Shown here in pieces: positions 1 to 64,000 of a stretch of 64,000 nucleotides of DNA. The DNA comes from Thecamonas trahens ATCC 50062 (Eukaryota; Protista; Apusomonadida): assembly GCF_000142905.1 (NCBI RefSeq), contig NW_013657679.1, positions 126,657 to 190,656 of the forward strand, read 5' to 3'. The position numbers and the translations under genes are program-made. The notes below the pieces were generated by a model. That model had not been told where the DNA came from. It worked only from the letters and a program-made list of their open reading frames with translations, and searched no databases. Each line of letters opens with the position of its first letter. Position 1 is the first letter of the stretch.

Positions 1-906
1 CCGCCGTCGTCGTCGTCTCACACGCCCGATGGGGACGAGGGTGACGTGGCGGCACCGGCACACCGGGTGGCCATGGTTGGGCTGGGCAATCCGGGGCGAT
101 CGTATGCGTACACGCGGCACAACGCGGGAGCGACAGTGCTGGCGGCGCTGGTGGCAAAGTACCTCGAGCCGGCGCATGGAGTCCGATCGGCGCCCGAGTG
201 CTGGCGCGGAGGAGTCGAGGCCGAGGCCAGCGCAGGCGGAAAGGCCAATCTGCTCTCTGCCACGGTCCAGTGCTACGAAGCGATGTTTGAGGCGCCGATG
301 AGCGGGTTGACTCGTGAGCCGTGGGATGCCATTGACGTGCTGTCGGTGCGAGCGGCGGCGGCGACACGCGAGCACGGAGTCAGCCACCCGACCGCCCATG
401 CTGCGCTCATCTTTCCGCACACCTACATGAACCGGTCGGGCATTGCAGTGGCGCAGTTTGCCGACGCATATGGGCTCGAGCTTGGCCCGGAGGGCTCGGA
501 CCTGCTTCTGGTCTGCTATGACGACCTCAATCTCCCGCTCGGTGCTCTCAAGCTCGTCTCCAAGCGGACCCGCAAGGGCGAGAAGAAGATTCCGCACAAT
601 GGCCTCCGCTCGGTCTGCTCCAAGCTCCCAGACGGCTCGCTCGTCGCCCGTCTCCGCATCGGCATCGGACGGCCGACTGACGGCACGCCCGTCACCGACT
701 TTGTCCTCTCCGAGTTTGACTCTTCAGAGCGCAAGGCGCTGCACGCTGTTGCCTCGTTTGCCACTCACGTCATCCGCGTCCTCCTTCACCGCGGCGTCGA
801 CCGCGCCGCCAACATCGCCAACAACTACACAGCCTCGGAGTTTGCCTCGGCCTACGCCCGTGCCATCTCGCAGCGCGCCGCCGAGTCGCTCCTCCCGCAG
901 GCATGA
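1..906 (+). CDS. PTH1: Peptidyl-tRNA hydrolase (bacterial-type Pth/PTRH1); frame is open back to position 1, so probably 5'-partial
   Basis: Motifs VGLGNPG, YTRHNAG, YMNRSG, CYDDL, HNGLRS and RLRIGIGRP retain the Pth catalytic residues. Confidence 0.9.
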   Translation, partial: PPSSSSHTPDGDEGDVAAPAHRVAMVGLGNPGRSYAYTRHNAGATVLAALVAKYLEPAHGVRSAPECWRGGVEAEASAGGKANLLSATVQCYEAMFEAPMSGLTREPWDAIDVLSVRAAAATREHGVSHPTAHAALIFPHTYMNRSGIAVAQFADAYGLELGPEGSDLLLVCYDDLNLPLGALKLVSKRTRKGEKKIPHNGLRSVCSKLPDGSLVARLRIGIGRPTDGTPVTDFVLSEFDSSERKALHAVASFATHVIRVLLHRGVDRAANIANNYTASEFASAYARAISQRAAESLLPQA

Positions 907-1289
907 CTTTTTGTTCCGGCCAGCATCAGACTCTGCCTGATGAGACTCGACGACGCGCGGGTGGGTTGCCAACGCTCGAGGGCGTTGCATATGCAAGAGT
1001 TGCTCTTGGCCGACGGATCCGGAACGGATTTGGAGTTGGTGGACAGTGTCGCCTCGCGAGTCGGCAGCGGCAAAACGGCTCGCGACCACACGATAGCGAG
1101 CAAAGCACAGCAGTGGGTAGGCACGTGACCGCAATCGGACGGGAAGGGGAGGGGGGGGGGGCGGAAAAAGGGCCGTCACGATCAAACGACGACATTGCTT
1201 GGCCTCGTCACGCCCTTCCACTTCCACCCACACCCACACGTATGTAACACGGCCACAGCCACGGCACACTTCTCCCCAACATTACTCCC

Positions 1290-2577
1290 ATGAAGGTCAC
1301 ACTCATGTACGTACTTTTGTGCACCGCTATGCTACCGCCCCGCCCTCCTTCCCCCTGTCCACCCTGCACTTACCTCCCTCGGCGACCGCAGCATGGTGAT
1401 TGTCGTGGCAGCGGCTGTGGTGGTCAACGCGACGGGCAACTTTGGGCATGCCCGCAACTTTGCTCTGTTCAAGGAGACGTACAAGCGGCAGTACGCAAGC
1501 AGCAAGGCTGAGGCAGCAGCGTTTGAGGTGTTTAAGACGAACGCGGAGAAGGCTGCCAAGCTGGAAGCTGCCAACAAGGCAGCGGGCGGCGATGCCAAGT
1601 TTGGCATGTCGCCGTTCATGGATCTGACGGAGAATGAGTTCAAGGCGCGGTACCTGATGCCCAAGGGTGCGGTTGAGGGCGGCGCTGCGGAGCTGCCTGT
1701 CCTTCGTGCCAGCAACGTGGGCGCACTGCCCAAGGCGTACGACTGGCGCGACCACAAGCCTGCGGTGATCACGCCTGTGAAGAACCAGGGCCAGTGCGGG
1801 TCGTGCTGGGCATTCTCTGCCGTCTCCGAGGTCGAGTCGATGTGGGCCCTGGCTGGACACGAGCTGGTGGTGCTCTCCGAGCAGCAGGTTGTTGACTGCG
1901 ACACTACGGACGACGGATGCAATGGTGGCGACACCATTTCGGCGTACCACTACATCGAGAAGGCCGGCGGGCTTGTGCCGGAGAAGGACTACCCGTACAC
2001 GGCGCGCGACGGCAAGTGCAAGGACTCGGTGGTGAAGAAGGACGCAGTGGCAAAGATTATGGGCTACAACTACGCGACCTCGCCGAGCACCAAGAACGAG
2101 ACGCAGCTGGCGGCCAACCTCATGTCGACCGGCCCGGTCTCGATCTGCGTCGACGCCTCGTCGTGGCAGACGTACACCTCGGGCATTCTCTCGCACTGCG
2201 GCAAGCAGCTGGACCACTGCGTTCAGATCACCGGGTGGGGCACGTCGGGCTCGGAGATGTACTGGTGGGTCCGCAACTCGTGGGCCACCTCGTGGGGCAT
2301 GAGCGGGTACATCCAGCTCAAGTTTGGCCAGAACACTTGCGGACTCGCCGACGAGGCCACCATTGTCACCATCAACACGCCCGGCACCCACACGTCGGGC
2401 ACGTCGTCGGGCAGCTCGTCGTCGGGCGGCTCGTCGTCGGGATCGACCGGCTACACCTCGTCGGGCTCGGGCTCGTCGTCGTCCGACGTTGGCTCGTACT
2501 CGGGCTACTCATCGTATGGCGCCGACCGCGTGGCCAAGCCGGACTACACCTCGTCGTCGTCGACCTCCAGCCTTTAA
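1290..2577 (+). CDS. Papain-family (C1A) cysteine protease with signal peptide, I29 prodomain and Ser/Gly-rich C-terminal tail; exons 1290-1306 and 1392-2577
   Basis: QGQCGSCWAFS, LDHCV and WVRNSW catalytic motifs. Intron 1307-1391 (GTACGT...CGCAG) joins in frame to give the signal peptide MKVTLIMVIVVAAAVVVNA. Confidence 0.93.
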
Positions 2578-3194
2578 CCCGTAACGGTACGGTCATTCGG
2601 ACGCGTTGTCGCGCGTCTCAAAGTGAACAACTCGATGATACTTGACTTCCAGGTCACCGGCCGACGCTGCGCGACGCCTGCTTGGCCTGCGGCTTGAGGT
2701 GGGAGGCGCGCCCGCACGTGATGGCGCCGACATGTAGACGCCTGCCTGAAGGATGCCCGAGTTGCCGTCGCAGTGACGACCCCGACGACCGGGAAGGAGA
2801 GCATGCCAGAGTTGAACACAGCGGCCAGACGGGAGAGCGCGAGAACGTCTTGCGACTGACGAGCTTGCCGGACGGCGTGGCCGCGCACAAGTGGTGGCAC
2901 GCCATTCTTGTACTGGATTCTGGACACCGCGCTCATCAACGCGTACGCGATCTACGCTGACGCGAGCCCACGCCCCGCCATGACTCGCGTGGCTTTTCTC
3001 TGCGACATCATCGACGCCCTCGCCGCCAGCGCCGACGCCGTCAGCTCCGCGCCGTCGCGCAAGCGGAAGCGCACCTCTGCAGCGGCTGCTCGTCAACACC
3101 ATTTTCCCCAACAAGTTCGTGTTGTTCGTGTTCGTGCTGTGTTGTTCACTTTGAGGCGCGCGACAACGCGCCCGAACGACAGTACCGTTAACGG
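2578..3194 (+). mobile_element. Non-autonomous piggyBac-family element (internally deleted), 617 bp
   Basis: 54-bp terminal inverted repeats at 2578-2631 and 3141-3194 (48/54 identical) beginning CC. Flanked by TTAA (2574-2577) and TTAG (3195-3198). Contains a transposase remnant. Confidence 0.88.
2889..3110 (+). pseudogene. piggyBac transposase C-terminal fragment, frameshifted near 2908
   Basis: KWWHAIL / YWILDTALINAYAIY...MTRVAFLCDIIDAL matches the piggyBac pattern KWW..F..LLD.A..NAY.LY...F...L. Confidence 0.8.
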
Positions 3195-3203
3195 TTAGTT
3201 AGT

Positions 3204-4463
3204 CTACATGGCGTTCTCCTTGTCGGCCGCCCGGCGCCCGACGTCGAGCGTCCTCCGCGCCGACGGCGGCGGCGACGTCGAGCGCTCGCGCGGAATGACC
3301 GAGAGGTCCAGCGCCGACAGCGTCGCCCGCGCATCGACCTCGGTGACCTTGGTCGCGTTGCGCGACGAGAGGCCCGAGGCCGCTGACCGGGCGAACGAGA
3401 GCGGCAGCGGCTCGTCAGTGAGCGAGTTGATGGCCGAGAGCGGTGAGCGGTAGTGCGCCGGTGCGCGGACGGCCGCTGCCCGTGCCGATCGCGTCGCCGG
3501 CGGCGTAGCCGGCTCACTCGCCACCAGGTCCAGGAGCGGCGTGGGAAGGCCCGACGAGCGCGGTGGCGCGTCCCAGTCAAGCTCGTCGAGCTCGTCGAGC
3601 GAGTCTCCGAGCATGAGTGAGCTTGCGGAGCTCCCCGACGAGCTTGCCGACGAGCCAGATGAGTTGGCCTCGGCCTCGGCTTCGCTCCCAAGGCCAAAGA
3701 TGGCGAGAAGCGAGTCGGCGGTAGAGATAGCGGCGCGGGCGTCGGCAGGCGCCGGCTTGCCGCCGGCCACCACGTGAGTCTCCAGCGAGAGCAGCGCAGT
3801 TCGGAGCGCATACAGCGCGGCTTCGATGGAGCCTGCGGGCTCGAGACTCGCGAGGTCGACCGGGACAGGCAGTCCGGCCTTGCTCAGGATCCGCTGCATG
3901 ATGCGGACGACGTTGCGGAGCGCGGCGCGGGTGCCCGGGCCAGCGCCAGTGCTTTCCGCCGCCGGCCGCGGAAGCGGCGGCGGCAGTGGCGGCGCCGCGC
4001 TCCGCGACGCTGCCATGCGCTTGCGCAAGCCGCGCGCGTCGGCCCGCGCCGCGTTGGCCTCGGCCTGGGCGCTCGCTGCTTCGATCGCCGCTGCCTCGGC
4101 CCGCGCCTCGGCTGCGCCCGCTCGGGCACTCGCCGCCTCGGCTTGTGCAGACAGAAACCGAATCTCGGCCAGCGCCATATCAAGCCTGGCCGAGGCCCGG
4201 AGCTCCAGAAGCGCCGCTTGCTTGCGGCTGTTCCCTACTGCTGTTGCTGTTGTCGACTGCGGCGCAGCTGATGCCAGTGCGCGGGCTGCGTTGGGCAGCG
4301 AGGCCAGAAACGCTGCTGGCGTGTCAGTCTCGTAGCTGTTGCTCGATGCCGTTGAAGAGTGCCCAGACTGAGAGGATGAGGTTGCCGGGCGGCGTCGTGG
4401 GCGCGACGGCGAGTCAAAGGTGGCGGCAATGTCGTCGGCGACGCCGGAGAGCCACGAGAGCAT
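3204..4463 (-). CDS. Hypothetical Ala/Ser-rich coiled-coil protein (ATG start MLSWLSG)
   Basis: Long ORF with an Ala/Glu-rich helical segment; no family recognised. Confidence 0.6.
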   Translation of the reverse strand: MLSWLSGVADDIAATFDSPSRPRRRPATSSSQSGHSSTASSNSYETDTPAAFLASLPNAARALASAAPQSTTATAVGNSRKQAALLELRASARLDMALAEIRFLSAQAEAASARAGAAEARAEAAAIEAASAQAEANAARADARGLRKRMAASRSAAPPLPPPLPRPAAESTGAGPGTRAALRNVVRIMQRILSKAGLPVPVDLASLEPAGSIEAALYALRTALLSLETHVVAGGKPAPADARAAISTADSLLAIFGLGSEAEAEANSSGSSASSSGSSASSLMLGDSLDELDELDWDAPPRSSGLPTPLLDLVASEPATPPATRSARAAAVRAPAHYRSPLSAINSLTDEPLPLSFARSAASGLSSRNATKVTEVDARATLSALDLSVIPRERSTSPPPSARRTLDVGRRAADKENAM

Positions 4464-4770
4464 GCTGGGCACTGCGCTTGATCTGTTGGTCAGGTCTCGC
4501 TCTGGTTGTGATACGCACACAGGCTCCACGGCTTGTGAGCGACCGGGGAGAAGGGAAGTATCCCGTTGTGCACGGTGAGTGGTGTTGGAACTTGTCGTCG
4601 CCTATCCGGACAAGCGGTCCCTGTAACTGTCGTCCAGATGCCTCGAGCCAGTTACCGCTCTACGCGCGCCTCTGTCGTACGACTGAAAAGTTTGAAAAAT
4701 TTGGCAAGCGAACGCATCGACCGCACCCACCCATCGCAATCAACCATGTCAACGAATGGTGTGACTGCCC

Positions 4771-4864
4771 ACGAACAAACGAGCAAACGAACAAACGAAC
4801 GAACGAACGAACCAACGAACGAACGAAACGAACGAACGAATAAACGAACGAACGAACGAACGAA
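4771..4864. repeat. (AACG)n imperfect microsatellite in a divergent intergenic region
   Basis: About 23 imperfect AACG units seen directly. Confidence 0.9.
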
Positions 4865-4944
4865 TCGAGGTCGACATGGAGCAAGGCAGGCGGAGCGAGT
4901 GGCAATTGCCAAAGTTACTAGCACCCAACTCACCACCACTCAAT

Positions 4945-5885
4945 ATGGTAAGTGCCGCAGCGTCATAGTACATGCAATTTTCCCCGCACTCTCCCCCCAG
5001 GCAGAGGGCAAGCGAGGGGGAGGGCGAACAACGACCTTGCCTACCCCGCTACTTGCGGCACGGTTGGGTTTCAAGTGTGGCGGTGAGCCCGGCTGCAAGG
5101 TCGCGGTCGCCTAGCACGTCGTCGCCTCCTTTTTTTCGTTGTTGAGCCGCCACGCGGCGACCCAGTGACTCGCCCCCGCGCAAGCTTGCCTTCCCTCACG
5201 GGCCGGCTAGAGCTCGGGGTGAGCGCTGCGAGCCCCACCTCCACCAGCGAGCATGCTCCCCCCAAGTAGCTACTTGGAGCAAGAGGCAGCGGTGGTGGTT
5301 GCCATGGCAGGCGGCTTTGCCCCCGCAGCTGGTACCATGCTTCCGACGACGTTGTGCGATTCTCGAGAATTTGGTCGTTTGGGCGATTCTGGCGAAAACT
5401 CACCACCAAATTTCTTTGCTCGTTTGCCATATGTCAAACGGACGGGACGGGGCGGGGCGACGTAGGCTACCGGTATCTCTGTTGACGACGCCTGCGTCGA
5501 GGCCTTCCAGGAGCTCAAGATCGGGCACAAGCACCGCTTCGTGATCTTCAAGATCAACGACGACCACACCGCCGTCGAGCCGCTCGTTAACGGCGACAAG
5601 GACGCCACGTGGGACGACTTCTGCGCCCAGCTCCCGGCCGACTCGTGCCGCTACGCCATCTTTGACTTTGAGTTTGAGACCAACGACGGTGGCAAGCGCA
5701 ACAAGATCACCTTTGTTGTGTGGACCCCTGACGTCTGCCGCGTGAAGGAGAAGATGCTCTACGCCGGCACCAAGGACGCCGTCAAGAAGAAGCTCGAGGG
5801 CATCCAGTGCGAGGTCCAGGCCACCGACAACTCGGAGATCGAGTACGACGTCGTCAAGGAGAAGGCTTCCCGCTTCGACAACTAA
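4945..5885 (+). CDS. COF1: Cofilin/actin-depolymerising factor; exon 1 is the ATG only (4945-4947), exon 2 is 5466-5885
   Basis: Reads M|ATGISVDDAC...CRYAIFDF...KMLYAGTKD. Donor ATG|GTAAGT and acceptor CGTAG are in frame. An intron right after the ATG is typical of ADF/cofilin genes. Confidence 0.92.
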
Positions 5886-6017
5886 TTTGCTTGTCGCAAG
5901 CCCTGCGTATTGCCGCACATCCGTCGGTCGGGACGTAAACTGTCTCCAGCCAACGAGCGAACTTGCCTCTTCTTCCCCCACCTCCCCCCCTTTCCAAACA
6001 GCTGCCGTTTACATACA

Positions 6018-7409
6018 CTATGCGTTGCTCCACGATCCGCTTGACTCGGACGACGACGACGGCGGAATGTCAGCGGTCGACGCCCAGCGCGGCCGGCCGA
6101 CAATGGCGCCGCCGCGCGCAAAGACCCGCCCGCCGTTGGCAATCGGCTCGACAGGGACTAGCGGCTCGAGGTGCGAGCCGACACGCGACGCCTCGCCGCG
6201 CGCCACTGGCGCCGACGGCGCTACCACCCGCGCGTACGCGTATGCGATACCGGCCAGCACCGCAATCGCCGCAACAATCACAAGCACAAGCAGCGGAATG
6301 CCGGCCTCGGGCTCAAGCCCGAGCACACGCTCGCTCCGCCCGCCAGAGACCTGCGCGTTGAGCCGGGTCATGAACGTGTAGCCGAGACCCTCGACGAGCG
6401 TCTCGTCGGTCGGATACACTACGTACGGCATCAACCGGCAGTCCTCACACACCATCTGCTCCGTCGCGTTGGCCACGTCCGGATACTCACCAAGTCCGAC
6501 GTGGAAGGTCGGCTCGCTGGACGCCGCATCGGCGAACAGGCTCTCCAGCGACGGCATGACCACCAGCCGCGCCTGACCCAGCTGCACAAGCGCGTACGAC
6601 TCGGCCGGCGAGCCAGCCACAACGCCCACCAGCACACCAGCCGCGTTGAGATCCTCGCTCGACACAAGGTCGAGGCTCGGCTCGCGCCCCGTCCGCAGGA
6701 CACCAAAGTGCGGCACAGCATACGCGCAGCTGAACAGCATCCTCTCCGCCACCTCGGGCGCCGCCGCAATTTGCGCCGCCACAACGTCCACCGCCGAGTC
6801 GGGCGCCGAGACCGCGGTCACCATGTCGCCAAACAGCTCGGTCTCCACCAGGATCTGCACAAACGAGACCACAATGTCCACACCGTAGTGTGCCGACATC
6901 TTGGCCGCCATAGCCTCCAGTACGTCACGGTCGTAGCCGACCACAGCGCCATCGTCGGTCATGCAGAGGTACGGGCAGTTGTTGAGCGGGCTCCCCACTA
7001 CCAGCGCTTTGGCCTCCAGCACCGCAGCCAGTGCCCCGCCCACCAACGGCTCGGCAGGATACCCCAGATCCACACTCGTCGAGTTGCCAATCACCACAAC
7101 CTCGTCCTCCCGCTCACATCCGGTGGGCAATGAGGTGTTGCCTAGCTCGGGCAGCCACGTCGCCCGACCGCTGCTCACACCGTCCTCTGCCATCACCTCG
7201 CCAAGCGCAGCATTCACAGCCTCAATCAGCTCGTCATTGCCCTATCCCCCCCCTGACCATGAGTCCCCTCCTCCCTTCCCCGCATGAACTGCTGCTACCC
7301 TTCCCTCCTTCCTCGGACCACCTACCAGCTGTGCGTAGCCAGCATACACCGGCCCTGCGGCCAAGACAGCCAAAAGTACAAGGGCCACCACCAGCACACG
7401 GAGTGCCAT
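6018..7409 (-). CDS. Type I membrane protein with a bacterial-type family-3 solute-binding (PBP type 2) domain; exons 7409-7326 and 7241-6018
   Basis: Signal peptide MALRVLVVALVLLAVLA. Domain motifs LVVGS..CPY..DDGAVVGYDRDV, FSCAY and SSEDL...VGVVAGS. Transmembrane segment LLVLVIVAAIAVLAGIAYAY. In-frame GTAGGT...GATAG intron. Confidence 0.75.
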
Positions 7410-7801
7410 GCGTATGTATATGTTTGGTGGTCCGGTGTGGGTGGTGGTGAGGTGGTGCAACCGACGCAGTGGCTGGCTGGCTGGGTCGGGGGGGAGGGGG
7501 GGGGGGAGGGGGGCGGCTTTGTGGCTGTGGTTGGTGTGCCCGTCTCAGGTGACTGCAGTGGTTGGAGCAACCGGTGGTGTAGTTGGACTGCTCAAAGTGA
7601 CATGTCATGCCACTTGCCATGGATCGCTCATTCATCCATCCCTGCGCCACGCCTGCCCCGGCTCTCTTTTTCCCCGCAGTTGTCCCGCGTCCCCCCTCCC
7701 CCCCCCCTCCTCCCCTCCCCCCCCTCCTCTCACGATACTGCTCTCTCACACTCACTCTCTTACCCCCGTTGCCGACCAAGAGTTTGTGAAGAAGAAACCG
7801 T

Positions 7802-10609
7802 ATGCCAGGTATGCCAGGTACTGCTAACCTCGCTCTACCCCTCCTCCTCCTCCTGCTGGTCGTGTGTCTGGCTACGCACGTGGACGGACGTCAGGCTGAT
7901 GGTGACAACCGATTTGGTGGATCTGCCCCTGGCCTCTCATGCTCGCTGCCTTCTACTGAACGTATCGACTGCGCTCCGTTTGTGGAGAACGTTGATGGTG
8001 ACAGCTGCGCTGCTCGTGGCTGCTGCTGGTCACCATCGACCTCGGCCAGGCAACAAGGACTGAGCGACATGACGCCGTGGTGCTACTATCCGGCCAATGC
8101 TGGCTATGCTGTGGCCAATGTGAGCCACGGCGCCGACGGCTCGCTCGTCGCCGATCTTGTCCGTGGCCCGGTCCCCTCACCGTGGGGCAGTGACATCAAG
8201 AACCTGCGCCTTGAGGTTGTGCCCATGTCCGACGCCATTGTGCGGGTCCGCATCTCGGATCCGGCAGAGGCCCGCTGGGAGGTACCCGACGTGGTCCACG
8301 CCCTCCCGCCATCACCGCCGGCGCCTGCAGTCTACGGCATCGAGCTGGGCTCCAGCGGCGCCCCGATGTCGCTGCGGATCTTCCGCACCGCCACCAACGT
8401 CACTCTCCTCGACACCTCGCTGCCGGGAATGGTCTTTACCGACACTTTTCTCTCGCTGGCAAGCCGGATGCCAGCCGGGTACCGGCTCTACGGCCTTGGC
8501 GAGCACGTTGACGCGCTCCTGCTGGACACCAACTTTGTGACGTACACCGAGTTTGCCCGCGATCGCGGCACACCGGTCGGGACGGAGAACCTTTACGGCG
8601 CACACCCGATGTACGTCTCGTTGGAAACGACCGGGACCGGCCACGCCCACGGTATGTTCCTCCTCTCGTCCAACGGCATTGACGTCAAGCTCTCGCCAAA
8701 CTCGCTCGAGTGGCGGACGATCGGCGGCGTCCTCGACCTGTACCTCATGGTCGGACAGAGTCCCGATCACGTCGTCTCGCTCTACACCGACCTTGTCGGC
8801 AAGCCGTACATGCCGCCGATGTGGGCGCTTGGCTTCCACCTCTGCCGATGGGGCTATGACTCGCTCAACAGGACCCGCGAGGTCAACATGGCCATGCGCG
8901 CCGCTGGCCTCCCGCAGGACGTCCAGTGGAACGACATCGACTACATGGACCGCTGGCTCGACTTTACCACCGACCCGGTCGCCTATCCGGCTGCGGACAT
9001 GGCCGCCTTTATCGACGAGCTCCATGCTGTCGGCCAGCGCTATGTTCCCATCATCGACCCGGGCATCTCGTACACCCAGCCGGCCGGCAGCTACCCGCCG
9101 TATGACGACGGTGTCGCCGACGATGTTTTTATCAAGGCAAGCCCACAGGCAGACCACACCTACGCCCAGGGCAAGGTCTGGCCAGGCAAGACCGTCTTCC
9201 CCGACTTTTCCGCGCCGCAGACCACGGCGTACTGGACCAACATGCTCGCCACCTTCCACGATCTTGTCCCCTATGACGGCGTATGGATCGACATGAACGA
9301 GCCGGCCAACATCCCCGAGCAGCCTGCAGCAGGCTGCCCCGGCGAGCCGACTTCGCCATATGCGCTCGGCGGGCAGAGCTCACTCACAACCAAGACCATA
9401 TGCCTCGGCTCGCGCACCGCGCTTGGCCCCATGTGGAACACCCACTCGCTATATGGTCTCTCCGAGATGGTCGCCTCCCGCACCGCGCTTGACAAGATCA
9501 TCGGCAAGCGCTCGCTCATCCTCTCGCGCTCGACATTTGCCTCATCCGGCGCCATCGGCGCCCACTGGCTCGGCGACAACAAGTCGACCTGGTCGGATTT
9601 GCTCTACTCAATCTCGGGCATCCTCCAGATGAACATGTTTGGCATCCCACTTGTCGGCGCAGACGTGTGCGGCTTTATCGGAACAACCACGCCCGAGCTC
9701 TGCACTCGCTGGATGCAGCTCGGCGCGTTCTACCCCTTTTACCGCAACCACAACATCGAGAAGACCCCGTCGCAGGCACCGTACGTCTTTGGCGAGCCTT
9801 ACACCAGCTACATCAGGGACGCCATGGTCACTCGCTACACCCTCATGCCCTACCTCTACACTGCTTTTTACACCTCGGCCGTCACCGGTATCGGTGTTGC
9901 CCGTCCGCTTGCCTTTGCCTTCCCCACTCTTGCCACCGCGCCGGGCCCGGCCGGCGCTGCTCTCGCTGCCGTCGATCTGCAGTACGTTCTCGGCGATGCC
10001 CTCGTTATCACCCCGGTCGTCACCGAGGGCGCCCAGTCGGTGACCGGAACCTTTCCGTCAAGCGCCCGCTTCTTTGCCCTCGACTCCGGCAAGGAGCTGA
10101 TGGCCTCGGGCCAGGTCACCCTCTCAGCCCCGCTCTCGCACATCCCGGTCCACGTCATTGGTGGCAACGTGGTGCCGATGCAGGCACCGGCGAACAACAC
10201 CGCCACCCAGACCGGTAACCCGTACGCACTCCTCGTCGCCCTCTCTGACGCAGGTACCGCCTCGGGCTCGCTCTTTGTCGACGATGGCGAGACCATCGGA
10301 ACCATCGACTCATCTGCTTTCTTCCTGGCTCGGCTCACCGCCTCCTGGGACGAATCCTCAAGCTCGGGCCATCTTGCCTTCTCCCGTATCGTTACCGGCT
10401 ACGCGCCTGCCGCCTCGTACATCGTCGACGGCCTGCGATTCTACGGCGTTCCCTCCTGCGCCGGCACCGTCTCGGTCTCAGTCAACGGATCGACGATGCC
10501 GAGCGGAAGCTACGATCCATCGGCCCACGTCCTTACGCTTCCGCTATCTGGCGTTGCCTTTGGTGAGGGCCAGGGCCAGTGGGTGGCTTCGATCCAGTGC
10601 TCGTCGTAG
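7802..10609 (+). CDS. GAA: Lysosomal-type acid alpha-glucosidase (GH31) with signal peptide and trefoil domain
   Basis: Trefoil RIDC...CAARGCCW...PWCYYP, nucleophile motif WIDMNEP, HWLGDN and GADVCGF. Confidence 0.95.
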   Translation: MPGMPGTANLALPLLLLLLVVCLATHVDGRQADGDNRFGGSAPGLSCSLPSTERIDCAPFVENVDGDSCAARGCCWSPSTSARQQGLSDMTPWCYYPANAGYAVANVSHGADGSLVADLVRGPVPSPWGSDIKNLRLEVVPMSDAIVRVRISDPAEARWEVPDVVHALPPSPPAPAVYGIELGSSGAPMSLRIFRTATNVTLLDTSLPGMVFTDTFLSLASRMPAGYRLYGLGEHVDALLLDTNFVTYTEFARDRGTPVGTENLYGAHPMYVSLETTGTGHAHGMFLLSSNGIDVKLSPNSLEWRTIGGVLDLYLMVGQSPDHVVSLYTDLVGKPYMPPMWALGFHLCRWGYDSLNRTREVNMAMRAAGLPQDVQWNDIDYMDRWLDFTTDPVAYPAADMAAFIDELHAVGQRYVPIIDPGISYTQPAGSYPPYDDGVADDVFIKASPQADHTYAQGKVWPGKTVFPDFSAPQTTAYWTNMLATFHDLVPYDGVWIDMNEPANIPEQPAAGCPGEPTSPYALGGQSSLTTKTICLGSRTALGPMWNTHSLYGLSEMVASRTALDKIIGKRSLILSRSTFASSGAIGAHWLGDNKSTWSDLLYSISGILQMNMFGIPLVGADVCGFIGTTTPELCTRWMQLGAFYPFYRNHNIEKTPSQAPYVFGEPYTSYIRDAMVTRYTLMPYLYTAFYTSAVTGIGVARPLAFAFPTLATAPGPAGAALAAVDLQYVLGDALVITPVVTEGAQSVTGTFPSSARFFALDSGKELMASGQVTLSAPLSHIPVHVIGGNVVPMQAPANNTATQTGNPYALLVALSDAGTASGSLFVDDGETIGTIDSSAFFLARLTASWDESSSSGHLAFSRIVTGYAPAASYIVDGLRFYGVPSCAGTVSVSVNGSTMPSGSYDPSAHVLTLPLSGVAFGEGQGQWVASIQCSS

Positions 10610-10912
10610 TGCCCTGGACCGCGTCCAGGCCCCCTTGGTCTCGGCCACGACTCCTCAGACCTGTGATAAAGACTCTTGATCTCAAGCTGGCTGAACTCCG
10701 TCTCGATTGTGTCCGAGCGCAGCAAGCCAGTCCATCACACCGCCATTGCTGCACTTGGGGCGTGTGTCATGCATGTCCTGCACGGCATGTTTTGGCCAAC
10801 CGAACAGCGGCAGCCAAACTGACCACAAACTCTGCGCTTCCGCTGTGCCGCACTCCACTCTGTTTCGCCAACAGGCGGTCGAGACCTGGGAGGCAGTCTT
10901 CACACCACAGTC

Positions 10913-11608
10913 ATGGTGAGAGCAAAGAAGCTTGGCATGATACTAGATGAGACAGCGGCATCGAGAGAGGCAAGGATGAGGGCTGGTAAGGCACCGTCGC
11001 GGTCCATATCGGCCTCGTCGACGTTGTCGGACGAGTTTGACGGCTCCACCACCACCCGCAACAACCTTGAGAACTGGGGCCTCCGCAAGCCATCGCGGGC
11101 AAGTCTGGCGCGGACAAAGTCAGTAACGTACGACGATGTGATCAAGGCGTCATCGGTTGCTGAGGGCAAGGCCAAGGGCAAGGCCAAGGCCAGGGGCAAG
11201 AGTAATGGCAAAGCCGAGGCCGAGACAATAGCGCCGCCACCAGCTTCGTTGTATGGCCATGGGAGTCCCACGGGCCACAGCCATCGTCGCCATGGTCATC
11301 GTCATCATGGCCAGCATCAACATCGCCGCCATCGCCATCACCATCGCCATCACCATCGCCACCATCACGGCCTCAACAGCTCCCAGGCCGGTCACAACAT
11401 GATGGCGTCGTTGAGTCTCCACTCTGCAGGCGGTTCTTTTGAATCGGGCTCAAGCTCGAGCTCGAGCTCAAGCTCTGAAAGCTCATCAGCTTCTTCTGGA
11501 CCGCCCGCGATCACTGACGCTGTCTCATCGTCGTCGTCTTCGTCATCGCCATCGTCTTCGTCTTCGTCTTCGTCTTCGTCTTCGTCTCCATCTTCGTCAT
11601 CGTCGTAA
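10913..11608 (+). CDS. Hypothetical low-complexity protein with His/Arg-rich and poly-Ser tracts
   Basis: ATG-initiated 231-aa ORF filling the intergenic gap; no family recognised. Confidence 0.5.
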   Translation: MVRAKKLGMILDETAASREARMRAGKAPSRSISASSTLSDEFDGSTTTRNNLENWGLRKPSRASLARTKSVTYDDVIKASSVAEGKAKGKAKARGKSNGKAEAETIAPPPASLYGHGSPTGHSHRRHGHRHHGQHQHRRHRHHHRHHHRHHHGLNSSQAGHNMMASLSLHSAGGSFESGSSSSSSSSSESSSASSGPPAITDAVSSSSSSSSPSSSSSSSSSSSSPSSSSS

Positions 11609-11996
11609 CCCAGGATCGCACCTGCCGTGATCGATAGAGCTGAGCACACTTCTGCTCAGCCTCCCTACCGTAGCCTGTCGTATACATTCTCCTCTACCAC
11701 CCACTGCTGCGTGATGCCGGGCTGGTGCGACGTCTCGACAACGATCGTCAGCACCAAGCCAGACGATGCGAACCTCTCTTCCCCCAACCCAAGCACCACC
11801 TCCGCCCCAACAACATCGATCCAGTATCCAATCTCCCCCTTGTCCACCCTTCCACCCCAGTCCGTCATCATCGGTGCCGTTCACCCATGCCGTGTCGCGC
11901 AGGTCGACCACGACTCGACGACCGTCTCAGCCAAAGCGCTCCCCACCCACAGCTCGCAGAGACAGGCAAGGACACCCCACTTGTCGACTCGCGAAC

Positions 11997-13859
11997 ATGT
12001 TGCGTTCAGGAGGCTGGGTGAGACGCTGGCGAGCTGCAGGGTTTGTGAGAAGGGTCCAGCATGCGTCCGGGGATGGAGCCGCTGTGTCCGAGTCGGTAAC
12101 GCGAGCGACGCGGTCTGTGCTGGGGCGAGTGGTGGCGGCGCTGCGGCGAAGGGGCGAGCGTGGCGATGGGGCGGCCGGTGAAGCAGCAGAAGAGGCCGAG
12201 AGCGTGCGGAAGCATCTTGATGATGTGTTTCGGATGGTGGTGGTCGGCGAGTTCAATGCCGGCAAGTCGTCGTTCATCAACGCCCTGGTGGGCAAGAAGG
12301 TGGTGGCCGAGGGCGTAACACCCACCACCCATCAGATCAACATCCTTGAGTACGGCAAACCGCCGTCGGGTCCGATCACTGTCGAGATGGATACAACGCT
12401 GACAAAACTGGACGTTGAATGGCTCCGAGGCGTGTCCATCGTCGACACGCCGGGCACTAATGCTGTGGTGGAGAAGCACGACTCGATCGCACGGCACTTT
12501 GTCCCCCGCGCTGACACGGTCCTTTTCCTCACCACCTTTGACAAGAGCATCTCGCACTCGGAGCGAGAGTTCCTTACAGACATTGCTCAGTGGGGCAAGA
12601 AGATTGTGGCAGTGGTGAACAAGATCGACATTGTCGACGCCGGCGAGCCGGGCGAGGTCGACGCCGTTCTCGCCTTTGTTGAGTCGTCGCTCCGTGACGT
12701 GCTGCCAGACAAGAACGCGGCGCCGCTGCCGATGTTTGCGGTCTCGGCCCGCCGTGCCCTGGTCCAGCCGGGCTCGGACCCTGGCTTCAATAGCCTGCAC
12801 GCCTACATCCATGAGTTGCTGGAGAGCGACGAGCGACGTGTCATCAAGCTCGAGGCGCCGCTTGCGGTGGCGGCGCGGGTGACGGCGGCAGCAGCCGCAA
12901 CAGCCGAAGCCGAAGTGACGGCGGCGGCTGCCAGACTCGACGTGGTGACGGCGGTAGCCGGCGAGGTCGACGAGCATGTGGCCGACTGCGACATCCGGGT
13001 CGAGGCTGTGGTGGCGCGGGTCGGCAAGTCGCTGTACGCGGTCCGCGACCAAATCCGTGACGTCATCTCGGCCAACTTTACCTATGGCTCGCTGTTCAAG
13101 GCGCTCGTAGCGCCGCACACGGTGGCGGCGACGTTTGAGGCCCAATTTGTGGCCTCGGTCGACGGCGAGGTGTACCAGGATGCCAAGCGCGGGCTCGGCA
13201 GCCTCCGTGCGGCGCACGCCGAGTTTCTTAGTGGGTACGCCGAAAAGCTGCAGCGGCTTGCGCCAGATGTGGCGCCCAGGCGAGTGCCGAACATTTCGTC
13301 GGCGTCAGCCGAGGCCGAGGTTGCGCGGTCTGTGGCCCAGGCAGCTACGGCGCCGCTTCAAGTTGCGCTGCGGGGTGCGACACTGGCGTCGCGGCTCCGG
13401 GCCTCGTTCTCGACGTTGCTGGTAGTCGAGGGCTCGCTGGCAGGGGCGGGGACACTGGCTTCGATCGCCTCGGACATGGTCCTCATTCCATGGGTCGGGA
13501 CGGCGGCGCTCATGACTGCGGCACTTGGCCTTGTGCCGCTGCAGCGCGCGGCGACGATCAAGTCGCTGCACGACGCACTTGCGTTTGGCGTCAAAGCCGC
13601 CGAGGCGCGGATGCGTGCGGCGGTGGAGGCCGACGTCGACGATGTACGTGCCGCAGCTGCAAGCGTGGCGAGCCCAGTCGTCGAAGCTGCGCAGAGTGCA
13701 GCTCGCAACGCGGCGCGCGATCTGGCCGAGCTGGACGAGATCGGCGCGTCTGTTGACGCTGTGGATGCCGAGCTCGACACGCTGCGGTGCCTGAGCGAGG
13801 CGGAGAAGCGCAGCACGGCGCGGCCGTACGCCAAGCGGCGGCAGAGGCGACAGAGGTGA
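11997..13859 (+). CDS. Dynamin-like GTPase of the FZL/bacterial DLP (mitofusin-related) type with an Arg-rich putative mitochondrial presequence
   Basis: GEFNAGKS (G1), GVTPTT (G2), DTPGTN (G3) and NKID (G4). Hydrophobic hairpin near the C-terminus followed by a coiled coil. Confidence 0.85.
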   Translation: MLRSGGWVRRWRAAGFVRRVQHASGDGAAVSESVTRATRSVLGRVVAALRRRGERGDGAAGEAAEEAESVRKHLDDVFRMVVVGEFNAGKSSFINALVGKKVVAEGVTPTTHQINILEYGKPPSGPITVEMDTTLTKLDVEWLRGVSIVDTPGTNAVVEKHDSIARHFVPRADTVLFLTTFDKSISHSEREFLTDIAQWGKKIVAVVNKIDIVDAGEPGEVDAVLAFVESSLRDVLPDKNAAPLPMFAVSARRALVQPGSDPGFNSLHAYIHELLESDERRVIKLEAPLAVAARVTAAAAATAEAEVTAAAARLDVVTAVAGEVDEHVADCDIRVEAVVARVGKSLYAVRDQIRDVISANFTYGSLFKALVAPHTVAATFEAQFVASVDGEVYQDAKRGLGSLRAAHAEFLSGYAEKLQRLAPDVAPRRVPNISSASAEAEVARSVAQAATAPLQVALRGATLASRLRASFSTLLVVEGSLAGAGTLASIASDMVLIPWVGTAALMTAALGLVPLQRAATIKSLHDALAFGVKAAEARMRAAVEADVDDVRAAAASVASPVVEAAQSAARNAARDLAELDEIGASVDAVDAELDTLRCLSEAEKRSTARPYAKRRQRRQR

Positions 13860-13867
13860 AGTACGCG

Positions 13868-15217
13868 CTATGGCGAGTCGGAGATGGAGCGCGACCGCGA
13901 GCGGGTGAACACCGTTCCACCGGTAGTTGTCGACGGCAGCGGGTGCTTGAACTGGACAATGATGAGCGACATGTTGTCGCGGCCGAGCGAAGTTGCCGAG
14001 TTTCGCGAGGCAAGGCAGCGGTCGAGAAGTGAAGAGGCAATGACTGGGAGGGCGAGGCCCTTTGCCAGGCCGCGCTTGACGTGCTTGATGACCTGTGCGT
14101 TGTTGAGCTTCTCAAAAATACCGTCACAAGCGACGACCAGAAAGTCGAGGGCAGGCACAAAGGGAATGGCTGTAAACTCGGGGTCGGCAATGACAGGTTG
14201 GTCCTTGCGCGGCAAGCCGGGCTTGTCCTTGATGGTGATGTCACCGATGGCGCGCGACATGGCGAGGCCGCCGACGCGGTAGTCGCCCGAGTCGGACTCG
14301 ACCGAGCCGCCGGCCCGCTGGATCCGCGCCATCTCGCCGGGGAGATTGACCAGGTGGTCGCGGGTAAGCGCAACGAGCTTGCCGCGGCGACACGCAAGGG
14401 CGCGCGAGTCGCCGACATTACCGACAAGGAGCATGTCCGAAGTAACAAGGGCAATGACGGCGGTTGAGCCCGGTGATCGCGAGCGAATGTGCGCAAAGGA
14501 CCGGCTGATGAGATCCTCATCAAGCGAGATGACTGCGCGCGAGATGGCAGACTTGAGGCTTGTCTTTGAGCGGCCATGCGCGGCGGCACGGATGCGATCC
14601 GGAAGCTCGTCGGCGCAGAGCTGTGAGACTTGGTCGCCGCCGTGGCCGTCGTACACGGCAAACATCTTGACAGGGTCGTGCGGGGTGTTGAAGAGGTCGA
14701 CCTCGACGGTGTGGGCATCCTCCTGGTGACTCCGCCAACCCTGCATCCATGCAGTGACCCATTCAAGTTCGCGAGTCGATCCGCTCTCCAGGTGCTTCTT
14801 GGTCACCGGCCTGCGCAGGTAGGTACCCTCAGACGACACGCTCGAGGAGCAGGTCGATCCAGTCGTCGCCGACCGCGACTCGCCCGACTCGGGCGACGAG
14901 CCGCCTGTTGACGACACACCTGAGTCCCATCGCGGCGCCAGTGCCACGCCAGGCATCGAGTGTGACGACGCGGACAAAGTATCCGGCGAGCTGGAGCCCG
15001 ACGATGTAGCCGAGGATGCCGAAGCCGAGGCTGAGGATGACGACGACGAAGACGATGAAGACGACGACGATGACGATGCAGGCCGCGCCATGCCATGAGG
15101 ATACAGACCAGCGGAGGAGTAAGCTGATGAAGAAGCCGAGTCTGAGTCTGAGGGCGATACCAATGCCGGGAACGACGAGCACGACGAGGTTGATGACGAG
15201 GCAGACGAAGCAGACAT
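13868..15217 (-). CDS. Protein phosphatase 2C with Ser-rich N-terminal extension
   Basis: MQGWRSHQEDAH, YDGHGG, NVGDSR, LAMSRAIGD, ACDGIF and DNMS motifs. Confidence 0.93.
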   Translation of the reverse strand: MSASSASSSTSSCSSFPALVSPSDSDSASSSAYSSAGLYPHGMARPASSSSSSSSSSSSSSSASASASSATSSGSSSPDTLSASSHSMPGVALAPRWDSGVSSTGGSSPESGESRSATTGSTCSSSVSSEGTYLRRPVTKKHLESGSTRELEWVTAWMQGWRSHQEDAHTVEVDLFNTPHDPVKMFAVYDGHGGDQVSQLCADELPDRIRAAAHGRSKTSLKSAISRAVISLDEDLISRSFAHIRSRSPGSTAVIALVTSDMLLVGNVGDSRALACRRGKLVALTRDHLVNLPGEMARIQRAGGSVESDSGDYRVGGLAMSRAIGDITIKDKPGLPRKDQPVIADPEFTAIPFVPALDFLVVACDGIFEKLNNAQVIKHVKRGLAKGLALPVIASSLLDRCLASRNSATSLGRDNMSLIIVQFKHPLPSTTTGGTVFTRSRSRSISDSP

Positions 15218-15558
15218 GGCGGACGAGTCGGACGAGTCGGACGAGGCGGACGAGGCGGACGAGGGGTTGAGGACGACGAGGCAGACGACTGGCCCGAGTC
15301 AAAGCCCGAGCCAGGTGCTGGTGAGCGCGGCTGGTGGTGGGTGGCGCGGGGCATGAGTGGATGGGTGGGCGGGAGAGGTGGTGGTGACAGTGGTGACAGT
15401 GGCGGAGGCAGTGGCGGTGGGTGGCAGCGTTGCGGGTGAGTAGGTGGATTTGCGGCGGGAGTGGGGCGCGGCGGTGGCAACACTGATGCGGCCGATGGAC
15501 CCGGAGTGGCCAGCGATAGGCAGGCGGCAAATAGAGAGGGAGCTGTTGAGGGGCAGGT

Positions 15559-16825
15559 TCAATAAGGATTGGCCGAGCTGCGGGAGCGATGGCTAGCACG
15601 GGCCTTGCGGGAGGACGAGGCTGCAGCTGGCGATGCGGCGGGCGATGCGGCGGGAGAGACGGAGGGTGATGAAGAGGCGGCGGCGGAGGAAGAAGGCGGG
15701 ACGGAGAGCGCGGATGAGGCTGCCGAGCCGCCAAACTTGCGTGATTTGTGCGGAGGGGTGCCGGCGGTGTGTAGCCGTCGAGGGGCGTGGCACCCCAGGC
15801 GACGACCGACCCGTCCTCAGCGGCCGTGTAGGCGTTGCCAATGGTGCTGTTCCAGTGGACTGCGCGGATGTGACCGGCGTGGCCGCCGCTGAGAGTAAAG
15901 ACAGGCTCGATAGCGTCTAGAGTGACGTGGGCGGCGACGACGTTGCCCACGGGGTCGGCGCCAAAGGCGACGAGCTGCTCTGACGCGCGATCGTATGAGG
16001 CCGAGACCAGGGTGGCGACGCCGAGGTCCTCACGCATCGACGATGTGGTGAGGATCGACTCAACGTCTTCAAGCGACCAAAGAACCATGTTGTACGTGCC
16101 TGTGATGGTCCAGAGGAACTCTGATGACGGACCAAAGAACCCGATGCTGTGCGACGACTCACCCTGGCTGAGGACGCCGACGAGCGAGTCGTCCTCGTCC
16201 CACGAGCCATCGGCGGCGTCAAAGAGGCAGATGAGGCCGTCGTCACCAGCGGTGATGAGCTGGGTCGATGAGCCCGGGAGGAAGCGGGCGTGGAAGACCG
16301 GCTGCTCGTCCGAGTGCGAGTCGGCGATGCAGGTCAGCGGGCAGCCGAGTCGCCAGCGCGGATATCCCACAAGTAGACCCGCGAGTCTGCAGCGGCAGCG
16401 GCAAGAAGGCACCCCGAGACATCGATGTCAACACCGAGCGCAGCCTGGGTCTTGTACGCAGCATCGTAGCCCTTGGGCGCCGAAAAGGATGGAAGCGCAA
16501 CCTCGAGAGCAGGTCGACCAGCGAGAGCGGCGGCGCGCAGATCCCACAGTTCGACACCGCCATTGACAGCGATGGCGAGCATGTTCGAGTCAGCAGGAGC
16601 AAAAGCAGCATGATGCGGAGTCGACGATGTGTCCAACGTCAGAACAGTGGCCAGTGAGCTCGGATCGACCATGACCATCTGCGGAGAGGACATGCTCACG
16701 GCAAGGAGCGACGAGTCGCTGGTGGCTGTCACCTCTGTGCAGTACACAGAAGATGCATGGTCGAGGGCAAGTGTCGGTGACAGCGTCGTGTGTCCGAGAT
16801 TAGGAAGGCTGCTGGTGGTGGACAT
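15559..16825 (-). CDS. WDR89: WD40 protein, WDR89-like; two apparent 1-base frameshifts (about 16339-16341 and 15755-15758)
   Basis: LWDIR.../DSHSD...LITAGDDGLICLFD...EDDSL...GGH...AEDG. Adding one C at each C-run joins the frames and ends the protein in ...SANPY*. Confidence 0.7.
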
Positions 16826-17121
16826 GGTGGTGGGTGGCGTGGTGTGGCGTGGTGTGGTGTGGTGTGGTGGGTGGGTAGGTGGGTGGTGGGAGAGAGAGAT
16901 GGATGGTGTCAGCGAGGAAGGAGGGGAGGGTGACGAAGGGATCTGGACTGATGTGGGCTGATGTGGGCTAATGTGGGCTGATCTGAGGTGGTTTGGCCCG
17001 ATTTGATGCTCGAGTCTGATGGCATCAAGGCAGATGGGATGCGAGAGGGAGAGAGAGAGGGAGGGAGAGAGAAGGAGATGGATGGTGTCAGTGTGGAGGA
17101 GGAGGGGGAAATGGGGAGGGG

Positions 17122-17221
17122 NNNNNNNNNNNNNNNNNNNNNNNNNNNNNNNNNNNNNNNNNNNNNNNNNNNNNNNNNNNNNNNNNNNNNNNNNNNNNNN
17201 NNNNNNNNNNNNNNNNNNNNN
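17122..17221. other. Assembly gap (100 N) flanked by G-rich and poly-C sequence
   Basis: Run of N in the sequence. Confidence 1.
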
Positions 17222-17298
17222 CCCCCCCCCCCCCCCAACCCTATCTGACCCATCCACTCACAACCTTCTCTCTCTCTCTCACCCCTCCCTGGCCCCGC

Positions 17299-18792
17299 AT
17301 GCTTGCATTCGCTACTGCCCGGCGGCGAGGTGCGGCCGTTAACGATGGAGGTGCGGAGGAGGACGCTGGTGGGAAGGGCGACGCTGAGGCGGCGGGCGAC
17401 AGGCGAGGCGGGCGACGATGGCAGTGGGGGTGGCACGGTCGGAGGCGAGGGCGACAGAGCTGGTGGAGGGAGCGGATGGTGATGTGGCTACTGGTGGTTG
17501 GCATCATGATCACCGGTGGCGTGATGATGGTGTGGGGTGGGCTGATCCACTCTCCGCTTGTCCGCCCAGCTGGCGATGCCGTCGACAGTGCTCCCGCCAC
17601 ATCATGCTTTGATCCCCGCCGCATTCGTAGCCTTGCAGGCGGCGAGACGCCTGGTCTTCTGGACGCGTTGAGCGCTGTGGGTTGTGTCGATAGGGGCTCG
17701 GCCACCTCTGGTGGGGAGACAGGCGCAGTGGTAATGGAAATGCACACGGGATCACAGGGCTTTGGTGTCCAGTTTGCGTCGTATGTGGCGGCGATGGCGG
17801 CGGCGATGGCCTGGCCGGGCGGCCCGGTCCCGCTGATATTTGCCGGTGAAGCGTGGAACTACGGCGGGGCAAACACCACGCTGGTCGACGTCCTGGCTCC
17901 CGGTGCAGCATGTCGCCCACCGGCGAGCGAAGCTTGGCTAAGTGCCGCGGATCACATCGCATACCACAAGGTCATGTTGGGGCGGACAAACATTTGCCAA
18001 CCCGGGCCGGCGGCCGGCGATCCATTTTGCGAGCCTATGTCGCGCGAGAGCGACGGTAGCCGGCGGCGGCGAGGCGGTAGCCTCATCAAGTCTGGCGGCG
18101 GCGACCGAGTCCGCGGCGGTGCACAGTGGGGACTTGCCTTTCACAGCAAGATCCTCGCCGCCGGCGCAGCGCTCGAGTGGTTCCCCGGCGGTGCGCGTGA
18201 GTGGGAGGCGCTGCTCACGGCGGCGCTCTTCTGCCCGGGCCCGCGGATCCTGGCACGGGCGGCCGAGGCCAAGGCGGCGTCAGGCTTGCCCTGGGACGAC
18301 AAGCCGGTCATCGGCCTGCACATCCGGCGCGGCGACCGGACCGATCTGCACAAACACCTTGTGGCCGACTACTTTGACGAGGTGGCGGCGCTGGCAGACG
18401 AGCTTGCGACAGACGCGGTGTGGGTGGCTGCAGACGCAGCTGAGACGCTTGAAGCGGTCGAGGCTGTGTTTGGTGAGCGATACTCGCTGTACTCGCTGTG
18501 GCACTGGGCGCGGGACGCGCCTGGGGCCGACGTGGCATGGGGCGGGGCGTACATGTTTACGGCGACGACTCCAGATGCGCTCATGGACAGCATGCTGGTT
18601 GACATTGAGCTGCTAGGCTCAACATCGGCGCTGGTCGGCGCGCAGCGGTCGCGGTTCGGGTGGCTGGCGTCACGGCTGATTGCCGGGCGCGGCAACGAGG
18701 CGGCGTGCCCACGGTGGGTGGCCGGCGACACGTCGAACGCGTACGGGTGGTGGAATGGCGATGACGTCGATCCGCGCAAAGTGTGTGTGTGA
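17299..18792 (+). CDS. Type II membrane glycosyltransferase, alpha-1,6-fucosyltransferase-like (GT23, FUT8/NodZ)
   Basis: N-terminal transmembrane segment, then GFGVQF, the GDP-fucose-binding motif VIGLHIRRGD, and DIELL...LVG...SRFG. Confidence 0.75.
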   Translation: MLAFATARRRGAAVNDGGAEEDAGGKGDAEAAGDRRGGRRWQWGWHGRRRGRQSWWRERMVMWLLVVGIMITGGVMMVWGGLIHSPLVRPAGDAVDSAPATSCFDPRRIRSLAGGETPGLLDALSAVGCVDRGSATSGGETGAVVMEMHTGSQGFGVQFASYVAAMAAAMAWPGGPVPLIFAGEAWNYGGANTTLVDVLAPGAACRPPASEAWLSAADHIAYHKVMLGRTNICQPGPAAGDPFCEPMSRESDGSRRRRGGSLIKSGGGDRVRGGAQWGLAFHSKILAAGAALEWFPGGAREWEALLTAALFCPGPRILARAAEAKAASGLPWDDKPVIGLHIRRGDRTDLHKHLVADYFDEVAALADELATDAVWVAADAAETLEAVEAVFGERYSLYSLWHWARDAPGADVAWGGAYMFTATTPDALMDSMLVDIELLGSTSALVGAQRSRFGWLASRLIAGRGNEAACPRWVAGDTSNAYGWWNGDDVDPRKVCV

Positions 18793-18799
18793 GACACCC

Positions 18800-20630
18800 T
18801 TACATGACTGAGCAGGCCTTGTTGTCGCTGTGTGCCACATGCTTCTGCGAATGCGAGTGATGGTGGCCCGGGAGGCCATCCTCGCCGTCTGAGGTGTACG
18901 AGAGGCCGAGCGAAGGGTCGGTGTCTGACGAGTCGGCGTCGTCGTCGGACGACGACATCCAGCGAAGGCGGTACGCGTGCGGAACCTTGGTCTCAGGCAC
19001 AAATATGTCTGGCACAATGCCGTCCTCGTCCGAGTGGTCGGCCATAAGCGCGGCAACGGTCTGGACGCGGCGCTCGTCAGCGGCGGCACGGGCGCGGGCG
19101 GCGGCGAGCTGGGCCTGGGTCTCGCCGTTGAGCAACGAGTCGTCCGAGTCGTCCGAGTCACCATCCGAGTGCGAGGCGTGCTCGAGCTCGAGGTTACGGA
19201 GGAGGGCCTGGAGCGATGACGGGTAGTCGATGTGGGCGTCGCCGGACGGGTGCTCGACGATGACGATCTGCTCGTTCTCGTCGTAGTGGTGGCCGTGGAG
19301 CGGCTGGTTGGTGTCACGGCGACGGCGGACGCGCTGCACAATCTCCTCGTCATCAGATGCGTCTGATGACGAGGCTGCGGCCTTGTACAGCGTGTGGACC
19401 GAGCGCTCTCCAAACAGGTCGAGCATGTCCTCATCTCCTCCGTCACGTGGACCACGACTCGTTGCTTAGAGCGAACAATGGCGCCGAGCTGAGTCTTCGG
19501 CAGCGCCGACTCGAGGAGGAGCTCGACCATGTTGGCGCGTGCGGCGGCAGCCTCGGGATCGCTCTCGTCATCGGTTGCGCCGTCGACATCGAGTGTGAGC
19601 AGCTGCGCAAGACTTGACGGCTGCGCAGCGGCGGGCGAGTCGCCGGCTACAGTGCTGGCTGTGGCATCCGGCGCCAAAGACTCGGTGCGGTTGGCCATCG
19701 AGAGCTCGAGCGACATCAGTGAGGCGCTGAGGTTGAGCGGCGGCGGGGTGGAAGCTGTGCTGCCCACGTTTGCAGGCGTCACACTCGTCAGCAGCATGTC
19801 GAATGCCGCCAGCGGGTCAGCTCTGGCGGCCTCGGTGTCAAAGTCGAGATCAAACGAGAGTGTGGGGACAGGCAGAGCCGGTCGGCTAGACGAAGCCGAT
19901 GCTGACCCGTCGTCCGCGTCTGAGGCCGAGGGCGAGAGTGATGATGAGGATGAAGAATAAGCCGAAGACGATGAGGCCGAAGTGGCGTCCGCCTCTGCCT
20001 CTGCCTTGTCCGCAGCCTCTGCCTCTGCCTTGGCCGCAGCCTCTGCCTCTGCCTTGGCCGCAGCCTCGGCCTTGGCCGCAGCCTCAGCCTCTGCCTTGGC
20101 CGCAGCCTCTGCCTCTGCCTCTGCCTTGGCCGCAGCCTCTGCCTCTGCCTTGGCCGCAGCCTCGGCCTCTGCCTCTGCCTTGGCCGCAGCCTCTGCCTTG
20201 GCCGCAGCCTCGGCCTCTGCCTTGGCCGCAGCCTCGGCCTCTGCCTTGGCCGCAGCCTCTGCCTCGGCCTCTGCCTTGGCCGCAGCCTCTGCCTTGGCCG
20301 CAGCCTCGGCCTCTGCCTTGGCCGCAGCCTCTGCCTCGGCCTCTGCCTTGGCCGCAGCCTCGGCCTCTGCCTTGGCCGCAGCCTCTGCCTCGGCCTCTGC
20401 CTTGGCCGCAGCCTCTGCCTCTGCCTTGGCCGCAGCCTCTGCCTCTGCCCTGGCCGCAGCCTCTGCCTCTGCCTCTGCCTTGACCGCAGCCTCGGCCTCT
20501 GCCTCCACCTCCGCCCCCACCTCCACCTCCACCTCCGCCCCACCTTCACCTCCCCGCTACTCGAGCTACTCTCCGAGCCATCACTCTCATCCGACGAAGA
20601 GTCCAACATCACCAGCTCATCCTTGGGCAT
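18800..20630 (-). CDS. Hypothetical acidic protein with a long (AE)nAAAK repeat; two apparent frameshifts (about 20538-20541 and about 19435-19465)
   Basis: Three overlapping ORF segments (MPKDELV..., the AEAEAAAK array, MLDLFGE...) join into one coherent acidic protein. Confidence 0.55.
19990..20505 (-). repeat. Coding tandem repeat of 15/21/27-bp units encoding (AE)1-3AAAK
   Basis: GCCTTGGCCGCAGCCTCT-type units repeated more than 20 times. Confidence 0.95.
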
Positions 20631-21320
20631 GTTGCACCACCCACACGGGGAGAGCAGACTACCCACCCGCCCCCGCCCCACCCTGTCCCGGCACCAACCA
20701 TCAATGCCATCAACAATCACTTTCATGCTGACCATTGGCTCGTACGGCTACTTTTGGCACAGGCCAGGCGGAGGGCAGGACAGGGGGGGGGAGGGGGGGG
20801 GGAGGGGGACCCGTTCGTTCACTCGTTCGTTGGTTTGGTGGGAAAAGGGGAAGTGGGGCGGCAAAAGTGTTGGGGATTTAAGCTCAACACATTTCTCCAC
20901 ATCACAGTACGTAGACACTTGCTCAAGGAGGGGTGCATAGCCGGCGATTACCAGAGCCATGGCCATAGCCAAGGCGTACACACACACCGCTACCCCATAC
21001 TAGTACCTTTTGTGAAGAGGTTAGCCTCCGTCTTTTGTCTGGTGGTGGTCTAGTGGTCGCTGTAGCCTCTGCTTGGCCCTCCACAATGTGGCTCTAGCCG
21101 ATGCCGACAAAATCATGGGTCCTCGCCAACTTGGCCCAGAAGGGGTGGACAGCACCGACTGTGTGGACGTCGAGACTAGTGGAAGGCAGTGCAGCAAAGA
21201 GAGAGAGTGTGTGTAGGGGGTGTTTGTGTTTGGTTGTATGGCAGGGTACTCACTCACTGGTTATGGTCGTGTTGTGCTTATGGAACACGGTACGCGGACG
21301 GTGGTGGTGAACGACAGACA

Positions 21321-21710
21321 ATGTCGGCTGATCTTGTCTGGAAGCTCGTGAACCAGTCGCACTCGAAGCTCAAGAAGCAGAAGTCGATCGGTGTTACCTT
21401 CTCGGCTGAGAAGGGCAACGTCGCCAACATCAACACCCGCGCGTTCTCCGGATACTCGCCCGAGGCTGTTGACGTCACCGTGTTCCGCAACCGTGTTGTC
21501 GTCTCGGTCGCCGACAAGGACTCCATCAACAAGCCTGCCACCCGCTTCAACCGCACTTCGCTCAAGCCCGAAGCCCAGCTCTCCTCCAAGGCCGCTATCG
21601 CCGCCACCCTGGCCGCTGGCGTCAACCCGGTTGTTGCCCGCATGGCTGCTGCCCGTGCTGACCGCCTCTCCCGCCACGGCGTCCACAAGGTCAAGCGCTC
21701 GAAGAAGTAA
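21321..21710 (+). CDS. RPL28: 60S ribosomal protein L28 (eL28)
   Basis: MSADLVWKLVN...FSAEKGNVANINTRAFSG...AAARADRL; small basic protein with strongly biased codon usage. Confidence 0.85.
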   Translation: MSADLVWKLVNQSHSKLKKQKSIGVTFSAEKGNVANINTRAFSGYSPEAVDVTVFRNRVVVSVADKDSINKPATRFNRTSLKPEAQLSSKAAIAATLAAGVNPVVARMAAARADRLSRHGVHKVKRSKK

Positions 21711-21878
21711 ACTGGCCTGACAATCCTCGATCCCTCCCACCCGCATGCATGTCATTCCTCTCCACCCCCCTCCCGCCGCCCCTTCCCTCCCCTCGCCGTC
21801 TTCTCCCTGATCTTGGCTAGGTCCCCCCCCCCCTCCTCCTCCTGTCCCGGTGGCAACTGCACACGTCCACGAGACACA

Positions 21879-24843
21879 ATGTCCCACCTGCTCAATCACC
21901 TCACTCACCGCCTCCTGGCCCACCAGCCGGACATGAACTACTCGTTCCCCTTTGACGAGCCGTACTCGGTGCAGATCCAGCTGATGGACGCACTCTCGAA
22001 GGTCCTGGCCGTAACGCCGGCCACAGGACCTGCGAGCCTCGCCGTCCTCGAGTCGCCCACTGGGACGGGCAAGTCGCTCTCGCTCATCTGCGCCACTCTC
22101 ACCTGGCTCACATCATGTGGCAGGGACATTGCCTCAAAGAGACTTGCCCTTGCTGCTGCTCGCGACATGGCTCGTACCCTTGCTTCGGCTGCCCGCGAGA
22201 CAAAGGTCCCGCTGCCCAAGCCCGCTCCTCGCCTCCCGGCATGGGTCTCCCAGCACGCCGCCACCGCCGAGGCCGATGACGCCGCTACCACCCGCGCCGA
22301 GATGGACGCAGAAGACAAGGCCCTCCGCCGCATTCTCGCCTCGGCAACTTCTCGTCTCGCCACTGGATCCGCCGCCACTGACGCGCTCGACGGCATGGCC
22401 CGTGCCCGCGCCCGTGCACGGGCCCGACTCCTTAACCAGGCTGGGCCATCGGCAACGCCACTCGCAACCGATCCGAACCCACCGGCTATGTCTGCCTTTG
22501 AAGCCGAGATTGAGGCCAAGTTTGGCAGCTCAGCCCCTATGCCGCCGCCCGAACTCGACGATTCTGGTGCTGCTCCTGACGACGCCTTTATTGTCGATCT
22601 CGTCCCTGACGGGCTTCCTGCGCTGATGCTGGAGCTTGATGCACTTAATGACGATGAGAACCGCACTACCTCGCGCCGTGCCCGGCACGAGGCCTCCACC
22701 CTCGGCGGCGTGCCGTTGCCGAACCTGGCCCAGGCAACCAAGGTGTACTACTGCTCGCGGACCCACTCGCAGATCGCGCAGTTTGTCGATGAGATCCGCG
22801 GCACTGCCTTTGCCGATGCAGGCCTCCGCGTCATCACCCTTGGCTCACGGAAGCAACTCTGCATCAATCCCAAGATCAACAAGCCATCGTCGTCTGTCGC
22901 CTCCATCAACGATGCCTGTCGTGACGCTCGGTCCAAGACCAAGGCCCCGCGTCGGCCGCTAGCCTCTCGGCAGGATCCAAGCGCAAGCGCGAATCGTCTG
23001 CTTGCGGCTGCCCGTTCTACGAGCCGATGGCTACCGCCGCTGCGCCACAGCCGTCGTACCCGGTCTATGCCCTCACCGAGATCCGCACTCTCGACGAGCT
23101 CGCCCGCCTCGGCACCTCGCTCTCGTCGTGCCCGTACTTTGGCACCCGCCGCGCGGTCGCCGGTGCCGACCTTGTCGCCCTCCCCTACACCATGCTCGTC
23201 CACGAGGGCACTCGCGCAGCGCTGGGCATTGATCTCACGGGCGCGGTCATTGTCGTTGATGAGGCCCACAACCTCGTCGATGCCATCAACGCCGTCCATT
23301 CGGTCACCGTCACCGCCGCCGCCGTCTCCCGCGCCCGCGCGCAGCTCAACGCCTACTTTGAACGTTACCGATCTCGGCTCTCGGCCTACAACCGTGACTC
23401 GCTTCTCACCATCCTCAACGTCGTCTCGTCGTTCTCCGCCTACTTTGCATCGCTCCCGCCCTCGGCCTCCCAGCCGGGTACCAAGGCTGTGCTCCCCGTG
23501 AACGAGTTTCTCCATTCGGCCACTCTTGGCATTGACCACTTTAACCCGTTTGACATGCGCAAGTACCTCGACGCATCGCAGCTGCTCAACAAGCTGCTTG
23601 GCTTTGCTGCTGCCGCCGCTGCAGAGGCCCAGGCTCCCGGTGACGACGATGGCGGCGGTGAAGATGCACAAGCCCGACCACCGCCGCCGGCCGACTCTCC
23701 ACTCCGCAACATCATTGCCTTCCTCGAGGCCGTCAACCACCCACTCGCCGCTGAGCACGGCCGTATCCTCCTCGCCGCACATCCCGAGACCGGTACGCTC
23801 TCGGTCAAGCATCTTGTCCTCAACCCATCCGTCTACTTTGCCCCGCTAGTGGCTGACGCACATGCCGTCGTCCTTGCCGGCGGCACGCTGCAGCCGGTCG
23901 ACGAGCTCTTGATCCAGCTCCTGGGTCCGCAGCGTGCTAGCGAGGTGGCGGTGACGCAAGCGCCAGCATCGCCGGTGCCGGGCGGCGTCTCGCTCTTTTC
24001 ATGCGATCATGTCGTCGATCCGTCGTCGCTTCTCACTCTTGTCGTCGGCGTCTCGCCGCTCGATCCAAGCACCCGCTTTCGGTTTACCTACTCGAGACGC
24101 GATGCACTCATCCCTCACGCTGTCCGCGCGCTCGCCAACTTTGCCAATGTCTCACCAGGTGGTATGGTTGTCTTTTCCCGTCGTACGCCTTTGAGACTGC
24201 TGTCATGTCCGCTGCAGAGCCGGTCCTCTCCCACCGCAAGCCCGTCTTCCGCGAGACCGCCCGCGGCTCGGGCGCCGAAGTCCTAGCCCGCTATGCACAG
24301 ACAGTCGCAGCTAATCCACGTCGTGGTGCCCTGCTCTCTTGCGTCATCGGCGGCAAGATGTCCGAGGGCATCAACTTCTCCGACGACCTGGGTCGCCTCA
24401 TCGTCGTCGTCGGCGTCCCCTATCCGCCGCCCAACGATCCCGAGCTCAACGCCCGCCTCGACTTTGTCGCGAGCGCCAAGGCGGCGGCGGGTAATGCTCC
24501 AGCCCCGGGCACCAATCGCGCCCGCATCTCGGGCATGGCAACCATGTGCATGAAGGGTGTGAACCAGAGCATCGGCCGCGCCATCCGCCACAAGAACGAC
24601 TACGCCTCCATCGTCCTCCTCGACGAGCGCTACGCTCTCGACGCAACTCTCTTTTCACTCCTACCTGCCTGGATCATGCGCAACTCGGCCGCCGCCGTCG
24701 CCTCGCCGCCGTCGTCGTCCTCGCTCTCGCACGCTACCTCGTTTGGAGCATCCATCCGCTCGCTCGTTCTTTTCTGGAAAGCCATCCGGCAGCGCAATGA
24801 GATCAGCGCCGGCCCCAGCGTAAGTGGCGCCGCCAACCCGTAG
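21879..24843 (+). CDS. DDX11: Fe-S DEAH helicase DDX11/Chl1; two apparent 1-base frameshifts (22945-22948 and 24173-24176)
   Basis: FPFDEPYSVQ, ESPTGTGKSLSLIC, CSRTHSQ, CPFY/CPYF, DEAHNL, GGTLQP, FFPSY, GGKMSEGINFSD and NQSIGRAIRHKNDYA are spread over three frames. Confidence 0.9.
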
Positions 24844-25003
24844 TCCTTCTTTACTCGAGAGCAAAGCAACCTGACGAGCGTGCTGATCCCGAGCCATCTC
24901 AGTCGATCCAGGCGTCAGTCGGTTCGCGGCTGGCCGCTCGCGCCAACACCCACCGCCGACTGATCGAACTCGCCGACCCCTCTCTCCTGCCCCTCGCCTT
25001 CAC

Positions 25004-28000
25004 ATGGGCAAAGGCGTGCTCCACAACGTGGTCGTATGCTGCACAGGACTTGACCAAGTGGAAAAGGGATGCATCCACAAGGCCGTCAGCTGCCTCGGTG
25101 GCGTATTTACTCGCCAGCTGACTTGTACGCCCCCCCCCCCCCCCCCTCCCTCCTCGCTGTCTCCCTTCCCACCCATTTCGCTGCATTCTATCAACCATTG
25201 GCGGCCAAAAAGGGTCGCATTTTGCTGCCATGACTCACCCCCCTCCGCCCGCTTGCGCAGCTTCTGTCACGCACCTGGTAGCAGATAGAGTCGGATCGGA
25301 CAAGTACCGGGCAGCGCTTTCGATCTCGGCTGCAGTGGTGACCAAGCAGTGGGTGCTCAAGTGCAAGGCCGATGGACGGAGAGTGCCCGAGGCTATGTAC
25401 GCCCTCCCGCCTTTGGCCGGTCTGGTCATTTGCGTCACCCAGCTCGATGCTGATGATCGTGATCGCATCCGCTCCGTTGTCTCTGCAAACGGTGGAGACT
25501 ACATGCGCAATCTCGTGCCAGAGGCCACTCATCTCCTCGCCCTTCAGCCCTCGGGCACAAAGTATGAAAAGGCCGGCGAGTGGAACGTTCGCGTCGTCTC
25601 GCCGGCCTGGCTTGACGCATGCATCAAAGCTCGCGCCGCAGTCGATGAGACTCCGTTTGCCATTGCGCCTCCACCTGGTGTCACCGCTGGCGTCTCTTTA
25701 GCAGCCGAACCCGTGGATGAGTTGGCTTCGGGCGCCTGGCTCGAGGGCGAGCCGCCGTTTCTGCTCAACTCGCGTGACTCGCCTGTCCTCGACAAGCTGG
25801 ACGGACTTCTCGACGGCCGCAACGTATTCCTCCACAAGTTTGGCAGTCTGGAGCGCCGACGGATGACCCGCATTGTACTTGCGGCCGGTGGGCATGTGGT
25901 CGACGAGCCCGACTCGTCCGTCATCAACACCTGGGTCGTTCCCCGCCTCCCGTCGGCCGATGAGCTCGACGCCTTTGCCCGCTGGCGCCACCCGCCGCGC
26001 GCCTTTGTCTCGGGCAAGTGGCTCTGGGTACTCGCCCAATCAAGCGCTCTCCCAGACATTGGCGAGTTCACGCTGGCAACGATAGCGAGCGCGGCGCTGC
26101 CGCCACCAACGCCCACAGGACCCACAGCGTCCCCAAAGCCGTACGTCGAGCCGACTCCGACCCCGATGGTGCTCGAGCCGACGCCTCAGACGCTGCCAGA
26201 GTCGGGAGGCGTTGACTCGATGCTCGACCTTTACTCGGGCGGGAGCGGGCCGGGCGTCTCATCTCACCGCACGCTGCGGCGCACAATCTCACAGTCGCTG
26301 ATGGCCGACGCCGCGTCCCCGGTCCTTTTTGGTCGATCGCAGTTTGTGGTCGACGACCGAGTCACCGGCGACGAGGTTCTCCGTGCTATTCGTCGCGCTG
26401 GTGGCGCGCTGGTGCCGTCGTACAAGGCACTCTGCTCGTCCGCCGACCGCGAGAACTGTCCGCCGGGCTCGCGCATTGTCGCTCGCTACGTCGTGCTACC
26501 GCACGGTGTCTCTGCCTCGTCGCGCTCCTCGATTGTCGCGTCACTGGCTACCGCCGACGTGGCACTAGTCACTCCAGACTGGGTCCTCGCCTCGCTTGCT
26601 GCCAACGAGCTTGTCGACATCACGTCGTGCCCTCTCTTTACCCCGCTCCCGGTTGCTCTCCCGCTTGCGCCGCGATCCGACGTCGTTGTCTCAGTCACCG
26701 GGTGCTGGCCCGAGCGCGATGCCATCCGGCGTATGGCGGTGGCTCTGGGAGCGACCTTTGAAGAGCGGCTCTCACGGCGTGTGACCGTTCTCGTTTGTGA
26801 GGCCGATGCGCTGGCTAGTCCAGTCGAGCCTGCCTCGAAGATTGCAAAGGCGTTGCGATGGGGCGTGAGTCTTGTTCACTCGGGCTGGCTTCGCGACTCG
26901 CTCTGGGCCGGCTCACTCCTTGACTCTGCACGATATGCAGTTGGCAAGGCTTCGAACATACTCGACGGCGTTTGCGCGGTCATCGCCGATGAACTCCAGC
27001 TCAAGGGCCAGGCTCCAGAGCTCGAACGCCTGCTGACCTCACACGGGGCCACTGTTGCGCGCTCGATCCACACCACTGGTGTCACGCACTACATCGAGGA
27101 CGGCGAGAGCCGTACGTCCGCAGCTGCTGCTGCCGTCACCGCTGGCATTACACCGGTCTCGTCGCTCTGGGTCTACGACGCCATCGCCACGGGGACGCTG
27201 AGTCCTCGGGCGAGGGGAGGGCCGACTGCGGCGCGGAGCGGCTTTACGACCTCCCCGCCGGTCAAGCGCCAGCGGTCGCTGCTGGACCGCCGCCGGCCGC
27301 CGCCCGAGTCTCCAACCCTTCCGCAGCCGACGACCCAGGATCTGGATCCAGCCCCCACCGCTGCAGCCACCACACCGGGCGAGGCTGCCTCGGCGCTGCA
27401 GCGACTCGACAACGCGCGCAGTCTCTCGCAGCAGTCGGCCAAAAAAGCGACGCCGCGCCGCGCGCCGCTCGTCCGCGCGCCGGCAGCGCCGGTCTCGCTC
27501 GTCGCGCTCCGCGGCGCCGAGCCAGACGATTTCGACGCTGAGGGCGAGGGTGGGCAGGGACGCGAGGGCGATGGGCCAGGCGTGGTTGTCCACTACCGCC
27601 ATCGCGACGAGGACGATGGCCGTCGCAAGCGAGGCGGGCGGAAGCGAAAGCGGAAGGACGAGCTAGTCAACGAGAGCGTCGACAGCCTTTCGAGCCTCTT
27701 ACATGCCGCAGGCACCATTGTCTCGCGAAACACCGGCTCGCAGGCCTCACAGGGTTCGACAGGATCGGCACCAAGCAAGCCGCGGAGCCCGCCAATCTTC
27801 CTCCTCACTGGCTTTACCTCGACCGAGAAGGAGCAGCTCGTGCACGCGGTCAGCGCGCTCGGTGGCAGGGTCCTTGTCACGCGTGAATACGACCCGGGCT
27901 GCAGCCACATCCTCGTCGGCTCGCCGACGAGGTCAGAGAAGTTTCTCGGCGGGTGCGCGGCTGGCAAGTGGATGATGAAGGCCGAGTACATCGAGGCGTC

Positions 28001-28478
28001 GACGACCGCGGGCGAGTTTGTGGCCGAAGAGCCGTACGAGTGGGGCGCCGAGTACGAAGACGACGATGCCACGGTGGAGCACTCGGACACGGCGGTCCTC
28101 GCGCTGTGCGGGCGGCGGTGGCGCAAGTATCTGGCGACGCGTCGGCGCGCCGGAGGCGATGCCAACATCGGTCCGTTCACGGGCTGGAAAGTCGCGCTCA
28201 GCTTTGATGAGCACAAGCGCGGCGGCATCAAGCGCCTGCTCGAGGCCGGCAACGCGAGTGTCCACGATGGCGCGCTCACCCGCCGGGTCACCGACTCGCT
28301 CACCCACGTCTTCTTTGGACCGACAAGCAACGCGGCCGAGCTCCGGCGACTGCCGTCACACATCAAGGTCCTTTCAATGGAGTACATTGCCGACTACCTA
28401 ACGGCCGTGCCCGGACTGGGCGAACTCGAGGTCGACGAGGACTTTCATGCGCTCTCGCCCGAGGGGGAGGACGAGTAG
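25004..28478 (+). CDS. TOPBP1: Multi-BRCT replication/checkpoint scaffold TopBP1 (Rad4/Cut5/Dpb11); exons 25004-25124 and 25261-28478
   Basis: Repeated BRCT signatures (VCCTGL...THLV...KY...W; ICVTQL...THLL...KY...W) and C-terminal RSEKFLGGCAAGKW. In-frame GTACGC...CGCAG intron. Confidence 0.88.
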
Positions 28479-28500
28479 CAATGTTTGTAGCCGTAGCAGT

Positions 28501-31500
28501 TCAATACAATGCCGCACCCATGTACAGCTTGTCATCGTCGTCCTGCAGCTGCTGGAACTGGCGCTCGGCGAGGAGGTGCATGAGCTCCGAGTAGAGTGGC
28601 GAGGTGCGGTCGAGCGGGTTGTGATCGACCGTGAGCCGGAGGAGGGCAGTCATGTCGAGAAGCGCCGGGGTGAGCTCGGCAAGCCGGTTGCCCTCCAAGG
28701 CAAGGGTAGTCAGGCAGATGAGCTCGCCAATCTCCTCGGGCAGCGAGGAGAGGCGGTTGCCGATGAGGTAGAGACCCTGCAGCTGCCAGAGCAGGGCAAT
28801 AGAGGCGGGGAGCGCCGAGATGCGGTTCGACGAGAGATCGAGGGTGCGGAGCTTGGGCAGCTGGGTCAGCGCCGGCGGGAAGACCGGGAGGCGGTTGCCG
28901 GAGACGTCGAGGAAGACCAGGTTGTCGAGCTTGGCAAAGCCGTCGCCGAGGCGCGGAAGCGCGTTGTTGGCGAGCGAGAGCTCTTCCAGCGCAGTCATGG
29001 AGAAGAAGGCCGGTGGGAGGGCCTCGATCTTGTTGTTCTCGAGGCGGAGGACGCGGAGGTGCGGGAAGCGCGAGCCAAACTGCGGCGGCAGTGTCTTGAG
29101 CGCGTTATCGGTGAGAAAGAGCTTGCGGACGTACTTGAGGCGGGTGACAAGGAACGGGAGCGAGGTGAGCTGCTTGCGGGCGAGTGAGAACATGGGCGCA
29201 CGCTCACGGCCTGCCCGCTTGACCGCAGCCACCACGGTCGGGTCATCCTTGGTCTCCTGCTCCAGCGCAGGCTGGTCCGAGAACAGCACGTCCTTGAGTC
29301 GCAGGTGGCCCAGCTCGTCGGCTGCGGTGGCGGTCAGTGCCGCAAGGCTCTCCAGAGTGAGCGCCGACCCGTCTGGCGCGCGCACCTTCTCAGCAAAGAA
29401 CTTGCGGAGCATGACCAGGAGCGAGCGCTTGACAATGCGCTTCTTGACCGGCGGCGCAGCGGCCTGGGCCTCGCGCCCGCCGGGTGTACCCCGCGCCTCG
29501 GCAGCGGCTGTGGCGCGGAAAGCCTCCGACCGCCGTTGCTGCCGCTCACTGCCACGGTGGTGGTGGCGGCGCGAGTGACGGCGGTCAGCGATCGAGTTGT
29601 CGGACATGGTAGGGAGCGAGAGTGTCGACTGCGAGCCGTCACCCGACGACTCGAGCGCCAGCCGCTCGTTGTCGGACATGTCAGCGAGAATGTCCTTCAG
29701 GTGACGCTCGTTGTCGGACATGCCCGAATCCGCGAGAATGGCGTCGAGTGCCGCCGTGTCGTCGCCTTCGTCGTGGAGGAGCTGGTCGATGAGGTCCTCG
29801 GTCATGACCGAGTCGTGGCGCTCGCGACGGGCCGAGAGCGCCGCAGCGCGTGGCTGCCGCGGCCGGCCCGCGTCGCCGGCGACTCGGAACAGCTCCGACT
29901 CGTTCATGGTAAAGTCTTCGTTGGTGAGCGGGAGCGGCTCACGCGAGACAACCGAGTTGTAGCCCTCGTCATCCGACGCCACCGAGTCAAGGAGGCCGAG
30001 CTCGTCGAGCTCGCCGTCGTCGAGATCAAGGCCGAGCTCGTCGTCGTCCATGAGGCCGAGCTCCGACTCGCCGTCGAGCATGATGCCATTGTCGTCATCA
30101 AGAATGCCGTGTCCGTCGTCAAGGATACCGAGGCTATCGGCGCCCGCGGCCGGTGCCGGCGCTGGTGCTTGCACCGGCGCCGCAACGGCAGCGTGGGTCG
30201 CCGCAGCACGCTCGGCGGCGTACTTTTGAACCAGTGGGTCGCCGAGCCCGTCATCAGACTCGGTAAAGTAGTCGTTGACGTTGACTGGCTCCTTGTCGGC
30301 ATCGTCGACAAGGACGCGGCGGACTTGGAGTGTGTCAGAGTCGTCGGAGAGCTCGGCGGCGAGCTGCGATGGCGGCGGCGGCGCAAAGCCTTCCGAAGAG
30401 TCGTCGGCAAAGTCGGACATACCCGTGTTGTACTTGCCGGTAGGCCCGAGCTCGTTCTCTTTGGCTGCGTCGGCGGCGGCTTCTGCCTCGAGTGCGTCAA
30501 GGAGCGAGTCGCCTTCGCTCGAGCCCACAAGCAGCGACGCGTCCATTGCTGACTCAGATGATGCCTCGAGAGCAGGTTCCGGAGCAGCGATGGTGTCTGG
30601 TGGTGCGGCGGTGGTGTCTGTCTTGGTGGCCGATAGCAGGAGCGCGTCGTCCGACTCACCCGAGGTGTCGAGGAGCGGGTCCTTGACTGGAGTGGCGGCT
30701 GGCGCCGCCTCCGACTTGGGCTTGGACGCCGAGAGCAGGAGCGCGTCGTCCGAGTCGCCAGACGTGTCGAGGAGCGGGTCCTTGGCTGGAGTGGCGGCTG
30801 GCGCCGCCTCTGACTTGGACTTGGACGCCGAGAGCAGGAGCGCATCGTCCGACTCACCCGAGGTGTCGAGGAGCGGGTCCTTGACTGGAGTGACGGCCGG
30901 CGCCGCCTCTGACTTGGACTTGGACGCCGAGAGCAGGAGCGCGTCGTCCGACTCACCCGAGGTGTCGAGGAGCGGGTCCTTAGCCGGAGTGGCGGCCGGC
31001 GCCGCCTCCGACTTGGACTTGGACGCCGAGAGCAGGAGCGCGTCGTCCGACTCACCCGAGGTGTCGAGGAGCGGGTCCTTAGCCGGAGTGGCGGCCGGCG
31101 CCGCCTCTGACTTGGACTTGGACGCCGAGAGCAGAAGCGCGTCGTCCGAGTCGCCAGACGTGTCGAGGAGCGGGTCCTTGGCCGGAGTAGCAGGCGCGGG
31201 GGTGGTCGAAGTGGGGTTGGAGGGCGCAGCGGCGGTGGCGGCGGCGTCCAGCTTGGGCTTGGACACCGACAGCAGGAGTGCATCGTCCGAGTCGCCAGAC
31301 GTGTCAAGGAGTGGGTCATTGGTGGGAGTGGAGCTCGCCGTAGCCTTAGGCTTGCCACCCGACAGTAGGAGCTCATCGGCCGAGTCGCCCGAGGTGTCAA
31401 GGAGCGGGTTGGACACGGCTGGCGCTGGCTTGTGGCTCGAGTCCTTGGTATTGGAGAGGATGATCTCGTCGTCCGAGTCCGAATCGAGGAGCGGATCCTT

Positions 31501-32238
31501 AGCATTTGCCGCGGCAATGTTGACCTCCGCCATCGACGCCTTGAGCGCGTCCGACTCGAGCGAGGAGTCGAGGACAAAGCCCGCAGCCGGCTTCGGCTCG
31601 GCCGGCTTGGTCGCCTTGGTAGCCGCCAGCAACAGGTCGTCGTCCGAGTCCGAGTCAAGCAGAGCCCGGGCAGCAGCAGATGACGTCTCCGTCGGCTTGG
31701 GCGCAGCGTCTGTCATCGAAGCCGAAAGGTCGAGGTCTTTGATGGCACCGGCGTTCTTGCCTCGTGTGAGCATCAGCTCATCGTCGTCGTCGTCCGAGCC
31801 GAGGAGGGCCGACATTCTTGATTGGCTGCCATAGCGCCGCCCATTATGTTCCGCCATTCCCAGCACACAGCAACACAACACCACCATGTGAGTCACCTCT
31901 GTCGTTCTTCTCTCGTGTCTGTACTGTACTGTACGCCCGCGGAATGGGAGAGTGGAAGGTGGGGGGGGGGGGAGGGGGGAGGGGGGGAGGGGGCGGCGGT
32001 GGCGATGGCATCAAAAACGGCAACGGCTGCAGGCAGTCACGGCAGGCAGGGGGAAGGGGATGGGAAAGGCGTACATGTCGGCCCGAGATGAAGAAGGACG
32101 CATAGTAGGCATAGTAAGATCGTCGTCGTCTGAGTCTTCAAGTAGAAGTGCGACATTGTTGCTCTTTGCACTCACATTGGTGGAGCTCTTGATGCGCGCC
32201 ATCATGGCCTCAAGGTCCTCCGACGAGTCCGAGTCCAT
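28501..32238 (-). CDS. Protein with a long acidic repeat-rich N-terminus and C-terminal leucine-rich repeats; exons 32238-32075 and 31825-28501
   Basis: About 8 LxxLxLxxNxL repeats at the C-terminus. The GTACGC...GGCAG intron joins in frame, and exon 1 carries the same LL-acidic-L motif. Confidence 0.8.
30628..31185 (-). repeat. Coding 99-bp tandem repeat (five full units plus one partial) encoding KDPLLDTSG[DE]SDDALLLSASKSKSEAAPAATP[AV]
   Basis: 99-bp periodicity seen directly, with diverged copies continuing to about 31800. Confidence 0.95.
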
Positions 32239-32661
32239 TTTGGCCAGGGCGCCGAGGGAGGAGTGCCACCGCCCGCACGCCCGTCCGCCTGCCCGCCCGC
32301 CCCACCGACACGCCGACACGCCAGCCGACACAACTGATGGCCGGTTACAAAAGGCACGTCGCCGCCTCACACACACAACGTCCACCGCAATACAAGATCA
32401 ACACAAGATCATCCCAATTCAATTAACAACCTCCCACTCCTGCCGTCCTTGCTCTCCCTCTCTTTCTATCGCCATCGAGCCATGGCCTCTCTACTTCCTG
32501 ATCTCAGTCCTCATGCCCATGTCACATGGAAGCCGGGGGGGGGGGGGGGGGGGGTGCGCGACTGAACGACGCCACTTTCCACAGACCACCTGGACCGGCA
32601 CTTGCAGTGGCGCTGGTGAGACTACCAGTCTCCACTCTACTGCATAGCAGGTACAGGTGGT

Positions 32662-34401
32662 ATGCCGTCTATTCTGCCGCTTTATCATGGTGGGAATGAC
32701 CGTGACGGCCGCCAGGGTATTTGGAAGAGAGTCCGCCGGAGGCTGCTTGAGCTGCGACTCGACGTCATCACCTCGCGCCCGTCGACACTACTCCCGCTTC
32801 TCCTCTCGATCATCTGCTGTGTTGTCTTTGTTGTCTGTACCCTCATCTGGATGTTGAGTGGTCCCGCGGCTTCTGTACCCACACCTGCCTCCATCCTCTC
32901 GCCTCCGAGCCCGGCATCCGTCCTACCCTCAACAACCCCGGCGCCAAAGTCATCGACTGGGTCGGGCGCCGAAGCGACTGTCGACGCCAGCCGCCTCGTC
33001 GAGAGTGATGAGGCCGCCAGCGATAAGGCGCGGCAAAAGGCGGTGGTTGCTGCCTTTACACATGCGTGGGAGGGCTATCGCCGCCACGCGTTTGGCCACG
33101 ACGAGATCCGGCCGACTACCAACGCGACTAACGACTCGTGGGGCGGCTTCGGCGCCGTCCTCATTGATGGGCTCGACACGATGATGCTCATGGGACTGGA
33201 CGAGTACGTGGCCGAGGCCCGCAAGGTTGTCCAAGCCGACGACTTTGCGAAGGACTACTCGGCCTCGTTTTTCGAGACCACCATCCGGTACCTGGGCGGC
33301 CTGCTCGCGGCGTATGCGGCGTCGGACGACGAGCTGTACTTGACCAAGGCGGTCCAGCTCGGCGACGCGCTACTGCCGGCGTTCAACTCCAAGACCGGCT
33401 TGCCGTACCACGAGGTCAATCTCCAGACTGGCGCGGCCAAAAATCCGTCGTGGAACACCGACAACTGCATCCTCTCGGAGATTGGCAGCGTCCAGCTCGA
33501 GTTCAAAAGCCTCTCGCACTTTACCGGCGATCCCAAGTATGCTGCTGCAGCAGACTCGGTCATGGACGTTCTGTGGGAAAAGCGCGAGCAGAGTGTCGAC
33601 GGGCTGTACCCCGTGTACATCTCGGCAGAGACCGGCGAGTTCCGTGACGCTCATGTCACCATGGGCGCACTCGCCGACTCGTTCTACGAGTACCTCCTCA
33701 AGCAGTGGCTCCTCACTGGCAAGTCGGAGGCCCGATACAAGGCCATGTACGATGCCTCGGTCGATGGCATGATCAAGCACCTCGTTGCCCGGTCGCAGCC
33801 CTCGGGCCGCGTCTTCCTCGGCGAGTACTCGGGAGGCCAGCGAGTCAATGTCTTTGACCACCTCATGTGCTTTGTGCCGGGCATGCTCGCCCTCGGTGCT
33901 GCCAACGAGCCCGACGCCGCCCGTAGCGCGGCCCACATGGAGCTGGCGGCCGAGCTGACGGAGACATGCTACCGCTTGTACGCCGACCAGCCGTCGGGCC
34001 TCGCGCCGGATGTTATCTCGTTCAACACGGCGTCGGCCCGACCGGGCACGCCCGACTACCGGGTCAAGTCCGGGGCGTACCTACTCCGTCCTGAGACACT
34101 CGAGTCGCTGTACATCATGTACCGCCTCACCGGCAAGAGTTTGTACAAGGAGCAGGCATGGGAGATTTTCCTCGCCATCGAGCAGCACTGTCGCACTCCC
34201 TCAGCATACTCGGGTGTGGTCGACGTCCGGCACGCCAAGCCGGAGCTGAACAACTCGATGCAGTCTTTCTTCCTCGCCGAGACGCTCAAGTACCTGTACC
34301 TCATGTTTACCCCCGAGGCCGAGGCGGTGCCGCTCGACAAGTTTGTGTTTACCACCGAGGCGCACCCGCTCCCGATCTTCCAGACGAGCGCAGGTGGGTG
34401 A
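32662..34401 (+). CDS. Class I alpha-1,2-mannosidase (GH47), type II membrane protein
   Basis: FETTIRYLGGLL, GALADSFYEYLLK, LRPETLES, SFFLAETLKYLYL and TTEAHP. Confidence 0.95.
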   Translation: MPSILPLYHGGNDRDGRQGIWKRVRRRLLELRLDVITSRPSTLLPLLLSIICCVVFVVCTLIWMLSGPAASVPTPASILSPPSPASVLPSTTPAPKSSTGSGAEATVDASRLVESDEAASDKARQKAVVAAFTHAWEGYRRHAFGHDEIRPTTNATNDSWGGFGAVLIDGLDTMMLMGLDEYVAEARKVVQADDFAKDYSASFFETTIRYLGGLLAAYAASDDELYLTKAVQLGDALLPAFNSKTGLPYHEVNLQTGAAKNPSWNTDNCILSEIGSVQLEFKSLSHFTGDPKYAAAADSVMDVLWEKREQSVDGLYPVYISAETGEFRDAHVTMGALADSFYEYLLKQWLLTGKSEARYKAMYDASVDGMIKHLVARSQPSGRVFLGEYSGGQRVNVFDHLMCFVPGMLALGAANEPDAARSAAHMELAAELTETCYRLYADQPSGLAPDVISFNTASARPGTPDYRVKSGAYLLRPETLESLYIMYRLTGKSLYKEQAWEIFLAIEQHCRTPSAYSGVVDVRHAKPELNNSMQSFFLAETLKYLYLMFTPEAEAVPLDKFVFTTEAHPLPIFQTSAGG

Positions 34402-34409
34402 GTCTGCGC

Positions 34410-36784
34410 TCATGACGACGCGGCGTGCGGGCGCAGGTGGTCGTTGAAAAACGCGAGCAGCGAGTTGGCGATGTACTCGCGGGTCGCCTGCGAGCGCGGG
34501 GCATGGCGCTCGGACGGCAGCAGCAGCAGCTGGTGGTGCTTGCCGGCGGCAATGAGCTTGTTGATCAGGAGCGCGGTGTTGCGGAAAATACGTTCTCGTC
34601 GATGAGGCCGTGGATGAGAAGGAGCTTTGCCGACGGCGCCATGCCGTCAACATGGGTGAGGACCGACGACGCGTGGTAGCCGTCTGGGTTCGACTCGGGT
34701 GTGCCCATATACCGTTCGGTGTAGTGGGTGTCGTACAGGCTCCAGTCGGTGACGGGCGCACCGGCGATGGCCACGTGGAAGGTCGACGAGGCGCGGAAGA
34801 GTGCCGAGAGCGACATGTACCCGCCGTACGACCAGCCAAAGATGCCGACAGCGCTGGGGTCGGCGACGCCGGCGGCGACCAGATGCTCCACGCCCGAGAC
34901 CTGGTCGGCGACCTCGACCTCGCCCATGTTGTGCTTGATGGCGCCCTCAAAGGCCAGGCCGCGGCGGGCCGAGCCGCGGTTGTCGACCCGGACGACTGCG
35001 TAGCCTGCCGAGACCAGCATCTGGTCCTGCATGTTTGCCGTTGCCCGTGACCAGTTGTCCAGCACGTACTGGACATGTGGCCCGCCATAGACATGGACAA
35101 TGGTCGGGTACGGGCCCGGCCCGTGCGCAGCTGCATCCGGCTTGAACACCAGGCCGTGGAGCTCGGCGCCGTCGGCAGTGGTAAATGAAAAGAGCTCCGG
35201 AATCGTGAGGGCCGAACCAAGTCGGGCGTAGGCCTTGTCTGAGGCCGCCGCGTCAAAGACCGGTTCGCCGCTTCCGACCGGCACGAGCGCCAAGGCGTTT
35301 GCGTCAAAGGCAAAGACCTGGACCTTGGTCGGCGCAGCGGCGGAAGACCACGCGTCGACGACGTGGGTGCCAAGTGGCGAGACGGCAGTGACATGGACGC
35401 CCGGCCGGTCGGCGGTGAGCGCCACTGGCGGCGCGGAGCCGTCAAGCTTGACGGCGCAGAGGTGGGTGTGGGTGGGCCCGCCAAGAGTCGACTCGAAGAA
35501 CACAACACCGGCGTCGAGGGCCACACCGCGGATGGCAGTCACCATGTACTCGCCCGATGTGAGCGTGCGGACAAGCGAGCCATTGGCGGCGTGATAAGTG
35601 AGGTGCAGGAAGCCCGAGGCTTCCGAGGCGTAGAGGAACGCGCCGTCGGCGTCGGAGCCGAGCGGGGTGTATAGGTCGTGGAGGTTGATCCACACCTTGG
35701 TGACCTCACAGAACAAAAGGCTCCTCTCGCCAGACACCGGATCGACACGGATGAGCTGCAGCGTTGTCTGCGCCCGGTCCTCGAGCTCGATGACGAGCGA
35801 GCCGTCAGCCGGGTCCCAGTGGGCGCGGGCGAGGTAGGTCTCGGCGTCAGGCGAGGCGGCGCCAGGCGTGTCGACTGAGAGCAGAGAGAGCGGGATCCAG
35901 AGTGTGTCTGTCGCCTCGCCGACGAGTGTGTTGATGCCGAGGCGGGTGGTGCAGTTGGAAGCACCGGCAAAGCAGTATCGATGCTCCTCGGTCGAGAGCT
36001 TGTCGTCGCCCTGGCGGGCGATGGCATATTGCGGAATATGCGACGAGTCTGTTTGGGTGAAGGCCACACGTGAGGCGTCAGGCGAGAACCAGTACCCGGT
36101 GTAGCGACCCATCTCCTCCTGGGCGATGTAGTCGGCGAGGCCGTTGATGGCCGCCGTGCCGCGGGCGCCAGAGGTGACCTGTCGCGGCTTTGAAGCCGGC
36201 CTTTTCTCGGGCGCGTCTGCGGGAGGCAGATCGACAACGTAGACCTCCGAGTCAAAGACAAACGAGACGCCCGAAGCGTCGGGCAAGAAGCGGGCATCGA
36301 GGAGCGAGTCTGCGGCGGCCGACTCAGGCACAGCGGCGCGCATGTCGTCGAGCGAGAGGAGGGTAAAGAGCGGCGAGTCTGGTGGCGAGGACTGAACGCG
36401 CAGCGCGTTGTGGGCCGGGATGAGCACGCGGCCAGTCTTCTTGTGGACCTCGTACTTGTAGACGCCGAGAGCGAGGACTCGCTGGCGCTCACGACGGAGC
36501 TTCTCTTCCTCAGACAGCTCGGCCTCTGACATAGCAGCGGCAGCAGTAGAGCTTCCAGACTCGTGTGCAGCGACAAAGTACGGAGAGAGGCCAGGAGTAG
36601 CATCATCATTCCAGCCGAGCTGCTGGACCTCCTGGACCAGCGAGCCGTCCGCGGTAGCCAGGCAGAGGGCGACAGGCACGTCCTTGGTCGCTGTCTCGGC
36701 AACCTGGAGGAAGGCAAAGGAGGAAGGACTCGCCGTACCCGGCGGCGGGTAGCGTGCAGCGTCGGTCGGTGTGATAGTGGCCAT
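34410..36784 (-). CDS. Dipeptidyl peptidase IV/8/9 family (S9B), no signal peptide; one apparent frameshift at 34585-34588
   Basis: QEEM, VYGGPHVQ, DNRGS, GWSYGG (catalytic Ser) and HGLIDENV (Asp). The catalytic His (ERH) lies in the shifted frame, which ends at TGA 34410-34412. Confidence 0.9.
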
Positions 36785-37004
36785 AGTGTGCCGAAAGATG
36801 GAGGGAGGTGTGGAGGGGTGTGGCATTGTGTGCGTGTCCTTTGGGGTGGGAGGAAGGAAGGTCGCGTTGTCTTGCGGTGACGGAGGGGGGGGGGGGGGGG
36901 GGGATGGCGCGACAAAGGCAAAGACAAAAGCGAATTGCCGATGGTTCAGGTGGGCGAACTAGCAAGCGGGCTGTGGTGGTGGTCGATAGGGTCGGAGTAG
37001 GGCG

Positions 37005-37135
37005 AGTGAGCGAGTGCGCGAGCAAGTGCGCGAGCGAGTGCGCGAGCGAGTGCGCGAGCGAGTGCGCGAGCGAGTGGGCGAGCGAGTGCGCGAGCGAGTG
37101 GGCGAGCGAGTGGGCGAAGTGGGCGGAGTGGGCGA
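37005..37135. repeat. 12-bp minisatellite (GAGCGAGTGCGC)n in a divergent promoter region
   Basis: About 8-10 imperfect units seen directly. Confidence 0.9.
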
Positions 37136-37234
37136 GAGGGCAGAGTGCGGGCACCACTTGACCACCGTCACAGACAAACGACAGCTTGAGCAAAGACAGA
37201 CAAATATAGATACATACATAATCATCATCACGTC

Positions 37235-38947
37235 ATGTCGGATGTGGACCCAGGATTGCTGGCCCAGTTCACGGCCATGACCGACGCTGACCCTGGGGTG
37301 GCTGCTGCCTTGTTAAGCGTAGGTTGGGCGAGGGAAGGCTGCTACCAGTGCGACTCGGGTGTGAAGGAGTGGTGCGGGGGGGAGAGGCATGGGAGCGGGG
37401 ATGGAGGGATAGCTAACGAGTAGTGATGGGTATCGAATGGATGGAGTGGGGGGGGGGAGTCGGGGCTGTTTCCATGGCGTGCAATGGGTGGCTGCGGCGT
37501 GATCTCGGACGGTGCGATGCTGGCGGTCTCTGAGCAGGACTATCAAGGCGATGTCAACATGGCGCTGGATGCATACATGAACATGGCTGGTGGAGCAGGA
37601 ACGGAGTCGACAGCATCGACGTCTTCGGGTGCACAGGCGCCGGTGACGCGGAAGAGGTCGCGGTCACAGTCGTCACGAACGAATCAAGTGTTGGAGGACG
37701 AGACGGCGACGCTCGAGGCGGAGGGCGGGGCTGGCGACGACGATGGAGTGCGCGCGCCGATCAAGCGCCGGCGGACGGCGTTGTACGATGACCTTGAGGC
37801 CACAGCCGGCTCGTCAACGACGATGGTGGCGCCGGGAAGACGACGGGCAGCGCAGTCAGCGCGGCGGACAGCATCCGACCTCCGCCGGGCGCTGGCGGGT
37901 GGGCTCGCTGGCGGGCTCACCGCCGCCGACGAGCTGCAGGCCTTTCGCGACTTTCGGCGCGAGGAAGCCTTGTTCAATAGGCTTGATCCGGGAGGGACCA
38001 AGCGTGAGAGCCTGGCGCGCATGTACCAGCCGCCACGGCACCTGATGACCGACGGCACGCTCGACGAGATCAAGAACCTGGCCGAGTCGACACATCGGTT
38101 TGTGCTCGTCAACGTGCAGGACATGAATGAGTTTGCATGCAACGTTCTCAACCGCGACGTGTGGTCCGATGAGCGGGTCGCGCGCGCTGTCCGCGAGTCG
38201 TTTGTCTTTTGGCAGATTCCGCATGCCTCGGAGGCCGGCGCTTACTTTTGCACTCTCTACCAGGTCACCTCATTCCCGTACCTTGCCATCCTCTACCCAC
38301 AAACTGGCGCTGTAGCCAAGGTGTGGGAGACGCCGCCGTCGGCTGACCAGCTCGTCGATGACCTCGGCGCATTTGTCCGCTCGGTGCTCGAGCCGCAGCA
38401 GGAGTCGACCATCATTGACGCCACCGAAGACGAGCAGCTCAAGGCTGCCATTCAGGCCTCACTGGCGGCGTCGACCGCCAGCGGGACCGAAACCGTCATC
38501 TCGCTCGATGACGACGACGACGACGATGACACTGGAGCCATCGCCATCTCTGGCTCGGACTCGGACTCGGACGTTGTCATCATTGTGCCCGACGACGATG
38601 ACGAAGACGACGACGATGACAACGAAGATGACGGCGATGAGGACAACATCAATGACGCCGGTGGCGACCAGGCTGCAGGCGTCGAGGTGCTGCCCCCTGA
38701 GCCCGCAGCAGGCACGCCGGACACGACCCGGATCAAGTTTGTGTTCCCCGATGGCACTTCGTTGGTCCGGCGGTTTGCACTTGACTCGCCGGTCCGCCAT
38801 CTGTTCGTTTTTGCCGCCGCTGCGCCCGGTGCGCCATCCGGCCTCGACCTCGTTGTCCCGCCGCGGAGCTCGCTGAGCAGCGAGCGCGAGCGCAGCCTTG
38901 CTGACGCCGGCATCCGCAACGCCATGATCCGCGTTGTGACCTCGTAA
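37235..38947 (+). CDS. UBXN7: UBA-UAS-UIM-UBX p97/Cdc48 adaptor (UBXN7/Ubx5-like); exons 37235-37318 and 37538-38947
   Basis: The UBA-like N-terminus is restored by splicing. Then LARMYQPP, EFACNVLNRDVW, TEDEQLKAAIQASL (UIM) and a C-terminal UBX domain. Confidence 0.88.
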
Positions 38948-39202
38948 AAGGCGTCGACTACTGGTGAGGCAGACAACTCGTTTACCAGCGCCGAACAGGC
39001 GGAAGGGAGAGTGCGGTGGGAGCGGAGACGGGAACGCGGATCAGAAGATGCAACAGATGGCCGCCAAGTAGGGATACTTGAACCAGAGCCGGGTGCCAGG
39101 ACGAGAGCAGCCGATACATTGCCTCGAGCCTGGATACGCCGGCTTGGGGCTGTCGAACTTGGCCCGCGCTTGTTTGCGGAGCCGAGTCCAGCAGCAATTA
39201 TG

Positions 39203-39290
39203 CTGCGAGCCATCGGGCGTCGGCGAGCACGGGTGGTGCCGTCGCAGTGGACGACCAAAGATTTCCCCGTGCCGCGTCATGAGCGCGCAG
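39203..39290 (-). promoter_or_regulatory. Eukaryotic SECIS element in the 3' UTR of the selenoprotein gene
   Basis: Minus strand reads CTGCGCGC-TC-ATGAC-GCGGCACGGG-G-AAA-...-CCCGTGCTCGC-CGAC-...-GCTCGCAG: helix I, AUGA/GA core, about 10-bp helix II, AAA loop and a possible apical mini-stem. Confidence 0.85.
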
Positions 39291-39435
39291 GCGCGATAAT
39301 CGCATAGCCTGCGCGGGTCGTTGCGGCTTCTACTTGGCGCATGCCGCCTCCACGCCGCACTCGCTCCCGCCAGCACGAATCGCGGGCGACGAGGCTGCGA
39401 AAGGAGGAAAATGCGAGGCAATCAATTGTGAGAAA

Positions 39436-39955
39436 CTACTCGGAGAAGCCCTTCTCCCTCATGGCCGCCACGAGCTCGTCCTCGGTAGGGAAGCCCTGGC
39501 CACTGAGCTTGGACCAGTAGACGGTGCCAGCGTCGTCGGTGACCTCAAAGGCCCCAGACCGCGGCGATCCCTCGGGATTGCCCGCCACTTCCACGTCCGA
39601 TCCAAATGCCTTTTGGATCCAGGACACGGCGCGGCGGTATCGGCTGAAGTACCCTCAGTTGGTACTGGGGAGCAGGTACAGGAGAGGGGGGGGGGTGAGT
39701 GAGGGAAGGGGAAAAAATTGTGGGCAACGGGTGCCACCCGCACACATTGGCCATGGCGCCACCCGCACACGTTGGCCATGACGCCAGCCGCAGCCGCAGC
39801 CGAGGTCGCGTTCGCAGGAGGCGGGAGGGGGTTGGAGAGCGAGGCAAGAGGGGAGAATAGGGGGGGGGGGGGGGGGGGGGATGTGGGGAGGGGGCGTGGG
39901 GGGAGAAGGAAGGAAAGGCGTACCAGTACTCGATGGTGATGCTCTTAGACGACAT
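39436..39955 (-). CDS. SELENOW: Selenoprotein W-like Rdx-family protein, 86 aa, CxxU motif (Sec TGA at 39655-39657); exons 39955-39924 and 39664-39436
   Basis: Spliced product MSSKSITIEYCTNUGYFSRYRRAVSWIQKAFG...PRSGAFEVT...WSKLSGQGFP carries the Rdx hallmarks IEYCxxUGY, GxFEV and SK...GFP. A SECIS lies downstream. Confidence 0.9.
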
Positions 39956-40145
39956 GTTGCAGGTGTGCGGCAGTGGAGTGTGAAAACTATCGAACGTTGG
40001 TCGATGGCTCGAGACTGCCAACCTTTTCATTGGGTCGGATTCGGTCAACGTCAGCCTTGGCTTGCAAGGTCGCCTTGCAGAGGCAAGACGGCGAAGAATA
40101 ATGGACCAGGGTACGAACGAGTACTTGATTCATATGTGCTGGATC

Positions 40146-41336
40146 CTACGATGACGATGACTCGTACGAGTAATCGTCGTCCTCAGCGTCGGGATCCGGT
40201 TCGTCCTCGTGCTCGCCGAGGTGCGGGATTGGGAAGCGGAGGATGGCGGCGATGCCGGTGAGCTGGGCCAGCTGCTCGCCCGAGACGTGGAGGGTGGAGA
40301 GAATGACGGCGTTGCCGCCCGACTCGCGGACTTCCTCGACAAGACCGACGTATTGGGCGCGCTCGGCGAGCGAATCGGCGCGGAAGAGGTTGTCGGTGAG
40401 GAGGAGGACCTCGACGGCGCCCATGGCGACGGCGAGGCGGACGTGGCGGAGGCCGTAGCAGGCCGAGTCCTCGTCAACGCGCAGCGTGTCAAAGAAACGG
40501 GCCAGAAGGGCGACCTCGGACGCCGCCTTGGTGTCGGACATCTGGGCGACAACGCCCGGGTCGGCCAGAACTTCCTTGAGCGCGTGTTTGTGGCCGGACG
40601 ACGAGTGGGCGAGGAGGAACTTGGGGCGGAACTCGAGCATGGCGCGGTCCTCGGCAGCGGTGGCCTTGGCCATGATGGCATCAAGGGCCGAGGCGTTGAC
40701 AAAGCCGGGTGAGGCGAGGATACAGACCTTGATGCGGTCGAGGTCGATGTGTGTCTTGAGCGCCACGTAGATGGCGGCAAAGAAGCGGGCAAGCGCCTTG
40801 TCGTGTTGTGCCGCCGAGTGCTTGCGCTTTCGTGGAATGGCCATTTCGATCTTTTGCCGAACGACAGTCATCGACGAGGTGATGAGGCAGACGTACGCGA
40901 GACCCTCTTGCATGACAACCGCAGCAACCTCGGCCGCCGATCTCACGTCACAAGCCTCCTTGAGCCGGTCGTGGTACATCGAGTCCCACTCATCCTTGCT
41001 CAACTTCAGCTTGCGGTTGAGCACAATGGTGTGCGAGTGGTACCCGCCAAGCTTGACGTCCTTGGACTCGGAGACGTTGCGCCCCGAGACGCGGATCTCC
41101 GAGTCCGCCGCCTCGTACGACACCCGCTCGACACGGATAGCGAGCCGGATCTTCTTGCGCTCGGCCTCGGACGAGCCCGTGGCGGTCGAGCGGACAACCT
41201 TGCGGACCGTCGACATTTCCAGCACATCTCCAGGCGCAATGAGGTTGTATACATGCCACAGATCGTCCAACTCGTTTGGAATGACCACCACATAGCCCGA
41301 GCCCGTCCGGTCGAACTTCTTGCCCACAAGCTTCAT
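40146..41336 (-). CDS. PELO: Pelota/Dom34 ribosome rescue factor
   Basis: MKL...DDLWHVYNLIAPGD...RKV, YHSHT, IPRKRK, ASPGFV and HVSGEQLAQLTGIAAILRFP. Confidence 0.96.
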   Translation of the reverse strand: MKLVGKKFDRTGSGYVVVIPNELDDLWHVYNLIAPGDVLEMSTVRKVVRSTATGSSEAERKKIRLAIRVERVSYEAADSEIRVSGRNVSESKDVKLGGYHSHTIVLNRKLKLSKDEWDSMYHDRLKEACDVRSAAEVAAVVMQEGLAYVCLITSSMTVVRQKIEMAIPRKRKHSAAQHDKALARFFAAIYVALKTHIDLDRIKVCILASPGFVNASALDAIMAKATAAEDRAMLEFRPKFLLAHSSSGHKHALKEVLADPGVVAQMSDTKAASEVALLARFFDTLRVDEDSACYGLRHVRLAVAMGAVEVLLLTDNLFRADSLAERAQYVGLVEEVRESGGNAVILSTLHVSGEQLAQLTGIAAILRFPIPHLGEHEDEPDPDAEDDDYSYESSSS

Positions 41337-41762
41337 AGTTTGTGGCGAGGAAGAGAGAGAGAGAGGTGCAGGGGTAGGTTTGGTAGAGGGTGGCAGAGGT
41401 GGGGTGAGGAGAGGTGGGTGCAATCGTGAGCAATAGGTCGAGCACGAGTATGAGGCAGACCAAGTCCCGCTAGCAGGGAGAGCTCCAGCTCTGTTCAGAC
41501 ACTCGCACACAGCACGAGACAACAGGACATCAGGGATCAGATACCGAGAATGTGACATAGGTGGCTGATGCGCCTTGTGGGTCGCGATCTGGATGGGGCT
41601 TTCGCTGTTATCCTCCCCCATCCCCCCCCCCTTCCCTTGGTCAAGTCGCGCGTCCAGGAGAGCGACTCAGCAGAGAGGGCGACTTGGCCAAGACCGCCAG
41701 CCACAGCCACAGCCACACCACGCTACTGGCGCGGCACACTTGTCTTGGGCAGCTGTGGGAAG

Positions 41763-42982
41763 ATGGCTAGCATGCGCAAGAGTGCAGACTCGTTCGACAT
41801 TGTCATCGACAGAACAAGGACGTGTAGCAACTGCAAGACGAGCCCAGCCAACGTAGTCGAAGGTATGTTTGTGGTGGTGGCTCTCAGGTCGAGACCAAAG
41901 TCGGGAAGCGCTGGCGGTGATGCGGGGAGCGGGCGGCAGGCGAGTATGGACTCATCGAATAGACCGGCTGGTGAAATTCTGGACGTGATGCGGGGTTGGG
42001 CATGTGGGGGAGGGGGGAGATAGACTTTGACGGAGGCATGCTCATCTGCCGCGACTGTGGGATGGTGTTCAGAGAGGCTGTGCTCGACTACCGCGAGGAG
42101 CGGCGGAGCATCAAGTCGGACGATGGTAACGAGAAGGATCACTCGCGGTCGACAGCTACCAACAACACTCTCCACACATCGGGCCTGGGCACAGTGGTAG
42201 GCAAGGTCCGCGGACGCGCATTCATGACCAAGGCCGAGAAGCAGCTGAAGAAGCGCAAGCAGGAGGCGATGCCGGCCATCGACAGGCTGCTGCTTCAGGG
42301 CAACGACTGCATCCGGACCTATGCCGAGCACCTGCAGGTCCCGCCCAAGATCACCGACATTGCGCAAAAGCAGTTCAAGGAGTTTGTGGAGAAGATGACG
42401 CCCGTCGGCGCGAGAGCCATGGGCAACGAGCCGCCGGTCAATGCTGTCAACCTCAAGCCCATCAAGAACAAGAACACCAACCTGCCCGAGTACGCCGCCG
42501 TCGCACTCCTCTGGGCATGCCGCCTTGAAAAGGTGCCGCGGACGCTCAAGGAGCTGCACAAGATCCTCAAGATCAAGCAGAAGAAGATCCGCGCTGCCCT
42601 TAAGGCCTACCGCAACATCGCCGGCCTCTCCGACGCCGCCAAAACCTCGCACGCAGACTACCTGGGCCGTTACGTCTCTGAGGTCGGCATGTCGCACGCC
42701 CTCATTCGCGTGGCCCAGGCCGCCGCCAACAACGTCAAGCACATCGACGAGCTCTCCGGCAAGCGCCCGCAGACCATCTCCGCCGGAATCATCATGCTTG
42801 TTGCCACCATCGCCAACGAGAACATCAGCGTCGATCGCATCACCGCCACCACAGGCGTCGCCGCCACCACCGTCACCAAGACCCACCAGACTATGGTCTC
42901 GCACCAGGAACAGCTTCTCCCGCGCGACTTTCTCCTCAAGTACGGCATGCTGCCGTCGTCGTCAACAGTCCCGCCGCAGTAG
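41763..42982 (+). CDS. TFIIB-family transcription factor (Zn ribbon plus two cyclin folds), divergent; exons 41763-41862 and 42024-42982
   Basis: The CSNC...CRDCG zinc ribbon is joined by an in-frame GTATGT...GATAG intron. Also ACRLEKVPRTLKE and GKRPQTISAG. Confidence 0.85.
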
Positions 42983-43239
42983 ACGCCACAGAACCTCATT
43001 GTATCCATGGTCACAATGATGATGATGACCATGACCATAGCCATTGTAAAGGAATAACTTTGACCGGGAGCAAGAAGAACATGCCGCTGATCAGTCTCCG
43101 TCGGGCGTTGGGCCCGCCGCCACAGCCAGCTGCGTGTCCGCGACGCACCGTGAGCAACACCAAAGTTCGGCAGCCCAGCACCACCACTCACACCACTCAC
43201 ACACACACCACACACACACACACACACACACCACTCGAC

Positions 43240-43937
43240 ATGAGGGCATTTGCAGCAGGCCTCCCCAGTCAAGGCCTTCTCACTGCTCCAAACCTTGAAC
43301 TTCCTGTACGGACCCAGACCAGCTGCTCCCCTTCCCTTGCCCCCCCTTCCTCCTTCCCCCTCGCTTCCTCAATCACTCACTCGCTCCTTACACACCCGCG
43401 CAGGAGACGAAACAGCTCCAACGGGTCCTTCCGTCCTCGGCTACAATCTCTGGCTGTCGCATTGGCAACGATGAGCGGTCCAATGTTTTGTCACGGTTCC
43501 TCACCCCGGGTGCAGAGGCCGAGTCTGCACGGACGCGGAAGCGATCGCAAGCGAGGCTGGAGAGCCTGGCTCGGGGGAAGACCGCGACTGCAGCTGCACC
43601 AGTGACGGGCACGGGTGTGCCACGCACGCCACCGCGGCGGGATTGCTCGTTTGACCTCTCGCTCGACGCCGTCACGGCACTGCTACCGTCGCCGTCGCCG
43701 GCCAGTCGACGTAAGCGTCCGCGTGAGGGTGAGCGCAAGCGCGAGCCACTGGTTAGCCGCGATGCCAACACGCTTCCACAGCCACAGCCGTGCTCGCACC
43801 CGCACCCGCACTCGCAGTCGGCAAGCTTGAGCCTGGCGGCACTGACACAGCCGCCCGTGGCCAAGAAGCACAAAGCGCTGCAGGCCAAGCCGGCCGGCGC
43901 ACGATCGCGGTCGCGGCGCAACCCGTTTGCCGTTTAA
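43240..43937 (+). CDS. Basic protein with a possible DDA1-like N-terminus; exons 43240-43305 and 43404-43937
   Basis: In-frame GTACGG...CGCAG intron gives MRAFAAGLPSQG...RIGNDERSNVLSRFL, resembling DDA1 (M..F..GLP...I.TE..NIL.R.L). Similarity is weak and judged by eye. Confidence 0.5.
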
Positions 43938-43948
43938 GCTCTGCTGGG

Positions 43949-45115
43949 CTAGCTGGCGGCGGCAAGCGCGATGGCAAACTGCTCAAAGACGCCGTCGATG
44001 CACGCCCACGAGGTGTACTCGTGCTTGTGGTGTCCGGCGGAGCGGTTGATGCACTGCGAGCCCTTGGCCTTGACGGTGGCGCCCATGGCGCGGCGCGACG
44101 CGATCCAGTTGACAAGTCGCGTCTTGACAAACTCGCGGACCCGTGGCGAGAACATCCGGTGGTCGAACCGGTTCATCGAATCGGTGTACGCAATGGCGGC
44201 GAGGCCGGCGTCGAGAAGCTCGTCGCCATGCTGCTCGAGCAAGAATGTGGTGCACACGCCGCCGAACGAGTGTGCAACAATGGCGATCTTGGCCGCCGGC
44301 GAGGCCCGAATGAAGTTCTGGTACACGTACAGGCTGTGGGCCTCGGGCGTTTCGGAGCCATCGACGTATCGGTGGAGAGGTTCGCCGTCGGCAGCCTCGC
44401 CGACCTTGACTCTGTTCTCGTTCGGGTTAAGGATAGCGAGCGCGTAGCCCTCAGCGAGCGCGCGCTCAATGTACGGCAACATGCTGCCCTCGTCGAGCGT
44501 GTTGTTCATGCACAGCTTGCGCGCCCACATGCCGGCCCGCACCGCGCCGGCTCCATGAATGAGTACCATCAACTTGTCTTTGTTGGTGTAAAAATCGCGC
44601 GAGAGGAAGACCTTGGATGTCAGCTCGTCGGCGCCCACGCCCTCAGCCCGCACCGTCGCGCATCCGGCCTCACCCGCCGCCACTGTTGCCTCAAACAGCT
44701 CCCGCCCAGATGTTTCCTTGATCGGAAGCGTCACTTCGACCAACCCGTATAGCTCGCGCATCAGCCGCTGGATGTGAACAATGACAGCATCGCCCAGCGC
44801 ATCGTAGTGCTTCTGGCCCTGCCACTCAAAGCCCTCGCCGGACTCGATCTGCACCATCCGTCCGCCCCGAAAGCAGTACCCGCATGCGGTCATCTCGGAC
44901 GAGACAATGGCATCAGTCGGACTTGCCGAACACCCTGTCGCTCCAGCGCCGCCAGCCTGGCCTGCGGTAGCGCCGGCGCTTTCATCACATCCAGTCGATG
45001 GGCCTGGCGCCTCGGGCGTGTCGTCCGCTACCACCGTGGCCGCCTCCACAAGCGCCTCAATCTCAGCTCCAGCCTCCACCTCGTCGCGACGCACAAGCTC
45101 TTCGTCCACGTCCAT
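43949..45115 (-). CDS. FAM172A: FAM172A/Arb2-domain alpha-beta hydrolase-like protein (start codon uncertain)
   Basis: HYDALG, LMVLIHGAGAVRAGMWARKLCMN..LDEGSMLPYI, LNPN, VAHSFGG and SAGHHKHEYTS. Confidence 0.88.
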   Translation of the reverse strand: MDVDEELVRRDEVEAGAEIEALVEAATVVADDTPEAPGPSTGCDESAGATAGQAGGAGATGCSASPTDAIVSSEMTACGYCFRGGRMVQIESGEGFEWQGQKHYDALGDAVIVHIQRLMRELYGLVEVTLPIKETSGRELFEATVAAGEAGCATVRAEGVGADELTSKVFLSRDFYTNKDKLMVLIHGAGAVRAGMWARKLCMNNTLDEGSMLPYIERALAEGYALAILNPNENRVKVGEAADGEPLHRYVDGSETPEAHSLYVYQNFIRASPAAKIAIVAHSFGGVCTTFLLEQHGDELLDAGLAAIAYTDSMNRFDHRMFSPRVREFVKTRLVNWIASRRAMGATVKAKGSQCINRSAGHHKHEYTSWACIDGVFEQFAIALAAAS

Positions 45116-45305
45116 AACTTTCTCAACCGCGACTTTGTCGAGTGAGATACTGATGGACCAAGGTGCGTGTGGTGGTGTGCTGGTCTGGCTGCGCACTGCA
45201 CTGTGCTTGTGCTCTCCATTCCTTCCTACCTTCCTTCCATTTTCCATCAACGGCTCGCTGATGATACGGGCAGCGCACGGCATAGCCCACTATCGATCAC
45301 ATTCG

Positions 45306-45809
45306 ATGATTCTGGATGAACACACTGTTGTTTATCCGTACCTCCTCGCCAACGCATCAGCCGACCCACGGGCAGAGCTTGGTGGCGATGATCGTGTGCA
45401 GACACCACGGCGTCGGGGTGCTCAACTATCAGAGACGACTCTCGACACAATAGCAACGTTGTACAGACCATGGCGAGCATATCTAGCTCAACCCTACCCA
45501 TCCCATCCGTCACCGCGAAGGCTCACCTAACAGATCGGGGGGTGAGGGGCAAAATAGATGGTACGATGATCGGCAGATATCCAGCTAGCTCAAACCACGC
45601 AGCGTCACCATCACTTGCGATCATGTGTGGAACGTGGCCTCAAGCTGGGCTTCGACAACATGCAACTCATCACGCTTCTCCCGACGAAGTTTGTGCGGAT
45701 CGGCGGTGCGGAACAAGACCTTGCCCTTGCGCGCGTAGACAACTGGCGCGCCACTGACCGGAAGCTGCGACAGCTCGGCCACCTCGGCCTCCAGAATCTC
45801 CCGCTGTAG
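45306..45809 (+). CDS. Possible small spliced hypothetical gene; exon structure unresolved
   Basis: Two protein-like ORF pieces (MILDEHTVVYPYLL... and ...LGFDNMQLITLLPTKF...) with candidate splice signals between them. Confidence 0.3.
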
Positions 45810-46427
45810 TCCATCATCCCACCACCACCCACCACCACCCCATCCACACCATTCATCCATGCCATCGCCATCCATACCATCGCCATCGCCATCGCCATCG
45901 CCGTCATTGTCTCGTCCATCAGTCCACGCAAGGTCAAGTTACCGTAACCCCCCCCCCCCCCGCCCCCCCACCCACCACCACCACCACCACCACCACCACC
46001 CTCCCTCCCTCCCTCATACATCGCATACACAACTCCTCATTCCCGCACATACCTTTGTTGCAAGCTCAGCCACCTTGTTCTGCCCGTCCATCCTGCACAC
46101 GTGTCCAAGTCGAGTGAGTCTGGAAGACCGTCGTCATTCGCCGGCAAGCGAAGCTAGCACAGCTGATGACACAGATCAGAACAGATCCATCCAGGTCGGC
46201 GGAGGAAGACACAAGGCACAGCCACCAAAACAGCACAGCTACTACCTCTAATTGGTACCTCATCATGCTTTGGTACGAAGTAATACAACATCCCAGCCCA
46301 TGATGGGACATAGCTAGCTCGCCCTTGCCCCTCCCCCCCCCCCCCCCCCCCCCTTCCGGCATCAACGCCAAACACCGCAGCCGCCCACCACAGCATCCAA
46401 AGGACATCCCTCCAACGTTCTTTTCAC

Positions 46428-49400
46428 ATGGCAACGGTATTAGTAGCCCCGATGGCGCAAACGGCTCCAAAGTATGGCTGCTCTCTGCTGGTGCGGGCGA
46501 GAGCGGAGAGGCGACGAAATGGCGACGGCGGAGCAAACGGGCAGAGAGCAAAAGGAGCGGGAGGGGAGGGGGGCAGCGGGAGCGGGAGGAGACACTCCTC
46601 GTGAACAAGTGCTAAGCGGAGGATGAGGGTGGCACTGGCAAGTCTGCTGGACATCAACCGGGCATTGGAGGATGGAGATACTAGTGTACTGGCACTCTCG
46701 GGTGGTGTGGAGGGTCTGGCTGACGCTCTGGCCTCGTCAACGTCGGCAGGTCTGTCGTCCAGCGCCGTAGTTGACGACGCTCTCCTTGCTCGGCGGGAGA
46801 TGTACGGGACGAACAAGATTGAAGAAGAGCCTGCTGCCAGCTTTTTCGCTCTCTTCTGGGAAGCTTCTTATGGCGACCTGACCATGCGCATTCTGCTCGT
46901 TGCTGCCGCTGTCTCGCTTGTCGTCGGCACGCTCGAAGACAACAAGCTGGGGTGGATCGAGGGTTTTGCTATTTTCCTTGCCGTCTTTATCGTCGCCATG
47001 GTCACTGCCACCAACGACTATATCCAGGAGCGCCAGTTCAAAAAGCTCAACGATGTCAAGCAGAGCTTTTCGGTCAAGGTTCTCCGGGGCGGTGAGGAGG
47101 TCTCCATTCTGGTGTTTGATGTCGTGGTCGGCGATGTGGTAGTCCTCGAGCGCGACGACGCCGTCCCGGCAGACGGCATCCTCATCCACGGCGACTCGAT
47201 CCTGCTCGACACCTCGCAACTCAACGGTGAGTCTGTTGAAACTCGGGTCCACCCTGGCGCGCCGTTCCTCCAGTCAGGCACCCGCATCTCACAAGGCTTT
47301 GGCACAATGCTTGTCACCGCAGTCGGCGAGCACACACTGTGGGGCGAGACGCTCGCCCTGCTCTCCAAGGGCAACCCAGAGCCCAAGACGCCGCTGCAGC
47401 GCAAGCTTCACAAGCTTGCCACTGACATCGGGAAGGCCGGATTCGTCTTTGCTATCATCGTCTTCCTCGTCCTCACCATCTCGTTCCTCATCAAGGAGTC
47501 GCAAACCAAGGACGGCGTCGAGGCCGATACCCACACCTTTTCGGAGATCCTCGAGTTTATTATCATCGCCATCACCATTGTTGTTGTCGCTGTGCCCGAG
47601 GGCCTCCCGCTGGCGGTCACCATCTCGCTCGCGTACTCGATGTCGAAGATGTACAAGGACAACAACCTTGTCCGTCGCCTCGTCGCTTGCGAGACCATGG
47701 GCGGCGCCACCCAGATCTGCTCCGACAAGACGGGAACGCTAACCCAGAACAAAATGCTCGTTGCCGCCGGCTGGTACTTTGGCGCCAGCTACGTTGATCC
47801 TGCGATTGGCCCGCCAAGCGCGGCAGACTTTGGCATCACGCCTGCTGCACGGTCCTACGTCACCCTCCTTGCCGAGGGCATTGCTGTCAACTCGTCGGCG
47901 ACGCTCCATGCCGCGCCAGCCGAGCCAGCTCAGGGCGAGGCTGACGCCGAGGCCGGCGCCGCACCCGTGCCGGGCGTCACCATCATCGGCTCCAAAACCG
48001 AAGGCGCTCTGCTCCTGTACGCTGGCACAAACCTTGGGACGCACTACGGCCCGCTGCGGGCGGCTGCAGACTTCCGCAAGCGGTTTTCGTTCTCGCCGAT
48101 CAAGAAGCGCATGTCCGCCATTGTGCGCAAGCCGACCGGCGGCTTCCGCCTCCACATGAAGGGCGCAGCCGAGATTGTGCTTGGCATTGCGCAGTACACA
48201 TTCGGGGCGTCGGGCGAGGCTGAGCTGATCACCCCGTCCAAGCGCGCCGAGCTCGAGGCTCTCATCGGCGAGCTCGGCTCCATGGGCCTCCGCGTCCTCG
48301 CCCTCGGCTACGCCGACTACGAGCACGACACCCCCGAGTGGGACGGCGACGACGAGCCCGACGACGTGCCGCTCATCCTCCTCGCCCTCGCTGCCATTGC
48401 TGACCCGGTTCGGCCCGAGGTACCGACTGCGGTCGGCGAGTGCATGGACGCCGGCATCACCGTCCGGATGGTGACCGGCGACAACGTGCTGACGGCCTCG
48501 CACATTGCCCGCGAGTGCGGCATCCTCGGCGACGGCGACGTCGCCATCGAGGGCTCGGTCTTCCGCAACATGCCGCGCGAGGAGGTCCTTGAGATCCTCC
48601 CGCGACTCCGGGTCATTGCCCGCTGCTCGCCCAAGGACAAGAACGTGCTAGTCAACATGCTCCGTGAGCAGGGCGAGGTGGTGGCGGTGACCGGCGACGG
48701 TTCCAACGACGCACCGGCGCTCAAGGACGCCGACGTTGGTCTCTCGATGGGCATCATGGGCACCCGCCTCGCTATTGATGCCTCGGACATTGTCATTCTC
48801 GACGACAACTTCAAGTCGATTGTCAACGCCGTCGTGTGGGGTCGTGGGGTCTTTGACAACATCCGCAAGTTCCTCCAGTTCCAGCTCACCGTCAACGTTG
48901 TCGCGCTCTCGCTCGCGCTTGTCGCCGCCGTCGGCCAGCGCGGCATCCCGCTCAAGGCCGTCCAACTCCTCTGGGTCAACCTCATCATGGACACCATGGC
49001 TGCGCTCGCGCTTGGCACCGAGGTTCCGACCCGCGACCTGCTCAGGCGCGCGCCGTATGGCCGCGACATTGCGCTCATCTCGCCGGTCATGTGGCGCAAC
49101 ATCATCGGTCAGTCTGTCGTCCAGCTCGCCATCCTCATCCCGCTCCTCTTTGCCGGCGAATCGCTCCTCAATCTCGACACCTCGGCCAACCCGCAGGACC
49201 TCATCTACCTCGAGACACTCATCTTCAACATCTTTGTCATGCTCCAGGTCTTCAACGAGATCAACGCCCGCAAGGTCAACAACGAGTGGAATGTCTTTGA
49301 AGGCTTCTTTACCAACGCCATCTTTGTTGGCGTCATCATCATCACCCTCATCCTCCAGGTCTTTCTTGTCCAAGTCGGCGGCCGCATCACCAACACCACA

Positions 49401-49901
49401 CAGCTGACCGCTATCGAGTGGCTTGTTTGCATTGCCATCGGCCTCATCTCGCTCCCGGCCGGTGCACTTATCCGCCTTATCCCAGTCTCATCGGGCACCA
49501 CCGATGCTCAGTCAACGCGCATCGGCGAGCGGACTGCCGACGATGACCGTGTTCCGCCGACGCCTGGCAGTGACGACGACGACAGCGGCATTCCGCCGGC
49601 CCCGCTCCCGCCTACCACCCGCCCCGTCAATCTCCCGCCGACGTCAGTCGTCCGCCCGCTCCCGCCGTCGGTCCTGCCCTCGCTTCCACGGCCAATCCAC
49701 GCTCCGACCCTCCCCAACCACCTCGCCCATCACACTCCCGCCACCGAGATGTGCTCGGCCTCGGGATCTTACTCGGGCTCGGCCGTCGACGATGGCGATC
49801 TCCCCTACACCCACAACGACTCTACAGATCACCTTCCTGCAGGCGATGTCGAGGACACCGTTCCCCTCGCCTTTGCCCCAGTCGAGCCGCCGCTGCCGTA
49901 G
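46428..49901 (+). CDS. P2B-type (PMCA/ACA) Ca2+-transporting ATPase; probable exons 46428-46471 and 46622-49901
   Basis: AVPEGLPLAVT, CSDKTGTLT, KGAAE, MVTGDN, TGDGSNDAPALK, FLQFQLTVNV and LLWVNLIMDT. Confidence 0.96.
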
Positions 49902-50067
49902 CTCCCCCAAAAAACAACCAACCAACCAATGATGATGATGGTCAGAGCCGTCGCTGCGCTGCTTGTTCGAACAGAAAGAAGAAACCCCCCCATCCCGTCC
50001 CTTCGCAGAAAAAAATAGAGTCTGTTGCGCAACTGGCGACATGTGCGCCACGCGCAGACCACCACCG

Positions 50068-50105
<38 letters not shown>

Positions 50106-50152
50106 ACCTCTACAACCATTTCCACCCCTCTCGCTCCAGCACCAAGCACACC

Positions 50153-52273
50153 ATGTCTGGTTCAGGAAAGGAAGCTAAAGGTTCCAAGAAGGATATGCCC
50201 CCGCGGCGCCGCTGCTCCCGGCGTCGTCCACAGCCCAAGCCACGTTCGACCTCGCCCAGCGGGTTGACCAGGACCAAGACCAAGACCCCCACGGCAACGT
50301 CAACGTCAACGTCAACGTCGACATCAACCATCACCACCGTGGTGAGCGGAAATGACTCTGGTCGGAAGCGGAAGAAGCTGGTCATCTCACGTAGTGGTGG
50401 GGACTCGTCTCGGTCGTCCGGTCCGCCACCGCCGTCCACGGGCTCTGCAGCTGTTGTCCAGCCGGCCGTCGTCCAGCCGGCTGTCGTCCACCCACCGCCG
50501 ACAATCGATGATGCTGCCACCATCGAACCGGTTAGGCGGTGCAAGATCGTGCCGAGAAAGGAGCTGAAGCGCTGCGATGTGCCCCACCCGAAAAGGTGCA
50601 AGCGGGCCAAGCCGAAGAAGACTCCCCCTCCCAAGCGGTGTGCTCGGGTGGCGCCCAGAAACGACCGGCTGACCTTGGATGAGCCCCGCCTTACATCTCC
50701 GCTCGCCCCTGCCCCGCCACCGGTCGCCTGCGCCCGCATATCGCCGCCGTCAATCCTAACCGCGCCCGCCCCTGCCCCGCCACCGGTCGCCTGCGCCCGC
50801 ATATCGCCGCCGTCAATCCCAATCGCACCCGCCCCTGCCCCGCCACCGGTCGCCTGCGCCCGCATATCGCCGCCGTCAATCCCAACCCCGCCCGTGCCTG
50901 TCCAGATGCCCGACTTCAGACCTCACATTGCATGCTCACGGGTGGCACCGCGGATGCGCGAACTCGAGCGGGATGTCGTGTGTGAGGTCCCACCGCGGCG
51001 CGAGTCCTCGCCCGACTCGATCGACTCTCTCTATTCACCGCGGGATTTGATAGATGACATTCAGTGTGCGCGGGTCGAGCCGAACTTTGACTACTCTAGC
51101 GACAGCGAGTTGATTGCTGCACCGAGCCAGCCGTCGTGGTGGGACGATACGATCAAGGAGCCGTCGCCAGCCTGCCTGGGCCTCCCGGGCTCATCGGTTC
51201 CCTCGCTCGCTAAGCTCTGCATCAAGACGATGCTTGACGAAGGTGTGTACTTTCGCGACGAGCCGCAGGTGGTGGCCCAGGTTGAGGCCGAGATGCGGTC
51301 ATTCCCGTTCCTCAACCTCAAGGACCCGCGGCCGGCCGACGAGTGGCCAGCAGCGACGCTGGAAGCTCTGAGGCAGCCGTTGGAGAGCGACGCGTGCGTG
51401 CCGGCCATCAACGTTGCAGTGGACCTGGAGGACACTGCCGGTCGCATCTACGACCTCGTCACTATGGTCGATAGCTGCGAGCAACTCGCTGATCGAGCCA
51501 ACATCCCGCACGCCTTTGAGCGGTACGCGCGCTATCTCGACCTTGTCCGCGCTCACCCTGAGGTCCAGCTTGTGCCTGCGCTCGACATTCTCGCAGTCTG
51601 GTACGCGCATCTCATCCGAACCGGGCAGTACAAGACGTTCTGCCTCTCGCGCTACCCAAACGTGGGCGAGCGGCGCCGGCTCGTCGACCGCACTGGACCG
51701 CTCATCGTCCTGGACACGTACGGCAAGCTCCTCACCAACGACGACGACCACCAAGTCGCTGAGGCGCTCGCTGTGACTGGAAGGCTCTGGATGGAGGCAT
51801 ACGGTGAGCCGTACCAGGTCAACCTCGCCGAGGTATACCCGGCCACGCCACAGCTCTCGCTCACGCCGCCGGTGCAGCTCAGCATGTCTGTCGACGATTT
51901 CCTCCACGACCGCGACTGGCTCACCGATCTGCACAGCATGATCAGCGCGGAGCAGCGCGAGCTCCTTGCCTTGCACTCGACGCCGTACCTACGCTCCCTC
52001 ATCCGGTCGTACGAGCGGTTCCTCTACCTCAACGCTAAGCATTCGACCGGCTACCTCTCTGTTGCGCTCGACGTCGACCTCATCTGGCACGCGCACCAGA
52101 TCTACCCCGCCAACTACGAGATGGACTGCCTCCGCATGTTTGGCCAGCCAGTTCCGCACATTCCGTGGCCAGAGCACACGCCCGAGGAGGACGCGGCCAA
52201 CACTGCCCATCTCGAGTCGGTCTGGGCCGAGACCTTTGGCCTCGACTTTGGTGCGCGGCCGACGCTGTCCTGA
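50153..52273 (+). CDS. GRDP/DUF1399-like protein with a Pro/Cys-motif-rich N-terminal half
   Basis: Two copies of the RY..FL...LVP.LD(I/V)..WH.H....Y motif (LVPALDILAVWYAH and VALDVDLIWHAHQIYP). Confidence 0.72.
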   Translation: MSGSGKEAKGSKKDMPPRRRCSRRRPQPKPRSTSPSGLTRTKTKTPTATSTSTSTSTSTITTVVSGNDSGRKRKKLVISRSGGDSSRSSGPPPPSTGSAAVVQPAVVQPAVVHPPPTIDDAATIEPVRRCKIVPRKELKRCDVPHPKRCKRAKPKKTPPPKRCARVAPRNDRLTLDEPRLTSPLAPAPPPVACARISPPSILTAPAPAPPPVACARISPPSIPIAPAPAPPPVACARISPPSIPTPPVPVQMPDFRPHIACSRVAPRMRELERDVVCEVPPRRESSPDSIDSLYSPRDLIDDIQCARVEPNFDYSSDSELIAAPSQPSWWDDTIKEPSPACLGLPGSSVPSLAKLCIKTMLDEGVYFRDEPQVVAQVEAEMRSFPFLNLKDPRPADEWPAATLEALRQPLESDACVPAINVAVDLEDTAGRIYDLVTMVDSCEQLADRANIPHAFERYARYLDLVRAHPEVQLVPALDILAVWYAHLIRTGQYKTFCLSRYPNVGERRRLVDRTGPLIVLDTYGKLLTNDDDHQVAEALAVTGRLWMEAYGEPYQVNLAEVYPATPQLSLTPPVQLSMSVDDFLHDRDWLTDLHSMISAEQRELLALHSTPYLRSLIRSYERFLYLNAKHSTGYLSVALDVDLIWHAHQIYPANYEMDCLRMFGQPVPHIPWPEHTPEEDAANTAHLESVWAETFGLDFGARPTLS
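50703..50885 (+). repeat. Coding 63-bp tandem repeat (about 3 units) encoding APAPPPVACARISPPSI
   Basis: Seen directly. Confidence 0.9.
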
Positions 52274-52488
52274 TCCGGAAAGCCTCCACCAAGTGCTCAC
52301 CAACAACTTGATCACACCAGCTTGTGCAGCAACACCAGCCGCGCAGCCATTTACGCTCAATCTCATACACTCATCACATGACACACCTCGACGGTACCCC
52401 CCACTCCGCTCACAGCTCTTTCCCCGTCCGCACCGCCAGGCGACCGGGGCCCTCCACCCCCACGCCCGGAGCCACTCCTCTCGCGACC

Positions 52489-53538
52489 ATGGACACTTAC
52501 TTTGACCTGGACGCGTTCCGGGCACGGGTGAGCAGCAGCACGGCCGAGGCGCATGCAACGGTGTACGGTGTGGTGTACTCGCCATGTGGTGAGTACATGG
52601 CTGCGGTGGACTCGCGGGGAGTGGTGAGGGTGTGGGCCCTGTCTCCTGCTCTCCAAGGCGAGTGGTGGGCCGAGGGTGAGGATGGCTCGCCCGGCGTGCC
52701 TCTTGTCACGGCTACTCTTCATCGAGGTCCCATCTACGGTGTCGAGCTGGCAGAGATTGGCAGCAAGGTTGTTCTGGCTACGGGTGCGTCTGATGGTCTC
52801 GGTCTCTGGGATTGGGCTGCGTTGCTGGCGAGTGGCGGTGAGGCGACGGCCGTGGCGGCGGCGCAGTTGCTGGCGCTGGATGCGGGCGATGTGGCTGGAA
52901 CGCCGGTAGAGGTCAACGCTGTGGCGCTGGATCCAGCATCAGGCCTGGTAGTTTGCGGAACGGGTGCCGGCGAAGTGCGGGCGTGGGACGTGGCGACCGG
53001 GAGCCACAGCTACACGCTTACCGGCCACACCGACATGGTGCTCGACGTGGGGCTGCGGGGCTCTGGCAGCGCCCCGGTGTCGGCGTCAGAAGACGGGACG
53101 GTCAAGCTGTGGGATGCCAAGGCCGGAGGATGCAGCGCGAGCCTGCAGCCCGGCGGTGGGGCGTGGGTTGGCGCGCTTGCGCTCGATCCGGACGCGTCGT
53201 GGCTGGCAACCGGCGGCGGTGACTGTGCGGTCTCGCTGTGGCACCTTGCGTCGCTGACGCAGACGACGACGATGGAAACCAAGGCCTGCGTCCAGACCGT
53301 GGTCTTTGCCGACGAGCACGTGCTGGCTGGCGGAGCGAGCCCGTGGCTTTACCGCTTTAACATCAACGGGCGGCTGGCGGCCAAGCTGCCTGTGAGTGCG
53401 AGCTCGGTGTTTGCGGTCGGGCTCAACGAGGCGAGCCCGCGGAACAGGGTGATTGTGGCCGGCGGCAACACGCCAGTCCTCGACGTGTACACCAACTACT
53501 TCCACCGGGCGTTTGGTCTCCCGCTCTCGACCAGCTAG
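52489..53538 (+). CDS. THOC6: WD40 protein, THO complex subunit 6-like
   Basis: WD repeats (EVNA, GHTDMVL, SASEDGTVKLWD, WLATGGG..VSLWHL) and a C-terminal DVYTNY..R similar to THOC6. Confidence 0.75.
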   Translation: MDTYFDLDAFRARVSSSTAEAHATVYGVVYSPCGEYMAAVDSRGVVRVWALSPALQGEWWAEGEDGSPGVPLVTATLHRGPIYGVELAEIGSKVVLATGASDGLGLWDWAALLASGGEATAVAAAQLLALDAGDVAGTPVEVNAVALDPASGLVVCGTGAGEVRAWDVATGSHSYTLTGHTDMVLDVGLRGSGSAPVSASEDGTVKLWDAKAGGCSASLQPGGGAWVGALALDPDASWLATGGGDCAVSLWHLASLTQTTTMETKACVQTVVFADEHVLAGGASPWLYRFNINGRLAAKLPVSASSVFAVGLNEASPRNRVIVAGGNTPVLDVYTNYFHRAFGLPLSTS

Positions 53539-56500
53539 TTGACCTTGATCTTGGAGGCTGGCTTGGACGAGCGGCGCGAGTAGCGGTAGGCGGCAAAGAG
53601 GAGGGCGTTGAGAGCGGCGCCGACGGCAACAGTCCAGCGGACCGAAACGCCTTCGTGGACGTGTTGCTCCTCCTGCACCGCATTGCAGTGGTAGTGGGCG
53701 GCGTAGCCTACAAACTCGGCGGCCTGGTGAACAAATCGCGCGGCCTTGCCGAGGAGCACGCCCGAGACGAGCGACGCGAGCTCATCGTCGGTGTGGGCCG
53801 AGACCCGCGGCGAGGCGGCGGTAAACTCGGCAGCAGCCCAGAGCGAGCGGACGTCGTCATAGGCGGTGCGGAGGGCGTCCATGGCCGGCGAGGCAAAAGC
53901 TGGCGCGTTGTACTCGGTAACGGCCACGGACGCGAGATGTGCCAGCGCTGTGTTCATCGACGACCGCGCCGCGAGCAGTGCGGCGACAGCGTTGTTGAAC
54001 TTGACGAGGCCGGTCTGGTGCCGCGAAATCCGCCACGCGCCATCGCAGGCCGAGAGCGGCGAGGTGCCTGTGGCGTAGAGCCAGTTGTCGAGGGCGCGCC
54101 GGGCGCCAGGCGCCGCGGCTGGCGGGAGGCCGCCGACAAGGCGGAGCACGGCGGCAGTGATGGCCTTGGTCGGCGCGCGGAGGTTGACAAGCTTGGACGC
54201 GCCGTTGCAGTGCATGTACGACTCCCACTCGGTGTGCGGCGACTGAACGCCGAGGACGACGCCGTCAACGACAGCCACCTGCGACGTGGCGTCGAGGAAG
54301 AACGGGTGGGTCGAGTCTGTGGAGAAGAGAACAATGGGGACAACGAGCGAAGCGCCACTGGCCTTGCCACCCGAGGAGCGCGCGGCCGCGTTCGCGGCTG
54401 GTGCGGTCTGAGCGAGGAGGGCGGCGAGGGTGGCCGAGTCGATGACTCGGCGAGTCGACGATTCGATGGAGCCTTCGAGGCTCAGGCGCGGGATGCGGAC
54501 CGTGGTCTGCGAGGCGGCGACCGCAACGGCGAGGCCGGGATCGAGGTCGAGCGAGCGGCGGGCGAGCGAGAAGGCAAAGTGCTGCCACGGCAGGCGGAGG
54601 CTCGCCATCTGAGCCTTGAACGAGTTAAAGTCAAAGGCGGTCGGCCCGATGGGGTCGTAGCTTTCGTGCGCGACGACAACGACGACATTAAAGTTGACAA
54701 CCTTGGCGGCGGCAAAGGCGCCTCCGGCAGCTACAAAGCTTGGGTCAAGCGGCGGCGTGACCACGTGCTTGATACCAGCGTCGAGAACGCCGGCGAGCTT
54801 GGTGAGGAAGAGCGAAGCCGCGAGCTGTCCGGAAGACGTCGGCTCGGCGTGGGTGTTGGGGTCGGTGACAAGGATCACGTCCTCGGGCTGCGGGTTGACA
54901 ACAGCGTCGCGTGCTGCTGGATCTGAAGCTTCTTGGAGGGCGGCGAGGCGGGCGCGGAGCTTGGCGCAGAACGGCGGGAGCGAGATGCGGGGTGTGCCGG
55001 GCGGGGTGGCAAAGAGCGACTCGTCGCAAAACTTGGCAAGGAACGATGAGACAGTGTCTGGCTCGGACATGGCCTCGATGGCGGCGTCGGACGGGACGTG
55101 GCGGCCACCTGATGCAGCCGAAGCCCCGCCCTGCGACACAGCGTGTTCGGCAGACCAGGCGGTGAGCGCGGCGGCGGTGGTGTCCTCGAGCGACGGCAGC
55201 GAGTCGCGAGTCTTGAGCCCGTGGCCGCCGAGGCGCGGGCCCCACTCAAAGGGACCGGCGTGAAGGTCGAGGACGGCAAACGCGGAGGAGGAGACCCAGA
55301 GGTCAACAAGGCACTCGGACGTAAAGTCGAGCTCAGTCTCTGCGGCGAGGAGCGACTCGACATACGCCGAGTCCTCGAGCGAGCCTGCGCCGAGGTAGCG
55401 GAGGAGGAGGTGGACGAGGTTAGTGCTCGTGTCAGCGCTGGGCGGAAAGATACGCGCGCAGGGGACGGCCGCATCAGCGTCGCACGTGATGATGCGAAGC
55501 GGCGAGGTTGGGGCTGGGTTGAGAAGCCCAGACCAGCGCGAGCCCGAGTGGTGCGACGGCGGATGAACGGGAGCGTAGCGCCAGCCGTGGTCGGCCATGT
55601 AGGCAGAAATCCACTCCTCAGCGGCGGTGCCGAGATACTCGAAAGAGAGTGGGCCGTCGGAGGCAATATACTGCTGCTGGCGAGAGTAGATGATGGCGTC
55701 GGAGAGCGGCGCAGCCGATGCGAGGGCGCGATGAGCGTACGAGACCGGGAAATCGTCGGATGTTGGCAGTGCCCACTCACGAGGACGGTACTCAGAGTCG
55801 AGTAAGGCCTCCAACTCGTGACGCGACTCGTCCAGTTGAACGAGCTCGTCCTCGGTGAGGCCACGGGCATAGCCGTAGCGGACAGAGGCAGCTGGGTCGA
55901 TAAACTCGCCGGGCTTTGCGACGACAAAGGTGAAAGCGTCGTCGAGGCCCATGCCGGCCAGAAAGTCGCCGAGCACGCCCTCAAAGGCCAGCGCGTCGAC
56001 AGTGACCGTCTGGGCTGGGAGATCCGGCCCATCGTCGCCCCACACAGAGCGCCAGGGATCGGCACCAGGGTCCGGGCCCGGACGAGCCAGTGAGAGGACG
56101 AGGGCATCAAAGAAGCGAGCGACCTGCGGCGAGGCCTCGATGAGCCGGAAATGGTACGAGTAGTGCGCGTTCGGCACCACACCATCCGTCGTCCGCATGG
56201 CAAGCATGTGCTCGATGTGCTTGAGCCATGGCGCAGCGGCCGCCGCGGCGAGCGATGGTTTGCTCGGCGGAGCAAAGCCTAGCAGGAGCACGTTGACCAA
56301 GCGCGGAACAACCAGCGGTGGAATCGGAGGCAGCTCGAGGTCTGGCCGCGGCAGATCAGACGGATTCGGAGGTGTAGGTGACGCTCCAGTCTCTGCCGTC
56401 GGCTTGGGACTCGTTCTCCCGCGGTAGCGAAGCGCCGCCGACTCGAGAGACGCCAGCAGTGCGTCCATGTCGGGCGTGGTAGAGCCATGGGTGGGGAGGC

Positions 56501-56564
56501 TGAGGGCAAGGGCCATGACAACGAGTGCCGCAATGAGGACGAGGAGGAGACGGTGGGGATGCAT
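53535..56564 (-). CDS. Conserved uncharacterised type I membrane protein, similar by recollection to the plant At5g58100-like family
   Basis: Signal peptide, WVS..FAVLDLHAGPFEWGP..GG.G motif, C-terminal transmembrane segment and KIKVN tail. Confidence 0.7.
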   Translation of the reverse strand: MHPHRLLLVLIAALVVMALALSLPTHGSTTPDMDALLASLESAALRYRGRTSPKPTAETGASPTPPNPSDLPRPDLELPPIPPLVVPRLVNVLLLGFAPPSKPSLAAAAAAPWLKHIEHMLAMRTTDGVVPNAHYSYHFRLIEASPQVARFFDALVLSLARPGPDPGADPWRSVWGDDGPDLPAQTVTVDALAFEGVLGDFLAGMGLDDAFTFVVAKPGEFIDPAASVRYGYARGLTEDELVQLDESRHELEALLDSEYRPREWALPTSDDFPVSYAHRALASAAPLSDAIIYSRQQQYIASDGPLSFEYLGTAAEEWISAYMADHGWRYAPVHPPSHHSGSRWSGLLNPAPTSPLRIITCDADAAVPCARIFPPSADTSTNLVHLLLRYLGAGSLEDSAYVESLLAAETELDFTSECLVDLWVSSSAFAVLDLHAGPFEWGPRLGGHGLKTRDSLPSLEDTTAAALTAWSAEHAVSQGGASAASGGRHVPSDAAIEAMSEPDTVSSFLAKFCDESLFATPPGTPRISLPPFCAKLRARLAALQEASDPAARDAVVNPQPEDVILVTDPNTHAEPTSSGQLAASLFLTKLAGVLDAGIKHVVTPPLDPSFVAAGGAFAAAKVVNFNVVVVVAHESYDPIGPTAFDFNSFKAQMASLRLPWQHFAFSLARRSLDLDPGLAVAVAASQTTVRIPRLSLEGSIESSTRRVIDSATLAALLAQTAPAANAAARSSGGKASGASLVVPIVLFSTDSTHPFFLDATSQVAVVDGVVLGVQSPHTEWESYMHCNGASKLVNLRAPTKAITAAVLRLVGGLPPAAAPGARRALDNWLYATGTSPLSACDGAWRISRHQTGLVKFNNAVAALLAARSSMNTALAHLASVAVTEYNAPAFASPAMDALRTAYDDVRSLWAAAEFTAASPRVSAHTDDELASLVSGVLLGKAARFVHQAAEFVGYAAHYHCNAVQEEQHVHEGVSVRWTVAVGAALNALLFAAYRYSRRSSKPASKIKVN

Positions 56565-56830
56565 GTGGGGGGGGGGGAGGCGTAGAGTGGAGTGTGGTTG
56601 GATGGTAGTGGTAGGGTCGGGCGCCAGGGAGGCGGCGGGCGCCCGAGTTGGGCACCGTTCAATCTGACTGTGAGGGAATGGGAAGGATCGGGGATCGGGA
56701 ATCAGAGAGGGAGGGGGGGGGGGGGGGGCTAGTAGTGGGGCTGGTGGTTACGGGTGACTGCTGATCGTTGCAGAATCTAGGCATCGGCGGCAGGCTCGGC
56801 TGGCTCGGCTGGCTCGGCTGGCTCGGCAGA

Positions 56831-57645
56831 CTAGGCAGGCGGGACGAGTGAGTAGGCAACCATGGAAAAGTTGTACTCGTCCGGGTTGGGAGCCATAAAG
56901 TAGGTCTTGATGGCGGCGGCAGCGGCGGCAGCGACACCGTCGGCAGAGCATCGGGCCAGTGGGATGGGACCAGGCTTACGGCCGTCGAGCTCGTAGAGGA
57001 TGCCATCGTGGAAGGCAAAGCAGATAAAGTGGGCAGCGATAGAGGCCTCGGACTCGGGCTGAGCTGACTGACCCTGCGAGGCGGTACCGTTGTGGAGCGA
57101 GCGAATGCGCTCGTTGGCGGCAAAAGTCTCGCCGCGGACAAGCGGAGTAGCCTCTGCCACCGAGTCGAGGAAGCCCCGAAGGATCGAGTCGTCGGCGAGG
57201 TCGAGGGCCGAGACAGTGTTTGCCAGAGCATGAACCATGGCGATGGTCCCGCATGCGTTGCCAAGCTCATCGATCTGGGTCATGTAAAACGGCGGGTCTG
57301 CAGGCGCCCCATCATCGCCGTACACCGACTCGGGATCGGGACGGTCGACCTTGTTGAGCCCCGAGGGCCTGCAGAGGAGGACAGCCATGACCGGCTGCGG
57401 GAGGAAGGCAAGCATGTCGTCATCGAGGCCCCAGATGTCGGAGAACATGCACTTGCCCTCGGGCACACCCAGATTGGCAGCAAACTGTGTGGTTGAAGGG
57501 TGACGTGAGTGGGGGAAGGAGGGGAGGGAGGGGGGGGAGGGGGGGGGGGGAGGAGGGGGGGGGGGCGTACATTGGTGAACACCTCGGGGTTGGACTCGAC
57601 GGCCTTCCAGCGGTCACGAGCATCGGTGGGGGTAGCGGCGGACAT
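56831..57645 (-). CDS. UCHL3: Ubiquitin C-terminal hydrolase (peptidase C12, UCH-L3/Yuh1-like); exons 57645-57571 and 57484-56831
   Basis: WKAVESNPEVF, Q...NACGT (catalytic Cys), HFICF (His) and LYELDGRK (Asp). In-frame GTACGC...CACAG intron. Confidence 0.93.
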
Positions 57646-57913
57646 GAGTGTGAGGGGTGTGGGGATGGGTGAGAGGAGTGTGTGAGTAGGTAGGGGTCGT
57701 GGGGGCCGTGGGGGCTGGGGAGGTTGCGGTGGTGGTGGGTGGAAGGTCTGTCAGGTTTGGAGCGTGAGCAAGAAAAGAAGATTCGTCACGCTACGTCGCC
57801 GTCAAGCAGATGACATCCATACTATGTGTTACTCGATGTACTGTCTTTGTCTGCCAGTCTACGTCACGTACAGCCGATCGATGCGCTGCTTGCTACAGCT
57901 GGGTGGGAGCGTG

Positions 57914-60569
57914 TTAGGCAAGCTGCAGACCAAGGGGATACTCCAGAGTGTAGGCGAGGCTGAGGGCGTGCGGGGCGCCCTGGGCGAGGGAGAGGTTCCA
58001 CTGGACAAGGCCGGTAGTGGCGTTGACGACGGCGTTGGCGTCCTTCTTGGTCGGGGCCTCGACCTTGAGCTTGATGCGGGTGTCCGAGACGACCGGGATC
58101 TGGTCGCGAACGCGGATGTGGACGGGCATGATCTTGAGTGACTGGACGGCGATCTTGGCGGCGAACTTTTCGACGACACGCTTGGACGACGGCGTCTTGT
58201 TGTGTGTGTTGAGGGCGTAGTGGACCTGGACTTCGGGGTCGGATCCGACAAAGACCTCGGTGACCTCGCCCGGCGAGAACGAGTCGAGGTGTGTGGCGGT
58301 GACAAAGGCATTGTTGAAGTAGACGTTGGCCGGGCCGGCGATGAACGCCGTCTGGGTGGTGTTGGAGAGCTGGACACGGAGGAAGGCGTGCGGCGAGAGC
58401 TTGGGGATGCAGTAGTAGATGTTGGCCGAGGCGAGAGCGTCCGGCGGCTTGACCAGGACGCGCTCGCGGGCGCCTGACGCGATGGTCGCCCGAGTCTGAA
58501 CGTTGAACTGGGCGGCCGGGGCGGCGAGCATGGCGGCGCGGAGCGCGAGGGTGTCCGCGTCGACATCAGGCGTGCCCGAGCCGGAGCCCGAGTCAAAGCC
58601 GTCGGACGACGAGTCGGCGCCCGACGGCGAGGCAACGCGCTTGTGGTGGCGCTTGCGGCGGCGGCGGGCGCGCCGGGCGGCAGACGAGGCAGCAGCGCCG
58701 TCCGAGCCGTCGGGCGCAGCGGCCGAGTCCGACGCCGACGTCGAAGCCAGCGGCGCTGGCGAGCCGGAGCCATGCGGGCTAGGAGACGAAGAGGCGCCGA
58801 TGCCGGCCGCGAGATCAACCGGCGACGAGGGGCCGGGTGCGGCGGCGCGGAGCACGTTGGGCGCCATGGCCGGGATGTCGCCCGAGGTCTTCTTGGCAGT
58901 GGAGAGGACCAGGGCGACGTCAGCCCACTCCTCGCCAGTGTGCTGCTCGACAATGCCGTGAAAGTGGAGCGGGACGCGGACGCCGCCGGGCGCGGCCATC
59001 GTCTGCTGCTGCGGCGAGATGCGGACGTCGTACGACGGCGTCCACCACGCGCGCGAGGTGGCATACGAAAAGTCGAGCGAGACTTGGCCAGTCGAGTGCG
59101 AGCCGAGGACGATGGTAAACGTCCGTGTCACGTCGAGTGTCTCCGAGTACTGCGCGTCCATGGCGTCCATGAGCGAGTGGATGCGGCGGTCGACGTCGTC
59201 GATCTTGAGCTTGAGCTCGGTCCGCTTGCGGTCGTGCTCCTCCAGACGGCGGTGGTAGAGCTCCAGAAAGGCGTCAAAGGCCTCGAGCGACTCGCGGGTC
59301 ATGGCGTCGGGTGTGGCCGTCGCGTCGGTCCGGGTGTACTTTTTGGCAAACTGCTCGATGAGCGCGAGCTCCTTCTCCAGGCGCTCGCCAGCCTCAAGGA
59401 ACTTGTGCCGCAGCGCGTTGAGCTGGTCGAGCTCGTGGCGCTGCTTGTCGACGTTGGGCGACTCGGAGACGCGGAGCTTGGACGACTGCGCGTAGTGGGT
59501 CTCGATGATGTGCAGCGGGCAGTTGGTGACCTTGAACGACTTGGGATCCACGTGCGACGCGAGGCCGGTCACCACGATCTCGTGCTTGCCCGACTCGGTG
59601 AACGGAACAGAGATGGCACGGCGGACCCGTGCGCGATCAGGGAAGACCGTCACGGCGCGCACCGGACACGCAGAGAGCTCAACCTCGTGCCGGGTCGTCG
59701 GGCCTGAGAACGAGCTGTACGTCATCGCCGACGGCTGTGAGTACCCACCGTACCCGCCTCCGTATCCGGATCCGCCGCCGTATCCACCGGTCGAGCTCGG
59801 AGATGAGAAGCCCGTGTAGCCCGACGGCGCCGCGCCGCCAAACTGCGGCCGCGGCGAGCCTGCCGCGCCCACGCCGCTGGCTCCTGATCCCGGCCCGTAG
59901 CCCTGCCGCGGGGCGACCGCCGGCGCACCGTTCTGGCTCTGGCCCATGCCTCTGGTCTGTGCCCCGCCGCTCACCTGCTGCTGTTGCTGATGCTGTTGCT
60001 GATGCTGTTGCTGCCCAGCAGCAGGTTGCTGCTGCTGCTGCGCCGCCTGTGCCTGTGCCGCAGTGTTGGGTGCTGTGCTCCTCTGCTGCTGCAACGAGTT
60101 CTGACTCGTACCAGCGTTTGTCACAGCACCCTGTTGCGAGACTGAGACTGTAGATCCGCCGACTGAAGCAGATAGTGGGAGAGACGAAGCAGGAGGCGCG
60201 CCACAAAATTAGTGTTGTCGTGAGGGGGAGGGGGGAGGGGAGCCGGGAGGGGGGAGGGGCGGGCAAAGGAAAAGGAAAAGGGGCACGGGGGGGGGGGGGG
60301 AGTGAGTGGATGAGGTTGAAGGTGGTGGTGGTAGGGGTGGTGGTTGCTGTAGTGGGTGGAGGGTGGAGGTGGTGGGGGTGGGGGGGGTTGGCCCAACTGA
60401 CGACAGTTTGCCAGTGCTCGGGTGGCCATGGGGGTAGGGGTGGGTGGTGAAGAAGGGGGAGGGAGGGAGGGAGGGAGGGAGGGAGTGATGAATACGTACC
60501 CGGTGTGCCACCGACAGGGGTCCCGCCAATAGGGGTGCCTCCAATAGGGGTGCCTCCAATGTATGACAT
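57914..60569 (-). CDS. DUF4140/DUF4139 (MuiA-like) protein with a Gln/Gly-rich N-terminus; exons 60569-60500 and 60162-57914
   Basis: VTVFPDRARVRR, AWWTPSYDVR, VEQHTGEEWADVALVLST, GPANVY and VRDQIPV. In-frame GTACGT...TTCAG intron. Confidence 0.85.
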
Positions 60570-61066
60570 CCACGTGAGGGTGTGAGACGGGTGTGATGCT
60601 TGCAGGGGTGTGGAGGGCGGCTGTGGGCGGAGAGGGGAGAAGGGGCGAGGAAAGGCGGGAGAGCAGAGCGATGAAGAGGAAAAGTGAGTGAAAGGGGTGT
60701 AAAGTAGTCAAGTTAAGCGTAGGCTACGAGGATGGTGTAATGATGGTGTAGATAGAGGAAGCGAGGGGAAAGAGTGGACCGGGAGGGGGGGGGGGACGAG
60801 AGCCAGCAGGAACTTGTCATTGATGGTTGCTGTACGATTAACGTTGGTCGGTTGCAGGTCGGTCGGTTGGTCAGTCGGTTGGCCGGTCGGTTGGCGCCAT
60901 GCGATCAACCTGCCTGGTTTTGGACATGGCTCGACCAAGGATGGCCGGGAGAGAGACGGGTGCAAGTAGTGGAGGGAGCGATGGTCACTATCATACTCAT
61001 GGCCGTTGCTCAAGATGACAAAGACCACCTTTCTCTAGTTGTATCTTGTACCTGGTTGGCCTCTTC

Positions 61067-62068
61067 ATGCCGGCCACCGCGACGGGGACGCTGCCAGGCA
61101 GCAGGCGACGAGGCGGCGGCGGTGGCGGCAAGTCGGAGGGAGTACAAAGACGAGGGCAGACGCAAGGAAGTGAGCTCCCGTTGCCACCTATGCTTGATGG
61201 GCCAGTGGCAGGGAAGCTGTCGTCGACATGGGTGGCGGCAAGGGTCGAGGACTCGCTGCGGAATGCGGAGCGGGTGACCGAGGCGGCGGCGGGCGCGCGG
61301 CGAAGAGCAGGCCAGCTGCCAAACAACACATCCGCCAGCGGGCCGGACAGGGAGCGGAGACAATGGCGCCGGAAGAGAAGAAGGAGAAGAAGGAGTGGAG
61401 ATGACGAGCAGGGTGCTCGGGCGGCGGGGATCGGGGGCATGCTGGTGCCGATCGCGCCGATGCTGAGTCCTGAAGCCGAGGCCGCGACGCGGGCGCTGAC
61501 CAACAAGGCTGAGCTGGAAGCCGCACGGGTCAATCTGGAAATGCATCTGCATCCCAAGGCGTATGCGACGCGGGCACTGGAGCGGATGATGCAGAAAAGC
61601 AGCTCCAGGGTGGAGCGACGGCCCGAACTTGGAGTGGCGCCGTCTCCGCTGCCACCACTCATCAGATGCACGCCGGCGGCAGCGCGGGTGGTCCGTGGCC
61701 TGCCCCCGCTGCCAGCATCGGCGGGAAATGGGCGCGAGGCTCGAGCCAAGGCCTTTGCAGAAAAGAGTCGGCAATGGCGGCCTGACGGCCTGACGCTCCC
61801 GCCGACCCCGCACTCGCTGCCGCCGCTGATGGTGGCCATCCGCCTGCCACGTCGCGGCGGCGCGAGTCCGCCGTCACCGTCGGCGCGGCCGAAGCGGCGC
61901 TCGCAGCACAAAGCTCACCATCCAAATCAGATGGGAGCCCCTCGGGGAACATGCTGCTGTCGGATGCGACGGCCGCAGCTCACGCCCGCGCTCGCCGGTG
62001 GCCTGGGCGTGGTGATCGGCGCGGCCGCTGTCGGCGCAGCCGCCCTCGTTGTGTATCTGTTTGTTTAG
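61067..62068 (+). CDS. Hypothetical basic tail-anchored membrane protein
   Basis: Long ORF ending in CCC followed by the hydrophobic C-terminal segment LAGGLGVVIGAAAVGAAALVVYLFV. Confidence 0.55.
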   Translation: MPATATGTLPGSRRRGGGGGGKSEGVQRRGQTQGSELPLPPMLDGPVAGKLSSTWVAARVEDSLRNAERVTEAAAGARRRAGQLPNNTSASGPDRERRQWRRKRRRRRRSGDDEQGARAAGIGGMLVPIAPMLSPEAEAATRALTNKAELEAARVNLEMHLHPKAYATRALERMMQKSSSRVERRPELGVAPSPLPPLIRCTPAAARVVRGLPPLPASAGNGREARAKAFAEKSRQWRPDGLTLPPTPHSLPPLMVAIRLPRRGGASPPSPSARPKRRSQHKAHHPNQMGAPRGTCCCRMRRPQLTPALAGGLGVVIGAAAVGAAALVVYLFV

Positions 62069-62082
62069 AGCTCACACAGCGA

Positions 62083-62526
62083 TCAGATAAAGACGCCTCC
62101 GTAGTCCTCAAGCAGGCGAGCCTCCTGCGAGTCCTTGAGCGCGTCGGCAGTGAGAGCGAGCGCGGCGTCTTTGTCGAGCGAGCCACAGAGGGCGACAAAG
62201 GCTGCGTACACGGCAAGCCGCTGTCCCGACAGGCCGTGGCGCGGACCGCGCGACGGGGCCAACTCCAGCTCGTCCTTGGGCTCCATGACCAGCGCACCTT
62301 CATCATCATTATCATCGACCAGCTCTTCCAGCTCCAGCCGCCTCCCTCCGGCTGTCTCTTCACCCCGAATGGCTCCGCCAAGCCTCCGAGCCGACGGACT
62401 CGCAGTTGCCGCCGCCCCAGCCCGTGCCCTCCCGCCGCCTGTTCCCCTCCGGCTCGTGCTCCGACGGCCTGACGACCGCGGTCGACTTGGAATACGCCCT
62501 GGTGTTGCAGTGGTTAGCCGTGGCAT
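62083..62526 (-). CDS. Hypothetical 147-aa protein
   Basis: ATG-initiated ORF whose stop abuts the convergent neighbour; helical-looking C-terminus. Confidence 0.45.
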   Translation of the reverse strand: MPRLTTATPGRIPSRPRSSGRRSTSRRGTGGGRARAGAAATASPSARRLGGAIRGEETAGGRRLELEELVDDNDDEGALVMEPKDELELAPSRGPRHGLSGQRLAVYAAFVALCGSLDKDAALALTADALKDSQEARLLEDYGGVFI

Positions 62527-62601
62527 GGCAAGTGGAGTGTGGGGGAGAGGAGAGGGGGGCGAGGGGGGAGGGGGGCGAAGACGCAGGCGTTTGATCGGCA
62601 G

Positions 62602-62643
62602 CCTTGATCAAGCACCGCTTGATCAAGCGGTGTTTGATCAAGG
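62602..62643. repeat. 42-bp near-perfect palindrome containing three TTGATCAA sites at 15-bp spacing
   Basis: CCTTGATCAAGCACCGCTTGATCAAGCGGTGTTTGATCAAGG equals its reverse complement apart from one G.T pair. Confidence 0.9.
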
Positions 62644-62745
62644 GCGATGACGAGGTGGAAGCCAGCCAAAAGCAGCTCACACATACTCGTGGCGGTACAG
62701 AGACGACGACGGCTAGACTCATCTCTTATCAACTCTCAACAGGAA

Positions 62746-64000
62746 ATGACATTGTGGCAGAGAGCGGGCGCAGTGGTGGGCGCGATGGCGGTAGTGGGCG
62801 GGTCTATGGCGGCGGCAGCCTGGGCTGTCCGTAGAGTCCGGTTGAGCGCGTGGCGTGGTGAAGCGGCTGTGACCGACGAGCGTGGTCAGTATCTGCTGTC
62901 GGTGCCAGAGATCGCTGGTGCTGTGGCTGAGGCGGTGACGGATGTCGATAGCGCTGATGATGCCTCCAAGCTGCGGGCGCGGAGGCTGTCGGGCGGCATG
63001 TCGAACTTTCTCTTTGTCCTCCTCGAGGCCTCGGACGGCTCTGTCGTCGGCCTGATGCGAGTGTACGGCGCTGGCGCCGACGCCACGGTCGTCCGCGCCG
63101 ACGAGGGTGCCGTCTTTGGTGCGCTCTCAGACGCCGGCCTTGGCCCGGCGCTGTTAAGCGAGTGGGCCGGCGGGCGGATCGAAGCCTTTGTCGCCGGCAC
63201 GCCCGTGGAGTCGCGGACGCTCGGCCGGCCCGAGTCGGCGAGCCTTCTCCGCGAGATCCTCGCCAAGGTGGCGGCGATGCACAAGCTGGTCATTCCCAGC
63301 GGGCTCAGCTCATCGTCACTTGCAGGCGTCGAGAACTCGATGCTCTTCCACCAACTCGGCAGCTGGCTCGGGCAGCTGGAGGAGGCAGCGCAGGAGGGGC
63401 GCAAGGTCAACGAGCAGCGGCGGCTGCTGCTGACGCTGCCAGACATGCCTGTTTCGATCGAGCTGCGAGCGCTGCGCGACCACGTCGAGTGGCTCGAGGC
63501 CAAGTGGCGGGCCATGGACGGCGTTCGCATGGGCCTCTGCCACAACGACCTGCACGGCGGCAACATCATGGCAACCGCCGACGACGAGGTTGTCCTCATC
63601 GACGTCGAGTACGCTGGGTACTCGATGGTCGGTGTCGACCTTGGCAACATGGCGTGCGAGATGATGCACTCGTACGAATGCGAGAACCACCCGGGCTTTG
63701 TCGTCCGGGCCGACGAGTTTCCATCGCCCGAGACCCGCGCCGCCATGGTGGCGTGCTACCTTGACGCTGCCGGCGAGAGCAGCAACGATGCCGCCGTCGC
63801 TGCTCTCATGGCGCAGGTCGATCTCGGCATCCTCTCCTCGCACCTCATGTGGGCGCTGTGGTCGTTTATCCAGGCGCGGACGTCGGACATTGCCTACGGC
63901 TACACCGCGTACGGCCTGCAGCGGCTCGACCAGTTTGTCCACGGCCGCAAGGCCAGCACAGCCGCCGACGCGGCAGCCAAGGCCGCGCTCGCGAGCGAGG
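62746..64000 (+). CDS. Choline/ethanolamine kinase, 3'-partial (absent from the ORF track because it has no stop in the window)
   Basis: Own translation gives LSGGMSN, MRVYG, GLGPALL...GGRIEAF, Brenner motif CHNDLHGGNI, LIDVEYAG and SHLMWALWSFIQ. Confidence 0.92.
   Translation, partial: MTLWQRAGAVVGAMAVVGGSMAAAAWAVRRVRLSAWRGEAAVTDERGQYLLSVPEIAGAVAEAVTDVDSADDASKLRARRLSGGMSNFLFVLLEASDGSVVGLMRVYGAGADATVVRADEGAVFGALSDAGLGPALLSEWAGGRIEAFVAGTPVESRTLGRPESASLLREILAKVAAMHKLVIPSGLSSSSLAGVENSMLFHQLGSWLGQLEEAAQEGRKVNEQRRLLLTLPDMPVSIELRALRDHVEWLEAKWRAMDGVRMGLCHNDLHGGNIMATADDEVVLIDVEYAGYSMVGVDLGNMACEMMHSYECENHPGFVVRADEFPSPETRAAMVACYLDAAGESSNDAAVAALMAQVDLGILSSHLMWALWSFIQARTSDIAYGYTAYGLQRLDQFVHGRKASTAADAAAKAALASE

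Follow-up and report, generated by a model that had tools for sequence, protein, structure and literature searches.

Evidence for an intron-split, SelW-like selenoprotein gene with a near-canonical type-2 SECIS element in Thecamonas trahens

The minus strand of a 64,000-nucleotide stretch of Thecamonas trahens DNA (hereafter the window) very probably carries an expressed gene of two exons whose product is a SelW-like selenoprotein of the Rdx family, 86 residues long and of ~9.5 kDa, with a SECIS element at 39290-39203; the host is a unicellular eukaryote with a GC-rich genome. In the model that we favor, splicing of 39924 to 39664 creates the Cys codon with which a C-T-N-U motif begins, and the UGA three codons after that Cys codon would be recoded to selenocysteine by the standard eukaryotic mechanism, in which the type-2 SECIS at 39290-39203 is expected to recruit SBP2 together with eEFSec carrying Sec-tRNA(Sec)(UCA). 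The product would be a small, soluble thiol/selenol oxidoreductase of thioredoxin fold, its CxxU redox center presumably located, like that of SelW and MIEN1/Rdx12, between β-strand 1 and helix 1. Selenocysteine insertion and redox function are predicted here from the family, and binding of SBP2 to the element would follow the same mechanism.

Results

Sequence and translation of the pieces give a gene of two exons on the minus strand with an 86-residue product. The coding part of exon 1 (39924-39955) runs from the ATG at 39955-39953 through MSSKSITIEY to TG, the first two bases of a Cys codon, so that its 3′ end reads ...GAG TAC TG at 39924 and is followed by GTACGC. The intron (39665-39923) is 259 nt long, lies in phase 2 and is bounded by GTACGC...CCCCAG. 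The coding part of exon 2 (39436-39664) begins at 39664 with T ACC AAC TGA GGG TAC; its first base completes the Cys codon, after which come Thr, Asn, the UGA and a further 72 residues (GYFSRY...GFSE) before the stop TAG at 39438-39436, and it is translated as TN*GYFSRY...GAFEV...SKLSGQGFP...FSE*. The in-frame TGA, predicted to be read as the U of C-T-N-U, occupies 39655-39657, and the complete spliced reading is MSSKSITIEY-C-T-N-U-GYFSRYRRAVSWIQKAFGSDVEVAGNPEGSPRSGAFEVTDDAGTVYWSKLSGQGFPTEDELVAAMREKGFSE. The exon ends had been placed at TAC TG|GTACGC and CAG|T ACC AAC TGA GGG TAC in a preliminary description of this DNA, and all of those coordinates are correct in the sequence.

The splice between 39924 and 39664 is real. 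In our searches the exon pieces were used separately, and the only reading at full length came from translating a natural intron-less contig as it stands, the metagenomic contig L013 (689 nt, coverage ~5), from which the intron is exactly missing and in which 39924 is joined to 39664 in the reading ...ATC GAG TAC TG|T ACC AAC TGA GGG TAC.... The junction proposed in advance was thus recovered to the base. L013 and two further metagenomic contigs, L012 and L014, are 99.5% identical to the window locus, and the three SNPs that they share relative to the window indicate a common source in a single further strain or population. L012 and L014 are of genomic type, with the 3′ part of the intron retained and a different 5′ part. 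Since intron-containing and intron-less forms coexist in one population, L013 points to an mRNA origin.

Some features of these contigs are recorded here for completeness. The intron of the window includes a run of 21 C (C21, 39880-39860) and, at 39780-39731, a tandem duplication of 25 nt, and that of the other strain (L012, L014) is unalignable with it upstream of ~39712, where it consists of ACC/ATCC repeats, while exons and UTR remain 99.5% identical. L013 begins (L013:1-7) with GGCC immediately 5′ of the ATG, where the genome has CAAC; the difference could be an artefact arising at the end of the assembly or of a cDNA, or could hint at a very short 5′UTR.

We give next to no credence to the explanation that an error in sequencing or assembly turned a Cys codon (TGT or TGC) into this TGA, the gene then encoding a CxxC Rdx protein. 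The assembly may hold single-base errors, and a paralogue described below has an apparent 1-nt frameshift, but the suspected assembly errors are indels rather than substitutions. Moreover, the window and the three independent metagenomic contigs all show the TGA, as do the orthologue contigs from four other samples.

The protein belongs to the Rdx family. The piece after the UGA, taken alone, matches Pfam PF10262 (Rdx) with 30.5 bits against a cut-off of 22.6, over positions 12-73 of the 74-position profile, and NCBIfam TIGR02174 (SelT/SelW/SelH) with 37.2 bits against a cut-off of 34.2. Together with the translation, these matches bear out the earlier reading of IEYCTN*GY as in frame with an Rdx body (GAFEV, SK...GFP). 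In a six-frame search of the genome with the Rdx profile, the match starts with the TGA codon, which falls at profile position 10; for the orthologue and the paralogue, searched with their post-UGA pieces, it starts at profile position 11. A profile made from the post-UGA pieces matched the NMR structure of MIEN1/C17orf37 (Rdx12) with an E value of 9.1e-7 (31.9 bits, 66 profile positions) and mouse SelW with an E value of 0.006; the match of the single sequence to SelW was weak (12.5 bits). In these alignments, the Gly after the UGA, which is the first profile position, falls on the residue after the CxxC of MIEN1 and on that after Sec13 of SelW. The UGA is homologous to the second position of the CxxC/CxxU motif of MIEN1 and SelW, and the profile matches to 2LJK and 2NPB suggest a thioredoxin-like fold. 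We saw neither an N-terminal extension nor a signal peptide or membrane segment in the protein. Its nearest annotated atlas cluster is "selenoprotein W-like" (score 0.86), which we take as a lead only. Pfam gave no match for the pre-UGA pieces of the paralogues, which at 25 residues were too short.

Four other samples yielded contigs (L005-L008) with an orthologue that is 50% identical to the window protein. Its exon 1 is of the same shape, and its Cys codon is likewise split by a phase-2 intron, reading ATT GAG TAC TG|GTACG...CAG|C ACT AGC TGA GGT TAC; the TGA is kept in the motif CTS-TGA, and a second intron lies further on. A second small Rdx gene of the T. trahens genome (L009; contig 61, ~25978-26118, minus strand) is an intronless paralogue that reads MGGLFSAPEPVPEGTPAIHIEYCTS-TGA-GYSGRY..., that is, CTS-TGA-GY, with C-T-S-U at the predicted redox site, and its orthologue in another organism (L022) likewise keeps the TGA in CTS-TGA-GY. 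Homologues had been expected to carry Cys or Sec at the TGA position, and they do: TGA in L005-L008, L009 and L022, Cys in MIEN1 and Sec13 in SelW. L009 has an apparent one-base frameshift after FEITDYHK, where the L022 protein (P0125) continues straight through (HKNTLFFSKL); it looks like a homopolymer assembly error. A more distant orthologue, from an AT-richer organism, is found at L023:515-970 (VKNVEVVGNREDPRTSAFEVTDDIGTTYWSKL...). The upstream exons that would carry its CxxU were sought in L023 and not located, and its 3′UTR contains a long, near-perfect hairpin (GUCAGC...UCGAAAGG / CCUUUCGA...GCUGAC).

It is quite improbable that the TGA is a true stop, leaving a decaying pseudogene, or only a 63-residue open reading frame or a 13-residue peptide. 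Gene callers and protein databases are on the side of such a stop: the list of open reading frames shows at the locus only a GTG-started 63-aa fragment (39436-39627), and a large protein collection has only 63-aa and 52-aa fragments of the gene. That gene callers would truncate the gene had been foreseen. TGA is also a common stop in this genome. Yet the 63-aa frame would start too late to include the redox motif and the opening strand of the Rdx fold, and the frame before the TGA, I-x-I-E-Y-C-T-[NS], is kept across the intron in an orthologue of only 50% identity and in the two paralogous loci, with the TGA always at the same site. The presence of a SECIS-shaped element and of the Sec machinery, described below, likewise speaks against a true stop and for the selenoprotein.

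The 3′UTR of the gene extends at least over 39013-39435 (minus strand), as L013 is continuous from the stop to ~39013. Within L013 and this UTR lies the type-2 SECIS element at 39203-39290 (minus strand), which is supported by folding, a scan and a shuffle control. Helix I pairs 39290-39282 with 39211-39203 and carries one C.U mismatch. In the fold, the 5′ core AUGAC (39280-39276) is followed by a 10-bp helix II (39275-39266 with 39233-39223, U39226 being bulged), an unpaired G+AAA (39265-39262), a 6-bp helix III (39255-39250 with 39243-39238) with a 6-nt loop, and the 3′ core CGAC (39222-39219). The sole ATGA of the 488-nt 3′UTR (39280-39277) is 155 nt past the stop, and the AUGA/GA core, 10-bp helix II and unpaired AAA reported earlier for a stem-loop ~150 nt past the stop were all found. 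Helix I lies outside the unconstrained optimum fold; with helix I enforced, the energy is -34.4 kcal/mol, nearly equal to the -35.1 kcal/mol of the constrained optimum. The three SNPs of L013 in the 3′UTR (39426, 39375 and 39156) all fall outside the element.

The stem-loop at 39290-39203 is statistically unusual and SECIS-shaped beyond chance. Our own pattern-and-fold scan, modeled on the published SECISearch pattern (AUGA, helix II of 9-13, AA, GA, helix I of at least 6/7), returned this element as the one good match on both strands of the window (128 kb), and good matches were obtained in 0 of 3000 dinucleotide-preserving shuffles of the UTR. The AUGA/GA quartet, a helix II of 9-13 bp, the unpaired AA, helix I and a 3′UTR position were all present. 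The quartet, the 10-bp helix II, helix I and the 3′UTR position are held in common with known eukaryotic type 2 elements (RF00031, SECISearch3), and the unpaired AAA 12 nt after the core and the extra helix III are also type-2-like. In contrast, the AUGAC/CGAC core, the 32-nt apical part and an Rfam score below the reportable level set it apart. The core consensus in the description of SECISearch3 is UGAN/KGAW (PMC3753652); the 5′ UGAC fits UGAN, and the 3′ CGAC departs from KGAW, having C for K and C for W. Searched with Rfam cmscan at E<=10, positions 38900-40100 gave chance matches only and no SECIS. This silence has little weight because SECIS_1 (RF00031; gathering threshold 35 bits) finds no SECIS in the whole genome. 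The earlier term "canonical SECIS" overstates the case, given the core, the long apical part, the type 2 form, the mismatched helix I and the silence in Rfam; we prefer to describe the element as a type-2 SECIS that is near-canonical and has a core typical of the lineage.

Six SECIS-like stem-loops downstream of TGA-containing genes of this genome share the pattern NUGAC...CGA[C/G], in which a C stands opposite a C beside the G.A pairs. Apart from the window element, these are AUGAC/CGAC 67 nt after the stop of SelT (L011:1744-1798, plus strand); AUGAC/CGAG (L015:2196-2255, plus strand, +153 nt) and CUGAC/CGAG (L020:1869-1926, plus strand, +42 nt) behind two glutathione peroxidase (GPx) genes; AUGAC/CGAG ~250 nt beyond the family match in a third GPx gene, whose stop codon was not located (L016:1163-1252, minus strand); and UUGAC/CGAG at the Rdx paralogue (L009:1209-1266, minus strand), +132 nt from the end of the second, shifted frame. 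Two of the six (L020 and L009) have C or U before the UGA. Rfam SECIS_1 detected none of the six. The stem-loop in the 3′UTR of the orthologue reached 31.4 bits with SECIS_1 (E 0.006), against the gathering score of 35, and was recovered by our own scan too. MAFFT gave no structural alignment of the genome's elements because their bulges sit at different places, and a single-sequence covariance model made from the SelT element, with which the L016 element turned up, did not recover the window element at E<=10. It is conceivable, at somewhat less than an even chance, that the lineage uses a derived SECIS core (NUGAC / CGA[C/G]), of which there are at least six examples and to which SBP2 is perhaps co-adapted; if so, elements with the derived core would escape Rfam SECIS_1 across the genome. 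Two other stem-loops in the window, at 14076 and 53254 (both plus strand), have a UGAC/CGAC core with 10-11 bp (-14 and -15 kcal/mol); the one at 53254 sits inside a long open frame, and both are probably due to chance.

These comparisons bear on a further possibility, that the selenoprotein gene is real and its functional SECIS lies elsewhere or has another form, which we regard as unlikely. It could draw on the missing matches to Rfam and to the single-sequence covariance model, on the CGAC 3′ core outside KGAW and on the imperfect helix I. Against it, the UTR offers no second ATGA, the scan no second good match and the shuffles none at all; the NUGAC/CGAS core recurs 42-155 nt past the SelT and GPx stops and the frame end of the Rdx paralogue, and again below the family match of the GPx in L016; and a stem with the core UGAC/CGAS occurs only 3 times in the 128 kb of the window. 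The stem-loop at 39290-39203 thus remains our preferred SECIS.

Most of the Sec machinery to be expected if the organism decodes UGA as Sec was found in the genome (28.7 Mb, 131 contigs). A tRNA-Sec scored 74.4 bits and was called tRNA-SeC by ARAGORN, with anticodon tca (UCA); SepSecS scored 285 bits, SelD 192.8 bits and eEFSec domain III 127.7 bits. Searches with TIGR03575 and PF08433, which work exon by exon and so do not show absence, found no PSTK; the single PF08433 locus of the genome, on contig 51, is probably KTI12. Within the window, TGA closes 26 of 52 long open frames and so is an ordinary stop in this genome; the UGA at the SelW-like locus would be recoded without genome-wide reassignment. 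Four GPx loci (L015, L016, L019/L020 and L021; contigs 37, 40, 12 and 41) have one in-frame TGA each, at the catalytic position in ...NVAS[YFK]-TGA-GLT..., and two further GPx loci have none. SelT (L011; contig 38, ~53300-54130, plus strand) reads C-Q-S-TGA-G-Y and has a signal/anchor region and a hydrophobic insert. Sep15/SelM (PF08806) gave no match in the genome, but the controls were equally silent.

Discussion

Rdx-family membership holds. The label "SelW-like", given to the gene in the preliminary description, is reasonable but provisional as to subfamily, MIEN1/Rdx12 scoring above SelW. SelW (SELENOW; mouse, 2NPB) and the window protein are both of about 87 residues without an extension, and both have CxxU some ten residues from the N-terminus followed by G-Y, then a G-x-F-E-V strand with S-K after it. 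The Sec of SelW is decoded by way of a 3′UTR SECIS, and the same arrangement is predicted for the window gene. The motifs themselves differ, being C-G-A-U in SelW and C-T-N-U here, and the C-terminal half of the window protein (SKLSGQGFPTEDELV) is closer to MIEN1 than to SelW. MIEN1/C17orf37/Rdx12 (2LJK), a Cys-containing counterpart of fish and frog SelW2, is the best solved relative and has GAFE[IV], SKL..GFP and [DE]L[IV]xA[IM]R in common with the window protein, but it has CxxC and an N-terminal extension of ~30 residues, where the window protein has CxxU and no extension. MIEN1 also carries a C-terminal prenylation tail. Published work describes Rdx12 as remotely homologous to the selenoprotein SelW2, with Cys in place of Sec, and SelW2/Rdx12 relatives are known in vertebrates (PMC3316567).

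Within the same genome, SelT shares with the window gene the Rdx family, CxxU-G-Y and a downstream AUGAC/CGAC SECIS-like element. SelT architecture is excluded for the window protein, which has neither the signal/anchor region nor the long hydrophobic insert that separates the halves of the SelT fold. SelH (SELENOH) has the motif C-T-S-U, which the orthologue and paralogue described here also have, and its N-P-x-x-P-R-R-G-S-F-E-V resembles NPEGSPRSGAFEV of the window protein, a likeness that is a lead only. SelH has an N-terminal nuclear/AT-hook extension, absent in the window protein, and the U-G-Y after the Sec position here is SelW/SelT-like.

Among the selenoproteins of eukaryotes, SelW is one of the most widely distributed (PMC2375036). 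Most eukaryotes that use Sec are known to have a SelW-like selenoprotein, so the gene brings no new biology and is a genuine but unexceptional representative of its widespread family. What is gained is, first, annotation, the gene being missing or truncated in protein collections and its relatives likewise represented by fragments. Second, four GPx genes, SelT and two SelW-like genes support a sizeable selenoproteome in an orphan protist that, judged by the relatives of its Pelota protein, is probably allied to Amorphea and neither a fungus nor an alga; a literature search for Thecamonas with "selenoproteome" found no paper linking the two. Finally, a simple core-plus-helix scan finds SECIS elements in this genome where Rfam SECIS_1 does not, and with models trained on metazoans, selenoprotein surveys of deep-branching eukaryotes will under-count.

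The surroundings of the gene are consistent with a constrained 3′UTR, as had been suggested from a convergent gap of about 490 bp where most others are under 25 bp. Downstream lies a convergent UBX/thioredoxin-like (UBX-domain) gene with its stop at 38947, and the 488 nt between the two genes are almost wholly 3′UTR of the SelW-like gene. By a crude open-frame survey, which left a few larger gaps unclear, the other clean convergent pairs of the window (2577/2593, 28478/28501, 43937/43949 and 53538/53535) are 15, 22, 11 and -4 nt apart, so that their 3′UTRs must overlap on opposite strands. That the long gap is kept by the SECIS fits these distances, roughly measured as they are. Upstream, on the same strand, is a Pelota gene (stop at 40146-40148) with ~50% identity to its best named relatives, which are found in animals, Capsaspora and Acanthamoeba.
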